Source: a virus. From it: DNA of 64,000 nt. The translations under genes and the position numbers were made by a program. Below the pieces are notes generated by a model. The model had not been told where the DNA came from. It saw only the letters and a list, made by a program, of their open reading frames with translations, and searched no databases. The stretch is from positions 13,467-77,466 of IMG/VR virus record IMGVR_UViG_3300025727_000782; one strand, given 5' to 3'. This document shows, one piece after another, positions 1 through 64,000 of this stretch; the first letter of the stretch is position 1, and the number at the start of each line of letters is the position of its first letter.

Positions 1-33
1 TAAAGTACCATCAGGTGCGTAAAGGAGTTAAAC

Positions 34-492
34 ATGACTAAAAAAGACCTTGTAAAAATAATACAAGAAGTAGTACGAATTGAAGTTAAAAAACAGGTTA
101 AACATATATTTATAACCGAGAAGAAATCTACTTCTCTCAAATCACTTACACAGCCAGTTCGAAAGAAAAAAGTAGTAAAGAAAAGAGAACCAGTACAATA
201 TACTGAGAACCAAACTCTGAACGATATACTAAATGAAACGGTTGGTTTAAATGAAAAATCACAAGAAATGGATGAGTATCCAACAATGGGTGGTGGTGCA
301 TTTGATTCAACAAGAGCATCAGAATTATTAGGTTATGGTGGAGATAAACAAACACAACGAGAAGTTGGAGCAGTACAAACTATGAAAGAAGCTGGAGTTT
401 CAGCTAATCAAGTTCCAGACCATGTACAAGATGCTTTAACAAAGGATTATAGTAAGTTAATGAAACACAATAAGATGAAAAGTAATAGATAA
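34..492 (+). CDS. Hypothetical phage protein
   Basis: 152-aa ORF with AGGAG RBS; stop overlaps next start; no recognisable domain. Confidence 0.7.
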   Translation: MTKKDLVKIIQEVVRIEVKKQVKHIFITEKKSTSLKSLTQPVRKKKVVKKREPVQYTENQTLNDILNETVGLNEKSQEMDEYPTMGGGAFDSTRASELLGYGGDKQTQREVGAVQTMKEAGVSANQVPDHVQDALTKDYSKLMKHNKMKSNR

Positions 493-938
493 TGAACACA
501 AGAGATATAAACAATCCATCAGTAGCAGCATTAAATGAGGACGAAGATAGTTTTTTCGGATGTACCTTTCCATTAACATATGGAGTAGGTGGTGAGGGAT
601 TTTTTCCCCGCTCAACAACATTAAAAGAACAAGCATCATCTAATATAAAAAATTTATTATTAACACAAAAAGGTGAAAGACTTGGACAACCAGCGTTTGG
701 TAGTGATTTACCTGCAATTTTATTTGAACCAGTAACTGGTACTATTGGAGATAAAATTGATAGTGCAATTAGAGAAGCTTTAGCAATATGGTTACCTTAT
801 ATTACAGCTGAAAATATTTTTACTATACAGGATGAATCTAATCCTAATCAGGTAACGGTTTCACTTGAGTTTAGAGTAGATACAGATGACCCTGATTCAA
901 TTGAGACAATGACATTTAATTTTAATACAGGAGGATAG
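492..938 (+). CDS. Baseplate wedge subunit, gp25/GPW-like
   Basis: NIKNLLLTQKGERLGQPAFGSDL..LFEP and ALAIWLPYI match the gp25 family pattern. Confidence 0.9.
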   Translation: MNTRDINNPSVAALNEDEDSFFGCTFPLTYGVGGEGFFPRSTTLKEQASSNIKNLLLTQKGERLGQPAFGSDLPAILFEPVTGTIGDKIDSAIREALAIWLPYITAENIFTIQDESNPNQVTVSLEFRVDTDDPDSIETMTFNFNTGG

Positions 939-939
939 A

Positions 940-2904
940 ATGGCCGTCGATTATAATACAAATCAAAAAGTAGAGAAAAAGGAAGTCCAATATCTTGGTA
1001 GAGAATTTTCTGATATAAGAAACAATTTAATGGAATTTGCAAAGACATACTTTCCAAATACATATAATGATTTTAATGAATCAAGTCCTGGAATGATGTT
1101 TATAGAGATGGCAGCATATGTAGGAGATGTATTAGGATTTTATATTGATAATCAATATCGTGAATCATTATTACATGCAGCAGAAGAAAAGAAAAATATT
1201 TATAAAATTGCCCAATCATTTGGATATGAACCGAAACTATCAAGTCCAGCTACAGCAATATGTGATTTTAGTGTAGAAGTTCCATCATTACAAGTTGGAG
1301 AAACTTACCAACCAGATTTAGATTATGCACCAATATTAGCAGGTGATAGTACATTCTCATCTACTAATGGAACAACATTTAGATTGGCGGATGATATTAA
1401 TTTTAAAGTATCGAGTTCTTTAGATAATATGGATATAAGAGTTTCAAAGTTTGATGAAACCACACCAACACATTTTACATTGACGAAAAAAGGAATTTGT
1501 AAATCAGGTACTAAAACATCACAAACATTTACTTTTGGTAATGCTACTAAATTCGATAAAATAATTTTAAGTAATAATAAAGTAATTGATATTATGTCAA
1601 TAACAGATAGTAAAGAAGAAAAATGGTATGAAGTTCCATTCTTGGCTCAAGATACTGTTTTTGCTTCAATGGAAAATTCTGATAATAATAGTCCTGATTT
1701 AACATCATATAAAAAGGAATCCCCTTTCTTATTAAAGTTAATTAAAACTGCTAAAAGATTTACAAAGTATGTCCGTAGTGATGGTAAAACAGAAATAAGA
1801 TTTGGTTCAGGTATTAGTTCAAATGCGGATGAAGAAATAATTCCAAATCCAGATAATGTTGGTTCATCGTTATCATTGGGTGTTAATAAATTGGATGAAT
1901 CTTTTGATCCAAGTAATTTTTTGAAAACCAAAACTTTTGGATTGGCTCCAAGTAATACTACATTAACCGTAACTTATACTTATGGTGGTTCAGTTAAAGA
2001 TAATGCACTTTCAGGTACAATTACAAATCTCGATAATGTTAGTTGGACATTTGATGATACAGGATTAAATGGTACAAAAGTAAGTGATATGAAAACAAGT
2101 TTAGTTATTACTAATGAAGAATCTGCAACTGGTGGTTCAAGTGGAGAGACAAATGAACAAGTTAGACAGAATGCATTAGCATATTTTAATTCACAAAATA
2201 GAGCAGTTACCAAAGAGGATTATATAATTAGAGTTTATTCATTACCACAAAAGTATGGTAATATTGCTAAATGTTTTATCGTTCAAGATGAACAGTTAGA
2301 AGAGAATACAAAATTGATTGTTAAGAATGGTAAAATTTCTAAAAACACATCTATAAGTACTTTACCTAATCCATTAGCATTAAATTTTTATACTTTAGGA
2401 TATGATGCAAATCAGAATTTAGTAACATTAAACCACGCTGTAAAAAATAATTTAAAAACATATCTATCACAATATAGAATTTTAACAGATGCAATTAATA
2501 TTAAAGATGCATATATTGTAAATATTAGTTGTAGATTTTCAATTATTACTCAAAGAGGATTTAATAAAAATGAAGTATTGTTAAGGGCAATAGAATCAGT
2601 TAAGAAATATTTTGATATTAAGAAATGGCAAATTGGACAACCAATAATTTTAAGTGATATTGCTTATGCAATTTCATTAGTGGATGGTGTGGCAAGTATT
2701 GTTCCACCAGAAGATGATAATCCACAAAAACAAATGGTAGTTATTGATAATGAATGGCAAACAGAAAGTGGATATACTGGCCATGTATATGATTTACAAT
2801 CAGCAACCAAAGATGGAGTTATTTATCCATCATTAGACCCTTGTATTTTCGAATTAAAATTCCCAAATACTGATATTTCGGGTAGAGTAGTAGGAGATGT
2901 ATAA
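940..2904 (+). CDS. Baseplate wedge subunit, T4 gp6 / baseplate J-like
   Basis: YNDFNESSPGMMFIEMAAYVGDVLGFYID, IRFGSG, SQNRAVTKEDY motifs; follows gp25. Confidence 0.9.
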   Translation: MAVDYNTNQKVEKKEVQYLGREFSDIRNNLMEFAKTYFPNTYNDFNESSPGMMFIEMAAYVGDVLGFYIDNQYRESLLHAAEEKKNIYKIAQSFGYEPKLSSPATAICDFSVEVPSLQVGETYQPDLDYAPILAGDSTFSSTNGTTFRLADDINFKVSSSLDNMDIRVSKFDETTPTHFTLTKKGICKSGTKTSQTFTFGNATKFDKIILSNNKVIDIMSITDSKEEKWYEVPFLAQDTVFASMENSDNNSPDLTSYKKESPFLLKLIKTAKRFTKYVRSDGKTEIRFGSGISSNADEEIIPNPDNVGSSLSLGVNKLDESFDPSNFLKTKTFGLAPSNTTLTVTYTYGGSVKDNALSGTITNLDNVSWTFDDTGLNGTKVSDMKTSLVITNEESATGGSSGETNEQVRQNALAYFNSQNRAVTKEDYIIRVYSLPQKYGNIAKCFIVQDEQLEENTKLIVKNGKISKNTSISTLPNPLALNFYTLGYDANQNLVTLNHAVKNNLKTYLSQYRILTDAINIKDAYIVNISCRFSIITQRGFNKNEVLLRAIESVKKYFDIKKWQIGQPIILSDIAYAISLVDGVASIVPPEDDNPQKQMVVIDNEWQTESGYTGHVYDLQSATKDGVIYPSLDPCIFELKFPNTDISGRVVGDV

Positions 2905-4082
2905 TGTATTATTTTGAATATCCAGTAGTAGACACAACAATTTATGAGGGAAATGTAAGTTCTTCTATCAATACAGGAATTGATCAAATATTAGAAGTTA
3001 GAAAAGAAGTTAATTCAGCGGGAACATCTGTTGGAGTATCTCGAATACTTATTAAATTTGATTATAGTTATATTACTAATCAAGTAAATACCGGAGTTAT
3101 TCCAAGCGATGCAAAATATTATTTAAATTTATATGATGCAAGTTCAGAAGAATTAGCAGTAGAACAAACTCTATACACTTATATGGTAAGTGGAAGTTGG
3201 TCAGGTGGAACAGGATTTTATAGTAGAGACCCAGTATTAAGTGATGGGGCAAGTTGGAAATATCGAGATAACGATACAACAAAAACTGAATGGGTGAGTG
3301 GTAGTACAACACAAGGTGGTACTTGGTTTACTTCAAGTATTAGTAGTCAATATGAAGTTAGCTCTTCAGAAAATTTAGTTTATGAAACTAAAGATATTAG
3401 AATGGATGTAAGTGATTTAGTTAAAAATCATATTTATTCAAGTTCTATATTTCCAAATAATGGGCTTATTGTAAAGAGACAAAATGTAGCAACATCACAA
3501 AGTATGTATTCAATATTCGATCCAACAACCGCAACAGGTTCAGCTGAAGGGGATACTAATCATATTGGACATTTAAAATTTTTCTCACGAGAGACAAATA
3601 CAATTTTTCCACCAAAGTTAGAAGTAGAGTGGGATGATAGTGTATGGAGTACTGGAAGTTTAAGTGCTTTAGCTTCATCCGATTTAGATAACCTAACTGT
3701 TTATTTTAAAAATATTAAATCTGAATATAAAGAAAAATCAAAAGTAAAATTCAGATTAGTAGGTAGAGAACTATATCCAACAAGAGGATTTTCTACTACA
3801 CCCGCAGCGTTAACTGTAAAATCTTTACCAAGTGGAAGTCAGGCTCTCGGCCAAGGAACTTACTATTCAGTAAAAGATTCATTAACTGATGATGTAATAA
3901 TACCATTTAGTACAGGTTCAATAGTTAGTTGTGATTCAACAGGTAATTATTTTAATTTGTGGATGGATGGGTTACAACCAGAAAGACATTATAAGTTTGA
4001 AATTAAAGTAGTAAGTGGAAGCGGAGCAGATGAATCATCTTTAGTATATGATGACGGATATGAATTTAAAGTGGTGAGATAA
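2904..4082 (+). CDS. Putative virion structural protein
   Basis: Ser/Thr-rich beta protein in baseplate operon; DTTIYE, SRILIKFD, FFSRETNTIFPPKLEVEWDD motifs. Confidence 0.6.
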   Translation: MYYFEYPVVDTTIYEGNVSSSINTGIDQILEVRKEVNSAGTSVGVSRILIKFDYSYITNQVNTGVIPSDAKYYLNLYDASSEELAVEQTLYTYMVSGSWSGGTGFYSRDPVLSDGASWKYRDNDTTKTEWVSGSTTQGGTWFTSSISSQYEVSSSENLVYETKDIRMDVSDLVKNHIYSSSIFPNNGLIVKRQNVATSQSMYSIFDPTTATGSAEGDTNHIGHLKFFSRETNTIFPPKLEVEWDDSVWSTGSLSALASSDLDNLTVYFKNIKSEYKEKSKVKFRLVGRELYPTRGFSTTPAALTVKSLPSGSQALGQGTYYSVKDSLTDDVIIPFSTGSIVSCDSTGNYFNLWMDGLQPERHYKFEIKVVSGSGADESSLVYDDGYEFKVVR

Positions 4083-4083
4083 A

Positions 4084-4581
4084 ATGCCCTATACAATAAA
4101 ACAAGCTAGAAATACAGATTATTATAAAAATGTACAAGATGCAGACGAACATAAACTTTTAAAACATTTAGAAGAAGAAAAGAAAAGAGCTGCAATGTCT
4201 GGTTCTGCACTTGATGCAACAGACCCATTGAGAGATGATAGAGGATTTTTATTATCATACGAAGACCCTAAAAATCCAGGTGCTTCAATGGAAAAGGAAC
4301 ACCAATATGTTAGACTTCCTGTAGTACAAAAATCTTCAAATAAAGACTTGTGGTTAAAGTTTTTTGGTCCTGAAGAATTAGGCGGGAATGGAAAATCAGT
4401 ATTTAATGAATTACTTACTGAAGTACCACCTGAAGAACCAGAAGTAACACCTCCTGAACTTGAGGGAATGAGAATAGAATTACAATCTAAGATAGATGCT
4501 CAAGATGAATTGAATATAACATTAGATGAAACTATAACAGAATTACAAGAAGAACTTGCAAAAGTAGCAGAGGGTGATTAA
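4084..4581 (+). CDS. Hypothetical protein with C-terminal coiled coil
   Basis: 165-aa ORF coupled to neighbours; heptad-like acidic C-terminus. Confidence 0.65.
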   Translation: MPYTIKQARNTDYYKNVQDADEHKLLKHLEEEKKRAAMSGSALDATDPLRDDRGFLLSYEDPKNPGASMEKEHQYVRLPVVQKSSNKDLWLKFFGPEELGGNGKSVFNELLTEVPPEEPEVTPPELEGMRIELQSKIDAQDELNITLDETITELQEELAKVAEGD

Positions 4582-7500
4582 TGTTAGAATACGGATTAAA
4601 TCAAAAAGATAAAGAACAATTAGAAATTCCTGGACTGTTACCTTCTGGATTTGGTAGAAGAAATGAAGATTATATTCATATCTATGTTTATCAATCAGAA
4701 GACTTAACTACTGATGAAGACGATGTATTAGTTGGAGATGAAATATTTCCAGCAGGAGATGTATTTCCTGATGATAGAAAACTTGATTTAGATATAGGTG
4801 GACATTTACGACAAATGGGTTTTACAGAAGGAACTTATAAAGTTAAGTATTTGTTTCTAAAGAGAATTGCTGGAAAAGAACAAACTGTATTTATAAATGA
4901 AGATGGTGAGGTTCATGTTGGTAAAGTTCAAACAAAAGTTATTAATGGAAAAACAAAATATTTCTCAACTAAAAAATTTGGTAAAAGACAATCAAGACAA
5001 GAACTAAAAGAAATATTTCCAAAAGAATTAAAATATGTTGTAAAGAAAATATCTGCTGATAAAACAGAAGTTGAAGTAGATACTCAAAATATTCAAAACG
5101 CACTTTATAAAAAGAGAATAAAAGAAATAAATTCGTGGATAACTTATACGCCACTTACAAATTCTACTTCAGGTAAAATAAGATTTGATTTAACCGACCC
5201 AAATATATTAGTATTAACACCACACGATAAAGAACCAGGATTTAGTGATGCAATGGTTGGTGGTAAAATAACAATTAAAGGTATGTATAGTATTACTGGA
5301 GCTCAGATTGCAGAAAATATTGAACCTGTAACTCTTCCACCAACAATTTTCACTCCAGAAGATTTTTCAAATATAGATATTTTTGCTGATGTAACTGCAG
5401 GAGTAGAACAACCAACTGTAGATGAGCAGATTAATGTAAGAGCAGTAGATGAAGAAATGGTTGGTGGGAACGACAAGTTTTCAGGTGTTTGTTTTACAGG
5501 GAATACTAAAGTAAAATTAAGTAATGGTAGACAAGTTCCAATAAAATATTTAAGACATGGAATGAAAGTCAAAACAGAAATTGGTTATGCAAAAATATTA
5601 AAAGTAATTAAAGATGAAAGACCTTATGGTGATACACTTTCTAAATTTAAAAATCTAATAACTACAGATAACCATCCAATGAAGTATCGTGGTAAATGGT
5701 ATAAGGCTCATGAGATTGGTAAGTTATTTCAATCTAAACCACTTAATGTTTATAATTTAATTCTTGATAAACACCACACAATAGTTGCAAACAATGTTGT
5801 TTGTGCAACTCTTGGTAAGTGGGAATCAATGAAGAAGTTTGAAATGTGGAGAGAAAGACAAATCACTATGTTGAGAGCTATGGATGAAGGTGATGATTGG
5901 AGTATGGGTGGAGATTCTTCTACTGACAATGAGGGAATGACTTATAGTACACCATATATTGCAAATAATGAAGTTGTAGTTAATGACCCACCACCAAGTG
6001 TAACTCCAGAAAATATTAGAGGGGCAATAGCTATAAGTAAGGGATCAGCTGATGTACCAACGGTTCCAGTACCAGCTCCAGAAATTGTAATACCAATTGA
6101 TTATGTTGGAACAATTGTTGAGGTGTTGGACAATAATAGAATAAGAGTTGATACATCATATGAACAAGGTGCAAATAAATTTGAACATAGTGGTGAAGAT
6201 AATTCAAGAGCAATATTTGATGAATGTTTTGTTAATTTCAAAAAAGGACAAGTTGAAAGATTAAATACTTATATGGTTTGTAATGGAAGTTATCACTTAG
6301 TACTTAATTATTTAAAAAATCCATTTGGAGCTGAAACTTCAAGATTAGTAAAGTTATACGATAAGGTAGAAGAAACAGAAGAAATGGATTTATGTTATTT
6401 CGTAGAAGAGAAAATGGAGCCATATGAAGATACGATTACTTTAGTTCCATTTGTAGAGGAAGATCCTGAAATATTATTTTTAAGATTACCAGATTTTAAC
6501 TCTACTAATAATCCAATAAATTTTCGTGGAACAAACTTTAATAACTATACTCAATTAATCGGAACAGATTCGGGAGTACAAGAAGATATTCAAAATAAAT
6601 TAGTTTCACAAAGTTTACTTGATACCCAAGTCAATGTTGATTATACAAGAAGAACAGATTATTTAGGAAGTGATATAACAGATTATGGATTTGCTAATCA
6701 CATTCACTTTAGTAGTGCAGAAAAAAGAATTGATAATTTTAAAACGAAATTAGAATTAATTGAATTATATGTTTCATCAAGTGATTCATTTCAAGATATA
6801 ACTGGTTCTGAAGAAACTATTGGTGAATGGAATGCTAAAAAACGAAGAGTAATTAATTCATTTGATCCATTAGAACATTATATGTATTTTGAATCATCTT
6901 CATACGCTTCGAGTTCAGTTGGAGAATACTACTCAGCTTCTTGGCCTAAGTCAAATTCATCTTCACCATATACATTAGTTCATACGAGTGGTTCTGCAGC
7001 AACAACTTGGTTTGATACTTGGAGAGGATATGCAGAAGATTTTGATAGAAACAATCGTGATAGATTAGCTAATAATATACCACTTCATGTAAATACTGAT
7101 ACTCAAAATAATACATTTATAGATTTTCTTGATATGACTGGACAACAATTCGATGAGATTTGGAGTTATCTAAAACACTTCACAGATATAAATGAAAGAA
7201 GTAATAAATTATCAGAGGGTATATCAAAGGATATTGTTAGAGAAGTTGCTAGGAGTATGGGATTTGAACTTACTAATGGTAATGATTTAATGATACTTCC
7301 AGAATATTTGTTGGGTAAAGAAGCAGATGGTACTACTAAATATGAATCACCACAAGACCAGGTAACAGAAGAAATATGGAAAAGAATTTTAGCAAATACA
7401 CCTTTCTTTCTGAAGACAAAAGGTACTATGAGGGCAATGAAAGGATTGTTAAATTGTTATGGTATACCAAGTTCAATATTACGAGTAAGAGAATATGGTG

Positions 7501-9368
7501 GTCCTGATAAAGGAACAAGAGTTTCTTATGAGATAAAAAGAAAGTTTACATATGCATTAGATTTTAAATCTTCAGAGTATGTTCAAGTGCCATGGAATGA
7601 TGATGGTACGAGTGGAATAAAACCTGAAACAGTAGAGTTTAGATTTAGAAGTCCAAAATCAAAAGACCAAGTTATATTGAATCAAGGAACTAATTGGGCA
7701 ATATCATTACAAGATAATGGAGCAACTGATGATTATGGATATTTAGAATTTGCTATTAGTGGTAGTTCTCTTGAATTTGTTACTTCATCTTTATTACCAG
7801 TTTATAATGATGAGATGTGGAGTGTTATGTTAACGAGGAAATCAGCAAGTGGAGCTGAGTTAACTGCAGATACAACTTCACAAAATATAACTTATGAGTT
7901 AACAACAAAACAATATGATTCAAGTAGAGAAGTTGTAAGGTTTGCAAGTAGTCAAAGTTTATCAACAAATACTGCAGCGACAAATGCTAAATTTGTTGCA
8001 GATGGTACTCTAAGTTTTGGTGGAAGTGGAACAGGGTTTTATACAACACAACTTAGTGGTTCATTAATGGAGCTTAGATTGTGGAGTGAACCATTATCAC
8101 AGGATTCATTTGATAACCATGTTAGAGCACCAAAATCTTATAATGGAAATACTACTGAATCTTTCTTTGATAATTTGATACATAGAACACAATTGAATGA
8201 TAATATAAGTTTAGTTTCAACTTCAAGTTTTACTGATAATAGTTTTTCACAAACATACAATGAAACTGGTAGTGCTAAAAGTTTTGTTGGGAATCAATTT
8301 AGAAGTATAGTAGATTTAGAACAATTAAGAGTTCCAAACATTGGTCCGAGTAGAAGAAATGCAACTAAAATACGATTAGAGGATAATACTTTAACTGGAC
8401 CATTATCATCTAATATTAGAAATGAAAAATCATCACAAGATTTTGCACCAATAGATAGTAATAAACTCGGAGTATTCTTTTCACCAACGGATGTAGTGAA
8501 TGAGGATATAATGTATTCTATAGCGGATTTTAATTTTGATAATTTGGTTGGAGATCCAAGAGATGTTTATGAAGATAGTTATCGTGGATTAGAATTACAA
8601 CAAAGAAAGTATTGGAAAAAATATTCACGAACAAATAACTTTTGGGATTATATGAGAATCATAGATTATTATGATAGTGGTATTTGGCAACAACTTAAAA
8701 GTTTATCACCTGCAAGAGCAAACACAACTCTTGGAGTTTTGATTGAACCAAACATATTAGAACGAAGTAAAGTGGTAATTGGAAAGTCACCATCATTTGA
8801 TAATCAATATTTTGAAAATGCTGGACATTTTGATGTTGGAATAGATATGACTAATTTCATAAGTGGTTCTGATGATAGGATGATGGTTCTAACTGGAGAG
8901 TTTCCAAACTATGATGGAGTTTTAAATGTACATAATAATGAATCAGGTTCACTTGGTACTACAGCAATGCCATCATTGGTGAGATTGGGAGAAATTGACC
9001 CGAGAACAGAATTTGGTAATACATATGCTACAGCAAGTACTACACAGGGTGCTGTATCAAGAGTATTTACAGAAACATTACAACCTTATATTAGTTCTTC
9101 AAGACTTGCAGAACACAATGAAATAAAATATAAGAATTATGCGAGTTCACAAGATGCTTATACTGATACACCACTTAGTTCATCATTTGAACCAGCGGAA
9201 TATCAGAGTATGGCATATGACTCAAAACTTTTTAGACTTTTTTATAAAGGTCAATTATTAACAAAGAAAAATACAATAGATGGAAACGACCCCGTTGAGA
9301 TAACTATAACATCACCAACAAAACTTGTAACACAAGAACCAGGTGATTCTAAACTAAAAGTTGAATAA
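4581..9368 (+). CDS. Large baseplate/tail protein with inserted Hint (Vint-like) domain, P2 gpI/gp7-like segment and LamG-like domain
   Basis: CFTGNTKV...TTDNHP...VYNLILD...VCATLG (Hint, aa 304-412); EIWKRILANTPFFLKTKGT...LLNCYGIP; TVEFRF...LSGSLMELRLWSEPLS (LamG-like). Confidence 0.75.
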   Translation: MLEYGLNQKDKEQLEIPGLLPSGFGRRNEDYIHIYVYQSEDLTTDEDDVLVGDEIFPAGDVFPDDRKLDLDIGGHLRQMGFTEGTYKVKYLFLKRIAGKEQTVFINEDGEVHVGKVQTKVINGKTKYFSTKKFGKRQSRQELKEIFPKELKYVVKKISADKTEVEVDTQNIQNALYKKRIKEINSWITYTPLTNSTSGKIRFDLTDPNILVLTPHDKEPGFSDAMVGGKITIKGMYSITGAQIAENIEPVTLPPTIFTPEDFSNIDIFADVTAGVEQPTVDEQINVRAVDEEMVGGNDKFSGVCFTGNTKVKLSNGRQVPIKYLRHGMKVKTEIGYAKILKVIKDERPYGDTLSKFKNLITTDNHPMKYRGKWYKAHEIGKLFQSKPLNVYNLILDKHHTIVANNVVCATLGKWESMKKFEMWRERQITMLRAMDEGDDWSMGGDSSTDNEGMTYSTPYIANNEVVVNDPPPSVTPENIRGAIAISKGSADVPTVPVPAPEIVIPIDYVGTIVEVLDNNRIRVDTSYEQGANKFEHSGEDNSRAIFDECFVNFKKGQVERLNTYMVCNGSYHLVLNYLKNPFGAETSRLVKLYDKVEETEEMDLCYFVEEKMEPYEDTITLVPFVEEDPEILFLRLPDFNSTNNPINFRGTNFNNYTQLIGTDSGVQEDIQNKLVSQSLLDTQVNVDYTRRTDYLGSDITDYGFANHIHFSSAEKRIDNFKTKLELIELYVSSSDSFQDITGSEETIGEWNAKKRRVINSFDPLEHYMYFESSSYASSSVGEYYSASWPKSNSSSPYTLVHTSGSAATTWFDTWRGYAEDFDRNNRDRLANNIPLHVNTDTQNNTFIDFLDMTGQQFDEIWSYLKHFTDINERSNKLSEGISKDIVREVARSMGFELTNGNDLMILPEYLLGKEADGTTKYESPQDQVTEEIWKRILANTPFFLKTKGTMRAMKGLLNCYGIPSSILRVREYGGPDKGTRVSYEIKRKFTYALDFKSSEYVQVPWNDDGTSGIKPETVEFRFRSPKSKDQVILNQGTNWAISLQDNGATDDYGYLEFAISGSSLEFVTSSLLPVYNDEMWSVMLTRKSASGAELTADTTSQNITYELTTKQYDSSREVVRFASSQSLSTNTAATNAKFVADGTLSFGGSGTGFYTTQLSGSLMELRLWSEPLSQDSFDNHVRAPKSYNGNTTESFFDNLIHRTQLNDNISLVSTSSFTDNSFSQTYNETGSAKSFVGNQFRSIVDLEQLRVPNIGPSRRNATKIRLEDNTLTGPLSSNIRNEKSSQDFAPIDSNKLGVFFSPTDVVNEDIMYSIADFNFDNLVGDPRDVYEDSYRGLELQQRKYWKKYSRTNNFWDYMRIIDYYDSGIWQQLKSLSPARANTTLGVLIEPNILERSKVVIGKSPSFDNQYFENAGHFDVGIDMTNFISGSDDRMMVLTGEFPNYDGVLNVHNNESGSLGTTAMPSLVRLGEIDPRTEFGNTYATASTTQGAVSRVFTETLQPYISSSRLAEHNEIKYKNYASSQDAYTDTPLSSSFEPAEYQSMAYDSKLFRLFYKGQLLTKKNTIDGNDPVEITITSPTKLVTQEPGDSKLKVE

Positions 9369-9383
9369 AAGATGAGTAAGTAT

Positions 9384-9391
9384 ATATTTAT
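9384..9391 (+). promoter_or_regulatory. Putative phage late-promoter motif ATATTTAT
   Basis: Same motif recurs in 8 intergenic gaps upstream of operon starts. Confidence 0.55.
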
Positions 9392-9437
9392 CTATGAGGT
9401 TTTCCATCTCAAATATAATACAATTAGGAGTATTTAA

Positions 9438-10274
9438 ATGAATAAAAAATCAGTCGTTTGGACATCCCCAAGACGCGTGAAAATGGGATTTCTAAACAAT
9501 ACAAGCGTAACCGTTGATGCTATTCTTACCAAAAAAGGTCGAGAACTATTGGCAAGAGGGCAAGACGAGTTCAGAATAACAAAGTTTGCATTATCGGATG
9601 ACGAAATAGATTACAGTCTATGGGATACAGCACATCCGAATGGTTCAAATTATTACGGAGCAGTAATTGAGAATATGCCGTTATTGGAAGCCTTTGTAGA
9701 TGAAAATCAAGTTATGAGATATAAGTTAGTATCCTTACCGAAGAATACTGCTAAATTACCAATACTTGAAATTCCATCACCATCATTAGTTTTCAATGGT
9801 CCTGGTATTACTCAAACTATTACACCAAACACGCGAAATGGTAGTGATAACGAAAGTGGATATAACTTCATCTTACATGATGGTATTATAGCTAACTTGA
9901 CTCCAGTAATCGTTTCTTCTAATACGAAGAAAAGTAGAGTACCACCAAAACAAAGGTTTGCAAGAAGAGTAGCTGGATCCAGTCGGGGAAGATTTTCCGC
10001 AGGAGCAGCTGGTAAATTGGGTGCAACCGCATTTTTAGATGAACTGGAAGATATGAATATTGCAGATTTACAATTTAATGCAGGGGCAACTACTCCAGTA
10101 TTCTTAAACGAGGAAGAGAGAAAGAGTTCAATAACAATTACAGGAAAATCTGTAAATGTCGTTTCTCGTTCTGTAACTTCAGACACTTCAACAAATGTAA
10201 CCGTAATTGGGTTGGACACAGGGGCGACATATAATGTTGCAGTTACTGTTAAAGCAGACCCAAGTAAATTATAA
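9438..10274 (+). CDS. Putative virion structural protein (baseplate/tail-collar related)
   Basis: DAILTKKGRELLARG..FRITKFALSDDEIDY motif; AGGAG RBS; alternative start at 9483 (MGFLNN). Confidence 0.65.
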   Translation: MNKKSVVWTSPRRVKMGFLNNTSVTVDAILTKKGRELLARGQDEFRITKFALSDDEIDYSLWDTAHPNGSNYYGAVIENMPLLEAFVDENQVMRYKLVSLPKNTAKLPILEIPSPSLVFNGPGITQTITPNTRNGSDNESGYNFILHDGIIANLTPVIVSSNTKKSRVPPKQRFARRVAGSSRGRFSAGAAGKLGATAFLDELEDMNIADLQFNAGATTPVFLNEEERKSSITITGKSVNVVSRSVTSDTSTNVTVIGLDTGATYNVAVTVKADPSKL

Positions 10275-10281
10275 GGAGTAG

Positions 10282-11295
10282 ATGATGTCAGTATTTACAA
10301 GATTCGATTTTGAAAACGATGTAGTTGAAAATCAACGAACTAAAGTATCAAGTGGTATTTTTAGTGGTGGAAGTGGAACATTAACCACTTTCTTTACAGC
10401 ATCAGCATTAGGTGATGTTAGTGGTTCGTATCGTGCAATATATCATAAAGTACCAAGCGATTCAACATCAGAAATACAATTTGATATAGGATATGCTAAT
10501 TTTAATGGGAGTGGTTCAGCAGGAAATACTACCAAATTAACAAGTGGTGGAAGACAAACTGCTGGGATGTATCGACAATTCAGAAATGTTTTGTTATCAC
10601 CCAATACCGAGAAATTTACATTCACAAGTGCAGCTTCTACTGCAGATGATTTTTACTTCATCTCGTTCAATAGAGCTCGTATGAGAGAAAAGATTGATCC
10701 AGGTAATTGGGAACTACATCTTGGGAGTACACCATTAAAATTAATTGATGATAGTGGAGCAACTAATAACCCAACTGTTAATGAGGGTGGGAGAGTATAT
10801 AATATTGTTTCAGGTTCATTGGAGACAGGAACAGGTGTTATTAAAACTGCAGCAGTTTCTCAACCAGGTGGAGCAATTGGTACATTCTATCCAGATTTAG
10901 GAATTATTTTATTAAGTGCATCCCAACTTGATGCAAGTGCCTCAATGGCAAGTGCCAGAAGTGCAGATGCATTCGATGACAATGGAATGAAATTTTATAA
11001 TTCAATGGTAACAGGTAATAAAGTTCAAGCTCGTAGAGAAGAAGAAATAACTTCAACAAACTTTTTCTGTAGAGTGAATAACAAACGATACAACTTTAGT
11101 TCCAATCCAACTTTCTTTACAGGTTCAGATGGAGCATTAACACAACAAACTTTCTTCAAAGACCCTAAAGTTTATATTACTTCTGTAGGTATGTACAATG
11201 ATGAAAATGAGTTGTTGGCTATTGCTAAACTAAGTAAACCTATTTTGAAATCATACTCAAGGGAAGCTATTATAAAAGTAAAACTTGACTTCTAA
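10282..11295 (+). CDS. Putative virion structural protein (tail-collar-like C-terminus)
   Basis: C-terminal YITSVGMYNDENELLAIAKLSKPILK...VKLDF; paralogous to next gene. Confidence 0.7.
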   Translation: MMSVFTRFDFENDVVENQRTKVSSGIFSGGSGTLTTFFTASALGDVSGSYRAIYHKVPSDSTSEIQFDIGYANFNGSGSAGNTTKLTSGGRQTAGMYRQFRNVLLSPNTEKFTFTSAASTADDFYFISFNRARMREKIDPGNWELHLGSTPLKLIDDSGATNNPTVNEGGRVYNIVSGSLETGTGVIKTAAVSQPGGAIGTFYPDLGIILLSASQLDASASMASARSADAFDDNGMKFYNSMVTGNKVQARREEEITSTNFFCRVNNKRYNFSSNPTFFTGSDGALTQQTFFKDPKVYITSVGMYNDENELLAIAKLSKPILKSYSREAIIKVKLDF

Positions 11296-11307
11296 GGGGA
11301 AACTATA

Positions 11308-12321
11308 ATGTTCAAAAACATTGACCCATCGAGTAAGTCAATTAAACCTTTTAAAGCGTATAAGTCATTCACACTAACTAACAATGATAGTGGGAGTGGA
11401 CACTTTGTTTTAAAAGCAGTTAGTGGTTCTCATCATAATTTCAATACAGGTTCCGCAGCTTCACAGAGTTTTGGTAGTTATGTTCAATCTGCAAGTGCAT
11501 TTGAATATGGTACATTCTATGATTTACCTAATTGGCATGGAATAAATCAACTCTATTATAAAAGAAGTTCAGAACCATATGGAAATTTTGGAAGTAATAA
11601 TCCTAAAAAGATTAATCGCGAACTAAATGGTACGGCAAGAATATTTTCCATACCAAGACAATTATTCGGTGAACAAATAAAACCAGAAAGTGTAACACTA
11701 TCAGCTACAGCTGATGGCCAAACTTTTGATATCCGAGATGACGGAGATGGGAATTTATTTGATTTTGCTCATTCAGCAAGTTATGCTGCATTTAAATCAA
11801 GTTCATTTAATAGGAGTCAAGGTGTACAATCAAATGGAAGTGGTAGTGAGGTAGGTAATGTTTTTTATGAACATGGCCAAATTGTTATAACCGATACAGG
11901 TTCTTATGTAAATGTAGGAACTTCAACAGGACATACTTTAAATTATAAAGCAACTTCTACATTATATGAACATGAATATGTTGTGGATGCTACACCAAGT
12001 GAGTTTAATTTAAGTACTAATATAAGTGCTACATTTGAACGAAGTGGTAGTATATCAATTGCAGAAGGAAGTGTATCAATGTCAAGATTTTTCCCACCAG
12101 GTGATCAACCAACGGGTGTGGGAACGGGCAGTTTAAAACCATTTTATAATGCAGCTTCTAAGGTGGCATCATACACAACACATTCTGAATTTCGACCATA
12201 TGTTAGTACTGTAGGACTTTATAATGATAGTAATGAACTTATGGCTATTGGTAAGTTAAGTAAAGCAGTGAAGTTTAGTAAAGATTCAAACACATCAATA
12301 GTTATAAGATTTGATGTTTAA
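11308..12321 (+). CDS. Putative virion structural protein, paralogue of preceding gene
   Basis: C-terminal YVSTVGLYNDSNELMAIGKLSKAV...IRFDV; shared DDG.GN and G.VFY..G.I motifs. Confidence 0.7.
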   Translation: MFKNIDPSSKSIKPFKAYKSFTLTNNDSGSGHFVLKAVSGSHHNFNTGSAASQSFGSYVQSASAFEYGTFYDLPNWHGINQLYYKRSSEPYGNFGSNNPKKINRELNGTARIFSIPRQLFGEQIKPESVTLSATADGQTFDIRDDGDGNLFDFAHSASYAAFKSSSFNRSQGVQSNGSGSEVGNVFYEHGQIVITDTGSYVNVGTSTGHTLNYKATSTLYEHEYVVDATPSEFNLSTNISATFERSGSISIAEGSVSMSRFFPPGDQPTGVGTGSLKPFYNAASKVASYTTHSEFRPYVSTVGLYNDSNELMAIGKLSKAVKFSKDSNTSIVIRFDV

Positions 12322-12335
12322 TTAAGTATATATCC

Positions 12336-12342
12336 TATTTAT
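12336..12342 (+). promoter_or_regulatory. Putative promoter motif TATTTAT
   Basis: Upstream of MscS-like gene. Confidence 0.5.
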
Positions 12343-12395
12343 TATTGATTACAGGGGAGTAATTTTTTAATAATTAAAACAGGAGAGAGACTACG

Positions 12396-12830
12396 ATGGA
12401 TACCGATGTTCAAGGGTTATTGAAAACCTTAATAGGACATTACGGTTGGATGGTAGTTACATTTGGTATTATGTTCTTTTTTAAAGAGTCCATAATGAAT
12501 ATGATTCAGGGTATGCAAATATTTATGGGTAACGATTTTAATAATGATGATGTTATCTATATTAGTGGCCGAGAAGCCAGAGTCGTGAGAGTCGGAATGA
12601 CAAAAACAGTATTTTACATGACCGACAGGAGAAGTAAAATGGTAGTGCCCAATGAAAAACTAAAATCCTTAACCTTAGAGAAACGATTACCGCGTGGTGC
12701 ACGCCAGGCTAAAGACGGTTATTTGCCTAAATCTACCGATAAACTATCAGATAAACAAAAACAAGGATTACATGCAGTTTCTAACGAAAAAACTGTACGG
12801 GATACGGGGAAAAAAGTATCAAAAAAGTAG
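12396..12830 (+). CDS. Minimal MscS-like mechanosensitive channel protein
   Basis: Hydrophobic N-terminal helices then FNNDDVIYISGREARVVRVGMTKTVF...VVPNEKL, matching the MscS middle beta-domain; C-terminal alpha/beta domain absent. Confidence 0.7.
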   Translation: MDTDVQGLLKTLIGHYGWMVVTFGIMFFFKESIMNMIQGMQIFMGNDFNNDDVIYISGREARVVRVGMTKTVFYMTDRRSKMVVPNEKLKSLTLEKRLPRGARQAKDGYLPKSTDKLSDKQKQGLHAVSNEKTVRDTGKKVSKK

Positions 12831-12859
12831 TTAGTTTTACCTAAATTTTAAAGATTTTA

Positions 12860-12867
12860 ATATTTAT
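12860..12867 (+). promoter_or_regulatory. Putative promoter motif ATATTTAT
   Basis: Extended context AAATTTTAAAGATTTTAATATTTATTAAT nearly identical to that at 22173-22200. Confidence 0.6.
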
Positions 12868-12910
12868 TAATAAGTCATAATCAATTAACTATAGAAAGGA
12901 TTGACGAAGT

Positions 12911-14173
12911 ATGAGAAAATTATGGATGATACCATTGTTATTTAGTTTTGTGTTCTCACAGAATTTAATAACAGACTTTTTTAAATATTCAACTGTATAT
13001 GCTGGATTTAATTTATCTTCACCTAAATGGGAAGATGATAGATACAGATTGCAGTTAATAAATCCAGAAACTGGCCTACCAGATTGGGTAAATGGAACTA
13101 TTAGTGTAAATAAAGAAGATATAGAATTAAAACCAGATTTTGATTTCTCATTTGGTATAAGAAAAATCGCAAGATTTCATTATGAACCAAAACGAGGAGT
13201 TAAAAATGCTGGTGTTGGTGGAGATTGGTATAAAGGAAATGAATCAAGTCCAAATGATGCTGCTACAATTGGTAGAGTTAAAGGATTTGAGTATTTAATA
13301 AAATATGAAGAAAATCGTAGATGGGATGAGGAGTTTACATCTCAAGAATATAATTTACGATATCTTGGTGATTGGTTTATTGCTAAAATTAAATACCATG
13401 ATTTACAATTAGAAGACATTAAATATTCCCAAGCAGATTTGAGATTTAGAAAAGAATTTCTATTAGAGGATGCAAGTCTAAATCTATCAGTTGGTATTGG
13501 TGGGAGAGAACATCCAGTTTATGGATTTGCCCCTACCGTTATAGATACAAGTTGGTATACAGGTTCTTGGTGGGATTTCGCATCAGATGAATTTGGTGTA
13601 AGTGATAAATACTATCGCGGTGATTTAGACGGAGATGGAGTAGGAGATGGTGGAATGACTATATATGATGCAGCTACAGGACAACCAATAGGTTGGGTAG
13701 GTAGTGATTTTAGATGGTTTGATGCCAATGGTGAATTAATGGCAATGTCTGATAGAGAATTTTATCAATATCATTTTCCTGAATTATTAGAAAATTGGTT
13801 TGAAGATAAAACAAAGGCATTAGGAAATCAACGAGAAATATCATTATCATTCGGTTTAGATTACTATAAATACACAGAGAACTTTTGGATACATGCATGG
13901 GGAACTTTGTTTCCTATCCACTATGGATTAGATAAATACTCTTTCCATAATGCATTTGCATTTAAAGAACATGAAAAACGAGGTGGGGATCCACTTGAGT
14001 TTGAATTTATGGATGCAGAAATAGAACAATGGAATGATTATGACTTCGGTGCAGTAATCGGATTTAAATTAAAAGATAATTTAGGATTTTATGCTGAAGG
14101 TAAATATTTATACTATTGGGAACGCCCTACTTATGATGTACGATTAGGGTTAAATTATCAGTTTTTAAACTAA
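12911..14173 (+). CDS. Exported protein, probable outer-membrane beta-barrel
   Basis: Signal peptide MRKLWMIPLLFSFVFS-Q; aromatic alternating strands; ends VRLGLNYQFLN (beta-signal-like); DLDGDG Ca-binding-like loop. Confidence 0.65.
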   Translation: MRKLWMIPLLFSFVFSQNLITDFFKYSTVYAGFNLSSPKWEDDRYRLQLINPETGLPDWVNGTISVNKEDIELKPDFDFSFGIRKIARFHYEPKRGVKNAGVGGDWYKGNESSPNDAATIGRVKGFEYLIKYEENRRWDEEFTSQEYNLRYLGDWFIAKIKYHDLQLEDIKYSQADLRFRKEFLLEDASLNLSVGIGGREHPVYGFAPTVIDTSWYTGSWWDFASDEFGVSDKYYRGDLDGDGVGDGGMTIYDAATGQPIGWVGSDFRWFDANGELMAMSDREFYQYHFPELLENWFEDKTKALGNQREISLSFGLDYYKYTENFWIHAWGTLFPIHYGLDKYSFHNAFAFKEHEKRGGDPLEFEFMDAEIEQWNDYDFGAVIGFKLKDNLGFYAEGKYLYYWERPTYDVRLGLNYQFLN

Positions 14174-14189
14174 TATAGGAGAGATAAGA

Positions 14190-14258
14190 ATGTTAAACGC
14201 ATGTAAAAACCCAGATTGTAAATGTGAAAATTGCAATTGTAAAAATTGTGATTGTTAA
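14190..14258 (+). CDS. 22-aa Cys-rich, metallothionein-like peptide (not in ORF track)
   Basis: Hand translation MLNACKNPDCKCENCNCKNCDC-stop; AGGAGAG RBS at 14177-14183; fills the intergenic gap. Confidence 0.7.
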   Translation: MLNACKNPDCKCENCNCKNCDC

Positions 14259-14275
14259 TCACTCGGAGAGAATAA

Positions 14276-14848
14276 GTGGATGAAAAGAAATTAGGTCAGC
14301 TGTTGCTCGTTAAAGATGTAATAACTAAACGACAATTAGCATCAGCTGTACAATCACAAATAAAAGGTGATAATAGAAAGATAGGGGAAATCTTAATTGA
14401 TAAGGGATTTCTTACTATGGAAGATTTAACAGATATTTTGTTAGAGAATGGGCATAGTGAGCCAACACCAGTTATACCAACCCCTGAGCCATCAGGTTTA
14501 GTGGAAGGATCAGAATTGAGTAAAAATACAAAATTCAAAGTATCCATTCAGACGATGATTAGTGCTGGAGTTGGTATTGCAACACTGGTTGGATTTTGGT
14601 ACGCATTACAAGCAGACATACAAGAAGCAAAAGAGTTACCCGCGATTGGTAACATATATGACCAAGAGTATCCATCAAAACCAGAAGGATATAACTGGCC
14701 GCGTTCATATGAACAATATAAGGATAATGTTGGTGCACTTCAAGAAGATATGGATGCAGTATTTGAAACCTTAGAAGACTATGAAGAAAAGATTGAAGAA
14801 TTAGAAAAGCAAGTTACAGAACTGAGAATTAAGGTGGGCAATAAATGA
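14276..14848 (+). CDS. Membrane protein with N-terminal MshEN-like c-di-GMP-binding domain and C-terminal coiled coil
   Basis: KKLGQLLLVKDVITKRQLASAVQSQ + RKIGEILIDKGFLTMEDLTDIL tandem motif; TM helix MISAGVGIATLVGFWYAL; GTG start with GGAGAG RBS. Confidence 0.7.
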   Translation: MDEKKLGQLLLVKDVITKRQLASAVQSQIKGDNRKIGEILIDKGFLTMEDLTDILLENGHSEPTPVIPTPEPSGLVEGSELSKNTKFKVSIQTMISAGVGIATLVGFWYALQADIQEAKELPAIGNIYDQEYPSKPEGYNWPRSYEQYKDNVGALQEDMDAVFETLEDYEEKIEELEKQVTELRIKVGNK

Positions 14849-15273
14849 AAAAAACAAGAATAATAAGAAATTTTCTATTTTGGTTTGTACTTGGATTTGT
14901 TATGATGGGTACAGTATCAAGTCAAACAAGACCTAAAGCAAAAGTAGAAATTACAGATAAAACTTTTAAGTCAGCAGTATCTAAAGGGTTTGTTGTGGTG
15001 ATATTCACAGCAGATTATCAATTGAAAAATATTGATCCTAAGATGATAAAAGATATTGAAGGACATGAAAAAACTGTTGTGGTATCAATACAACACAATA
15101 GTGTTTCAGCCGTTGTAAAGAAATTAAGGTTGAGAAATTATCCATCAATAGCTTTGTTTCATAATGGAGCAAAGAAAAAAGTTTGGAAACCAGATATGGA
15201 TGGAAATTTAGGGATAACCCAAAAAGATATTAAAAAAGAAATAACCAATACATTAGCAGGTGATGTATTTTAA
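14845..15273 (+). CDS. Exported thioredoxin-fold protein lacking cysteines
   Basis: Signal peptide; EITDKTF...VVVIFTADY and LRLRNYPSIALFHNG match thioredoxin, but no CxxC. Confidence 0.65.
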   Translation: MKKTRIIRNFLFWFVLGFVMMGTVSSQTRPKAKVEITDKTFKSAVSKGFVVVIFTADYQLKNIDPKMIKDIEGHEKTVVVSIQHNSVSAVVKKLRLRNYPSIALFHNGAKKKVWKPDMDGNLGITQKDIKKEITNTLAGDVF

Positions 15274-15286
15274 AAAGGAGACTGAT

Positions 15287-15454
15287 ATGTTTAAAAAACT
15301 ATTAGTAATAATACCGTTATTGTTTGCACTTGGATGTGAAGACAATATAAGTCATGATATAGATGCTAATATGAATGGTAAAATACAGTTTTCAAATTTA
15401 AAAATAGATACAGATTCAGAAGAATCGCCGTATCATAATTATGGTGGCAGATAA
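15287..15454 (+). CDS. Small lipoprotein
   Basis: MFKKLLVIIPLLFALG-C lipobox; AGGAG RBS supports start 15287 rather than 15260. Confidence 0.65.
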   Translation: MFKKLLVIIPLLFALGCEDNISHDIDANMNGKIQFSNLKIDTDSEESPYHNYGGR

Positions 15455-15475
15455 ACCACTTGTAGGAGAAAGAAT

Positions 15476-16558
15476 ATGGCTGACGAAAATCAAGTAGAAA
15501 CAAGTGAATCAGTATCAGTAGGTGATGATGAAGTTGGTGCAAGTGTAGAAGTAGATACAGGAGCAAGTGTAGAGGTAAGTGATGATGGAGTATCAGCAGA
15601 AGCTCATTATGAAGAATCTGCAGAAGCTCATGCTGGAGTATCAACAGAATCAGACTTGGGAGAAGCTCATGCTGGAGTATCAGCCGAAGTAAGTGTTGAA
15701 GCAGAAGTTCATGCAGATGCAGGATTTGATGGTGAAGATGTGAGTGCAAGTGTTGGAGCATCAATTGAGGAAAAAGCTCAAGTAGGTGTTGAAGCAGGAG
15801 CAAGTACTGATGGGGCTGGAGTTGAAGTTTCAGGTGATGCATATGTTGAAACACACGCAACAGCAGAAGCAGATGTAAGTGTTGGAGAACATGGAGTAGA
15901 AGCTGGTGGAGAAGCATCCATTGGTTCAAGTGTCGGTGTTGAAGGTGAAGGAAGTGCAACCGTAGGAGCCGCAACTGGAACAGTTGGTGGTGGAGTTAGT
16001 GTTGGTGAACAAGTTGGAATTGGTGGAGAAGGACACGCAACTATGGAAGATGGTGTAGTTGATGTAGGTGTTAGTGGAGATGTAGCAGCGTTAGTAGGAA
16101 TTGAAGTTGATGTGGATGTACAAATAGATACTAAAGAAGTTCAGAAAGAAGCTGAAGCGGCACGAGTAGCAGCTGAAGAAGAAGCAAAACGAGTTGCTCA
16201 AGATGTGGCTGATGCAAAGAGAATTGCAGACCAACAAGCAGCTGAGGCAAAAAGAATTGCAGATGAAGCTAAAGCAGAAGCAGAACGACAAGCCGAAGAA
16301 GTTAAGAAACAGGCTGAAGAAGCAAAACAACAAGCCGAAGAAGAAGCAAAACGAGTTGCTCAAGAAGCGGCAGATGCTAAAAGAATTGCAGAACAACAGG
16401 CGGCAGTGGCGAAAAAGAAATCCGATGAGGCCTCAAAAGCAGCAAAGAAAGCAGCAGATGATGCAGCTAATAAAGCAAAGAAAGGTACTAAGAAAGCCAC
16501 TAAGTCAATTTCAAAAGCTTTTGGTGGCGGTAAAAAGAAACATAAGAAGAAACACTAA
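15476..16558 (+). CDS. Gly/Val/Ala/Glu beta-rich protein with TolA-like Ala/Glu/Lys helical repeats and basic tail
   Basis: Alternating VxAxAxV strands aa 1-220; AEEEAKRVAQ/AKRIA repeats; KKKHKKKH end; AGGAG RBS. Confidence 0.7.
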   Translation: MADENQVETSESVSVGDDEVGASVEVDTGASVEVSDDGVSAEAHYEESAEAHAGVSTESDLGEAHAGVSAEVSVEAEVHADAGFDGEDVSASVGASIEEKAQVGVEAGASTDGAGVEVSGDAYVETHATAEADVSVGEHGVEAGGEASIGSSVGVEGEGSATVGAATGTVGGGVSVGEQVGIGGEGHATMEDGVVDVGVSGDVAALVGIEVDVDVQIDTKEVQKEAEAARVAAEEEAKRVAQDVADAKRIADQQAAEAKRIADEAKAEAERQAEEVKKQAEEAKQQAEEEAKRVAQEAADAKRIAEQQAAVAKKKSDEASKAAKKAADDAANKAKKGTKKATKSISKAFGGGKKKHKKKH

Positions 16559-16818
16559 TGGCTATAACAGATTACGATGAATTACATGGTGGTGATGGAC
16601 TACCAGATTGGATGCAATATAGTATTAGTATTGCAATGTTTGGAATGTTTATATGGATAATTTGGTTGTTATTCCATTCTACTTTAGACCCACAGTTTAG
16701 AGACTTACTTAATATTATTGTAGGTGGTTTTTTAGCTTCCTTTGGTAAAGTAGTAGACTTTTGGTTTAAACACGAAAAGTCTAAAAAGGGTGTAATGAGA
16801 TGTACAGGAGGTAAATAA
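16558..16818 (+). CDS. Small two-TM membrane protein (holin-like candidate)
   Basis: Two hydrophobic helices, RDLLNIIVGGFLASFGKVVDFWF, basic C-tail. Confidence 0.5.
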   Translation: MAITDYDELHGGDGLPDWMQYSISIAMFGMFIWIIWLLFHSTLDPQFRDLLNIIVGGFLASFGKVVDFWFKHEKSKKGVMRCTGGK

Positions 16819-16962
16819 ATGCCAAACAGAAAAGCAAAAGATAGAAAAGCTAAACGACAGAAGTTAAATGAAAAATGGAAAACCGAAGGTAGAACTGCAA
16901 AACAACATAAGAAGTGGAAAGCAAAACAACCTACAAATCAAATGCCACGATATGGGAGATAA
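16819..16962 (+). CDS. 47-aa highly basic protein (not in ORF track)
   Basis: MPNRKAKDRKAKRQKLNEKWKTEGRTAKQHKKWK...; AGGAGG RBS. Confidence 0.65.
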   Translation: MPNRKAKDRKAKRQKLNEKWKTEGRTAKQHKKWKAKQPTNQMPRYGR

Positions 16963-16965
16963 CAA

Positions 16966-17118
16966 ATGGAATTAAATTGGACATATGATGTAGAAACTAA
17001 ATTGATGACATTTATTTTAAATGATTCAATTAAATATGTAGCTACAAGTGGAGGCCTTCGTTATGGTAAGAAAGTTGCTAAAGCTCTATTTCAAGGAATA
17101 ATTAAAAAGGACTTGTAA
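16966..17118 (+). CDS. 50-aa hypothetical protein (not in ORF track)
   Basis: MELNWTYDVETKLMTFILND...; GGAG RBS; TAATG overlap with next gene. Confidence 0.55.
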   Translation: MELNWTYDVETKLMTFILNDSIKYVATSGGLRYGKKVAKALFQGIIKKDL

Positions 17119-17528
17119 TGATTACATTAAAAGAAGTTTATTTGTTACAAGAAAGAGAAGATTTTACTTTTATAGCAAGTGAAATCATAAAATATTATAA
17201 ATCAAAAGTTCCGCCAGGAATAAAAATTAACACAACACGATATAAAGATGATACTCTTAAAGGTGATTATAATGTTGATAAAAACACTATACAAATCAGA
17301 ACAAGTTATACAAAAGTATCAGACTTCATGATATCAGTTCTACACGAAATCAAACACGCTATGGATGCTAAAAAGAAGGGTAAAAAAAACTATAAATTAG
17401 ATTACGAGTGGGAAATGAATTATCAGATTGGAAATGGTAAACACCAATATAGAGATAACAAATATGAGATAGAAGCCGAAAAATGGGCAAAAAGTGAGTA
17501 TAGTAAAAGATGGAAAAATAAATTCTAA
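17118..17528 (+). CDS. Zincin-like metallopeptidase
   Basis: SVLHEIKHAMD (HExxH) plus downstream EIEA. Confidence 0.65.
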   Translation: MITLKEVYLLQEREDFTFIASEIIKYYKSKVPPGIKINTTRYKDDTLKGDYNVDKNTIQIRTSYTKVSDFMISVLHEIKHAMDAKKKGKKNYKLDYEWEMNYQIGNGKHQYRDNKYEIEAEKWAKSEYSKRWKNKF

Positions 17529-17545
17529 TTTGGGGATTTTAGGTT

Positions 17546-17553
17546 ATATTTAT
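17546..17553 (+). promoter_or_regulatory. Putative promoter motif ATATTTAT
   Basis: TTTAGGTTATATTTAT context shared with 36866-36881. Confidence 0.55.
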
Positions 17554-17563
17554 ATATATAGTT

Positions 17564-17899
17564 ATGAAGACTCGTTCAGCGAAAAATAAAGGCAAACGCC
17601 TTCAAAATACAGTCAGAGATATTCTACTCGAAACATTCAAGGAAGATTTAGAACCAGATGATATTCGTTCGCAAATTATGGGAATGAGTGGAGAGGACAT
17701 AGTTTTATCCCCTGCCGCTCGTAAACTTATACCATATTCAATAGAATGTAAAAATCAAGAAAAGTTGAATATATGGTCATCATTAGAACAGGCGGAAGGT
17801 AATTCTAAAGAATCTACTCCCGTATTGGTATTTAAAAGAAATAGAAGTAAAACTTATGCAGCTGTAGAATTAAAGGAATTTATCAAGTTGATTAAATGA
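17564..17899 (+). CDS. Hjc-like PD-(D/E)xK nuclease, putative Holliday junction resolvase
   Basis: SAKNKGKRLQ...GEDI...SIECKNQEKLNIW. Confidence 0.75.
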   Translation: MKTRSAKNKGKRLQNTVRDILLETFKEDLEPDDIRSQIMGMSGEDIVLSPAARKLIPYSIECKNQEKLNIWSSLEQAEGNSKESTPVLVFKRNRSKTYAAVELKEFIKLIK

Positions 17900-18816
17900 G
17901 TCAGTTAGTTATAAACATATTAGATAAAGCCCTTAAATCAAAGGGTAATAAATTAAAGAAGACAAATGAGTATATGTGGTGGAGTCCATTTGTCTCACAT
18001 CACAAACCAAAATTACAAGTCAATATAGAGACTGGTAAGTGGCATTGTTGGGTAAGTAATCAAGGTGGACATAATCTGTTCCAATTATTAAAACAAGTAA
18101 ATGCAAACAGAAGTCTATTCAAAGAGTTGAGTGATGCTGTCGGTTCTACTTACTATACTTCAGATAAGAAAGATGTGAAAGATATTGTATTAAATCTTCC
18201 GAAGGAAGCTAAACCATTATGGAATGGTGGAGATTCATTACAGAAGTTACATGCACTTAAATTTATATATGAACGAGGTTTAACCGATGAAGATATACTA
18301 CGATACAATTTACATTATTGTTTAAGTGGAGTGTATCAAAATAGAATTATTATACCGAGTTATGATAGTGATGGAGTATTGAATTATTTCGTAGGGAGAG
18401 ATTTTTATAAGGGTGGAATGAAATACAAAAATCCCCCTATACCTAAAGATATTATCGGATTCGACTTGTATATAGATTGGAGTCAACCGATTGTTCTTTG
18501 TGAGGGAGTGTTTGATGCCATTGCTATTAAAAATAACTCTATACCATTATTCGGTAAAACCATATTACCTAAACTTTATGAAAAGATAATAAAAAATCGG
18601 GTTAAACATATAATAATTTCTTTGGATGAAGACGCATTTAAAGACTCTTTAAAAATGATAAAAAAATTCTTTAACTCTGGAATTTCCGTAAACTTTGTCA
18701 AACTTACGGAAACCGACCCAAGTGAATTGGGATATATAAAAATGATTGACAAACTAAATACTTCAACCGAAGTAAACTTTAAAGAACTAATGAGAATGAA
18801 AATTTATGGAAAATAA
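17896..18816 (+). CDS. DNA primase (DnaG-like, TOPRIM)
   Basis: NRIIIP, YFVGR, KYKNP, LCEGVFDAI, SLDEDA. Confidence 0.9.
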   Translation: MSQLVINILDKALKSKGNKLKKTNEYMWWSPFVSHHKPKLQVNIETGKWHCWVSNQGGHNLFQLLKQVNANRSLFKELSDAVGSTYYTSDKKDVKDIVLNLPKEAKPLWNGGDSLQKLHALKFIYERGLTDEDILRYNLHYCLSGVYQNRIIIPSYDSDGVLNYFVGRDFYKGGMKYKNPPIPKDIIGFDLYIDWSQPIVLCEGVFDAIAIKNNSIPLFGKTILPKLYEKIIKNRVKHIIISLDEDAFKDSLKMIKKFFNSGISVNFVKLTETDPSELGYIKMIDKLNTSTEVNFKELMRMKIYGK

Positions 18817-21800
18817 AATAAAAGTTCCGTTTCGGAAACTTAAACACATACACCACATATCAGATATACAAATTCGTAATCTGAAACGACATAGAGAATA
18901 TGAAGAAGTATTCAATGGATTATATGAAGAAGTAAAAAAGAATCCAGATAATGCCGTAGCATATATTGGTGGTGATATAGCTCATTCTAAGTGTGAGATG
19001 TCACCAGAGTTAATTGACCAATTATCTCGATTATTCAAAAATTTAGCAGATATAGTTCCTACAATTATTATTGCAGGAAATCACGATTGTAATCTAAATA
19101 ATCTAAATAGAATGGATTGTTTAACACCTATCGTAGAAAACTTAAATCATCCAAACTTACACTATCTAAAACGAACAGGGATTTATACCTGTGCGGATAC
19201 AGATTTTATAGTATGGGATGTGTGGGATAGTGAAAAAGATTATATTAAAGCAAAAGATGTTCCAGGCGATAGAACTAAAGTTGTATTGTTTCATGGTACG
19301 GTAGATAGAAGTGAAACTGATTTAGGATTTAAGTTACCAAGTAAAGTAAAGATGTCAATGTTCAAAGGATATGATTTAGGATTACTTGGTGATATACACA
19401 AAAGACAACATTTGAATAAAGAAGAAACTATATCTTATTGTGGTTCATTAGTTCAACAGAATCATGGTGAAGATATTGGTAAAGGTTATTTACTATGGGA
19501 TGTACCAAATAGAAAATCAGAATACATAGAAATACATAATGATTTTGGTTATTATACAGTTGATATAGATAATGGTAAATTACCAGAACTTCCAAATCTA
19601 CCTAATAAACCACGAGTTCGTATTAGAGTAAGTAATACCAAACCCGCTCAGTTAAAACGATTGTTAGCTAAACTACATAAAATGACTAATATTCAAGAAT
19701 CAGTTGTTACGAGAGTAGATGGTTTGAGTACAGAAACGATTCGTGATAAGAAAATTAATCTTGGGGATATTAATAGTGTAGGTTATCAATATAAATTAAT
19801 TAGTGAGTATTTAAGTAACAATTATATGGTTGATGATGACACCATGATAAAGATAAAAAAAGTACTTACTGATTTAAATGCAGTTATACCAGAATCAGAT
19901 GTTCAACGAAATGTACATTGGAAATTAAAGAAATTTGAATTTAGTAATCTGTTTAGTTATGGTGAAGATAATGTAGTAGATTTTACAAAACTAAATGGTG
20001 TAGTTGGATTATTTGCACCTAATGCTGCAGGTAAATCAGGACTATTAGATGCTCTATGTTTTAACTTATTTGATATGAGTTCTCGAGCATATAAGGCAGA
20101 TAAAATTATTAATAATTCAAAATCTAATTTACATTGTAGAGTTAATTTTGAGATAGATGGTACAGATTACTTTATTGAAAAAACAGGTAAAAAGAATTTA
20201 CGAACAGGTCATGTAAAGGTAGATATAGAATTTTGGATGATTGATGAAACTGGTGATAAGATTAGTTTAAATGGAGACCAACGAAGAACTACACAAAATA
20301 ACATCAAACGAGTTATTGGTAGTTATGAAGATTTTATTTTAACATCTATGAGTTCACAAAATAACTCAACTGTATTTATTGATAAAACACAAAAAGAACG
20401 AAAAGAGTTATTATCTCAATTTATGGGATTGAATATATTTGATAGATTATACACACAAGCATCCGAAGATATTAAAGAAGTGAATACACTTTTAAAAGAC
20501 TTTAAGAAATCAGATTATGATAGTGAGTTAGCATCAATAACAAATGATTTGATTTTGTTAACATCAAAACAAAAAGATTTCAAAAAAGATGAACGAGTTT
20601 TAAAAAAATCAATTAAAGAAATAATATCAGAAATAAAAGAAGAGACTAAAAGATTAAAACCAGTTGATGATAGTTTACGAGATATTGATGATTTAAAAAC
20701 TGAAGAAACAAAACTTAGAGGTATGTTTGGTAATGTAGATTTAAAACTTGATGAGTTACAAGTAGAAGAATATGATTTACAGAGAGCAATTGAAAATATC
20801 ATTACGAAGATGTCAAGTTATAAACAAGATGGGGTTCAAGATAAATACTTTGAATTAGAAAAACTTGAAGAAGAAAGAGATTTGTTTCAAATTGAGATTG
20901 ATAAACTTAAATCCGATGTTAGAGTTAAATTGGATAAGATTGAAAAACTTCATAATGTAACTCACGATGAAGATTGTGAACATTGTATGAGTAATCCATT
21001 TACACTGGATGCTATTGAAACTCGTAAGAACCTTAGTAAAGACCAAAAGATTGCACAAGAGTATGTAAATAAAAAACAACATATGGAAGATGAAATTCAA
21101 AAGAGATTTAAAATTCGTGCATTTAAAAAAGATTTAGATGAATTAACAGAACAATATAATCAAAAAGAAATGTATGAATCACGAGTTAATTCAGATATCA
21201 AATTGATGAAAGAAAAGAAATCTAATATACAGAATCAGTTAAATTTAATCACAAGTGATATATCAAAAGCACAATCACAAGAACAAGATGTAATGTTTAA
21301 TTCACAAGTAGAAATAGAAATAGAAAAGTTACAAAGTAATGATGATGATTTGGATTATCAATTAGATATGGTAAGTAAAAAATTAACTACATTACATGGT
21401 GATATACAAGTACTGAGAACCAATGAAAAACAAATCAATGATAACATCAATAAAGTAGAAGAACTTGAAGATTCACATCAGGCATATCAATACTTACTTG
21501 AGGCAATAAAACGAGATGGTGTACCTTATGATTTGATTAGTAAATCATTACCTACAATTGAGGGAGCAGTAAATGATATCTTGGCTCAAATAGTTGACTT
21601 TAGTATTGTGTTTAATATGGATGGAAAAGTTATTGATACTCATATCGTATATGATGATGATAGAGTATGGCCATTAGAATTATCAAGTGGTATGGAACGA
21701 TTCATTAGTTCTCTTGCAATAAGAGTTGGTTTAATGAATGTTAGTAATTTACCACGAAGTAACTTCTTGGCTATCGATGAGGGATGGGGAACAATGGATA

Positions 21801-21964
21801 GTGAAAACTTAAATTCAGTTTCTCAATTATTCCAATACTTGAAATCCCAATTCCAATTTACAATGGTAGTTTCTCATATAGAAACTATGAGAGATTTTGT
21901 AGATACTTTATTAGAGATCAAAAAAGTTAATAGTTTGAGCTCAGTTCGATTTAGTAGAGACTGA
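18806..21964 (+). CDS. Fused Mre11/SbcD nuclease - Rad50/SbcC ATPase (gp47-gp46-like)
   Basis: HISDIQ, GGDIAH, AGNHD, FHG, LGDIH; Walker A APNAAGKS; coiled coil with CEHC hook; LSSGMERF; LAIDEGWGTMD; VVSH. Confidence 0.9.
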   Translation: MENKIKVPFRKLKHIHHISDIQIRNLKRHREYEEVFNGLYEEVKKNPDNAVAYIGGDIAHSKCEMSPELIDQLSRLFKNLADIVPTIIIAGNHDCNLNNLNRMDCLTPIVENLNHPNLHYLKRTGIYTCADTDFIVWDVWDSEKDYIKAKDVPGDRTKVVLFHGTVDRSETDLGFKLPSKVKMSMFKGYDLGLLGDIHKRQHLNKEETISYCGSLVQQNHGEDIGKGYLLWDVPNRKSEYIEIHNDFGYYTVDIDNGKLPELPNLPNKPRVRIRVSNTKPAQLKRLLAKLHKMTNIQESVVTRVDGLSTETIRDKKINLGDINSVGYQYKLISEYLSNNYMVDDDTMIKIKKVLTDLNAVIPESDVQRNVHWKLKKFEFSNLFSYGEDNVVDFTKLNGVVGLFAPNAAGKSGLLDALCFNLFDMSSRAYKADKIINNSKSNLHCRVNFEIDGTDYFIEKTGKKNLRTGHVKVDIEFWMIDETGDKISLNGDQRRTTQNNIKRVIGSYEDFILTSMSSQNNSTVFIDKTQKERKELLSQFMGLNIFDRLYTQASEDIKEVNTLLKDFKKSDYDSELASITNDLILLTSKQKDFKKDERVLKKSIKEIISEIKEETKRLKPVDDSLRDIDDLKTEETKLRGMFGNVDLKLDELQVEEYDLQRAIENIITKMSSYKQDGVQDKYFELEKLEEERDLFQIEIDKLKSDVRVKLDKIEKLHNVTHDEDCEHCMSNPFTLDAIETRKNLSKDQKIAQEYVNKKQHMEDEIQKRFKIRAFKKDLDELTEQYNQKEMYESRVNSDIKLMKEKKSNIQNQLNLITSDISKAQSQEQDVMFNSQVEIEIEKLQSNDDDLDYQLDMVSKKLTTLHGDIQVLRTNEKQINDNINKVEELEDSHQAYQYLLEAIKRDGVPYDLISKSLPTIEGAVNDILAQIVDFSIVFNMDGKVIDTHIVYDDDRVWPLELSSGMERFISSLAIRVGLMNVSNLPRSNFLAIDEGWGTMDSENLNSVSQLFQYLKSQFQFTMVVSHIETMRDFVDTLLEIKKVNSLSSVRFSRD

Positions 21965-22129
21965 TGGCATCTTAGGACGATTCTGAGTACTACTTGAATC
22001 GTTATACATCTTAAAAATCTGTTGATTTAAAACCGAAGATGCAGATACTCGGTTTTGTTTACACCAATATCTGAACCAATCCATTAAATCTGTATCTAAT
22101 GTAAAATTATATCTTTGTTTATTTTTCAT
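21941..22129 (-). CDS. Putative ribbon-helix-helix DNA-binding protein
   Basis: KQRYNFTLDTDLMDWFRYWCKQNRVSASSVLNQ strand-helix-helix pattern; AGGAAG RBS on minus strand. Confidence 0.6.
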   Translation of the reverse strand: MKNKQRYNFTLDTDLMDWFRYWCKQNRVSASSVLNQQIFKMYNDSSSTQNRPKMPSVSTKSN

Positions 22130-22188
22130 TTATACTTCCTTTATACACACTTCATATATATTAATAAGTATTAAATTTTAAAGTTTTG

Positions 22189-22196
22189 ATATTTAT
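22189..22196 (+). promoter_or_regulatory. Putative promoter motif ATATTTAT
   Basis: Upstream of tail fibre gene. Confidence 0.6.
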
Positions 22197-22225
22197 TAAT
22201 GTAACCCAAACGGAGTTTTTCCAAC

Positions 22226-25200
22226 ATGGCAATATTAAAAAGAACCAATAAATATCAAGGATTGAAAGATATAGATGTATTAGTTGAAGAAAGTGGATTG
22301 TCTTCACAATATTTTAATATCTATGATGTTCCTTCCAATATACCGCAAGGTAGGTCTTCATTCCTATTAGCTGGTTCGCCATTTCTTAAAAATTTTGTAG
22401 AACTAAAAGTAGAAATATTAGACTCTGCTGGCCAAACGGTTTATACTGAACCAGTATCAAATTATATTGAAGGAAATGCTCGTAGAGTATCAATTGAAGT
22501 ATATGATGATACTGCTCCTGGTGATGCTTTTCTTTATATTGTAGGTGAGTTAAAAGATAACTTTAGAAGTGTTTCTGGCCAACAACGACAAAATTTAGAA
22601 GTAACAGATAAATTTTTAGACTCTGAAATTCTTAATAATCTTGGTGGAAATGATGTACCACATGATTTTCAAAATATATATAATGTAAGATATATACGAC
22701 CTATTTTTATAAATACGGTAATTCCAAATTCCGAACCAATATATTTTTATCAACAACCACGAGTTACCGTTACTGAAATTTTAAAGGGATATGTTGTAGA
22801 AACAAGCGTTTCAAGTTCATATGAAATTACTGGTAGTGTAAGTGTAGACCCAATTCCAGATTTAAAACCAAAAGACCCTGAACCAGATCCAATAGATGGA
22901 TTTAGTAAAGGAATGAATGATGGTGCTCGTGATGAAATTGGAAATGAATTAGAAATATTTAAAAATAGAAGAAGTTCCAAAATTGATCCATTGAGACATA
23001 GTAACTACTCATCTCGTGGTAGAGTAATGAGAAGAGAATCTCCTGAAATAGATAGGTTTACTATTACTGTTGGTTCTATGGAAACTTCACCTGAGAATAC
23101 CACAAGTGATGCTGTAACGAGTGCATTTGTTGGTGGTGAAATAACAATTAACAACCCAAGTGTGGATTCTACATTATATCCACCAGATGAATATACAATT
23201 CCAACTCAATATAAATCATCAATTAAAAAAGTCAATAATGAGAAAACTCTTGTACCACTTGATGATTTTGTAATTACAAAAAAATCTACAGGCGAAAAAG
23301 TACCAGTTCAAATAGACGAGGCTAATAATAATGTTACGATGTCGGTTACACCAACACCGCCACAAATTATTAGTACAACACACTATCGTTCATATGCGGA
23401 TATTATTGTTGGTAATTTACATACATTTAGTGGAGATGTTTATAAAGCAAAAATTTATGCAAGAAGTAAAGGAACTCTTGGAGATTTTGAACCTGTATAT
23501 GATGCTTCAATAGAAGCACCACAAGTATTAATAGATAGTTATAGTGAAACAGGATTTAAGAATACAGGTTATTTTTATACACAATCAATAGTTGATGATT
23601 ATTGGGATGTAGTAAATGGTACGGCTACTCAAAACAATAGTAAGTTTATTGATGGTGTTTTAATTAGTGGTTCTAATGCGGGATTTACACCAGAACATTC
23701 AACTGTAAATACGGTAGAATTCAATACTTCACATAGTTATGATTTACAAACAGGAGTACCATATACTCTTGAGTTTAATGCCTATTATTATAAAGAAGAT
23801 AAATCAGATAAAGATGGAGTTAGTACTAAACAAGCAGAATTAGAAGTATTTCTAAGTGGTTCTGCCATGACGGGTGGTTCTGAAGAAAATCATAAATTGG
23901 GTAAAGTAGTTGTTAATGATAATACAACTGAAGGCCAAGTTCTTGGGGTTCACAATACATTTACATCTGCCATAACTGGTACACCATCTACACATCTAAA
24001 ATTCAAAGCAACTTCAGGTCGTTGGATAATTCAAGATATTTTATTACGACCACACAGTGAAACAAATTTCAATCCTTCTTATTTTAGAACTATTGTTCCT
24101 ATGACACATCCGCTACCTAAGAAACCAGATCAATATGATTTCTTGGTGGAGTTTTATGATTTAAATAATAATATTGCAGAAACAATTTCTGTTAAAGAGA
24201 ATATAGATTTTGTAGGGGCACCACAAAATATAGATGGTGAGGATAACTTACTTAGTGGTTCTTTATTTATAGGAAATGCACAAGGTAGTGGTTTTGAGAT
24301 GGCAGGAGCATCTTCTGCATATATGAGGTCTCTTACCTACGAGGGATTCGATAAAACTATCGCAAGTAGTAGTGGTGGATTTATGATATGGAGTGGTTCA
24401 GTCGGTGGACGATTATCTTCAAGTGAAGATTATGATGGTGTTGGATTAGAGATTGTAGATGCTCATGGTGCAACAGATAGATATTTACAATTTAAAACTA
24501 ATCCAAGTACATTTAAAGTTCAAACGGATGAGTTCTTTTTAGGTAGTACATCACAATTTGTTAGTGGTAGTAATAGTAATATAGAAATTAGTTCAAGTAA
24601 TTTCCACTTAACACCAGAGGGTGATGTAACCATGAGTGGTACAATTACTGCAACTGCTGGTAACATTGGTGATTGGACAATATCAGGTGGGGATATCGTT
24701 GGTTCTAATATTACTATGGATGCTGATAGTTCAAGAATTTATAAGACGGATGATAATGCTGACCTAACTGGTTATTATATGGACTTTACTCCAGGTTCAA
24801 ATTATTATATAAGATTTGGAACTAACTTTGCCGTATCTTCATCGGGTACACTTATTGCTGAAGGTGCAATAATTGAGGGGGTTTTAACATCATCAGAAGG
24901 TTTGATTGCTAATTGGACAATAGATTCAGATTCAATTTATAAACTTACTTCAGGTAAATATAGTGGACTATCTTCAACTGGAGATACTCGATTCTTTGGT
25001 GGAGCTTCATCATTAACAGCAACAGGAAGTGCACCATTTAATGTTAAGGCAACTGGAGATATAACGGGTTCAAGTGTATTATTTACTGGAGGTAAAGTTG
25101 GTGGATTTGAAATAGTTACTGATGGATTAAGTTCTGTTAATAACGCATTTCAAGTTACAGGTTCAACAGGACAAGTTAGTGGTTCTCAAGTATATTTCGA

Positions 25201-28200
25201 TGGTGGTAAAATTGGTGGATTTGTACTTACATCAACTGAATTATATAGTTTAGATAGTGGAACACCAGACTCTACTCCTGATACAGGTATCACAATAGAT
25301 ACAACAGGTGGTGGAAATAGTAAAGGTGTAATAAGAATTTATGACGGAACTACTGTAAATGCTGCTTTAGGTAATTGGACAAGTGGTAAATATGGTATTT
25401 ATGCTCAAGAAGGTTTAATTGGTGGTTGGACTGTTACTTCAACCGAGTTATATAATTTAGGAAGTGGAACACCTGATTTATTCCCAGATACAGGTATGAC
25501 AATAGATACAACAGGTGGTTCAGATAGTGCAGCAGTAGTACGAGTTTATGATGGAACTACTGTAAATGCCGCTTTAGGTAATTGGGCTAGTGGAAAATAT
25601 GGTGTTTATGCAATTGAAGGAGATATTGGTGGTTGGGAAATAGATTCCAATAAAATATTTAAAGATAATATACAATTACAGTCTAACAATTCTATAATTT
25701 CTATTGGTGGTACTACTTTCGGAAGTGCTGGTGTACAATTACAATATGATTCACAGGGTAAGTTTTATGCTGGTGATGGTTCTAATAATCGTATACAATT
25801 TGATAGTAGTGGTGTTGATATTAAAACTACTAAATTTGAATTAGATACCACAACTCTTGATATTAGTTCTACAAATAAAAGAATAACAATTTCCGATACA
25901 GACGGATCAACGGAGTATGTGAGAATTGGTGAAATCTCTACAGACGCAAGTGATAAATATGGTATAAAAGTTTGGGATGGAACAGGAACAAATGATACTA
26001 CAGATTTAATTGCAATGTTTGGTGAACAAGGTAATAAAATTGCTGGTTGGGAGATTACAGGAACTCAAATTAGAACTATACCAAATGCAGGATTAGGTGG
26101 AGTATTTGCAGAAGGTGAAAATGGATTAATATTACATGCAGATGGTACAATAGAAAGTGCAGATTTTGCAACTAACTTAAAGGGTTGGAGAATTGATACA
26201 TTAGGTAATGGTACTGCAGAATTTGAAAACGCAAGAATTAGAGGAACACTTTCTACAGCTGTATTTGAAAAAGAAAGTGTGAATGTTGTTGGTGGACAAT
26301 TAATGGTTGCAAACTCAACAACACTACAACCATTAAGAAGTGGTAGTGAGATAATAGCTGGTAATTCAGGTTCTTCGGCTACCGATGTAACGATGAGTTT
26401 TGCAAATGTAAGTGGATTTGTTACAGGAGAAATTTTAAAGGCTAAATCAGTTGGAGATACTGGATTTTCAGTAGAGTATTTATATGTAACTGGTTCACAA
26501 AGATATACTGATCCAAATTCACCATATTCAGCATCAATAGCTTCATCAAGTATGGGAGCCATAGACCCAGATGGATTAGCTGGTGAAATATATGTTGGTA
26601 GAGGATATGGACAAGTTACCAACATTTCATCTTCGGTGGGTACATTAGATGGTGCAATGTCCGATACTGGTACATATAGTACAGAAATAAGTATAGTTTT
26701 AGATTTGGGTAGTAATGTAGTTAATATACAAGATGTGTTAAAAATTGATACTGAACGATTTAAAATTATTTCTGGTTCGGTTACTGGTAATACGGGGGCT
26801 AATCAAACAGTTAAAGTATTAAGAGATTTTAATCAGACTGATCCAGCGGCACATGACAATGGTGAAACTGTATTTAAAATACATGGAGATAATGAATTCT
26901 TACAAGGATTGATTTCAACTCCTGTAGCATATAATGAAGGACAAGTTTTTGTATCTACTGGTAAATTCGATGCTTCTGCAGATTTATCAAGTGGTTATAT
27001 ATTGATGAATGCTAATCCAAACGATACTTCAACACCATATATGGATATTGTTGAGAGAACTGGTAGTGGAGTTTATGATTTACAATTAAGAACAAGACTT
27101 GGTGATTTAAGTGGATTGAGTAGTGCTTATTTATATGGAGATGAAGAACCAGGATTTGGACTTTATACTGAAAATGGTTTCTTTAAAGGAACTCTACATG
27201 CAATGACAGGAAGTATTCATGGAATACTTAATGTGGCTACATCACAGGGTGGTATAGAAACTGGACAAAAAATTACTATTGGTAGAGGTGTAGATGGAAC
27301 ACATGATGGTTTTAGAATTAATAATAATAACTATTGGTTTACAACTGGAGAATTTCGTGTAGGTGATGGAACAAATTATTTTCATGTAAGTGGTACAGAA
27401 TCAAATATTGCAAGTAATATATCAATTAAAACAGATGACTTTAATATTAATACTTCAACATTTGATGTAAGTACAGATAATGGTGGTAAAGTTGCATTAG
27501 GAACTTTAACAGGTGTAAATCCAGCAACAACTAAGCGTGGGTTGTTTGCAAGTGGCAGTGGAGAAGTTTTAATAAAAGGTGGTACTGATAGTAGTAAAGA
27601 TTATTTATTATTTAATGAATCTGGTATGACGATAAGTGTTGATGATATTGATATTACGGCTACCGAGTTTGATTTATCAAGTACTGGTTTAAAAATTGAT
27701 AATGATCATATTCATTTAGGAACAATAACAACCGATACCGATGTAACTGGAGCTGGATTTTATGCAAGTAGTAGTGGGGTGTTTAGGGTTCAAGGTGATG
27801 CAAGTAATTATCTAAGAATATCTTCAGGTAATTTTGAGATTGCAACAAGTGAGTTTAATTTAACAGGTACAAATATGGCTCTCTGTAATGAGAGTATGTC
27901 TTTAGGTACAATTACAACTGCTACCGATACAAGTGGTGCTGGTGTCTATATGGACAACGATGGAGTATTTAGAGTTCAAGGTGATTCAAGTAATTATTTA
28001 AGAGTATCTTCAAGTGCAATTGAAATGGCCGCAGAATCTTTCAATCTTGATGCAACTACAGTTGTAATAGATTCTGCAACCAATAGTGGATATATTTCAC
28101 TTGGTTCTACACCAAATACAAGTATTGCCGGAACTGGTAAGGGTGTTTATATGGATGGAACTGGAGATTTCTTACTTTATGGAAGTTCTACTAATTTATT

Positions 28201-30610
28201 TTCATTTGACGCAGCTGGTACTGCTATCACTATGAAATCAGATACCTTTTCATTAACAGGAACAAACTTAGAATTATCATCTACTGGACCAAGTGGAACA
28301 AGTAAAATATCAATTGGAACTTTAACAGATGCTGATGATATTTCAGACACATCAGCAGGATTTTATGCAGATAATGATGGAAATGTTTTAATTAAAGGCG
28401 ATACAGCTAGTAATGATTACATACGATTTAAGAGTGGTGATATTGATATTAAGGCACAAAATTTTGATTTAAATGCAGGAATTGGTAAACTTGTAATTGG
28501 AAGTTCAACACCAAGTATAGCATTAACTACCGCGGACGCTACATTTAGTGTCGGTTCAATCACATCCGATTCCGATACAACTGGTGCAGGTGTATTTATG
28601 GATGGTAATGGCCACTTTAGAGTTATTGGAGATGCTGATAATCAAATTATAGTTGATGGTGGGGATATGACTATTAAGTCGCAAGATTTAACTCTTTTAT
28701 CAACACACTTCACTGCTTCATCAGATCATGGTGGATATATATCATTGCCCACTACAGCAAGTAATGCTGGTTATCCAGGAGATGATACATGGACTACACA
28801 AAATGGTGTATGGTTAAGTGGTAGTGGAGAATTTAATTTAAAACAAGATGGATCTAGATATATAAGACATATCAAGGGCCAAGGTATTGAAATGGCTTTT
28901 CCAAACTTCTCAGTTGATTCGGATGGAAATATGACTGCAAATAGTGCATCATTTATGGGAGATATACAAGCTAAATCAGGATTCTTTGGACAAAGTACTG
29001 GTTCGGGTTGGATTATAGATGGTGCCACAATAAGAGATGATGATAGTCAAATTGTTATTGATGGTACATCTACTTCACCAAGTATTACGATTGTATCCCA
29101 AAGTTTTTCAGCAGAAATGGTACCAGATTTTACTCCTGGTTCAGTAATATTAGCAGGTGGTGGTAATTCATATGATAGTGGAGTTCAAGGAATAGATTCA
29201 AGTCCAGAGGATACACAGACTGGAACAATTACCAATGGAAACAATTTTGCCACGGCCAATACGGTATTTCAAGGATTTACAGCTGTAACTGGTGGTACTT
29301 CATCCCCAATGACGGGATCTACAGCTTATGGTGGTATGAATGGTGGTGATACAGATGGAGAGGCTACTGCAGCTTCATTAACAGGACCTGATAGAGTTTA
29401 TAAGAGTTCGGTATCATTAGAACATAAAACTACAGTTTCAAGTGATTGGATAAATGATTCAGGTATTAATAATTGGATGACATTTGGTAGTGTACCATAT
29501 ACATTATATTTACGACTTAGAAAAACTAATTCACCACCGAGTACTGTGTATGAAGAAACAATAAGTGGTGCCTTTTTTACCGATTTCTTTAGTGAAATGT
29601 TTCAACCAGCATCAGGTCCTTGGCCATCTGGTGGACCTTATACTCATGAAATGGTGAGGTCATTTACAAGAACTGTGAATCATACTGTTGAAACAGATGA
29701 TGATACATACCAATGGGAAATTTCAGCTGCAAATACAACAAATAATAATCTTCGTGGAACTTATACAGATAGTAATATAGGTAATAAACCTGGAAGTGAA
29801 TCTTTAACACTTACAAGTTGTACAACAACTATTACGGCGGCATCACACGCACCAAGTAATAAAAAGGTTGAGATTGCACCTTCTGGATTCCAAGCAGTAT
29901 TTTTACAAGAACCCACTTTGGAACATGCGGACAATAGCTATTTCCGCGTAACACCAGCTGAAGATAAAACGGTTGATATACTGGGTAGTGCTAATATAAC
30001 GGGCTCGATGAAAGTGAAAGAAATTCATCATGGTGGCACTGTTGGTTATGTAAATATTGATCCAAATGCTGCTAACGGTATAGCAACCAACAAAGATATT
30101 TTAGGAACAAACATTCAAGGTGCAAGGATTGAAATTGGTGGTACATCGGATACTTTCACACATCTAACAAGTGGAACAGGTGGAATATTGGTCAGGGTAA
30201 GTAACGCAAATGATTTCTTATTTGCAAATGGTGGGGATTTTCATGCCGGCAGAGATATAATTGGATATTCAGCAGATAGTAATGTATCAGATATAAAATT
30301 TAAAGAAAATATTTTACCAATCCATGATGCTCTATTTAAAGTTAAACAATTAAGAGGTGTGGAGTTTGATTGGAAAAAATCATTTAATGCTAGTGGTCAT
30401 GATATAGGATTTGTTGCTCAAGAAGTAGAAAAAATTGATGGTTTGGGTGTATTGGTTAAAGACAAGAAGAATTTCAAAACTGAAGAAGATATGAAAACAC
30501 TTTCATATACAAAGGTTGTACCATTATTAGTAGAAGCTATAAAAGAACAACAGATTCAGATAGAAGAATTGCAATCTAAATTGGAGAAGTTAGATGGCAG
30601 TATCGGGTAG
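22226..30610 (+). CDS. Giant tail fibre protein with C-terminal peptidase S74 intramolecular chaperone
   Basis: 2794 aa, Gly/Ser/Thr-rich repeats; SDIKFKENI...LRGVEFDWK...GFVAQEVE...LLVEAIKEQQ. Confidence 0.9.
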   Translation: MAILKRTNKYQGLKDIDVLVEESGLSSQYFNIYDVPSNIPQGRSSFLLAGSPFLKNFVELKVEILDSAGQTVYTEPVSNYIEGNARRVSIEVYDDTAPGDAFLYIVGELKDNFRSVSGQQRQNLEVTDKFLDSEILNNLGGNDVPHDFQNIYNVRYIRPIFINTVIPNSEPIYFYQQPRVTVTEILKGYVVETSVSSSYEITGSVSVDPIPDLKPKDPEPDPIDGFSKGMNDGARDEIGNELEIFKNRRSSKIDPLRHSNYSSRGRVMRRESPEIDRFTITVGSMETSPENTTSDAVTSAFVGGEITINNPSVDSTLYPPDEYTIPTQYKSSIKKVNNEKTLVPLDDFVITKKSTGEKVPVQIDEANNNVTMSVTPTPPQIISTTHYRSYADIIVGNLHTFSGDVYKAKIYARSKGTLGDFEPVYDASIEAPQVLIDSYSETGFKNTGYFYTQSIVDDYWDVVNGTATQNNSKFIDGVLISGSNAGFTPEHSTVNTVEFNTSHSYDLQTGVPYTLEFNAYYYKEDKSDKDGVSTKQAELEVFLSGSAMTGGSEENHKLGKVVVNDNTTEGQVLGVHNTFTSAITGTPSTHLKFKATSGRWIIQDILLRPHSETNFNPSYFRTIVPMTHPLPKKPDQYDFLVEFYDLNNNIAETISVKENIDFVGAPQNIDGEDNLLSGSLFIGNAQGSGFEMAGASSAYMRSLTYEGFDKTIASSSGGFMIWSGSVGGRLSSSEDYDGVGLEIVDAHGATDRYLQFKTNPSTFKVQTDEFFLGSTSQFVSGSNSNIEISSSNFHLTPEGDVTMSGTITATAGNIGDWTISGGDIVGSNITMDADSSRIYKTDDNADLTGYYMDFTPGSNYYIRFGTNFAVSSSGTLIAEGAIIEGVLTSSEGLIANWTIDSDSIYKLTSGKYSGLSSTGDTRFFGGASSLTATGSAPFNVKATGDITGSSVLFTGGKVGGFEIVTDGLSSVNNAFQVTGSTGQVSGSQVYFDGGKIGGFVLTSTELYSLDSGTPDSTPDTGITIDTTGGGNSKGVIRIYDGTTVNAALGNWTSGKYGIYAQEGLIGGWTVTSTELYNLGSGTPDLFPDTGMTIDTTGGSDSAAVVRVYDGTTVNAALGNWASGKYGVYAIEGDIGGWEIDSNKIFKDNIQLQSNNSIISIGGTTFGSAGVQLQYDSQGKFYAGDGSNNRIQFDSSGVDIKTTKFELDTTTLDISSTNKRITISDTDGSTEYVRIGEISTDASDKYGIKVWDGTGTNDTTDLIAMFGEQGNKIAGWEITGTQIRTIPNAGLGGVFAEGENGLILHADGTIESADFATNLKGWRIDTLGNGTAEFENARIRGTLSTAVFEKESVNVVGGQLMVANSTTLQPLRSGSEIIAGNSGSSATDVTMSFANVSGFVTGEILKAKSVGDTGFSVEYLYVTGSQRYTDPNSPYSASIASSSMGAIDPDGLAGEIYVGRGYGQVTNISSSVGTLDGAMSDTGTYSTEISIVLDLGSNVVNIQDVLKIDTERFKIISGSVTGNTGANQTVKVLRDFNQTDPAAHDNGETVFKIHGDNEFLQGLISTPVAYNEGQVFVSTGKFDASADLSSGYILMNANPNDTSTPYMDIVERTGSGVYDLQLRTRLGDLSGLSSAYLYGDEEPGFGLYTENGFFKGTLHAMTGSIHGILNVATSQGGIETGQKITIGRGVDGTHDGFRINNNNYWFTTGEFRVGDGTNYFHVSGTESNIASNISIKTDDFNINTSTFDVSTDNGGKVALGTLTGVNPATTKRGLFASGSGEVLIKGGTDSSKDYLLFNESGMTISVDDIDITATEFDLSSTGLKIDNDHIHLGTITTDTDVTGAGFYASSSGVFRVQGDASNYLRISSGNFEIATSEFNLTGTNMALCNESMSLGTITTATDTSGAGVYMDNDGVFRVQGDSSNYLRVSSSAIEMAAESFNLDATTVVIDSATNSGYISLGSTPNTSIAGTGKGVYMDGTGDFLLYGSSTNLFSFDAAGTAITMKSDTFSLTGTNLELSSTGPSGTSKISIGTLTDADDISDTSAGFYADNDGNVLIKGDTASNDYIRFKSGDIDIKAQNFDLNAGIGKLVIGSSTPSIALTTADATFSVGSITSDSDTTGAGVFMDGNGHFRVIGDADNQIIVDGGDMTIKSQDLTLLSTHFTASSDHGGYISLPTTASNAGYPGDDTWTTQNGVWLSGSGEFNLKQDGSRYIRHIKGQGIEMAFPNFSVDSDGNMTANSASFMGDIQAKSGFFGQSTGSGWIIDGATIRDDDSQIVIDGTSTSPSITIVSQSFSAEMVPDFTPGSVILAGGGNSYDSGVQGIDSSPEDTQTGTITNGNNFATANTVFQGFTAVTGGTSSPMTGSTAYGGMNGGDTDGEATAASLTGPDRVYKSSVSLEHKTTVSSDWINDSGINNWMTFGSVPYTLYLRLRKTNSPPSTVYEETISGAFFTDFFSEMFQPASGPWPSGGPYTHEMVRSFTRTVNHTVETDDDTYQWEISAANTTNNNLRGTYTDSNIGNKPGSESLTLTSCTTTITAASHAPSNKKVEIAPSGFQAVFLQEPTLEHADNSYFRVTPAEDKTVDILGSANITGSMKVKEIHHGGTVGYVNIDPNAANGIATNKDILGTNIQGARIEIGGTSDTFTHLTSGTGGILVRVSNANDFLFANGGDFHAGRDIIGYSADSNVSDIKFKENILPIHDALFKVKQLRGVEFDWKKSFNASGHDIGFVAQEVEKIDGLGVLVKDKKNFKTEEDMKTLSYTKVVPLLVEAIKEQQIQIEELQSKLEKLDGSIG
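25211..25624 (+). repeat. Tandem 207-nt (69-aa) intragenic duplication in the tail fibre
   Basis: IGG(F/W)..TSTELY.L.SGTPD..PDTG.TIDTTGG...R.YDGTTVNAALGNW.SGKYG twice; IGG codons at 25211, 25418, 25625. Confidence 0.85.
27480..28930 (+). repeat. Degenerate ~62-80-aa repeats (about 6-7 copies) in the tail fibre
   Basis: LGT/S...G(F/V)Y(A/M)..G.(F/V)...G...NY/DY...F.L recurs; closest pair starts 27716 and 27902 (186 nt). Confidence 0.7.
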
Positions 30611-33600
30611 TGGTGAAACAAAGTTAAGAGATATTTATAATGAACAGCAAGAGGCTACAGGAGAACCAAGTGCTAATACAAATATCTCTATGGATAGTCT
30701 TGCTGATTCTTATGGAGCTAATGCGGCAAGTACCGTTACATCTCGTGCAACTTTAAGTGGAGATCAAGATAATATATCTCATTTTCGAGGTGCAACTTTT
30801 CCAGGTACATTTGAAAATTTTGCAATATATCGAGGAAGTTATGGTTCAAATCAATTAGATGGAGTTGCAGCAAATGATGATAATTCTGTTGTGATTGAGG
30901 GAGAAACAATTGTTCCATATGCATCAACTACACAAGCTTTAGAAGGTGCTGAGAATGCAACATTTGAAATAATGACTATAGGTGGTGCATCACTTAGTTC
31001 AGTTCAATCTGATGATTCAAATGAAAGTGGTACAAATACATTTCCATATGCGGCAATAGTACTTTCACCAGAGAATGATACATATGATGGTACGAGTATG
31101 AAATTTAGAGTTTATGATACGAATAATACATTCAATGGTAGTTTCGGTGATCAAGTCTTTAGATTTTATGATAATATAAATACCCATACTACTTCTCAAA
31201 TTGGGCCATCAGGAAATACAGCTGCTACTAAAGTAATGTATGTAGATGCTGCAGATGAAAGTGTTGGTGATATTGTTACAGTTCATACAACTACAGTTGG
31301 TACTATTAGATCATCATCGTATTCAAATGTTATTAATGAGAACGGAGATGGTGGTAATATTTATCATTCAGAAGATTTAGAGGGTGCTTTCACAATTGGA
31401 AATACACCAGGAAAAATGACATTTTCATATACTCATTGGAATTATCCATATAGTACAACTTCTGGTGGTTCTCGTAATACAAGTACAAATACAGCAGTTC
31501 TTGATATACGATATAATAATGCAATTGATTCATTAGCAATAGATGACACAACAATAAATGTTTCATCGGTAGATGGTGCAGATAATGCTACTTTTACTTG
31601 TTATTCAGAAGGGTATGTGGGAACACTTACGATTGGATATGATACTAATAATACCACAAGTGATACATCATATACTAATACAACTGAAGCAGTTAGTACA
31701 TTATATGTGAGAGAATCCATAAGTAAAAATTTCACTATAAGTTCTGCAGGTACATATTATCCAAAAGCACATCATGGTGGAAATGCTGTAGTGGGTTCTT
31801 CATTTATAGTAGCTCCAGCACTTGCGTATACAACAACTAACAATCAAACAATAAATGTAAGTACAACTCAAGCTTTTGCAGCTTCAGTTTCAGCTGGTAC
31901 TAATGCATCAGTTGCAATTACATCATCACCCAATATTGGTAGTGGAACGACTACTGCCACAATGACACCACTTTTAAAAACTGGTGATTTTACAATAAGT
32001 TACGCTGGTACTGCAGATTATAGTCAGACTAATAACCAAACTGATATTTTATCTGTAGACCCAACTGTTAGTGTGGCTCTTACAGATAATCAAACTGGAA
32101 ATAATTTTCCTATAAATGATGCTCATAGTGATACCATTACATCTGGTACACATGGTGTAAGTCCAACTGTATTCACACATACACCCACTGCGGTGGGAAC
32201 TTTACAAAATGGAAATGCATTAGCTTATGCTTGGTCAGCAGCAAGTTCGAATTTTACTTATACGAGTGGCACCGTTTCAACTGCTGGAGCAGTTTCTTTT
32301 AAGAAGAATTGGCCAGGTACACTTTCACACTCATTAACCGTTACGGGAGATGATGATAGAACTGCAACAGATTCAAGTTCCGTAGTTTGTATAGGTGTAA
32401 CAAAAACAGTTGCAGGGTCGACAAGTGATGTATTGAGAATAGGAACTACTTTTACGGTAACGAGTATTAGTACAGCATATACACAAACGGTAGCACTTTA
32501 TCGTCAAAATTCGTTGGCCGGTTGGGATAAAATAGCTAATGGAGTATCTGTTGCTAGTACTATAAATTTTTCTTTGACTGGATTTCAAATTCCTGATGCA
32601 ACTGCACGGGCCGTTAGGTTAGTGGATGATGATAATACTGGTGTTTATGCTGCTTTGGGTAATTTTGCTATCTTGAATCCATTACCCACTATCACGAGTT
32701 TTACTGCAACAGCATCAACCACAATAGGTCAAATAGATTTAGCATGGTCAATATCTGGTGCATCAGGAGGATCGGTAAGTATTAATCAAGATGTTGGTTC
32801 TCAATCAACTGGGAATTCTGGTACTGATTCTGATACTGGATTAGGTAATAATACACCAGTAACTTATACATTAACAGTAAATAATGCAAATAGTGAAGCG
32901 GTAACGGCTCAAGCTAGCGCAACAACTCTTACTCCAACTATATCTCTTGCTGCTCCTGATGTTACTTCATGGACTTGGGGAGATTCAGGAAATGTTACTT
33001 TAGTTGCACAGAAAAATTATTACGATACTGTAACTGGACATATGGGTTATGATTTAACAACCGCTAGTGGAACAAGTGGAACGGAATTACAAACAATAAC
33101 TGCAGGTAATGGTTCGGTTGGTACTAATTTTAATATGGTTTTTGATATAAATGATTGGACTTATGCGAGTAGTTTAGGTAGTACAATAACTGATTTTAGA
33201 GCAGGAAATTCATCTGCCGCATGGGTTGTACAAAACAATGCCTCAACCGTTAGTGATTTTGCTACACCAAATGATGCTACTTCATTTTCAGCAACAGGAA
33301 CTTCTGCAACAGGAATTCAAATTAGCTGGACAAATCCAACTGGTAATTTTACTGGAGTAACACTTCACGGTGGTCCACAGGGTGATATTGTAGAACTTTT
33401 AGCTACTGTTACAAATGGTCAAACACCAAGTTTTTCCCATATAGGTTTAACTCAAGGAACTACTTATGCATATTATCTAAAAACATATTATGATAGAACT
33501 GCTAATGGTGTAACAAGAACAAAATATAATCAATCTGCTACTTTCACAGGTACAACAATAGGGTGGGATTCAATTAGTGTTGCAGGACAGACAATGTCAT

Positions 33601-34589
33601 TAACTGCAGGAACTGGGTGGAACGATACTGGTGGTGGACTAACTTCAGGACAAGAAGATGCACATCTACAAGCGACGGGCACCACTAAGACATTATATTA
33701 TTTAGATAGTACAACTTTAGGTACAGATACAGTTAGTTTGAGAAGAGCGCAAGATGAGGGTACATGGAATGGTACTCAAGATTGGTACGGACATTCAGAA
33801 ACAAATGATGTACTTTATATAGAAAATGATGGAACTGTAACTGCAGCAAATTATATTTTATCGGCAAATGTAAAACCAGATGGTCCCGCAAATGCTACGG
33901 CAACTGCAAATAGTACTTCACAAATAACATTAACTTGGTCATGTACTTCAGCAATAGAAACAGGATTTAAAATTTTTAGAAGTACATCAGCTTATCCAGA
34001 TTCTTCAGGAACACCTATAAACTCACCATCTGCAAATGCAACTTCATATGTTAATAATACAGGATTATCTGGCAACACACAATATTATTATTCGATATAT
34101 TCATATCGTGGTTCGACTGTTTCAAGTGTTAGAGCAACTGCAACCGCAACGACACAAACAGCGACGCCAACCGTTTCAATTGCTGGAACTGTAGGATCAA
34201 ATTGGAATGCAGGAACAAACACTTATGCGGACGCTACTTTATCAGACGGCGATACCTTAGAAACAACTACATTTACAGTTACTTCGGCCGATAGGGGTGG
34301 TAATATAGTTAGGTTGCAAGTAGCCGGTACAAATGATGGAAACTTTAAATGGAGAGATCACACAGCGGATAGTGGATGGAGTGGTGCTGGATGGAGCTAT
34401 GTTGGTAGTAGTACTTCTGCAGAAAATCTTATGGCAGATAATAATACAAATTATTTTAGAATATCACGAGAAATGAATTCCGGTGGAGATGATAGTCCAG
34501 ATATAACATTAAGATGTAGGGTAATAAGCGGTGGAACTTCGTATTACTCAAACACAATAACTATTAATTTTGACTTGCTAGTAATGTAG
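30594..34589 (+). CDS. Large tail-fibre-associated adhesin-like protein with FN3/Ig-like domains
   Basis: Thr/Ser-rich; PDGPANATATANSTSQITLTWS...GLSGNTQYYYSIYS and two similar FN3-like units; overlaps fibre stop. Confidence 0.7.
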   Translation: MAVSGSGETKLRDIYNEQQEATGEPSANTNISMDSLADSYGANAASTVTSRATLSGDQDNISHFRGATFPGTFENFAIYRGSYGSNQLDGVAANDDNSVVIEGETIVPYASTTQALEGAENATFEIMTIGGASLSSVQSDDSNESGTNTFPYAAIVLSPENDTYDGTSMKFRVYDTNNTFNGSFGDQVFRFYDNINTHTTSQIGPSGNTAATKVMYVDAADESVGDIVTVHTTTVGTIRSSSYSNVINENGDGGNIYHSEDLEGAFTIGNTPGKMTFSYTHWNYPYSTTSGGSRNTSTNTAVLDIRYNNAIDSLAIDDTTINVSSVDGADNATFTCYSEGYVGTLTIGYDTNNTTSDTSYTNTTEAVSTLYVRESISKNFTISSAGTYYPKAHHGGNAVVGSSFIVAPALAYTTTNNQTINVSTTQAFAASVSAGTNASVAITSSPNIGSGTTTATMTPLLKTGDFTISYAGTADYSQTNNQTDILSVDPTVSVALTDNQTGNNFPINDAHSDTITSGTHGVSPTVFTHTPTAVGTLQNGNALAYAWSAASSNFTYTSGTVSTAGAVSFKKNWPGTLSHSLTVTGDDDRTATDSSSVVCIGVTKTVAGSTSDVLRIGTTFTVTSISTAYTQTVALYRQNSLAGWDKIANGVSVASTINFSLTGFQIPDATARAVRLVDDDNTGVYAALGNFAILNPLPTITSFTATASTTIGQIDLAWSISGASGGSVSINQDVGSQSTGNSGTDSDTGLGNNTPVTYTLTVNNANSEAVTAQASATTLTPTISLAAPDVTSWTWGDSGNVTLVAQKNYYDTVTGHMGYDLTTASGTSGTELQTITAGNGSVGTNFNMVFDINDWTYASSLGSTITDFRAGNSSAAWVVQNNASTVSDFATPNDATSFSATGTSATGIQISWTNPTGNFTGVTLHGGPQGDIVELLATVTNGQTPSFSHIGLTQGTTYAYYLKTYYDRTANGVTRTKYNQSATFTGTTIGWDSISVAGQTMSLTAGTGWNDTGGGLTSGQEDAHLQATGTTKTLYYLDSTTLGTDTVSLRRAQDEGTWNGTQDWYGHSETNDVLYIENDGTVTAANYILSANVKPDGPANATATANSTSQITLTWSCTSAIETGFKIFRSTSAYPDSSGTPINSPSANATSYVNNTGLSGNTQYYYSIYSYRGSTVSSVRATATATTQTATPTVSIAGTVGSNWNAGTNTYADATLSDGDTLETTTFTVTSADRGGNIVRLQVAGTNDGNFKWRDHTADSGWSGAGWSYVGSSTSAENLMADNNTNYFRISREMNSGGDDSPDITLRCRVISGGTSYYSNTITINFDLLVM

Positions 34590-34596
34590 GAGACAT

Positions 34597-35772
34597 ATGA
34601 GTAAAGAAATATATGATGTTTATTATTCCACAGGTGGTGGTGATTTAGTTTATGGTGGTGCCGATTTATGGGTGAATCATTGGATTGAAAATGTTGCACC
34701 AAAACTAAAAGTAAAACCAGTGTTGGCAATTCATCGAAAGGCCCCAACAAATCCATTATCAATAGAACAAAAACGAGCATTTAAAAGTAGTGTTAAAAAA
34801 GGAACTGGTGGTAATGAGGGTAGAAAAATAAATGTATCGTTGAGAACTAATTTTAAAAAATCTTTAGAGAAAAAAGATAAGGTTTATAAAGAATTAGAAA
34901 AAACTAAATCTTGGGAAGAAGTAGTAGAGGATGATTTACAAGTAATTTATCAACCCGATGATGTGAAAAAATTTCGTGAAGTATTACGAGGAGCAAGACG
35001 AATAAATATTCTTCATGGATATTATACAAATAATCCAGATTTTATTGAGATGAAAGATAAAATATTTAGTAATGTGGTTCATGTTTGTATTGAGAATACA
35101 TTTAAAGCACACACCATAATAGAAACAGAATCACAAATGACTTTTGGTATGGATAGAGAATGGGAAAATGAAATTAATAGTTATGCAAAACATCCTATAT
35201 GGATTGGATTTAGTAAAACACCACTACATGATAAATTCAATATGAAAGATATTACTAACTTTTATGAATTTAAACATAATTTAGATGTGAGTGATGACAA
35301 TACTATTGGATTTGCAGCAAGAGTAGAGGCAAGAAAGTGTGTACACTATTTAACAGATTTAAAATCAGAAATCTGTACACGAACTGATGATTTATTTTGG
35401 TATAGAAAAAATTTAAATATGACATTTCCAAAATCAAAAGTATTTAAATACTCAAATGATACCATTGAGTTATTTTATAAGAAAAAGTGGGGAGTTGCTC
35501 ATGTTGCTCACTTATTAGAACCATTTGGATATGGGATATTTCAGGCATTAGATTTTGGAAAAATCCCTATTATTGCAAGTGATTGGTTGCCTGAATATAA
35601 TTATCCATTTCGATGTCATGATAAAAAAGGATTTGAAAAGTGTTATAAAGAAATATGTGAACTTACAATTGAACAAAGACGAAAATATGTATTTGATTTC
35701 CGTGATTATTTAAGAAAATACGATAATAAAAAGAGATGGGCAAAAAATTTCACGGATTTATACAACTCTTGA
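34597..35772 (+). CDS. Glycosyltransferase, GT-B / GT4-like
   Basis: N-terminal GGAD; IGFAARVEARK; EPFGYGIFQALDFGKIPII. Confidence 0.7.
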   Translation: MSKEIYDVYYSTGGGDLVYGGADLWVNHWIENVAPKLKVKPVLAIHRKAPTNPLSIEQKRAFKSSVKKGTGGNEGRKINVSLRTNFKKSLEKKDKVYKELEKTKSWEEVVEDDLQVIYQPDDVKKFREVLRGARRINILHGYYTNNPDFIEMKDKIFSNVVHVCIENTFKAHTIIETESQMTFGMDREWENEINSYAKHPIWIGFSKTPLHDKFNMKDITNFYEFKHNLDVSDDNTIGFAARVEARKCVHYLTDLKSEICTRTDDLFWYRKNLNMTFPKSKVFKYSNDTIELFYKKKWGVAHVAHLLEPFGYGIFQALDFGKIPIIASDWLPEYNYPFRCHDKKGFEKCYKEICELTIEQRRKYVFDFRDYLRKYDNKKRWAKNFTDLYNS

Positions 35773-35779
35773 TATTTAT
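35772..35779 (+). promoter_or_regulatory. Putative promoter motif ATATTTAT
   Basis: Upstream of Hint-domain gene. Confidence 0.55.
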
Positions 35780-35805
35780 TATTGAATTAATTTAGGGAAA
35801 AAATA

Positions 35806-36837
35806 ATGTCAACAGCAGCAGGACAAAACTTATCATTAGGAAAATTAAGACGAGCAATCGATGGAAACGATTCGTATACCGCCGAATTTGCTATGTCTAC
35901 TGCCAAAGGTTCTTCAGCTACAGTTCAGATGAGTGAGTTTTCCATTAGTTCAGTAGATAGTGTTAGTGGATATGCTTATTTATGGGAATCAACTGCAGAA
36001 ACCTATACAATGAACTTTAGTAATGCAGGTGCTTTATTTTTATCAAAAATAGCAAGTAGAGATGAAAATTTTACTTGGTCGGATAATAGTTCGATTTTAA
36101 GTGTTGCAGGTGATTATACTGCTACAGTAACAGCGGGTGCAATTTCAAATGCAAATACTGGTACTGGAGCAGATGATGATTGGTATGCAGCGGGAACTAA
36201 TAATGCAGCTGTAGCAGTTACAGGTTCATTTAATGAAGATGGACAAAGTAATGGATTTAATGATCATGCTACAAATTATAATACTAATTTATACAAAACA
36301 CTTACCATTGTGGATAGTTATGGTGGTTCACCAAGTTGTTTATTAATTGGAACACCAATTGATATGGCAGATGGTACTACTAAACTTGTAGAAGATTTAG
36401 AAATTGGTGATGAAGTTTTATCAATGAATATGCCAGGTCAACTTGATGAAGATAATGATGATTGGAGAAGTTGTAGATTTTCTGATGAGAAAACAGAAAC
36501 ATTTACTCAACATTCTGCAAGTGTTCAAGATATTAACTTTGATTTTGCACACAATTATTGGAATATAAATGATGGACAAGAGAAGATTACAGGTGAACAC
36601 GAAATGCTATATAAACCATTAAATGAAGATGTTTGGATGTGGCAATTAGTTCCAAATATGAAAGTTGGTGCTAATGTAATGGACAAAAATGGAAATGAAG
36701 TTGAAATTAAATCTTTGGAGAACATACCAAGTGATGAAGGATTTGAAGTAGTTCAAATTGATGTAGAACCATTGGATGTATATTTTGGTAAAACATTCTT
36801 GGTACATAATAAGGGAAGTAATGTTAATCCATTCTAA
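35806..36837 (+). CDS. Structural-type protein with C-terminal Hint (bacterial intein-like) domain
   Basis: CLLIGTPIDMADGTTKLVEDLEIGDEV (Cys178), ITGEH, FLVHN then KGSNVNPF-stop. Confidence 0.85.
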   Translation: MSTAAGQNLSLGKLRRAIDGNDSYTAEFAMSTAKGSSATVQMSEFSISSVDSVSGYAYLWESTAETYTMNFSNAGALFLSKIASRDENFTWSDNSSILSVAGDYTATVTAGAISNANTGTGADDDWYAAGTNNAAVAVTGSFNEDGQSNGFNDHATNYNTNLYKTLTIVDSYGGSPSCLLIGTPIDMADGTTKLVEDLEIGDEVLSMNMPGQLDEDNDDWRSCRFSDEKTETFTQHSASVQDINFDFAHNYWNINDGQEKITGEHEMLYKPLNEDVWMWQLVPNMKVGANVMDKNGNEVEIKSLENIPSDEGFEVVQIDVEPLDVYFGKTFLVHNKGSNVNPF

Positions 36838-36873
36838 TTGTAAAAAAATAATGAATTAACACGAGTTTAGGTT

Positions 36874-36881
36874 ATATTTAT
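36874..36881 (+). promoter_or_regulatory. Putative promoter motif ATATTTAT
   Basis: Heads the methyltransferase/GT/radical SAM operon. Confidence 0.55.
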
Positions 36882-36912
36882 TAATAGGAAAATTACAAAA
36901 AAATAGGTTATT

Positions 36913-37641
36913 GTGTATCACGGAATATTAAATCATAATTTTATAAAGAAATTTATTACCACTAATAATGGTGATGGAGTTGCATATCGATGGACACACG
37001 GTGCAACAGATTATCATTTGGGTGATGGTTTATTAGTTTATAGTTTAGTACAATTCTTTCAATCTAAAACTTGTGTATGTTTAGGTAGTGGTGGTGGATT
37101 TATACCACGAATAATGAGTCAAGCAAGACAAGACTTATATAGTGATGGAACTTTTGGGGGTAAAAGTAACAAATACGAGTTTGGTGATATTGGAACTACT
37201 ATAGTTGTAGATGATTGTAATGGTTTTAATGGTGAGGTAGATTGGAATGATGAAGATAGTTTTTTAAGAGAAATGTTTCATCCAATGTTTATAAAGAAAA
37301 CAACTGAAACGGCATATTATAATTATTTTATAAAGAGAGATATTAAAATAGATTATTTACATATAGACGCCGACCACACATTTGACGGAGTTAAAAAAGA
37401 CTTTGAGTTATATTCAAAAATTATGAATAAGGATGGTATAATTACCATACATGATACTGATAAAGAATATATTGATAATTTTGTAGAAGAATATGGCCAC
37501 GAGGGTGATGATTTAACAGGCCCAGGTGAGTTTATTAAAACAATAGATAAACGAAGTTTTGAAGTTTTTAATTTTTTTAATCACGGAAAACATAAAGATA
37601 AACCAAGTTCAACAGGGTTAACAATAGTGAGAAAGAAGTGA
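36913..37641 (+). CDS. Class I SAM-dependent methyltransferase (Methyltransf_24-like)
   Basis: CLGSGGG; IDYLHIDADHTFDGVKKDF...GIITIHD. Confidence 0.8.
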   Translation: MYHGILNHNFIKKFITTNNGDGVAYRWTHGATDYHLGDGLLVYSLVQFFQSKTCVCLGSGGGFIPRIMSQARQDLYSDGTFGGKSNKYEFGDIGTTIVVDDCNGFNGEVDWNDEDSFLREMFHPMFIKKTTETAYYNYFIKRDIKIDYLHIDADHTFDGVKKDFELYSKIMNKDGIITIHDTDKEYIDNFVEEYGHEGDDLTGPGEFIKTIDKRSFEVFNFFNHGKHKDKPSSTGLTIVRKK

Positions 37642-38495
37642 ATTTAGTTACAGTTAGTGGACATCATGTAAATACAATAGAACATATGTTAAATCATTAT
37701 AAGGATAAAGTTAATGATATTTTTATAGGAGTACACCGTAATAGTTTATCAGATGAGGACTACGATAGATTAGTTCAGATTACAAATGATATTGGGTGTG
37801 GAATTTATAAAGAATATAATTTCCCACTTTATAATTGGCCAAAGGTTACTGACATATATAATGAGATAAAAATGTTAAAACCTGATGATTGGTGGATAGT
37901 GTCAGACGATGATGAATTTCATCAATACCAAAATCCATTAAATGATATAATTGATAAATGTGAAGATGAGAATTGGAAGTTTGTAACTGGTGCATTTTTA
38001 GATAGAGTTTCAGAAGATGGTAGTTTAGAAAAAGTTGAACGAGATATTAATATTTTTAAACAATTTCCACTTGGTGGGATGTTTAGATTTCCAATTTCTC
38101 AAGCTTGTCCAAATAAGGTTGTAATATCGAAAGGTGATATCCAATTTTCAAGTGGCCAACATTACGCAATAATAGATGGAAATGAAGTTAGAGTAGAGGG
38201 TGGTTCAAAAACAGCATCAGGAGTTGAACATCCATATAGATGTGATGTTGATTGGGAATTTACTCAAGTACACCATTTCAAATGGGATGAGTCATTACAA
38301 AGAAGATTAAATCAGATAGTAGATATTGATGAAGAGTATACATATGGTTGGGAATATAAGATATTGATTGATTATTTTAGAAGAACTGGGGGTAAGATAG
38401 ATTTGAAAGATAATAAGTTTAAGTTTCAAAATGTCTTTATTTTCCCTAAACACAATTCGTGGGATTCTATAAAACATATGAGTTTGGATTTTTAG
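37638..38495 (+). CDS. GT-A fold glycosyltransferase (family 2-like)
   Basis: HMLNHY, WWIVSDDDEF (DxD), GQH, VHHFKW. Confidence 0.7.
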   Translation: MNLVTVSGHHVNTIEHMLNHYKDKVNDIFIGVHRNSLSDEDYDRLVQITNDIGCGIYKEYNFPLYNWPKVTDIYNEIKMLKPDDWWIVSDDDEFHQYQNPLNDIIDKCEDENWKFVTGAFLDRVSEDGSLEKVERDINIFKQFPLGGMFRFPISQACPNKVVISKGDIQFSSGQHYAIIDGNEVRVEGGSKTASGVEHPYRCDVDWEFTQVHHFKWDESLQRRLNQIVDIDEEYTYGWEYKILIDYFRRTGGKIDLKDNKFKFQNVFIFPKHNSWDSIKHMSLDF

Positions 38496-40061
38496 ATGAA
38501 TAATTATAAATTAGCAATTATTGTTCCTTATAGGGATAGACAAGAACATATGGATGTATTTATACCACATATGGATCAATTTTTTTCCAACAAGGATATT
38601 GATTATACTATTGTTGTTGTTGAACAAACTGATGGTAGACCATTTAATCGTGGTAAGTTATTGAATATTGGATTCGATTTAGTTAAGGACGACTTTGATT
38701 ATTTCTGTTTTCACGATGTCGATTTACTACCAATTTCAGATGAGTGTGATTATTCATATGAAGATGCACCTATACACTTAGCTACTCAACTTGAAACCTA
38801 TAATTATAACATACCGTATCCACACTATTTTGGTGGTGTTGTTATATTCAATAAGGAAAATTTTATACAACTCAATGGCTATTCAAATGAATATTGGGGA
38901 TACGGAGTAGAGGATTTAGATATGATGTTTAGATTAGAAAATTCTGGTTTACCACATGATATTTGCATAGACCAATCAGGAATTAATACACAGAGTAAAT
39001 ATAGTTTATCGGAATTTAAAGTTATAGAAAATACAAAAAATAAAAAATTAAAATATGTAACATTGGATGGCGAGAATACATTACATCTTAAAAGTAGTAC
39101 GGAGTTATTGACTTTACCAGAAAAATCTTATAGTATTAGTGTTTGGGTACGACCACATAAGTTACCAACGATTTCTAATTTACCCTCTTCTATTAAAAAT
39201 GGTGAACGAGAACACTCTATTATTTCCAAACCAGGATTTCATACAGGGTTATTTTATAAGTCACCTATACGAAGAAGAACTAAATCTTTTGATGAAAAAC
39301 CTAAGTGGGAATTTGAAAAAGAAAAAACTTCATTTTTTCAGGCTCAGATATGGGATGAAAATGAACAAAATTATGTTGTTGATAGAGATGTAACACTTGG
39401 AGATTGGTATCACTTAATAATGTCGGTTGATGTCGATGATGGAAGTTTATCTTTATATTTAAATGGGATAAAGGCATTTGATAAGTTTAACAGACAAAAG
39501 TTTGATAATGGAAAGTTTAAAAAGAATTTAAGAAAATATTCGGATTCGCCTTGGTTTATTGGATGTTCGTATCCAGAACACAATGGATTTATAGGTGATA
39601 TTTCAGAATTAAAATTTTACAATGTACCAATGACACCTGAAAGGGCCGAGAGTGAGTTTCTTGCTGATGAGATTGATGTATTACCAATAGTACATATTGA
39701 TTTCTCTAAGGGTTATCGAAATACATATTTTGATATAACGGGAAATCATTGTAATTTAGTTTCATCGTTAGATATTATTGATACACACAAATCTCATTAT
39801 TTTAAAATTGGTAAGGAGTTGGTAATTCCTATTAGAAAACCTGGTAAGTATAAATGTTTAAAACATACAGGCGATGATAAGATAGTAGAAAGATATGATA
39901 ACTTTGACCCCGATACAGATTTAAATCTTGAAATATTTTTTGATGATATTAAAAGTGGTGATATTGATTATACGAAGATTGGTTTAAATAGTTTAAATTA
40001 TAAACTTGTATCTGAAGAAGATTACAAAGAGAGGCATAAATGGATAAAAGTAATAACATAA
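38496..40061 (+). CDS. GT7 (beta-1,4-galactosyltransferase-like) with inserted LamG domain
   Basis: IIVPYRDR, FNRGKLLNIG, FHDVD, YFGGV, NGYSNEYWGYGVEDLD; LamG-like SISVWV...WYHL...LYLNG...FIGDISELKFY; GLNSLNY tail. Confidence 0.85.
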   Translation: MNNYKLAIIVPYRDRQEHMDVFIPHMDQFFSNKDIDYTIVVVEQTDGRPFNRGKLLNIGFDLVKDDFDYFCFHDVDLLPISDECDYSYEDAPIHLATQLETYNYNIPYPHYFGGVVIFNKENFIQLNGYSNEYWGYGVEDLDMMFRLENSGLPHDICIDQSGINTQSKYSLSEFKVIENTKNKKLKYVTLDGENTLHLKSSTELLTLPEKSYSISVWVRPHKLPTISNLPSSIKNGEREHSIISKPGFHTGLFYKSPIRRRTKSFDEKPKWEFEKEKTSFFQAQIWDENEQNYVVDRDVTLGDWYHLIMSVDVDDGSLSLYLNGIKAFDKFNRQKFDNGKFKKNLRKYSDSPWFIGCSYPEHNGFIGDISELKFYNVPMTPERAESEFLADEIDVLPIVHIDFSKGYRNTYFDITGNHCNLVSSLDIIDTHKSHYFKIGKELVIPIRKPGKYKCLKHTGDDKIVERYDNFDPDTDLNLEIFFDDIKSGDIDYTKIGLNSLNYKLVSEEDYKERHKWIKVIT

Positions 40062-40258
40062 TTCATAACGTAATGAAAGTATTATTTGATAATATTGAAG
40101 AATTAGAGACTTTTGATGCTAAGTTAAAAGAACTTATTGCTCAAAAATCTTCAATAACATTATTTACTTTATTGTTGGCAAATATAGAACAATTGTATAC
40201 AAGTGTAACAAAAAAGGAAGTAGATATTTTAACCTTATTAAAGAGGACAAGGAGTTAA
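40040..40258 (+). CDS. Hypothetical protein
   Basis: 72-aa ORF filling the gap in the operon. Confidence 0.5.
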   Translation: MDKSNNIIHNVMKVLFDNIEELETFDAKLKELIAQKSSITLFTLLLANIEQLYTSVTKKEVDILTLLKRTRS

Positions 40259-40262
40259 GGAA

Positions 40263-40475
40263 ATGGCAAAAGAACATGCAGAAGAACGAGTAGCAAAATC
40301 ATTAGAGAGTATTGCTGAATCATTTAGAACATTTGAAGATTCATTTTTGGAGTTAGACCTTCCAATTTGGAGTGAAAGACTTGAGTGGTATTTGAATGAG
40401 TTTTATAGTTTGGCAAAACAAAAAACAGTTGGTGGTGAGAATAGACCAGATAGGGATAAGGAACGTAGTAGATGA
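40263..40475 (+). CDS. Hypothetical protein
   Basis: 70 aa, AGGAG/AAGGA RBS, overlaps next start. Confidence 0.6.
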   Translation: MAKEHAEERVAKSLESIAESFRTFEDSFLELDLPIWSERLEWYLNEFYSLAKQKTVGGENRPDRDKERSR

Positions 40476-41839
40476 ATCCTAAACTCGGTGTAATCGTACC
40501 GTATCGAGATAGGGAAAAACACCTAAAGAAATTCATTCCACATATTACAGATTTTTTAAATGAACATACAATTCCATTTGAAATTTTAGTGGTGGAACAG
40601 GCAGATGATTTACCTTTTAATAGAGGTAGGTTGTTGAATGTTGGTTTTGATATTTTAGAAGAAACTTGTGATTATTTTTGTTTCCATGATATTGATATGC
40701 TTCCTATGGAGGCTGATTATAGTTATGCTAAAACACCATTACATTTGGCAACAAAGCTAAGTAGTAATGATTATGAATTAACATTTCCATCCTATTTTGG
40801 TGGAGTTACATTATTTAATAAAGATGATTTCAAATCTATTAATGGATTTTCAAATGAATATTGGGGATGGGGATTTGAAGATGATGATTTATTGTATAGG
40901 TGTTCTAAAAATGGATTGCCTGTAGATAAAAAGGTTTACGGTAATGATAGTAAAATAAACTATGTATTACAGATATCAAACGAAACTGAGGGTATCGAGA
41001 TAATATCAAATAATAAAGTTTTAAAAAAACTATTCGATTCTGATTTTACTATTTCAGTAAATTCTAAACCAGATAAAATTACAAAAGATAATAGTAGTGA
41101 TGCAGATGAGTATTTTATAATTAAGAAACCTGGATATGATAGTGGATTATCATTTACAAGTTTTAATAGATTTAAAGCAGAACTTTTTGAGGAAAGTGGA
41201 AAATCAGTCTCAATAAATTCAGAATTACTGGGTGAAATCTGGACAAATTTAATATTAACAAAGAACGGTAATGAGTTATATTTTTATTTAAATGGTGAAT
41301 TGGTAGGAAAAGAATTTATAGATGATGTGCGGGATTATAATGACGAATCACTTTATATAGGACATTCAAAATTTAAAGGAGTAGTATCTTCGGTTTCTAT
41401 ATGGAATAAAAATATTACCTTAGAGGAAGTAAATACTATTTATAATAGTAGTCAGCCAATGACGAATGTTTTACCAACTGGATTACAAGTTCATTATGAT
41501 TTTAAAAATATAATAAATAATAAAGTAATTGATTTAAGTGGCAATAATAACAATGGAGTTTTGACTGGTGGTAAGCAGATTGAGATGGATAGTAAATTGA
41601 AGAGTTCACTTACTATTCCACTTAGGAGAGATGGTAAGTTTTTAACTTTGAGTCATAGAAACAATTCGTGGAATGATTTGAGTTGGGTACATAAAGAAAC
41701 AAGATTAAATCAGATAAAGTATTTAAATGAGGTACGACAAGATATGTTTGATACAAACATAGATGGTTTGAATACTTTGAGATATAATTTAGAAGATAAA
41801 GAAGTAATCGATGATTATACAAAGGTAAAAGTATCGTGA
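40472..41839 (+). CDS. GT7 glycosyltransferase with inserted LamG domain
   Basis: VPYRDR, FNRG, FHDID, YFGGV, NGFSNEYWGWGFEDDD; LamG-like insert; DGLNTLRY. Confidence 0.85.
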   Translation: MNPKLGVIVPYRDREKHLKKFIPHITDFLNEHTIPFEILVVEQADDLPFNRGRLLNVGFDILEETCDYFCFHDIDMLPMEADYSYAKTPLHLATKLSSNDYELTFPSYFGGVTLFNKDDFKSINGFSNEYWGWGFEDDDLLYRCSKNGLPVDKKVYGNDSKINYVLQISNETEGIEIISNNKVLKKLFDSDFTISVNSKPDKITKDNSSDADEYFIIKKPGYDSGLSFTSFNRFKAELFEESGKSVSINSELLGEIWTNLILTKNGNELYFYLNGELVGKEFIDDVRDYNDESLYIGHSKFKGVVSSVSIWNKNITLEEVNTIYNSSQPMTNVLPTGLQVHYDFKNIINNKVIDLSGNNNNGVLTGGKQIEMDSKLKSSLTIPLRRDGKFLTLSHRNNSWNDLSWVHKETRLNQIKYLNEVRQDMFDTNIDGLNTLRYNLEDKEVIDDYTKVKVS

Positions 41840-43269
41840 AACATAAATTAGGAGTTTGTATACCATATCGAGATATCGGAGATGGTGTTCGTAAAGGACA
41901 CTTGGACAAGTTAGTACCTCATTTAGAAAAGTTCCTTGGCGATAGGAATATAGACTTCAGATGTTACATTGGACACCAAGTTGATGATAAACTGTTTAAT
42001 CGAAGTGGGACAAAGAATGTTGCATTCCTTGCTGCTAAAGAAGATGGGTGTGATTATGTAGCATTGCATGATGTAGATATGTTACCCGAAGATGATGCAT
42101 GTGATTATAGTTATCCAGAAAAATATCCAAGACATATTGCGTGTTATTTATCACAATGGGATTATACTCTCAGAGATGTAGAGTATTTTGGTGGTGTTAT
42201 TCTTTTTACGAAAGAACAATTTCTTGATGTGAATGGTTATAATCCAGATTATTGGGAGTGGGGAATGGAAGATGACGACTTATTTTGGAGATGTGTAAAG
42301 AAAGGTTATACACCAAAAAAATCTATTAAAGGTTTTGGGAAATCAAAAGCATTATATTTTAACGGAGAGGATGATCATATTATTGTTCCACCAAGTAGAA
42401 CTTTAAGAAATTTAACAAGTCGTTCATTTGAGATTGAGTTAACTTTAAAAGCTCAATTACCAGAAAAATATAAAGAATATTTAATTGGGGATTTAAGTAA
42501 TAGAAGATATATTGACTTTCCAATAATAAATCGTAAAGGTTGGGATTTTAATATTGGTTATAATAATAGTAGAGCATTCTCAACAACAATGTGGAGTTGG
42601 AGAAATGAATTAATTTATACTTGGGCAAAAAGATATCCAAATAAATGGACTAAATTAAATTTAAAAGTTGATGATAGAGAACAAGAAGTAAGATTTCTTG
42701 TTAATGATGAAGAAACAGATTCACGACATGGTACAGGTGCAGAATCACCATTGAAATATGAAAATGGATTAAAAAGATATGGTGGACTTCCCTATATTAT
42801 TGGAAAGGCTCATTCGAGTGGACAAGTCGATTCTAAATATAAATTATTTCAAGGATATATTCAAGAGATTAAGTTTATAGATTTTAGAGAAAATTTAGTT
42901 TTACATTATGATTTTAGTAAATCAGTAGATGGAAATAAAGTTATTGATTTAAGTGGTAATGAAAATCATGGTGAACTTCATGGCGGAGAAGTCAGAGAAG
43001 TTGAAGTAAGTGATTTATATAATACTGATGTACCACACAGAAGTTTTGGTAGAATGGATTGTATGTATCACGATGATGTAGGAATTGTTAATAATAAATT
43101 TACACTTGAGACTACACAAAAAAACGAAGAACTTTATAGACTACAAATGCAAAAAGATAAAATAGATATTGATTCTAATGGAGTGAAACAACAAAAATAT
43201 GAAATCGTATCAAAGGAAAATGTTTACGATAGACATCAAATGGTAAATGTAACTTTTAAAGGAAAGTAA
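41836..43269 (+). CDS. GT7 glycosyltransferase with inserted LamG domain
   Basis: IPYRD, FNRS, LHDVD, YFGGV, NGYNPDYWEWGMEDDD; LamG-like insert ending DLSGNENHG. Confidence 0.85.
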   Translation: MKHKLGVCIPYRDIGDGVRKGHLDKLVPHLEKFLGDRNIDFRCYIGHQVDDKLFNRSGTKNVAFLAAKEDGCDYVALHDVDMLPEDDACDYSYPEKYPRHIACYLSQWDYTLRDVEYFGGVILFTKEQFLDVNGYNPDYWEWGMEDDDLFWRCVKKGYTPKKSIKGFGKSKALYFNGEDDHIIVPPSRTLRNLTSRSFEIELTLKAQLPEKYKEYLIGDLSNRRYIDFPIINRKGWDFNIGYNNSRAFSTTMWSWRNELIYTWAKRYPNKWTKLNLKVDDREQEVRFLVNDEETDSRHGTGAESPLKYENGLKRYGGLPYIIGKAHSSGQVDSKYKLFQGYIQEIKFIDFRENLVLHYDFSKSVDGNKVIDLSGNENHGELHGGEVREVEVSDLYNTDVPHRSFGRMDCMYHDDVGIVNNKFTLETTQKNEELYRLQMQKDKIDIDSNGVKQQKYEIVSKENVYDRHQMVNVTFKGK

Positions 43270-43270
43270 G

Positions 43271-43375
43271 ATGGTACGGTGGATTAAAAAAATTATAAAT
43301 AAAATAAAACTCAAACGAAGATTAAAAAAGAAAATGAAACATTTAAGAAAGAAAGACCCTTTTATTTATAGGTAA
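43271..43375 (+). CDS. 34-aa basic peptide (not in ORF track)
   Basis: MVRWIKKIINKIKLKRRLKKKMKHLRKKDPFIYR; exactly fills the gap between two genes. Confidence 0.55.
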   Translation: MVRWIKKIINKIKLKRRLKKKMKHLRKKDPFIYR

Positions 43376-43378
43376 GTT

Positions 43379-44374
43379 ATGATAGATAAACATTTTATAG
43401 CATTGGGTTGTAGTTGGACGGCAGATTATAGTTATTTGAAAATCGAAAATCCAGAATTGTATGGAGAGTACAAAGATGTGTATGCTACGTGGGCAACCCA
43501 TCTCGGAAAAGATTTTAAAAAGTATAGTAACCTTGCTTGTCCTGGCCAGGGGAATGGTTATATGTACCATAGACTTGCTTATTATCTTAGTACACATAAG
43601 AATACAAAAGATTTGTGTGTTGGTATAATGTTTTCTGATTACACACGAATGTATTTTTCGACTGATACTTATGTAGAACATCCATTACTGAAAACTGATA
43701 CGTATGAACCAGAGTTTCTCAAAACGGATGGATTTAAAACTTATGATATGGGCAGAATGGGTAGTGAACTTATTGAGGGTGGGGAGTGGGATATTAGAAA
43801 AAATAATTCATGGACTCAAGATTTATATGAATCTGATGACCCAGATAAGAGGAAAACCTTTGACTTACTATGGAAAGGAATGGAAGATTGGGTAGGTTCT
43901 CCAGACCATAAATTTCAAGAATCAATTGCTAATGGATTAAGTGTTTCCCATATATATTATAATTGGTTAACTGATATAATAAATATTATAAATCTTTTGA
44001 AGGCACATAATGTAGACTATTTTTATATGTTTGCAACACAGGATTACCACGCTTGTAAGAGTGTCACACAATATACTATTAGGAGTGATATATCTGGATA
44101 TAAAAGAAACGTAAATGAGTTCAACGATAACACAGGAAACTTTGAACCATATTGGCAACCCTTACCTTATTCGGTAGAACCAATGATTAATCTAATTAAT
44201 ACACAAAACTATGTAGAGTTTCCTACTCGGACAGGGTGTTGGACAAGTTGGGTAGTAGAACAAGATAATCCAGATTGGAGAGATGTAATTCACCCAGGTA
44301 AAAAAATGCAGAAAAAAACATATACAGAAGTATTAAAACCCTTTTTAAAGGATAGGTTTGGTTATTATGATTGA
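43379..44374 (+). CDS. SGNH/GDSL-like hydrolase or acyltransferase
   Basis: ALGCSWT (block I), NLACPGQGN (block II), DVIHPG (DxxH). Confidence 0.6.
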   Translation: MIDKHFIALGCSWTADYSYLKIENPELYGEYKDVYATWATHLGKDFKKYSNLACPGQGNGYMYHRLAYYLSTHKNTKDLCVGIMFSDYTRMYFSTDTYVEHPLLKTDTYEPEFLKTDGFKTYDMGRMGSELIEGGEWDIRKNNSWTQDLYESDDPDKRKTFDLLWKGMEDWVGSPDHKFQESIANGLSVSHIYYNWLTDIINIINLLKAHNVDYFYMFATQDYHACKSVTQYTIRSDISGYKRNVNEFNDNTGNFEPYWQPLPYSVEPMINLINTQNYVEFPTRTGCWTSWVVEQDNPDWRDVIHPGKKMQKKTYTEVLKPFLKDRFGYYD

Positions 44375-45845
44375 TCATGAATATGATAGAATAAAAAAAA
44401 TATTACCTGATATAGAAAAGAAGACATCGCCTACTTTTTGTCTTGCTAAATGGCATCACGTTACCATTTATTTACACTTAGGTGAAACTCATAGTTGTTA
44501 CCACCCACAACCACACGGTATTCCTTTAGATGAGTTAAAAGAAAACCCATCTGCTCTACATAACACCAAACAAAAGAAGTTAGAACGAAAGATGATGTTA
44601 GAGGGTAAGAAGCCTGAGGGATGTAACTATTGTTGGAATGTAGAATCTATGGGTCCTGATTATATAAGTGATAGAAAACAAAGAACAGTTGCAATTCACG
44701 AGGGAGATAAAAGTAGATTAGATGATATCATAAATAATCCCTGGGATATGAATGTTAATCCTGAATATATTGAACTTTCTTTTGGAAATACTTGTAACTT
44801 TAAATGTGGTTATTGTCATCCGAGATATAGTTCAAGATTTTTGGATGAGATTAAAGAACACGGACAATACCAAGAGATGTTTTCAGGGAAGTATGATATA
44901 GAATGGTTTATTGATAAATTACAAACAGATGAAGAAACAAATCCATATGTCAAGGCTTGGTGGCAATGGTGGCCAGAAGTTTCTAAAACTTTATCTATTC
45001 TAAGAATTACAGGTGGTGAACCAACAATTCATGGTAGTACATACAGATTGTTAGATGAGATTAATAAGAACCCCATGCCAAATCTTGAGTTGAATATTAA
45101 TTCAAATCTTGGTGCAAACCCAAAACTCTTTGATAGGTTTATAGATAAGTTAAAACCAATCATAGAAGAAAAGAAAGTAAAGGATTTTAAATTATTTACT
45201 TCTATAGATACTTGGGATAAAGATAAAGCTGAGTATATGAGACATGGTTTAGATGTAGAATTGTTTGAGAGAAATTTTAACAAATACTTAGAGGAAATAC
45301 CAGATAGTAGATTGTCTCTAATGATTACCTTTAATAATTTATGTGTTTCTAATTTTGATTCTTTATTAGAAAAAATATTAGAGTGGAGAGGGAAGTATAA
45401 TAACTTAGATTGGATTAATGAAAATGGACACCCAGTTCAGAGAATACAAATAGATACACCATATTTAAAAGAACCACCACACTATGATATGAATATTTTA
45501 CCAAAGAAAGACTTTGGACATTATATGGATACTCATTTAAAATTCATGGAAGATAATCTTGAGAAATGGAATGTGAATAAGTTTGACCACCTTGAAGTTG
45601 CTAAATTTAGAAGAGTACATAATTATTTTACTACTAACACACCTGCAATTTCTTATTTGAGAAAAGGACAATCAGATTTTTATAGTTTTTTTACTCAACA
45701 CGACAAAAGAAGAGATACAGAGTTTTTAAACGCTTTTCCAGAATATACAGATTTCTATAATCATTGTAAAAAAATAAATAATAGATATCAGGCAAGAGAT
45801 AGATTAAGAGAGAAGAGACGGTTGAGGAATAAGAGATATGGATAA
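44358..45845 (+). CDS. Radical SAM enzyme with N-terminal twitch/SPASM-like domain
   Basis: FCLAKW...SCYH...CNYCW; CNFKCGYC; ITGGEP; ATG at 44367 is a possible start. Confidence 0.9.
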   Translation: MVIMIDHEYDRIKKILPDIEKKTSPTFCLAKWHHVTIYLHLGETHSCYHPQPHGIPLDELKENPSALHNTKQKKLERKMMLEGKKPEGCNYCWNVESMGPDYISDRKQRTVAIHEGDKSRLDDIINNPWDMNVNPEYIELSFGNTCNFKCGYCHPRYSSRFLDEIKEHGQYQEMFSGKYDIEWFIDKLQTDEETNPYVKAWWQWWPEVSKTLSILRITGGEPTIHGSTYRLLDEINKNPMPNLELNINSNLGANPKLFDRFIDKLKPIIEEKKVKDFKLFTSIDTWDKDKAEYMRHGLDVELFERNFNKYLEEIPDSRLSLMITFNNLCVSNFDSLLEKILEWRGKYNNLDWINENGHPVQRIQIDTPYLKEPPHYDMNILPKKDFGHYMDTHLKFMEDNLEKWNVNKFDHLEVAKFRRVHNYFTTNTPAISYLRKGQSDFYSFFTQHDKRRDTEFLNAFPEYTDFYNHCKKINNRYQARDRLREKRRLRNKRYG

Positions 45846-45874
45846 TATTTTTAATAAGATAGATACGGCATGTA

Positions 45875-47113
45875 ATGTTAAATAGAGACTTGTATTTTTT
45901 GAGAGACACACACTCCTCCTCAGTTGCTTCAGCTCTCAATAATCATAGAGACAATATGTATTCACCATCAATTCATGCTGGTGAGTTTTCAACATCTTCG
46001 CCAAACCGACAATTATACTTTGGAAATATGTTTGGACATTTAAATGGGTATGGTAAAAATAGTATTGTGAATGTTAAACATTATGATTTGTTACCAAAGG
46101 ATTCTTTAAAAGTATATTTGTTTTTTTGTTACTTTCCGGAAGAATATACAATAAAGATAACACCAGGTTATTTAGATAAGTTAAAAAATGATCCTAATGC
46201 TTATTTTATGGTGTTTAATTTTTATGAGTGGATTCTTGAAGAAAAACTATTAATTAAATCATTGGACTCACAGGGTATCCCAAAAGAGAAAGTAATAGTG
46301 GCCAGTTCTTCAACGGGTAGATTAACTAACTCATTCAAAGAAGTTAATATAGCAAATTGGTGGCAAAGTTGGTATAGGACACAAATTATGCATGGTGGAT
46401 CTTCATTAATTGAGGAACACCAACATTCAATAGATGATAAAAAGTTTAAATCACTTTGTTTTATGAAACATGCAAGATGGGATAGATTTATTTTAGCCTA
46501 TTATTTAAATAAATTCAATATGTTATACGATAAGGAAAATTTGATTTCTTTACATTTTAATAAACAGAATTGGTTTCATTCTGAGTTAGAAAAAATGGAT
46601 GATTCTTTAGGTGCACCTTATGCTGGAATTCCGAGAGATTTTAAAGATACCGTAAAAACATTTAAAGATAGAGAGTTAGATACTTTAAATAGAATTGATA
46701 TACAATTACAACCGGTAGATGATTTCTATTTAAATAGTTGTTATTCTATCGTGAGTGAAACAACAATGTTACAACAACCATTTATAACCGAGAAAACATT
46801 TAAACCTATAGTCCACAGTCATCCATTTATTTTAATAGCTGGTAAAGGTGCAATTAAACAATTAAAAAAAATAGGATTTAAATTCTATGATGAATTGGCT
46901 GGTAAGGGATATGCAACAAGTGAAAAACAAGTACAGAATATTATAAAAGAACTTTCAGAAAAATCACTTGACGACTTAAAAGAAATACTGCCAAGTCTTA
47001 AAAATAAAGTAAAACATAATTTTAATATATTTATGTATACGGAGGTTATTTGGGATGACTGGGTAGGAGAACTATATGAAGTCATCACATCAAAGAGAAA
47101 CAGTAATGAATAA
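45875..47113 (+). CDS. Putative GT-B glycosyltransferase (GT10-like motif)
   Basis: YSIVSET...FITEKTFKPIVHSHPF resembles the fucosyltransferase ITEK motif. Confidence 0.45.
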   Translation: MLNRDLYFLRDTHSSSVASALNNHRDNMYSPSIHAGEFSTSSPNRQLYFGNMFGHLNGYGKNSIVNVKHYDLLPKDSLKVYLFFCYFPEEYTIKITPGYLDKLKNDPNAYFMVFNFYEWILEEKLLIKSLDSQGIPKEKVIVASSSTGRLTNSFKEVNIANWWQSWYRTQIMHGGSSLIEEHQHSIDDKKFKSLCFMKHARWDRFILAYYLNKFNMLYDKENLISLHFNKQNWFHSELEKMDDSLGAPYAGIPRDFKDTVKTFKDRELDTLNRIDIQLQPVDDFYLNSCYSIVSETTMLQQPFITEKTFKPIVHSHPFILIAGKGAIKQLKKIGFKFYDELAGKGYATSEKQVQNIIKELSEKSLDDLKEILPSLKNKVKHNFNIFMYTEVIWDDWVGELYEVITSKRNSNE

Positions 47114-48587
47114 AAAGAAAAAACACACTTTAAAATCCTTAAAAAAGGATAAGGTAATATGTCCTTTTTTGTGGACACACTCTTATGTCGAACCAAATGG
47201 AAATGTCTTTCCTTGTTGTACATCTAAGAATACAGAAGCTTTTACACGACCAAGTAAGTATGGTAATGTTAAGGATAGTACTTTGGATGAGATAATGAGG
47301 GGCCAAGAGATGAGTAAACTCAGAAAGAAAATGTTAAATGGTGAGTTTGACTCTAATTGTTCTAATTGTTATAAAACTGAAAAAAATGGTGGTTATAGTT
47401 TTAGAACATTTGGGCAAGATGAGTTTCTTGATCAAGATATAGTTGACTATGTTAATGCTACAAATCCTGAAAACGGTGAAATAGAAGATTACACTTTTAA
47501 ATATATTGATATTAGGTTTAGTAATGTTTGTAATTTTAGATGTAAATATTGTAGTCCGAGATTTAGTTCTACTTGGTATAACTTTATGAAAGATGAGTCG
47601 GAAAAACACCCTGTTGTTAGGGCATATGTAAAAAATAATCCAATGGAGATTGATTTATTTAAAGTTCAAGATGTTACAAAGGAAAATTTAATTACACAAT
47701 TAACACCGCACTTGGATACAACACAACAAGTTTATTTTGGTGGAGGTGAGCCATTGATTACTGAAGAGCATTATGAACTATTAGATGTAATGATGTCTAA
47801 AGATTTGTATGATATACACTTGAGGTATAATACTAATTTGAGTAATTTTAAATATAAAAAGAAACATATATTTGATTATTGGGAAAATTTTCAATATTTA
47901 ACTATTGGATGCAGTTTAGATCATTTCGGTAAGAAGGCTGAATTTATGAGAACTAAAACTGATTGGAAAGTTGAGGAAGAAAATTTAAGAGAGTTAATTA
48001 AATTTAGAAGCAACCACTATGAAATTTGGGGCCCACATGAAGAATTGGGAGACTCACAAAGAGAACATACAAAGAAGTGGGGAAAAAGTGGATGGGTAAT
48101 CATATCAATTGATACTGTAATTACTATTTTTAATGTAGGTTCAATTACTGATTTCTGGGACTATCTACTTGATGAAAAATTATTAGATGATCAGATGACA
48201 GTTACTATAAATGTAACTTACACACCTGAATACTTTACGGTTAGGGCATTACCAAAACACTTGAAAGACGAATTTAGTAAAAAGATGTATGATTGGTGGG
48301 AGAATGTTGATGAACGACATCCTAAACTTAAAACTATGAAAGATGTAGCGGGAAATTTAATAAAGGGAGAATTTAAACAATACATTGATACCATTCATAA
48401 CATAATGCATTCAGAGGATATTTGGGATGAAGATCTATTTTTCTGGAAAATAAAATTTTTAGACCCTGATATGACATTTAAGAAAATACTACCTGAATTA
48501 AGTGATTGTGTTGATATGGATGCTTTAGCAGATAAAGTTTCCGATGAGGCATTTATGATAGCATCCCCCACAACTCTTTTAAAATAA
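47076..48587 (+). CDS. Radical SAM enzyme with N-terminal twitch/SPASM-like domain
   Basis: ICPFLW...PCC...CSNC; CNFRCKYC; FGGGEP; YNTN. Confidence 0.9.
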   Translation: MKSSHQRETVMNKKKKHTLKSLKKDKVICPFLWTHSYVEPNGNVFPCCTSKNTEAFTRPSKYGNVKDSTLDEIMRGQEMSKLRKKMLNGEFDSNCSNCYKTEKNGGYSFRTFGQDEFLDQDIVDYVNATNPENGEIEDYTFKYIDIRFSNVCNFRCKYCSPRFSSTWYNFMKDESEKHPVVRAYVKNNPMEIDLFKVQDVTKENLITQLTPHLDTTQQVYFGGGEPLITEEHYELLDVMMSKDLYDIHLRYNTNLSNFKYKKKHIFDYWENFQYLTIGCSLDHFGKKAEFMRTKTDWKVEEENLRELIKFRSNHYEIWGPHEELGDSQREHTKKWGKSGWVIISIDTVITIFNVGSITDFWDYLLDEKLLDDQMTVTINVTYTPEYFTVRALPKHLKDEFSKKMYDWWENVDERHPKLKTMKDVAGNLIKGEFKQYIDTIHNIMHSEDIWDEDLFFWKIKFLDPDMTFKKILPELSDCVDMDALADKVSDEAFMIASPTTLLK

Positions 48588-48629
48588 GATGTATATACAG
48601 ACTCTGACGAATGATGATAAAACAATTTA

Positions 48630-49841
48630 ATGTCTAAAGAAAAAAAAAATAAAAGTTTTTGTATGGCTCCGTGGGTTCATATGAGTATATGGCAAACTGG
48701 TGATGCCTATCCTTGTTGTATTTATGATTGGGAAACACCAATTGGAAATGTTAATGATGAGGGATTCAGGGGAGTATGGAATAATGATTCTATGAAAGAA
48801 CTTAGATTAAAAATGTTAAATGGTGACGTTGTGGATTCGTGTAAGACTTGTGATTTATATGATGAACAGGGAATATATTCATATAGACATAAAATGAATA
48901 CAGAGTATAAACACCATCAGGGAGTAGTTGATAGTACAGAGAAAGATGGTTACGTTGAACAATTTAATTTAGCATATTTTGATGTTCGTTTTTCTAATTT
49001 GTGTAATATGAAGTGTAGAACTTGTGGTAGTCATTTTTCAAGTAAATGGGGGGAAGATGATTATAATGGAAAACCTATAGTGATTGAAATTGATTATCCA
49101 AATATGTGGAAAGAGATTGAAGAGGTTATACCAACAATAGAAGAGATTTATTTTACTGGAGGTGAGAGTTTATTTATGCCACACCACTATAAATTGTTAG
49201 ATATGTTAATTGAAAGAGATAAGAAACCATTGATAAAATATAATAGTAACGCAAGTAGACTTGGAATAGGGGATAAACATATTAAAAACTATTGGCCACA
49301 CTTTGAGGAAATAATTTATGGAGTTAGTTTTGATCAAGTTGGGGATAAAGCAAGTTATACTCGACACGGAACTAAGTGGGATAAGATTGTTGAAAATTTA
49401 TTTTGGATAAGGGATAATAATAAAAATGTTGTTATTGAACCAAGTCCTACTATTAGTATTTTTAACATTCTTGATTTAGATAAGATTGTAGAATTTTTAT
49501 TTGAGAATGATTTAAGTACTAATTTTAGAATAAACTTATCTAATTTATTAGTAACTCCTGAATATTTTTCAATAACATTATTACCAAAAGAATTAAAAGT
49601 AAAGGCTGAAAAAAATATAAATAAGTTGAAAAAGTATATAATAAAGAAAGTTGAACACATTGGACAGCGACAACATATTATTGAAAATTTAGATAAGGTT
49701 ATAAGATTTATGTATGGAAAGGATACTTCAGATTTGATACCACGAACATTAAATGAAATAAAACTTATTGATATAAAAAGAAAGGAAAACTTTTTTGAAG
49801 TATTTCCTGAATATGAGATTTTAAAAGAATATGAAAAGTAA
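48630..49841 (+). CDS. Radical SAM enzyme with N-terminal twitch/SPASM-like domain
   Basis: FCMAPW...PCC...CKTC; CNMKCRTC; FTGGES. Confidence 0.9.
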   Translation: MSKEKKNKSFCMAPWVHMSIWQTGDAYPCCIYDWETPIGNVNDEGFRGVWNNDSMKELRLKMLNGDVVDSCKTCDLYDEQGIYSYRHKMNTEYKHHQGVVDSTEKDGYVEQFNLAYFDVRFSNLCNMKCRTCGSHFSSKWGEDDYNGKPIVIEIDYPNMWKEIEEVIPTIEEIYFTGGESLFMPHHYKLLDMLIERDKKPLIKYNSNASRLGIGDKHIKNYWPHFEEIIYGVSFDQVGDKASYTRHGTKWDKIVENLFWIRDNNKNVVIEPSPTISIFNILDLDKIVEFLFENDLSTNFRINLSNLLVTPEYFSITLLPKELKVKAEKNINKLKKYIIKKVEHIGQRQHIIENLDKVIRFMYGKDTSDLIPRTLNEIKLIDIKRKENFFEVFPEYEILKEYEK

Positions 49842-51060
49842 AGAAGAGTTATTTAAAACTAAAACATTTTGTATGATGCCTTGGGTACACATGCATGTTT
49901 GGCCTGCAGGAAAAACATTTCCTTGTTGTATGGCAGACCCAAATTGTGATATCGGAAATACTAATGAGAAAAGTTTGTTAGAACTTTGGAATAGTGGTAG
50001 AATGAAATTTATCAGAAAGTCTATGTTGAATGATAGGCAAATTCCAGATTGTAGACGATGTTATGAATTGGAAGAAAGTGGAATGAGAACATTGAGAAAT
50101 TCTTCTTTGGAAAATTTTGGACACCACTTTGACAAGGTTTTAGGTACACACGATGATGGGACAGTTGATGAGTTGAATATGGCTTATCTTGATATAAGAT
50201 TTAGTAACTTGTGTAATATGAGTTGTAGAACTTGCGGCCCACAATTTAGTACAGGTTGGTATGATGATCATAAAAAAATTCACGGAGATCCTGGACATCC
50301 TAAAGTTTTACAAGTTAGTAAAAATATGAAAACTTGGTTCGAAAAATTAAAAGATGTGTTGGATACGGTAGAAGAAGTTTATTTTGCTGGGGGAGAACCT
50401 TTGATTACTGAAGAACATTATAAAATTTTGGATTATTGGATTGAAACTAATAAGAAAGATGTTAGAATCGGATACACAACAAATTTTTCTTTAATGAATT
50501 ATAAGAAGAAGTCGATATATGATTATTGGAATTCATTTGGAAATGTTAGAGTTGCAGCAAGTTTAGATGCAACTTGGGAACGAGGTGAGTATTTAAGAAA
50601 AGGTACAAATTGGGATAGAACAGTACAGAATAGAAAGACAATGATAGAGAAATGTCCAGATGTTTATTTTGAAATTACACCCACAGTTAGTATTTTTAAT
50701 TGTTTTAATCTACCAGATTTCCATAAGGAATGGGTTGAATCGGGACTTTTGGAAGTTGACAATATACGAATTAATATTTTACTCGACCCTACAGAAATGA
50801 GATTACAAATTTTACCTGATATGTTAAAGGATAAATTAAGAAAACGATATCAAGAACATATAGATTGGTTAAATACATTTACAGAAAAACCACACAATGC
50901 ACTTTCAGGTTTTAAAAATTTGCTTTATTTTATTGAACAAAAAGATTATAGTGATAAAATACCTATGTTTAAAGAGATTACAGATAGAGTTGATTCTGTA
51001 AGAAATGAAAGTTTTATTGAAACTTATCCAGAATTAAAGGAGTTATACGATGTTGAGTAA
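49831..51060 (+). CDS. Radical SAM enzyme with N-terminal twitch/SPASM-like domain
   Basis: FCMMPW...PCC...CRRC; CNMSCRTC; FAGGEP. Confidence 0.9.
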   Translation: MKSKEELFKTKTFCMMPWVHMHVWPAGKTFPCCMADPNCDIGNTNEKSLLELWNSGRMKFIRKSMLNDRQIPDCRRCYELEESGMRTLRNSSLENFGHHFDKVLGTHDDGTVDELNMAYLDIRFSNLCNMSCRTCGPQFSTGWYDDHKKIHGDPGHPKVLQVSKNMKTWFEKLKDVLDTVEEVYFAGGEPLITEEHYKILDYWIETNKKDVRIGYTTNFSLMNYKKKSIYDYWNSFGNVRVAASLDATWERGEYLRKGTNWDRTVQNRKTMIEKCPDVYFEITPTVSIFNCFNLPDFHKEWVESGLLEVDNIRINILLDPTEMRLQILPDMLKDKLRKRYQEHIDWLNTFTEKPHNALSGFKNLLYFIEQKDYSDKIPMFKEITDRVDSVRNESFIETYPELKELYDVE

Positions 51061-52294
51061 AACATTTTGTGTATATCCCTGGATTAATATCCATACCAAT
51101 ACGGATGGCAGGGCAAAACTTTGTTGTAATATCTATACGGAAGATTATGTACAAAAAGATAATAAACCATTGGTTTTAGGAAGTACTGAATTTGATGAGT
51201 TTTGGAATGGGGATTATATGAAGAGTGTTCGTGAGGGAATGTTAAATGGAGAGGAAATTGATGCTTGTCAAATTTGCTATGATAGAGAAAAAATTGGAAT
51301 GGAGAGTAGTAGAGTATGGGCTAATGAAAATATTTTAGATGATGAACTAAAGAAAAGAATTGAATCTGAAACTATTCACGGAGAGTTTTCTTATAATCCA
51401 ACACACTTAGAATTAAGGTTAGGAAATAAATGTAATTTAAAATGTAATTCGTGTTGGAGTGTCAGTAGTAATACTATTTATAAAGAGAGAACCAAGATAA
51501 TGGAATCTGAAAAAGATATACCAGAATGGTTATCTAATCAATGGAATCACGAGATAGATTCTGTAAATCAATACGATTGGAACTGGTTCAATTCAAAAAA
51601 GTTTGATGAATTTATAGATAAGGTTGCACCTACAATGAAGAGGTTATATTTAACTGGAGGTGAACCAACACTTATAAATAAAAATTATGATATATTGGAG
51701 AAGTTAATGAGTGTTGGGAATAAAAGTGTCTATCCTTGCTGGACAACAAATTTAACTATTTGGCCAGAAAGGTTTTATGATACTTTAGATTATTTTGATA
51801 GTAGTGAAGTTCAAATGAGTATTGATGGTTACGGTGATCAAAATTATTATACGAGGTATCCAACAAAATGGAAACTTGTAGAACGAAATTTTAAAAAATC
51901 ATTAGAGTTACCAGATAAAGTAAATTTAAAGATATACTTTGTTTTTCAGGCTTGGAATATTTTTAATGTTTGTGATTTGGTTAGGTGGGTAGAGAAAAAT
52001 TCAAATGGTAGAAATATAGATTTTGTACCAATCTATCTTGAATATCCAACACACATTCATTCTACTGTATGGCCAAGGAAAGTTTTAGATAAGGCAGTAA
52101 AAAACTTATTGGAGCTGAGAAAAACTTCAAAATATAAATCACCAATAACAGGTTTGATAAATTACTTAAAACACCCAAAAGAGTTTTCTGTAGAGGAATT
52201 GAAAAAGATGAAATATTTCATTGATTTAAATGATAAACATAGGGGTATAAAATTTTCTGATTATTTCCCAGAGTTAACTGATGAGTTAACTTAA
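51050..52294 (+). CDS. Radical SAM enzyme with N-terminal twitch/SPASM-like domain
   Basis: FCVYPW...LCC...CQIC; CNLKCNSC; LTGGEP. Confidence 0.9.
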   Translation: MLSKTFCVYPWINIHTNTDGRAKLCCNIYTEDYVQKDNKPLVLGSTEFDEFWNGDYMKSVREGMLNGEEIDACQICYDREKIGMESSRVWANENILDDELKKRIESETIHGEFSYNPTHLELRLGNKCNLKCNSCWSVSSNTIYKERTKIMESEKDIPEWLSNQWNHEIDSVNQYDWNWFNSKKFDEFIDKVAPTMKRLYLTGGEPTLINKNYDILEKLMSVGNKSVYPCWTTNLTIWPERFYDTLDYFDSSEVQMSIDGYGDQNYYTRYPTKWKLVERNFKKSLELPDKVNLKIYFVFQAWNIFNVCDLVRWVEKNSNGRNIDFVPIYLEYPTHIHSTVWPRKVLDKAVKNLLELRKTSKYKSPITGLINYLKHPKEFSVEELKKMKYFIDLNDKHRGIKFSDYFPELTDELT

Positions 52295-52920
52295 TGTCAT
52301 ATCAATCATATAAAAACCATATAGGAGATAGACCTACGGAAGAGAGAATAAAGTTTTATAGAATTTTGGATTATTTAAAACCCAATCATTCTCTGTTGGA
52401 TATTGGTTGTAATTCTGGTTTCTTTTCAGTTTACCTGGCATCACATTGTAAGAATGTTGTTGGTGTTGATAGCTTGTGGCCACCTGATGTGAAATTCTTT
52501 GGAGAGGTATATGTAGAAGAAAATTCAATAGAAAATATAGAATTTATTAAAGAAAGTTTCTTAGATGTATATTTATCATTACCTAAATTTGATGTCATAC
52601 TGGCATTAGCAGTAATGGGCCATATAAAAAATTGTAATTCTTGGGGCATTGAAACTATTGCTAAAAAATTATATGATTTAACAAATGATAATGGAATTTT
52701 ATTTCATGAAAGTATTACCGATGATTTTGATAATGATTTTATAGATTACAAAAAGTTAAATCAGTCTTATATAGATATAGGATTTAAAGAATTGTTTCAA
52801 TTGGATATTCCTACTGAACTTGAAGGGCCTACACCAACTATTCAAAATGATGTTGGAGTATGGGGGAATAAGTTTTCATCTATTAGAAAACTTACTGTTT
52901 TTAAAAAGGACTCAGAGTAA
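52294..52920 (+). CDS. Class I SAM-dependent methyltransferase
   Basis: LLDIGCNSGFF; FDVILALAVMGH. Confidence 0.85.
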   Translation: MSYQSYKNHIGDRPTEERIKFYRILDYLKPNHSLLDIGCNSGFFSVYLASHCKNVVGVDSLWPPDVKFFGEVYVEENSIENIEFIKESFLDVYLSLPKFDVILALAVMGHIKNCNSWGIETIAKKLYDLTNDNGILFHESITDDFDNDFIDYKKLNQSYIDIGFKELFQLDIPTELEGPTPTIQNDVGVWGNKFSSIRKLTVFKKDSE

Positions 52921-53897
52921 TGGTAAAACAAGTAAAAAGAATATATCCAAATAAAAATAAATGGGTTAGTATTACTTGGCAAGTAAACGATGTCTGTAAT
53001 TTTAGATGTTCTTATTGTAATGAGTATAATTGGGGTGGTAGACATAGGAATGGTAATACTGAAGAAATATGTAGAAACTTAGATAAAATTATGAAACATT
53101 ATAAAAGTAAAGGATATGAATATTTTAAGATATTTTTTAGTGGCGGAGAACCAACATTCTGGGACCCATTATTTTCTGTAATAGAAACTTTTGAAAATAA
53201 TGCTAAATTTCCAGGTTCGTGTGTAGGAATAAATAGTAATTTAAGTAGACCATTAAAGTGGTGGAAAGAGCACCATCATAAATTTGATGATGTTGTTGGT
53301 TCTTACCACATTGAATTTACAGATGAGAAGAAATATTTGAAAAATTATGAGTATTTATCTACACGAAAAAATTGGATGTGTGCAAGACTTATGATGCATA
53401 AAGATCATTTTCAACATATGATAGATGTTGGGGAAAAGATTAAAAAGTTTCCAAACACTATTATTGAATATGCTCCAGTATTTGATGAGTTAAAACCAGA
53501 TACCGACCCGTATCATTATGATGAAAAGTGGATGGGAGAGTGGTTAATGAAAAATCCTATGCATATAGAACAAGAGTCTAAACCAGAATCACGAGAAATA
53601 AAAGTTTTTTCTATGGTAGAATTTGAAGATGGTACTTCAGATGCAATTAATACAAATTCATTGATTGCAAATAAACAAAACTTTTTTAACGGTTGGAAGT
53701 GTCATATTGATGAGGCAATTCATATTATGCCTAATGGTGATATGAGTCTTGCAAGTTGTGGTGTTGGTCCAAAAATTGGTAATATTGTACGAGGACAATT
53801 TATCAATTCTAACGCAAAACCTATTATATGTCCTAAGTTACATTGTCATTGTGCAGCAGATATAAACATAACCAAGTATAGGAAAGAACATGCATAA
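52920..53897 (+). CDS. Radical SAM enzyme with C-terminal SPASM/twitch domain
   Basis: CNFRCSYC; FSGGEP; GWKC...SCG...ICPKLHCHC. Confidence 0.9.
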   Translation: MVKQVKRIYPNKNKWVSITWQVNDVCNFRCSYCNEYNWGGRHRNGNTEEICRNLDKIMKHYKSKGYEYFKIFFSGGEPTFWDPLFSVIETFENNAKFPGSCVGINSNLSRPLKWWKEHHHKFDDVVGSYHIEFTDEKKYLKNYEYLSTRKNWMCARLMMHKDHFQHMIDVGEKIKKFPNTIIEYAPVFDELKPDTDPYHYDEKWMGEWLMKNPMHIEQESKPESREIKVFSMVEFEDGTSDAINTNSLIANKQNFFNGWKCHIDEAIHIMPNGDMSLASCGVGPKIGNIVRGQFINSNAKPIICPKLHCHCAADINITKYRKEHA

Positions 53898-55290
53898 ATA
53901 TCCAAGAACGACATTTTGTTATCCTACTCTTGGTGAGTTAAGTATAGGTGGTGATGGTGCTGTTAGAAGCTGTTGTGTGGTTCAGGGAGTACAGACTTCA
54001 AAAAAAATTACTAATGTTGAAAATATTGAAGAGTTGGTAAATGATTCTGAACTTGTAAAGTTGAGAGGAGATTTATTAACTGATAAAAAAGTAAAGACTT
54101 GTGATGGGTGTTGGAAAATTGAGGATTCAGGTGGTACAAGTTATAGATCGAGTTGGAATAACAGATTTAAATATTATCAAAGAGAGGCTTTACAAAATGT
54201 AGATGATAATTTTAATATAATAGATCCTTCTAAAATACGATTTTTAGATTTGACATTTGGAAATAATTGTAATATGAAATGTGTTATGTGTCATCCAATG
54301 GCTTCAAGTCAATGGATAAAGGATCAGGGCCCACTTATTGCAGAATTTGCAAAAGAAGTTGGGTTGGGCGTTAGTAACTCTCCCGATCGGAATAAAGTTG
54401 AATTTGAGCCTGAAAAGTATGTATCAGATGTTACTTATCTTGCATCTTATACAGAAAATTCGTTGGAAGTACCAAGAGAAATTGTACAACGGCCTTGGTA
54501 TAAGGATTATGATTGGAATAAATTTAATCATATTATACCGAACTTGCAACATATAAATATGGTAGGTGGTGAACCGTTGATAAATGTAGAACAGGAAAAA
54601 CTTTTAGAACACATTGTGGAGATGGGATATTCAAAAAATATTTCAATATCTTATAATACTAATCTTTCTATTGTTAGTGCTAAAGTAAAAAAATATTGGC
54701 CTCAATTTAGAGAGATTGCTCTATCTTGTAGTTTTGACGCAATTGGTAAACAAAATGATTATATCAGATATCTAAGTAGTTGGGAAGTATTTACTAAAAA
54801 TATCTTTGAAGCATATAATCTATCTGATAATATGATTATAAATTTTGCATCAACTGTTAGTGTGTATAATATATTGGAGATTGGTAAGATAGTTGATTGG
54901 TCGATTGATATGTTGTTAGAGAGAGAAAAAAGAGGACTTGAAATATCTAAGATTTTACCATTCTTTACTTTTGTTAAGATACCTGTAATACATGATATTC
55001 AAATCTTACCTAAAGAAATTAAAGAAATTGCAATAAAAGAATTGGAAGATACAGTCAATGATATTGAGAAATTTAATAGAAAAAGAACAAGAGAACTAAA
55101 GATAGTAATTCCAGAACCTGATATCGCAAGTATACTCGTTATAATAGATATGTTAAAGGAAGAACCTAATGATAAAGTAGAAACAGAAAAGAAGTGGAAA
55201 GTTTTTAAAAAGTTTGTTAAACATTTAGACACCGTAAGAAACATTAAAATAGAGGATTTTGGTTTAGAAATAACCAAGTATATAAAATGA
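53890..55290 (+). CDS. Radical SAM enzyme with N-terminal twitch/SPASM-like domain
   Basis: FCYP...SCC...CDGCW; CNMKCVMC; VGGEP; YNTN. Confidence 0.9.
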   Translation: MHKYPRTTFCYPTLGELSIGGDGAVRSCCVVQGVQTSKKITNVENIEELVNDSELVKLRGDLLTDKKVKTCDGCWKIEDSGGTSYRSSWNNRFKYYQREALQNVDDNFNIIDPSKIRFLDLTFGNNCNMKCVMCHPMASSQWIKDQGPLIAEFAKEVGLGVSNSPDRNKVEFEPEKYVSDVTYLASYTENSLEVPREIVQRPWYKDYDWNKFNHIIPNLQHINMVGGEPLINVEQEKLLEHIVEMGYSKNISISYNTNLSIVSAKVKKYWPQFREIALSCSFDAIGKQNDYIRYLSSWEVFTKNIFEAYNLSDNMIINFASTVSVYNILEIGKIVDWSIDMLLEREKRGLEISKILPFFTFVKIPVIHDIQILPKEIKEIAIKELEDTVNDIEKFNRKRTRELKIVIPEPDIASILVIIDMLKEEPNDKVETEKKWKVFKKFVKHLDTVRNIKIEDFGLEITKYIK

Positions 55291-57431
55291 AAATAGCAAT
55301 AGCATTAGCACCACAATGGTCAATAATGACTCCACCATTAGCTTTGGCTATATTGGATTCATATATTGACAATAGACACGATAAAAAAGTTTTTGACTTA
55401 AACATACAGTCTGCCCACCATTTAAATGAAACACAAGGAACTAATTACTGGGATGTAGTTGGGCATGTACCATTTCAAAATGAAAGACTTTTTAATAGTG
55501 AAATGTTACCTATGTTAACCCCGGTGTTTGATGATTTCATACAAGAAGTTAAAGACTATGATGTGATTACTTTTACTCTTTATGTTGCTAATAAACTGTC
55601 TACTTGGTATTTAATGAAAGAGATAAGAAAGTTAAATCCAAATGTAAAATTTGTAGTTGGAGGCCCCGCGAGTTGGTATGATTCTACTTCATTATTTGAA
55701 GAGAGTGATTATAATATTGATGTTTTATGTAGTGGGGAGGCTGAAAATATTGTGGATGAACTTATGACTGCTATAGAACAGAAAACAAATTTAGAAGATG
55801 TTGATGGAATTTATGTTCGTGATGGGAAAAAATTTAAGAAAACTGCATTTAGATTTCCTATTAAAAATTTAAATGAGTTAAGTGAGGGTAAATTTGATAA
55901 TTTTGATTTGGCGAAATATACTTTGGTAGATTATTTATATCCAGGTGAACCAATTTTACCTATACAGGGTTCAAGGGGGTGTGTTGCAAAATGTACTTTC
56001 TGTGGTGAAACGAGAATTTATAGATTCAAACGCGGAGAGAAAATTGCTGACGAAGTAATAAATTTACATAAAAGGTATGGAGTTAGAAATTTTCACTTTG
56101 TTGATTCATTAGTTAATGGCTCTAAAAACAATTTTGATGGGTTGGTAAATAAAATTAATGAAATCGGACTCGGTGGAAAGATTCAAATTGCTGGTTACTC
56201 TCGTGTTAATTATATGAATGAAGATAGGGCACAGAGAGCAAGTGAATCTGGATTCAGGTGGTTAGATTTCGGAGTGGAATCGGGTACACCTAAAGTTTTA
56301 GCATTAATGGAAAAAGGAGCTACTGTGGAAGATAATGAATTAGCTTTACATTCTTGTAATAAGGCTGATTTGGGAACAAATGTTAATTGGATTACAGGAT
56401 ATCCACAAGAAAATGTAATTGATTGGGCTATAAGTTTATTTTTTCTTTGGAGAAATCGTTGGAATATTGCTACAATATCTGGTAATCAATATCCCGCTGG
56501 TGTTTTACAGGGTAACGCTCTTGATGTTTATAGAGAACGATTTGATATTAAGGGCCCTTCATATGCAGATAAGTCTTTCTTTATGAATGATTGGTTTAGT
56601 TCAACATTAGATAATACTTTTATAAATCGAATTGTTAGGTTAAAATTAACACATACATTTATGGATTTGTTAAAATTCTATTGGTCAGGTTGGTATGAAA
56701 TGAGAAATGTTTATAATTTTAAAATAAAGGATATTGAGAATAAACCAGATTTCCAACATCCTATGGATTTTGAAAGTTATGATAATTTAAATCATCTCGG
56801 TTATTGGTGGGAATTAAAAAGAACACACCAGGGGTATACAGATTTAGAAGAATATAAAAAACTTATTGTTCCAACATTTGAATTACCAGATTTGAAATGT
56901 AAATATTTAGAAGAAGAAAATAAAAATGCAGAACCAGTAGATAGATTCACAATTTTAGCTGATAGAGTTAGATATCAGGTAAGAAAAGAAATGAGAACTT
57001 TTTGTTATGTTTTATATAAAGTTTTTGGTGGGTGTGAATTTGATATTAAGTGGAAAGAGGATTTCGCTATGACAGGTGCTGAAGGAGTTGAATTTAACGT
57101 ATCAATGGAGTTTGATTGTGAAGAAGATGGTACATATACTTTGAATATACAAAATGATTTAGTTTGTGAGAATTCAGGACCTAGATTTAGAAGAACGATG
57201 AATCCAAAACTAAGATGGAATGTAAATATTGCTACAAGACGAAATAGAGATTTTAGAGTAAATAATAGAGATTTGTTCTATCCAATGGAGTTTCAAGATA
57301 TTTATAGTGAAATTGGTAATATGAACGAAAAGGGTGATTATGATTCCCCCGATTTAAATTGTTATGATGCATTTGATATTGAAAAATATAAAACTAATTT
57401 AAAAAGAACTTGGATGACAGGAGTACATTAG
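55287..57431 (+). CDS. B12-binding (class B-like) radical SAM enzyme
   Basis: PPLALAIL, VVGGP, GEAE (cobalamin-binding domain); GSRGCVAKCTFC; FGVESG; GYPQE. Confidence 0.9.
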   Translation: MKIAIALAPQWSIMTPPLALAILDSYIDNRHDKKVFDLNIQSAHHLNETQGTNYWDVVGHVPFQNERLFNSEMLPMLTPVFDDFIQEVKDYDVITFTLYVANKLSTWYLMKEIRKLNPNVKFVVGGPASWYDSTSLFEESDYNIDVLCSGEAENIVDELMTAIEQKTNLEDVDGIYVRDGKKFKKTAFRFPIKNLNELSEGKFDNFDLAKYTLVDYLYPGEPILPIQGSRGCVAKCTFCGETRIYRFKRGEKIADEVINLHKRYGVRNFHFVDSLVNGSKNNFDGLVNKINEIGLGGKIQIAGYSRVNYMNEDRAQRASESGFRWLDFGVESGTPKVLALMEKGATVEDNELALHSCNKADLGTNVNWITGYPQENVIDWAISLFFLWRNRWNIATISGNQYPAGVLQGNALDVYRERFDIKGPSYADKSFFMNDWFSSTLDNTFINRIVRLKLTHTFMDLLKFYWSGWYEMRNVYNFKIKDIENKPDFQHPMDFESYDNLNHLGYWWELKRTHQGYTDLEEYKKLIVPTFELPDLKCKYLEEENKNAEPVDRFTILADRVRYQVRKEMRTFCYVLYKVFGGCEFDIKWKEDFAMTGAEGVEFNVSMEFDCEEDGTYTLNIQNDLVCENSGPRFRRTMNPKLRWNVNIATRRNRDFRVNNRDLFYPMEFQDIYSEIGNMNEKGDYDSPDLNCYDAFDIEKYKTNLKRTWMTGVH

Positions 57432-57432
57432 A

Positions 57433-57999
57433 ATGGAAACCGTAGGGCAGTTACAAAAAATAATTAAACGACACGAAACGAAAGTTATATATGATGACGA
57501 TACAATAAAGGTTGTTAGACCATTAACTTATGCTGCAGTAAAGTTGTATGGTTATGGTACTCGAATTTGTATTGCGTGGAACGATGATACTTGGTGGAAA
57601 TTTTATAATAAGTGTGGAGTTATACTTTATATCATTAATAAAAAATCGGAACATAAGTCTAAATTTTCTAAAGTATTTATGTGGTTACCTTATCCAAAGT
57701 TTTTACCTTTATATAGAGATTTTGGTACAACAATTGAAGATGTTGCTTCACGATATAAAGTAGATGATACATTGTATAAACAAATTTGTTTGGGATACTC
57801 CAATTCAGTTGATGAAATCGGTATAGTAAAATTAACTAATGAGTTTGAATTTTATGATACTGAAAATGATAGGAATTTTATGCCAGTAAAATTTGAACAA
57901 AACAGTAAATTATATTGTTTGGATGGTGAGTGGGAGTTATCTTATGAAATCTATAAAACAATAAAACATAAGTATGAAACCGAGTGGCAATTAATATGA
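57433..57999 (+). CDS. Hypothetical phage protein
   Basis: 188 aa; VVRPLTYAAVKLYGYGTRICIA motif; function not recognised. Confidence 0.55.
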   Translation: METVGQLQKIIKRHETKVIYDDDTIKVVRPLTYAAVKLYGYGTRICIAWNDDTWWKFYNKCGVILYIINKKSEHKSKFSKVFMWLPYPKFLPLYRDFGTTIEDVASRYKVDDTLYKQICLGYSNSVDEIGIVKLTNEFEFYDTENDRNFMPVKFEQNSKLYCLDGEWELSYEIYKTIKHKYETEWQLI

Positions 58000-60323
58000 A
58001 AATCTTTTTACCAAACTTATTAGGAGATCAATTGTTTCATGCTGGATATGGAGATGCATTAGTTGCATTTTCCCAATTCAATACATTACTTGAAATCTTT
58101 AAACAAGATTTAACATTGTATTTTTTAGTTTCTAAGAAGTTTGATGACTTTACTATTATAGAGGAACATTTAGATAATTTTAAAAATGATAGAATAACTG
58201 CCGATATGTATGGTACTATAAAGCATATTTACGATAAGTATCATCATCCAGATTTTAAGTGCACGATACACTTTATTTCTACATATGATATTAGTGATGT
58301 TTTAGTTTACGAAACGGATAAAGTATATAGAACTAAACATACTGGAGTTATTGCAGATAAAATTAAAAAATATTGTGAAAAATATAAGAATGCACCCGAT
58401 ACATTTCCATTCACACGACATATCCCAACACATCTTCGATATTCAGGCCCAACAGGTAATCCAAAGTGGTGGACAATAGAAGATATGTTGAATGAAGATA
58501 TTGCTCCGAGAAATATGGATAGTATTGGTGATGATGATTGTATTGTATTACTTGGTTGTTCCGAGTTAATACCACAAGACTTAAAAACTTGTTGGATTAG
58601 AATGACTGATTTTAAGAGTAGAGATAAAATAAAAAATATTTTATTATACGATGTAAGACAAGACATAGAAAATATTAAAAGTAAAGATAGGGAACTGCAG
58701 TTCAGAAAAAAAATGGATTTGGCTAAAAAATATGTTGAGACGGGTCGCAAAGGTCGAAATTTGATGGACTATTCTGATTTTTTGTTTGCATTGAAAAAAA
58801 CATTACCATCGGATTGGAAAGATAGGTTATTTGATACTTTATCTAAGTCTGGATATAATGTAGAGTTTTTAGAATATAGTGATTCAATGGATGAGAAATT
58901 GGATAAAATAAAAAATACTGATTTAATCATTGGTACTGAGGGTGGTATTTGTCATTTAGCACCAATACATCATAAAAAGTATATGGTGGTATTAAGTACT
59001 ACTTTTTTAGAACTTTTAGATTTATTTATTACTGATCATTGGAGATTACATATGGGTTCTATCGATGAGCGCGATGCAAGAAATAGTATTTTTAGATATT
59101 TTTTATTTTATAAAACTGTTTTATTAGTTACTGAAAAATCTTTGATGAGTGATCCTGTAAAGTGTATAGAGGAGTTTGTAAGAAAGACTGGAATAAGTTC
59201 AACGACAAATGTAAAGAGTTGGAGTATTAGTACTATTGATAGTATAGATAACTTTAAAAAATACTTTCAACTTTTAGATTTTAATCTTGATGGAGTTGAT
59301 ATGGATTCGAATCTGAACAATATAAAAAATAATAAATGGAAAAGTTTGAACCCGTGGGCCAAAGTAGAGGAATTTGAAGAAACTGTAGCAGAGTTTGCAG
59401 GTTCTAAGTATGCGGTATCTGTAGATAATTGTACTAATGCTTTATTTTTATGTTTAACATACCTTAAACAATCTGTTGATGTGATAATACCAAAGAAAAC
59501 TTATATTTCAGTTCCACAAACAATTGAGAATTCAGGACATAATGTAGTGTATGAGGATTTAGAGTGGACTGGTGTTTATCAATTAAAACCATATCCGATT
59601 TGGGATGGTGCAACTTTATTTGAAAAAAATATGTATAGGGGGGGTTATCATTGTTTATCATTCCAACATAGAAAACCATTATCTTTGGGTAAGGGTGGAA
59701 TGATATTAACTGATGATATTGAATTCAGAGATTGGGCCCGTAAGGCAAGATACGAGGGTAGAAATTATAAACTTGCCTATGATAATGAACGACCAACTAT
59801 GAAGGGGTGGAATATGTATATGCATCCTGAACACGCTGAGTATGGAATAAAAATATTTAATAATTGTAAGGATAATCCTCCAGCGAGAGTTGGTAGTGAG
59901 GTATATTATGATTTAACTGAACTTGAAGAACTACGATTCTTTGAGGATTTATTTCCACCTACTGTAGATTATTTAGATATAAATGATTTTAGATTCAGTA
60001 TAGATTATAAATTTCCAGAATCTATAGAACATCACGATGAGTTAAGAACGGATGAAGAGGGTCCAGTTTGTGAATGTGTTGGTGAAAATACTAATAAGGC
60101 ATTATTTGAATATTTTCAAAAAATAATTAAAAGTGGAATTGACTTACCAGTTTATGTAAATTCAAAAAACCAAGTTGTGGATGGTTGGCATAGACTACAC
60201 GCTTATTATTATCTTGGAAGAACAGAAATTCCTATATATCGTAATAAAGTATCAAGAACTCATGGTTTTTGTTGGAAAAGAGGAATTGAGGGTAAACGAA
60301 GATTGAGACTTAAAACTTGGTAA
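57996..60323 (+). CDS. Multidomain protein: GT9-like N-terminus + DegT/DnrJ PLP aminotransferase + ParB/Srx-like C-terminus
   Basis: GYGD and DLIIGTEGGICHLA; EFEETVAEFAGSKYAVSVDNCTNAL, SFQHRKPL..GKGGMILTDD; VVDGWHRL; ATGA overlap favours 57996 over 57984. Confidence 0.75.
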   Translation: MKIFLPNLLGDQLFHAGYGDALVAFSQFNTLLEIFKQDLTLYFLVSKKFDDFTIIEEHLDNFKNDRITADMYGTIKHIYDKYHHPDFKCTIHFISTYDISDVLVYETDKVYRTKHTGVIADKIKKYCEKYKNAPDTFPFTRHIPTHLRYSGPTGNPKWWTIEDMLNEDIAPRNMDSIGDDDCIVLLGCSELIPQDLKTCWIRMTDFKSRDKIKNILLYDVRQDIENIKSKDRELQFRKKMDLAKKYVETGRKGRNLMDYSDFLFALKKTLPSDWKDRLFDTLSKSGYNVEFLEYSDSMDEKLDKIKNTDLIIGTEGGICHLAPIHHKKYMVVLSTTFLELLDLFITDHWRLHMGSIDERDARNSIFRYFLFYKTVLLVTEKSLMSDPVKCIEEFVRKTGISSTTNVKSWSISTIDSIDNFKKYFQLLDFNLDGVDMDSNLNNIKNNKWKSLNPWAKVEEFEETVAEFAGSKYAVSVDNCTNALFLCLTYLKQSVDVIIPKKTYISVPQTIENSGHNVVYEDLEWTGVYQLKPYPIWDGATLFEKNMYRGGYHCLSFQHRKPLSLGKGGMILTDDIEFRDWARKARYEGRNYKLAYDNERPTMKGWNMYMHPEHAEYGIKIFNNCKDNPPARVGSEVYYDLTELEELRFFEDLFPPTVDYLDINDFRFSIDYKFPESIEHHDELRTDEEGPVCECVGENTNKALFEYFQKIIKSGIDLPVYVNSKNQVVDGWHRLHAYYYLGRTEIPIYRNKVSRTHGFCWKRGIEGKRRLRLKTW

Positions 60324-60327
60324 ATTT

Positions 60328-60335
60328 ATATTTAT
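60328..60335 (+). promoter_or_regulatory. Putative promoter motif ATATTTAT
   Basis: Heads the kinase/endolysin operon. Confidence 0.55.
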
Positions 60336-60362
60336 AAGTGTAAAACTACACAGGAAATTTAG

Positions 60363-61124
60363 ATGATTAAATTACAAAATATTATTGAGGGTGTACAAGA
60401 TAAAGGTATTTTTAAAGCCGTATTTCTTGCAGGGGGCCCTGGAAGTGGAAAAACAATGTCAGCAAGATGGATATTTGGTATTCCAGACAAGTTTAATATC
60501 AGTATGAGTGGTATGAAAATGGTCAATTCCGATAAAGACTTGAAACATTTATTAAAGAAATTCGGATTCGGTACTGATTTGGATAAAATGCCAGATGAAT
60601 TATTTTCACATTTAACTGGAATGTCAAAAGATATGGTTAGTCCACCACAAGATGTAGATAGTGGATTAAGAAAGTATGCCAAAGAACTTACTGCTGCTAG
60701 GATGAAATTATATAAACAGGGTAAAATTGGAATGATTATAGATGGTACAGGACACGACTTTCAAAAATTACATTCAATGAAAAACGAATTGGAAGCAGAT
60801 GGATATGATACCTATATGGTATTGGTTAATACATCATTAGAGGTGGCACAAAAAAGAAATCAACAACGAGATAGAATATTACCACCAGCACTTTTAAAAA
60901 AGAGTTGGAGCGATGTTCAAAAGAATATAGGAGCTTTTCAGAATTTATTTAAACAAAATTTCGTGATAGTTGATAATTCAAAACATCTATCCGATAAAGA
61001 AGCGGAGGCTAAATTTGTACCATTGGTTACTAAGGTTGTTAGGAAATTTGCTAACATGCCTATCAAAAACCCACTCGGAAGAAAATGGGTTGAAAAACAA
61101 CAAATCCTTAACAAACGGAGATAA
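60363..61124 (+). CDS. P-loop kinase, zeta-toxin/AAA_33-like
   Basis: FLAGGPGSGKT, VNSD, IIDGTG, NTSLEVAQKRNQQRDR. Confidence 0.75.
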   Translation: MIKLQNIIEGVQDKGIFKAVFLAGGPGSGKTMSARWIFGIPDKFNISMSGMKMVNSDKDLKHLLKKFGFGTDLDKMPDELFSHLTGMSKDMVSPPQDVDSGLRKYAKELTAARMKLYKQGKIGMIIDGTGHDFQKLHSMKNELEADGYDTYMVLVNTSLEVAQKRNQQRDRILPPALLKKSWSDVQKNIGAFQNLFKQNFVIVDNSKHLSDKEAEAKFVPLVTKVVRKFANMPIKNPLGRKWVEKQQILNKRR

Positions 61125-61128
61125 GAGT

Positions 61129-61611
61129 ATGTTAATTACTTTTGATGAAATAATCGAAGTAACTTTAGAACACGAGGGTGGATATGTTCACGATCCGAGT
61201 GATTTAGGGGGCGAAACCAATTTTGGTATAGCAAAGAGATTTTATCCTGATGTAGATATCAAGAACCTTACTAAAGAAGGTGCTAAAGAAATCTATAAAA
61301 AAGATTATTGGGATAAGAATAAAATAGATGATGTATCTGATAATTTAAAACATATTTATTTTGATATGTGTGTAAATCAAGGTAGAGGAACTGCAGTAAA
61401 AATCTTACAAAGAGCCATTAATGCAAAGGGTGGTAATTTGAAAGTTGATGGTGGATTCGGGTCAGGCACAAAAGCCGCATTGGACAAATACACTCCAGAG
61501 TTGGAAAGATGTAGAATGTATAGAGTAAAACATTATATGGATATAGTCGCAAGAAAACCTGAGCAGGAAAGATTCCTATATGGGTGGTTTAGGAGAGCAT
61601 TGTCAGTCTAA
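61129..61611 (+). CDS. Endolysin, glycoside hydrolase family 108 with peptidoglycan-binding domain
   Basis: HEGGYVHDPSDLGGETNFGI; FDMCVNQG; VDGGFG; FLYGWFRR; start moved from 60970 to ATG 61129 (GGAG RBS). Confidence 0.9.
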   Translation: MLITFDEIIEVTLEHEGGYVHDPSDLGGETNFGIAKRFYPDVDIKNLTKEGAKEIYKKDYWDKNKIDDVSDNLKHIYFDMCVNQGRGTAVKILQRAINAKGGNLKVDGGFGSGTKAALDKYTPELERCRMYRVKHYMDIVARKPEQERFLYGWFRRALSV

Positions 61612-61922
61612 TGGCTGGAGATTGTTACGCGGCAAATGGTAGGTGGATGATTGGTAAGGATGATTCCTATCGATTAGTTCATGGTGTTGCAATTTTAGCA
61701 TCCGATGGTAAACCATTTGGACATTGTTGGATTGAAAAGGGTGGTACGGTATTGGATTTCAGTAATGGAAAAGATATTAAAATATCTAAAAAGAAATATT
61801 ATGAGTTAGGTGAGATACCAGTTAAACCATATAAACTTTATAAATACAAATATTTAGAGGCTGCAAAACTAATGGTAAAATTAGGACATTGGGGGCCGTG
61901 GGAATTAAAACCACCGAGATAA
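61611..61922 (+). CDS. Small transglutaminase/papain-like Cys-His-Asp protein
   Basis: GDCY...VHG...GHCWIE...VLDFS. Confidence 0.5.
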   Translation: MAGDCYAANGRWMIGKDDSYRLVHGVAILASDGKPFGHCWIEKGGTVLDFSNGKDIKISKKKYYELGEIPVKPYKLYKYKYLEAAKLMVKLGHWGPWELKPPR

Positions 61923-61925
61923 ATT

Positions 61926-62753
61926 ATGATTAAATTAAAAGACTTATTAAATGAAATATATAGTTTAAAACCCCAAGATTTAGTTTCAGTTAAGAATATG
62001 TATGGAGTTTCTGGTTTTAAAAGTAAGATAAAGACTGGGATTGATAAGAATAGTAAATTAGATGATAATATGAAATTATATTTAAAAGATTTAATTGACG
62101 GAAAAGTTAATATGAAAAAATATCCTATAGAAAATAAAACTTTTTTTAATGAGGTTGAAAAGGATTTTGGTGAAGTTCTCGGAGCTATTTATGTTGCTAA
62201 TGGTGGAAGTATTGAATTTCCTACATCATTAACTTTTCCATTAGTTGATTTTTTAGTTCATGATAAAAATAAAATTCGTCAATATTCTGCTAAAGGTGGA
62301 AAATCTACATCAAATACAATGAAAATAAAAGATATTGCAAATATAATTGATAATAATACAGAATATCACAGTTTGTATAAAAATACTTTTATTTATTATG
62401 TAATGAATATTTTAAATCAATCTTCTGTTAAAGACGCGGCATTAAATTTAGCAGATGTATTGAATATAAGTTATGATAAGAATAAACAAGATGATGGACA
62501 TGAAAGATATAGAGTTGAAAGGGAAGTAATAAATTACCTTAATAAAGAGATAGATAAATTTAATAAAATGATAAATAGTATTTTGACAATTGATTATGTA
62601 ATGACTAAAATAGATAGTAAAACTGGTAATTCAACAATTACAATTAAATCAGCAAAGAACATAGGTATAAAATTTAGGTCAAAAAATAATGCACCGACAG
62701 CCCATAAACCACAGGGAAGATGGAAAGATAAAATAGGATTTCAAGTAAAATGA
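61926..62753 (+). CDS. Hypothetical protein, possible PD-(D/E)xK endonuclease
   Basis: KDFGEVLG...FP...PLVDF...YSAKGG spacing; MIKLKDLLNE leader. Confidence 0.45.
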   Translation: MIKLKDLLNEIYSLKPQDLVSVKNMYGVSGFKSKIKTGIDKNSKLDDNMKLYLKDLIDGKVNMKKYPIENKTFFNEVEKDFGEVLGAIYVANGGSIEFPTSLTFPLVDFLVHDKNKIRQYSAKGGKSTSNTMKIKDIANIIDNNTEYHSLYKNTFIYYVMNILNQSSVKDAALNLADVLNISYDKNKQDDGHERYRVEREVINYLNKEIDKFNKMINSILTIDYVMTKIDSKTGNSTITIKSAKNIGIKFRSKNNAPTAHKPQGRWKDKIGFQVK

Positions 62754-63136
62754 TTAAATTAAAAAATATATTTAAAAATAGAAATCATTTTATGAATGAA
62801 ATTTCATCTCGAGCTATGGCAAGTAATGATGAGGGAGAAAAGGATACAGGATTTCTACCAAAAAAAGGAATGAAGAGAGAATTGGGAGTGAATCAAAATA
62901 AACCTGAGCCTTGGTATGAAAAGGGTGGATATAAACAAATGGACTTTCCAGAATCAACTCAAATTTATGATAAGAAAGATAAGAAGACACCTATCGTACA
63001 GGTAATAAAAAGGATTACAAATACCGGTGAGAAGTACGAGGGATTTCAATCAGATGCTGGAAGTTGGGATAAGTATGGTGATAAAGATTTTTCAACAGAT
63101 TTTGATTTTGAAGATTTATTAAGGATGTATAAATGA
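62750..63136 (+). CDS. Hypothetical protein with MIKL leader
   Basis: 128-aa ORF with ATGA overlaps at both ends. Confidence 0.6.
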   Translation: MIKLKNIFKNRNHFMNEISSRAMASNDEGEKDTGFLPKKGMKRELGVNQNKPEPWYEKGGYKQMDFPESTQIYDKKDKKTPIVQVIKRITNTGEKYEGFQSDAGSWDKYGDKDFSTDFDFEDLLRMYK

Positions 63137-63285
63137 AAACATTTCACATAGATGAACCGAGAGAAATCGGAAAGAAAAGATTAAAAATATCTTCAAGAGA
63201 TAAAATGGAACTTAAAGATGATTTAACTGAAAGACTTGTGGTAAAGAAGATAAAAGAGATAATTAAAAACGAGTTAAAAAAATGA
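63133..63285 (+). CDS. 50-aa hypothetical protein (not in ORF track)
   Basis: MKTFHIDEPREIGKKRLKISSRDKMELKDD...; ATGA overlaps on both sides. Confidence 0.55.
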   Translation: MKTFHIDEPREIGKKRLKISSRDKMELKDDLTERLVVKKIKEIIKNELKK

Positions 63286-64000
63286 CCCAATTAACAGAAT
63301 GGTTAACCAAACCACTATTAGAAGGCATAGATTTACCAATTGAAATAGGCGACACCGTTAAAATGGGTAGATTCAAAAACAAAAAAGTTGTTGTTAAATC
63401 TATTGATTGGAATGAAAAGGGTGATTTACTTATCAATGGGAGACCTGCGTTAAAATTCAGAGTTATTCAAAAACAACAAGAGAATATAAGTGAAAGAGCA
63501 AAACAAGCAGTATCAGGTAGAAAGGTTCATAGATATATAACAGGATTTAATCTTAAACATAAAGGTAGAAAATATAAAGAAATAGATTTTGAGTTAGTCA
63601 AAATTGATAATAAAACAGATATGGTTACATTAAAAATCTTGGCACCTAAAAAATTTTTTGGACAAAAAGTTCCAGTAAAATTTAGAACACTTCGTAGAGG
63701 CCCATTTATGAAAACTGATACGAGTAAAAAAATGGAAAATCTTAAAAAAACGCTTGACTTATATAGTAAAAATGTTGTATATTCTATTAGTGAGAAAGGG
63801 GATTTTACATCCAATGTGATAGAAGATAAATCAAAAATTAAAAAAATCGTAGGTGTATACGGTGGACGGTTTCAACCGTTTGGGCCCCACCATTTGAAAA
63901 CCTACAAATGGTTAAAATCAAAAGTAGATGACGCTTATATAGCCACATCTAATCTTAAATCTTTACCACGACACCCGATGAACTATAAAGAAAAAGTTCG
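63282..64000 (+). CDS. Partial CDS running off the window; cytidylyltransferase-like (HxGH-type) nucleotidyltransferase domain
   Basis: Hand translation MTQLTEWLTKPLLEG...KKIVGVYGGRFQPFGPHHLKTY...IATSN...HPMNYKEK. Confidence 0.7.
   Translation, partial: MTQLTEWLTKPLLEGIDLPIEIGDTVKMGRFKNKKVVVKSIDWNEKGDLLINGRPALKFRVIQKQQENISERAKQAVSGRKVHRYITGFNLKHKGRKYKEIDFELVKIDNKTDMVTLKILAPKKFFGQKVPVKFRTLRRGPFMKTDTSKKMENLKKTLDLYSKNVVYSISEKGDFTSNVIEDKSKIKKIVGVYGGRFQPFGPHHLKTYKWLKSKVDDAYIATSNLKSLPRHPMNYKEKV
63754..63783 (+). promoter_or_regulatory. Possible sigma70-like internal promoter
   Basis: TTGACT-N18-TATATT inside the last CDS, upstream of the nucleotidyltransferase domain. Confidence 0.3.

Follow-up and report, generated by a model that had tools for sequence, protein, structure and literature searches.

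A conserved barrel, coiled-coil and thioredoxin-fold trio in a phage envelope locus as a possible three-part spanin-like module

The i-spanins of phages are N-in, C-out proteins with a helical or coiled-coil build, and in a survey of 677 phages that infect Gram-negative hosts, 91 had no known spanin (Kongari 2018, PMC6139136). MshEN is a c-di-GMP receptor domain present in MshE, PilB and NfrB (Wang et al. 2016, PMC5013675; Junkermeier and Hengge 2021, PMC8669469). Here we analyzed a 64,000-nucleotide stretch of viral DNA (the window), from an uncultured ocean phage whose host is probably a member of the Bacteroidota, in which features of both kinds meet in one gene.

The initial annotation described eight consecutive genes, here A to H, as one self-contained cassette spanning the cell envelope. 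All eight were found on the + strand at 12396-16818, within a packed + strand run that spans 12396-17528 and in which genes B to K are spaced by -4 to +21 nt. Domain assignments were borne out for A (mini-MscS), B (barrel), C (Cys peptide), D (MshEN-TM-coiled-coil), E (Cys-free thioredoxin), F (lipoprotein) and H (two TM helices). However, the genes do not form a single cassette, as A, C, F, G and H vary in presence and order among relatives. G and C carry no export signal, and what the window retains of F is the remainder left by a deletion. The genes had also been placed behind ATATTTAT motifs; an exact copy precedes B and a one-mismatch variant precedes A, but no other gene of the region is preceded by one. 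The promoter-like motif ATATTTATTA lies upstream of B at 12860-12869 (+ strand), with the next copy at 17546, and its one-mismatch variant CTATTTATTA lies upstream of A at 12336-12345 (+ strand); motif copies at 12519 and 14104 are within genes. Over the whole window the ATATTTAT word showed no overall enrichment (24 found, 18.8 expected). We call ATATTTATTA promoter-like because 7 of its 18 + strand copies are intergenic, in DNA that amounts to 1310 nt, or 2% of the window.

The window's clade was surveyed in 66 distinct relatives, counted as distinct versions of D, with denominators that vary per gene. Only B, D and E were constant among them: E was directly 3' of D in 62/62 relatives, and B was upstream of D, within 3.5 kb, in 58/60. 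The only relatives without B (L090 and L095) carry a classical spanin-like pair in its place, namely a short D-like gene and, after it, a gene for a 220-aa lipoprotein; their E lacks the DVF end described below. Other phage lineages, collected solely through distant relatives of B, yielded 87 loci; 86 of these encode a 94- to 130-aa TM-coiled-coil homologue of the C-terminal half of D (D'), and in 84 an E-like thioredoxin gene directly follows D', in the order B-D'-E' or D'-E'-B'. Neighborhood co-conservation, the check put forward for the eight genes, was thus near-absolute for B, D and E but not found for A, C, F, G and H. Likewise, the idea of a trans-envelope apparatus is supported in part, in that B, E and D are a conserved set with predicted locations in the outer membrane, periplasm and inner membrane, respectively; for the full set of eight it is not supported. 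The functional unit would be the B, D and E trio, not an eight-gene cassette.

The trio in the window adjoins tail-fibre genes. The island lies directly after the tail-fibre genes, and 17 relatives have genes for type IV pilins in it; its contents and order (A, C, F, G, H, I, H-NOX, a cNMP-binding protein, pilins and small TM proteins) differ from contig to contig. Such a hot spot, with accessories that vary in order and content, is what would be expected if unrelated "moron"-type genes with no joint function had gathered in a gap that tolerates insertions and separates the structural from the replication module. This account applies to the accessories but is contradicted for B, D and E, whose linkage persists between lineages at 35-45% identity and despite rearranged order, and we consider it very unlikely for the locus.

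B (12911-14173, + strand) is a core gene for an exported outer-membrane beta-barrel of 420 aa with a signal peptide, ~12-14 strands and a C-terminal strand of the NYQF type. It contains a ~100-aa insert (about residues 205-305) and an invariant 37-aa loop (residues 86-122); the large, well-conserved insert probably faces the cell surface. B had no match in Pfam or in a profile search, no Pfam family appeared among those of its 671 close homologues that were listed, and the nearest protein-atlas clusters among those shown were 100% viral. An AlphaFold model of B (pLDDT 70.9) gave 227 Foldseek matches in the PDB at E<1e-3, outer-membrane barrels throughout among the matches listed. The top VIA match was Tsx (Z 15.1, rmsd 3.5 A over 203 residues), with KdgM (Z 12.3) and NanC (Z 11.8) as further structural matches; comparable scores were obtained for autotransporter barrels, OMPLA and LpxR, at 7-12% identity.

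The first three of these are small specific channels, which raises the question of an uptake or solute system feeding infection, where B would be a specific channel, F a surface binder, E a periplasmic carrier and C a cytoplasmic metal buffer. C (14190-14258, + strand) is a 22-aa peptide with 7 Cys, an AGGAGA ribosome-binding site and no signal peptide; similar metallothionein-like Cys-rich micro-ORFs (15-43 aa, AGGAG site, between B and D) occur in 48/105 related loci (~46%) as 30 distinct peptides. A (12396-12830, + strand), which would fit as a channel fragment, encodes 144 aa with one hydrophobic helix, an MscS beta-domain and a basic tail. It matches Pfam PF00924 (E 5e-7, 30.2 bits, gathering cut-off 20.2) and aligns in MSL1 with the end of the pore helix and the beta-domain; its family has 246 members, of 128-144 aa among those listed. 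However, the barrel matches of B are generic, the set has no linked inner-membrane transporter, D lacks any feature of a transporter, and C, F and A (the last in 13/50 distinct relatives, 26%) are not constant. As the linkage of the trio to lysis genes would also be left unexplained, we regard an uptake role as decidedly improbable.

D (14276-14848, + strand), the second core gene, encodes a cytoplasmic MshEN-type domain (residues 1-58), a linker, a TM helix (~88-111) and a periplasmic C-terminal part of ~79 aa that combines a coiled coil with the invariant EYPSKPEGYNWPRSYEQYK motif. It matches NCBIfam NF053729 "c-di-GMP-binding domain, MshE-related" (E 1.1e-11, 44.3 bits, cut-off 38), and a PDB profile search found PilB, the closest, at 1e-9 and MshE at 3e-5. 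The key Leu-Gly pairs occur in the two 24-residue motifs that the domain carries in tandem. However, motif 1 has Asp in place of the expected Gly/Ala/Ser, the spacer has 6 residues rather than 5, and the Arg/Lys ahead of motif 2 is missing in many relatives; because of these departures from consensus, binding of c-di-GMP by D is uncertain. A 130-aa TM-coiled-coil protein, related to the C-terminal half of D at an hhalign probability of 94%, itself weakly matches an Rz-like spanin PHROG (E 7e-3), and D-family members match small TM-coiled-coil PHROGs, Rz-like ones among these. These PHROG matches to spanins are weak ones of coiled-coil type.

E (14845-15273, + strand), the third core gene, encodes an exported Cys-free thioredoxin fold with a signal peptide (PF00085, E 1.5e-6); it has lost the CxxC site by deletion and retains the cis-Pro. 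In the window its start overlaps the stop of D (ATGA). The C terminus has a conserved (G/E)DVF, and 54/61 distinct versions end in DVF. Two kinds of signaling gene flank the pair in some relatives: an H-NOX gene (PF07700, E 4e-45) is immediately upstream of D in 4/63, and in 19/52 the gene directly 3' of E encodes a 3-TM protein whose cyclic-nucleotide-binding domain matches PF00027 (E 6e-14).

LapD, an inside-out receptor, offers an analogy for D as part of a signal relay, in which D would sense c-di-GMP and E would carry the state into the periplasm, timing lysis or altering the envelope without breaking the outer membrane. The score of the MshEN-type domain above a curated cut-off and both flanking signaling genes are consistent with such a relay. 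In the other lineages, however, none of the 87 loci matched an MshEN domain, and sensing therefore cannot be the basic function of the trio; together with the departures of the MshEN motif from consensus, this makes a relay quite unlikely.

F (15287-15454, + strand) has a signal peptide, an LGC lipobox and 39 mature residues. Compared with a 213-aa relative (L027), residues 33-181 have been removed in frame and the remainder is 98% identical. An acidic run (CED/CDD...EE) that follows the lipid-modified Cys resembles the surface-exposure signal of Bacteroidota lipoproteins (PMC5080379). The model of full-length F shows a small all-beta domain (pLDDT 80.8) with a best Z of 7.4, which is within noise; its weak structural matches include surface lipoproteins. 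F was present in 40/52 relatives (77%).

Known phages use outer-membrane porins and lipoproteins to shield the infected cell. Superinfection exclusion or receptor masking by B, with intact F, in the outer membrane would hide or replace a receptor, with D and E as helpers. The probably surface-facing insert of B, its higher identity among relatives (66-70%) than that of the adjoining fibre genes (35-55%), the acidic run, all-beta fold and weak surface-lipoprotein matches of F, the pilin-gathering island behind the fibre genes and the closeness of the MshEN domain of D to that of PilB all point this way. However, exclusion genes are usually variable accessories, whereas the trio is near-universal over several phage lineages. 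F is dispensable, since a deletion has removed its body in the window and 12/52 relatives lack it, and exclusion leaves the three classes of endolysin gene and the holin-type genes beside the trio unexplained. We therefore consider exclusion unlikely.

G (15476-16558, + strand) is charge-polarised, with an acidic V/G/A/E-rich half (pI 4.1) followed by an A/K/E-rich helix and poly-Lys tail (pI 9.5). A screen for a signal peptide and a TM helix found neither, so its earlier description as a TolA-like envelope protein is unsupported; G occurs in 2/42 relatives (5%) and probably lies outside the envelope set. H (16558-16818, + strand; 17/42 relatives, 40%) encodes 86 aa with two TM helices and a basic C terminus, a holin-like build. 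It weakly matches phrog_9990 (E 5.5e-3), as do 2-TM proteins near the trio in L013 and L204. I (16819-16962, + strand), a recurrent neighbor found in 19/42 relatives, is a very basic protein of 47 aa (pI 11.5) that is not exported.

A lysis cassette had been dismissed because the endolysin gene lies ~45 kb away. The distance is correct: the endolysin (GH108 + PG_binding_3; phrog_315, E 2e-49) is at 61129-61611 on the + strand, no membrane-protein, holin or spanin candidate was found among the genes adjoining it, and a search of the 77-kb record for holin-type genes found none. In relatives, however, trios adjoin endolysin- and holin-type genes. The gene after the trio encodes PG_binding_1 + Amidase_2 in L124, Peptidase_M15_3 followed by a phrog_3427 holin type (E 1e-13) in L122, and a phrog_33083 endolysin type (E 5e-18) in L133 and L186. 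Among 47 distinct other-lineage loci with enough flank, 25 had such an endolysin type within 2.5 kb after the trio, mostly at 12-500 nt, and 22 had none of the four endolysin types searched for nearby. In the MshEN clade, a phrog_3427-type holin gene (E 4e-27) follows E by 14-1073 nt in 12/48 relatives. The position of the trio directly upstream of three endolysin-type classes in other lineages, once with a holin-type gene as well, and the holin-type genes after E in these clade relatives weaken the argument from distance. Of the functions first proposed, signal-controlled lysis fits best; solute/metal transport and exclusion are possible.

We tentatively propose, at slightly less than an even chance, that B, D and E constitute a three-part spanin-like module for outer-membrane disruption, which gained a c-di-GMP-receptor-type domain in the window's clade. 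B would be inserted in the host outer membrane as a beta-barrel, D would be a bitopic inner-membrane protein whose C-terminal ~80 residues extend into the periplasm, and E would be a periplasmic thioredoxin fold without redox activity whose translation is coupled to that of D. Together they would link across the periplasm as a physical complex and act at the final lysis step, breaching the outer membrane, with barrel B and an adaptor standing in for the outer-membrane lipoprotein of two-component spanins. The N-terminal MshEN-type domain would have been acquired by D in the window's clade, so that lysis may be tied to the second-messenger state of the host. The mini-MscS, Cys peptide, lipoprotein remnant, 2-TM protein and basic and acidic proteins would be variable accessories of the same genomic island. 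If this reading is true, the trio may represent an undescribed way to open the outer membrane. In favor of a lytic role are the linkage of the three genes, the lysis genes beside them in relatives, the i-spanin build of the membrane and periplasmic part of D, the spanin-like pair in the relatives that lack B, and the finding of no holin or spanin candidate next to the window's endolysin gene. Several observations run against a lytic role: the window's trio is 45 kb from the endolysin gene and beside tail-fibre genes, a rigid barrel is no obvious membrane-fusion partner, the conserved and probably surface-facing insert of B suits a surface role, and the periplasmic part of D is short, with weak spanin PHROG similarity.

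Comparison with known systems places each component differently. B finds its top structural matches in Tsx, KdgM, NanC and 12-stranded autotransporter barrels (Z 15.1 to 11.8), at 8-12% identity, but only B has the large insert and long invariant loop. D shares the paired MshEN motifs with MshE, PilB and NfrB, but its domain is phage-encoded, with Asp at the turn position of motif 1 and the longer spacer, and is fused to a TM helix and periplasmic coiled coil, whereas theirs are fused to an ATPase or glycosyltransferase. Escherichia coli NfrA/NfrB/YbcH has the same three-compartment layout, with MshEN on the inner-membrane component (PMC8669469). However, that system belongs to the host, its NfrB, a glycosyltransferase, produces a polysaccharide that is secreted, whereas D carries no enzyme domain, its NfrA is of the TPR-barrel type, and homology is limited to the MshEN domain. 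From two-component spanins (lambda Rz/Rz1 and T4 PseT.3/PseT.2) the trio differs in that its outer-membrane partner is a 420-aa beta-barrel rather than a small lipoprotein, a third protein with a periplasmic thioredoxin fold is always present, and in this clade an 85-aa cytoplasmic MshEN-type domain precedes the TM helix of D; sequence similarity of the D side to Rz families is weak (E 7e-3 to 0.03). Like these spanins, relatives of the trio lie beside endolysin and holin genes, although the window's trio is far from its endolysin. In both systems an N-in/C-out inner-membrane protein with a helical or coiled-coil periplasmic domain has an outer-membrane partner, and both are presumed to serve the final step of lysis in Gram-negative hosts.

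The initial annotation described the eight genes at 12396-16818 as a self-contained trans-envelope cassette, to be judged by their co-conservation among relatives. A search of IMG/VR recovered 25 loci with the gene for the exported barrel-like protein (B, 12911-14173) and 80 with that for the MshEN-TM-coiled-coil protein (D, 14276-14848), leaving 66 distinct versions of D after deduplication. The gene for the exported thioredoxin (E, 14845-15273) directly followed D in 62 of 62 relatives, and B lay no more than 3.5 kb upstream of D in 58 of 60. The other genes were less constant: the lipoprotein gene (F, 15287-15454) was present in 40 of 52 relatives, a gene for a basic 47-aa protein (I, 16819-16962) in 19 of 42, the 2-TM gene (H, 16558-16818) in 17 of 42, the mini-MscS gene (A, 12396-12830) in 13 of 50 and G (15476-16558) in 2 of 42, and the order of these variable genes was shuffled. 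Co-conservation thus held for B, D and E but not for A, F, G and H. By these counts, the "cassette" is a constant B-D-E trio set in an island whose envelope and signalling genes otherwise vary.

Further genes were observed in the islands of related loci (L-numbers). An H-NOX gene (PF07700, E 4e-45) occurred in 4 of 63 relatives, always immediately 5' of D (L010:11374-11922, L011:12416-12967, L049 and L059). A 3-TM cyclic-nucleotide-binding protein (PF00027, E 6e-14; POPDC-like) was encoded immediately 3' of E in 19 of 52 relatives (L013:12900-13553 and about 19 further loci), and many of these genes are accompanied by an H-like 2-TM gene. Seventeen loci (L036, L058, L088 and others) carried a Flp-like gene and three or four genes for type IV pilin-like proteins (GFTLIEL N-termini) downstream of D-E; none of these is present in the window.

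A profile search with B matched 256 clusters (E<1e-3). With three distant full-length B relatives alone as bait, we obtained 87 further IMG/VR loci from other phage lineages, which were scanned with HMMs built from our own alignments; P0262 as a query for related loci returned no locus. A TM-coiled-coil protein of 94-130 aa, homologous to the C-terminal half of D and designated D', was encoded in 86 of the 87 loci, and an E-like thioredoxin gene stood right after D' in 84. The gene order was B-D'-E' or D'-E'-B', where primes denote the counterparts in these lineages. Barrel, anchor and thioredoxin therefore stay linked through rearrangement and through sequence divergence as deep as 35-45% identity. 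The alternative that these genes are unrelated morons is contradicted, for the trio, by the linkage data.

Signal peptides and TM helices were called from hydropathy and motif, and the domain calls of the initial annotation were mostly borne out by Pfam, NCBIfam, profile and structure comparison, with G as the exception. B combines a signal peptide, a predicted closed antiparallel barrel and an aromatic NYQF-type C-terminal strand, as expected of an outer-membrane barrel; the barrel call comes from a structure prediction of only moderate confidence (pLDDT 70.9), and no specific family could be assigned. When the model was compared with the PDB by Foldseek, 227 matches were obtained at E<1e-3, and all of those listed were outer-membrane barrels. 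In VIA, the model matched Tsx with a Z score of 15.1, autotransporter barrels with 12-13 and KdgM and NanC with about 12. A sequence-profile search of the PDB with B found nothing, and a PHROG search gave no significant family for A to G and only a weak match for H. E is exported by a type I signal peptide, has no lipobox and retains a thioredoxin fold (PF00085; PDB profile matches up to 2e-11) together with the cis-Pro. The CxxC stretch of a redox-active thioredoxin is deleted in E, and the version in the window has no Cys at all. Between B and D lies a gene for a 22-aa peptide with 7 Cys (C, 14190-14258). Cys-rich micro-ORFs were seen at this position in 48 of 105 related loci (L001-L105), giving 30 distinct peptides of 15-43 aa with 5-18 Cys in CxC or CC patterns, preceded by a strong AGGAG site and without a signal peptide; their sequences diverge fast and their composition is retained.

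D consists of an MshEN-type domain, a linker, one TM helix (approximately residues 88-111), an invariant periplasmic motif and a coiled coil. Residues 5-55 matched the curated model NF053729 with 44.3 bits (E 1.1e-11), above its cut-off of 38, and PDB profile matches included PilB (1e-9) and MshE (5htl, 3e-5). The first motif, KLGQLLLVKDVITKRQLASAVQSQ, agrees with the published pattern apart from an Asp at position 10, which is a turn position; after a spacer of 6 residues, the second, KIGEILIDKGFLTMEDLTDILLEN, agrees with the published relaxed pattern. In many relatives, the LG of motif 2 is preceded by Thr or Ser. The MshEN head of D fits the published motif in part only, and a role as a c-di-GMP receptor is therefore putative. 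An MshEN domain was found in 0 of the 87 trio loci from other lineages; judged by these sequences, the head was added in the clade of the window alone. A signalling link is plausible, given the H-NOX and cyclic-nucleotide-binding neighbours in relatives, and a pure relay is one rival explanation for the trio. Since MshEN is missing in the other lineages, signalling cannot be the basic function of the trio.

Among the variable genes, A encodes a single helix and an MscS beta-domain (PF00924 above threshold, residues 32-90) followed by a basic tail, and it aligns with the pore-helix end and beta-domain of MSL1. The full MscS arrangement of a TM3 pore helix, beta-domain, C-terminal alpha-beta domain and sensor helices TM1 and TM2 is not present; at the level of sequence, A is a fragment-like relative of MscS and not a full MscS. 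F has a lipobox and is a remnant: residues 33-181 of the 213-aa version in the nearest relative are gone through an in-frame deletion. Full-length F is predicted to fold into an all-beta structure of about 190 aa, is encoded mostly upstream of D and is missing in 12 of 52 relatives. Its best fold match (LpqH, Z 7.4) lies in the noise range, so no family was given to F. That F and D form a classical spanin pair was considered and rejected, because F is a folded, approximately 190-aa all-beta protein and not a short Pro-rich lipoprotein, because its start is acidic and resembles a surface-export signal, and because it is dispensable. G had been read as a TolA-like envelope protein, a proposal that we discarded since G lacks both a signal peptide and any TM helix; two TM helices were called in H.

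In Bacteroidetes, the "Q-rule" places a Gln immediately past the signal-peptide cleavage site (PMC5837995), and this was obeyed in 60 of 61 distinct versions of E and 36 of 59 distinct versions of B. The start of lipoprotein F carries an acidic run akin to the surface-export signal of Bacteroidota lipoproteins, which is an acidic run (PMC5080379). Together, the Q-rule and the acidic lipoprotein start point to a host of Bacteroidota type. H-NOX was rejected as a host clue: its sole close match was in L113, and the other matches were about 35% identical and came from mixed phyla. L113 (CAYXZV010000007.1) is a 49-kb contig in a Methanosarcinales MAG bin whose H-NOX is 77% identical to the phage gene; wrong binning of a phage contig is the probable explanation.

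The parent IMG/VR record is 77.5 kb long, with a completeness estimate of 27%. The GC content is about 31%, and every gene is on the + strand. Baseplate-wedge genes (phrog_6 and phrog_261) and a gene for a 1595-aa Vint-domain protein lie upstream of the island, and the genes downstream encode a PD-(D/E)XK nuclease, a primase and an SbcCD-type fusion. With these neighbours, the island separates the tail module of a large uncultured myovirus from its replication module. Neither the DNA of the region nor the B or D protein matched any GenBank phage record. After the Vint-domain gene, two fibre-like 337-aa paralogues stand in tandem (10282-11295 and 11308-12321) and have a common C-terminal end, VG(L/M)YND.NEL.AI.KLSK; this pair was upstream of the island in 53 of 59 relatives. 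Between the island and the nuclease gene, 17118-17528 encodes a conserved 136-aa protein with HEIKH (HExxH), found in many relatives and without a match in Pfam or PHROG.

Ten genes follow in series at 12911-17528, spaced by -4 to +21 nt, most of them behind an AGGAG-like ribosome-binding site. The word ATATTTAT, previously reported as preceding the genes of this region, was not enriched across the whole window; it does stand upstream of B, with a variant upstream of A, but before no other gene of the region. Of its 18 copies on the + strand, 7 fall within intergenic DNA, which amounts to 1310 nt or 2% of the window, so that the word is enriched in intergenic DNA alone and is promoter-like. 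ATATTTAT(TA) was observed at 9384, 12860, 17546, 22189, 35772, 36874 and 60328, in short intergenic gaps 18-50 nt before start codons. It resembles the Bacteroidota -7 box TAnnTTTG and is probably a phage promoter element. Many small genes start with MIKLK(D/N/S)LL (window 61926 and 62750; L005, L010, L044, L051 and others) and may form a multi-copy family alike at the N-terminus only.

We then compared the genes beside the trio in other lineages. Immediately 3' of the trio, L124 encodes a protein with PG_binding_1 and Amidase_2 domains, L122 a Peptidase_M15_3 protein followed by a holin of phrog_3427 type, and L133 and L186 an endolysin of phrog_33083 type. Downstream sequence reached at least 2.5 kb in 47 distinct loci; 25 of the 47 had a gene of one of these endolysin types within 2.5 kb, usually 12-500 nt away. 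Unrelated enzyme classes that swap at one position are a mosaic pattern typical of lysis cassettes, and the three unrelated classes predicted 3' of the trio are that pattern. In the MshEN clade, a phrog_3427-type holin gene (E 4e-27) lay 14-1073 nt 3' of E in 12 of 48 distinct relatives; no holin-type gene of this kind was found in the window or its 77-kb record. The endolysin gene of the window (61129-61611) is 45 kb from the trio, as had been noted, and has no membrane-protein genes beside it. Its longest ORF (60970-61611) starts at a TTG within the preceding kinase-like gene; the ATG at 61129 is the likelier start, because the domain matches begin after it. A 103-aa Cys/His protein (GDCYxANGR...GHCW) with a weak transglutaminase-core match (E 0.02) is encoded 3' of this endolysin at 61611-61922, and in relatives within the envelope island (L010:13030-13359, L090:4772-5080). 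About 25 loci from other lineages also encode, 0.9-2.5 kb 3' of the trio and past the endolysin, a 367-399 aa protein with four TM helices (e.g., L124:9670-10869, L133:10582-11754); it had no family match and may be a further lysis-cassette member.

Only two relatives, L090 and L095, are without B. Both carry a short D-like paralogue followed by a lipoprotein gene, and in both E is without the otherwise conserved C-terminal DVF. The L090 paralogue aligned with D at an hhalign probability of 94% and weakly matched an Rz-like spanin PHROG. This single evolutionary event is consistent with B and the lipoprotein being alternative outer-membrane partners and with the E tail contacting B. Complex prediction for D (residues 112-190) and E (residues 27-142), supplied as alignments in one two-chain job, scored 0.02 against a mark of 0.32, which speaks neither for nor against binding. 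Surface remodelling or exclusion, and uptake, are further rival explanations for the trio. Across sequence, models and gene neighbourhood, the reading with the best support is that B, D and E would form a periplasm-spanning set acting at lysis, with the outer membrane as the most likely target; such a set would be a functional analogue of spanins built from different parts.

How Bacteroidota are lysed by their own phages is poorly understood. Approximately 1 in 7 phages of Gram-negative hosts have no recognisable spanin (PMC6139136), and a barrel-based three-part module recurring in hundreds of marine phage contigs would, if true, partly fill this gap. Three large families of proteins now listed as "hypothetical" would also gain an annotation, and the module would represent a lytic phage tying its exit to host signalling through a c-di-GMP-type sensor fusion and, in relatives, H-NOX and cyclic-nucleotide-binding genes. 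Even without a lytic role, the trio would be a conserved, phage-specific candidate envelope complex of abundant ocean viruses.

An i-spanin is an inner-membrane protein of N-in/C-out topology with an N-terminal TM domain and a helical or coiled-coil periplasmic domain (Kongari et al., PMC6139136). D resembles it in its one TM helix and helical coiled-coil periplasmic part but differs in the 85 cytoplasmic residues ahead of that helix, whereas the short D' (94-130 aa) has the classical build; matches of the D family to Rz-like PHROGs were weak. The gene for an o-spanin, a small outer-membrane lipoprotein, lies inside the i-spanin gene, overlaps it or comes right after it, whereas the gene that follows D is E, which has no lipobox; therefore, the trio does not belong to the spanin families. 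Spanins are required for disruption of the outer membrane at lysis, and their genes lie in or next to the lysis cassette, a position that the trio does not occupy in the window, with the endolysin 45 kb off, but approaches in the 25 of 47 other-lineage loci with an endolysin-type gene and the 12 of 48 clade relatives with a holin type. We consider it an unlikely extension that the trio is a third outer-membrane-disruption device beside lipoprotein spanins and disruptin peptides in many ocean phages of Bacteroidota-type hosts, and that in this clade an anchor with a working c-di-GMP receptor times or licenses host rupture, relatives adding NO/O2 (H-NOX) and cyclic-nucleotide inputs. Such a device would combine a barrel inserted by BAM with a thioredoxin-fold adaptor and a coiled-coil anchor in the inner membrane.
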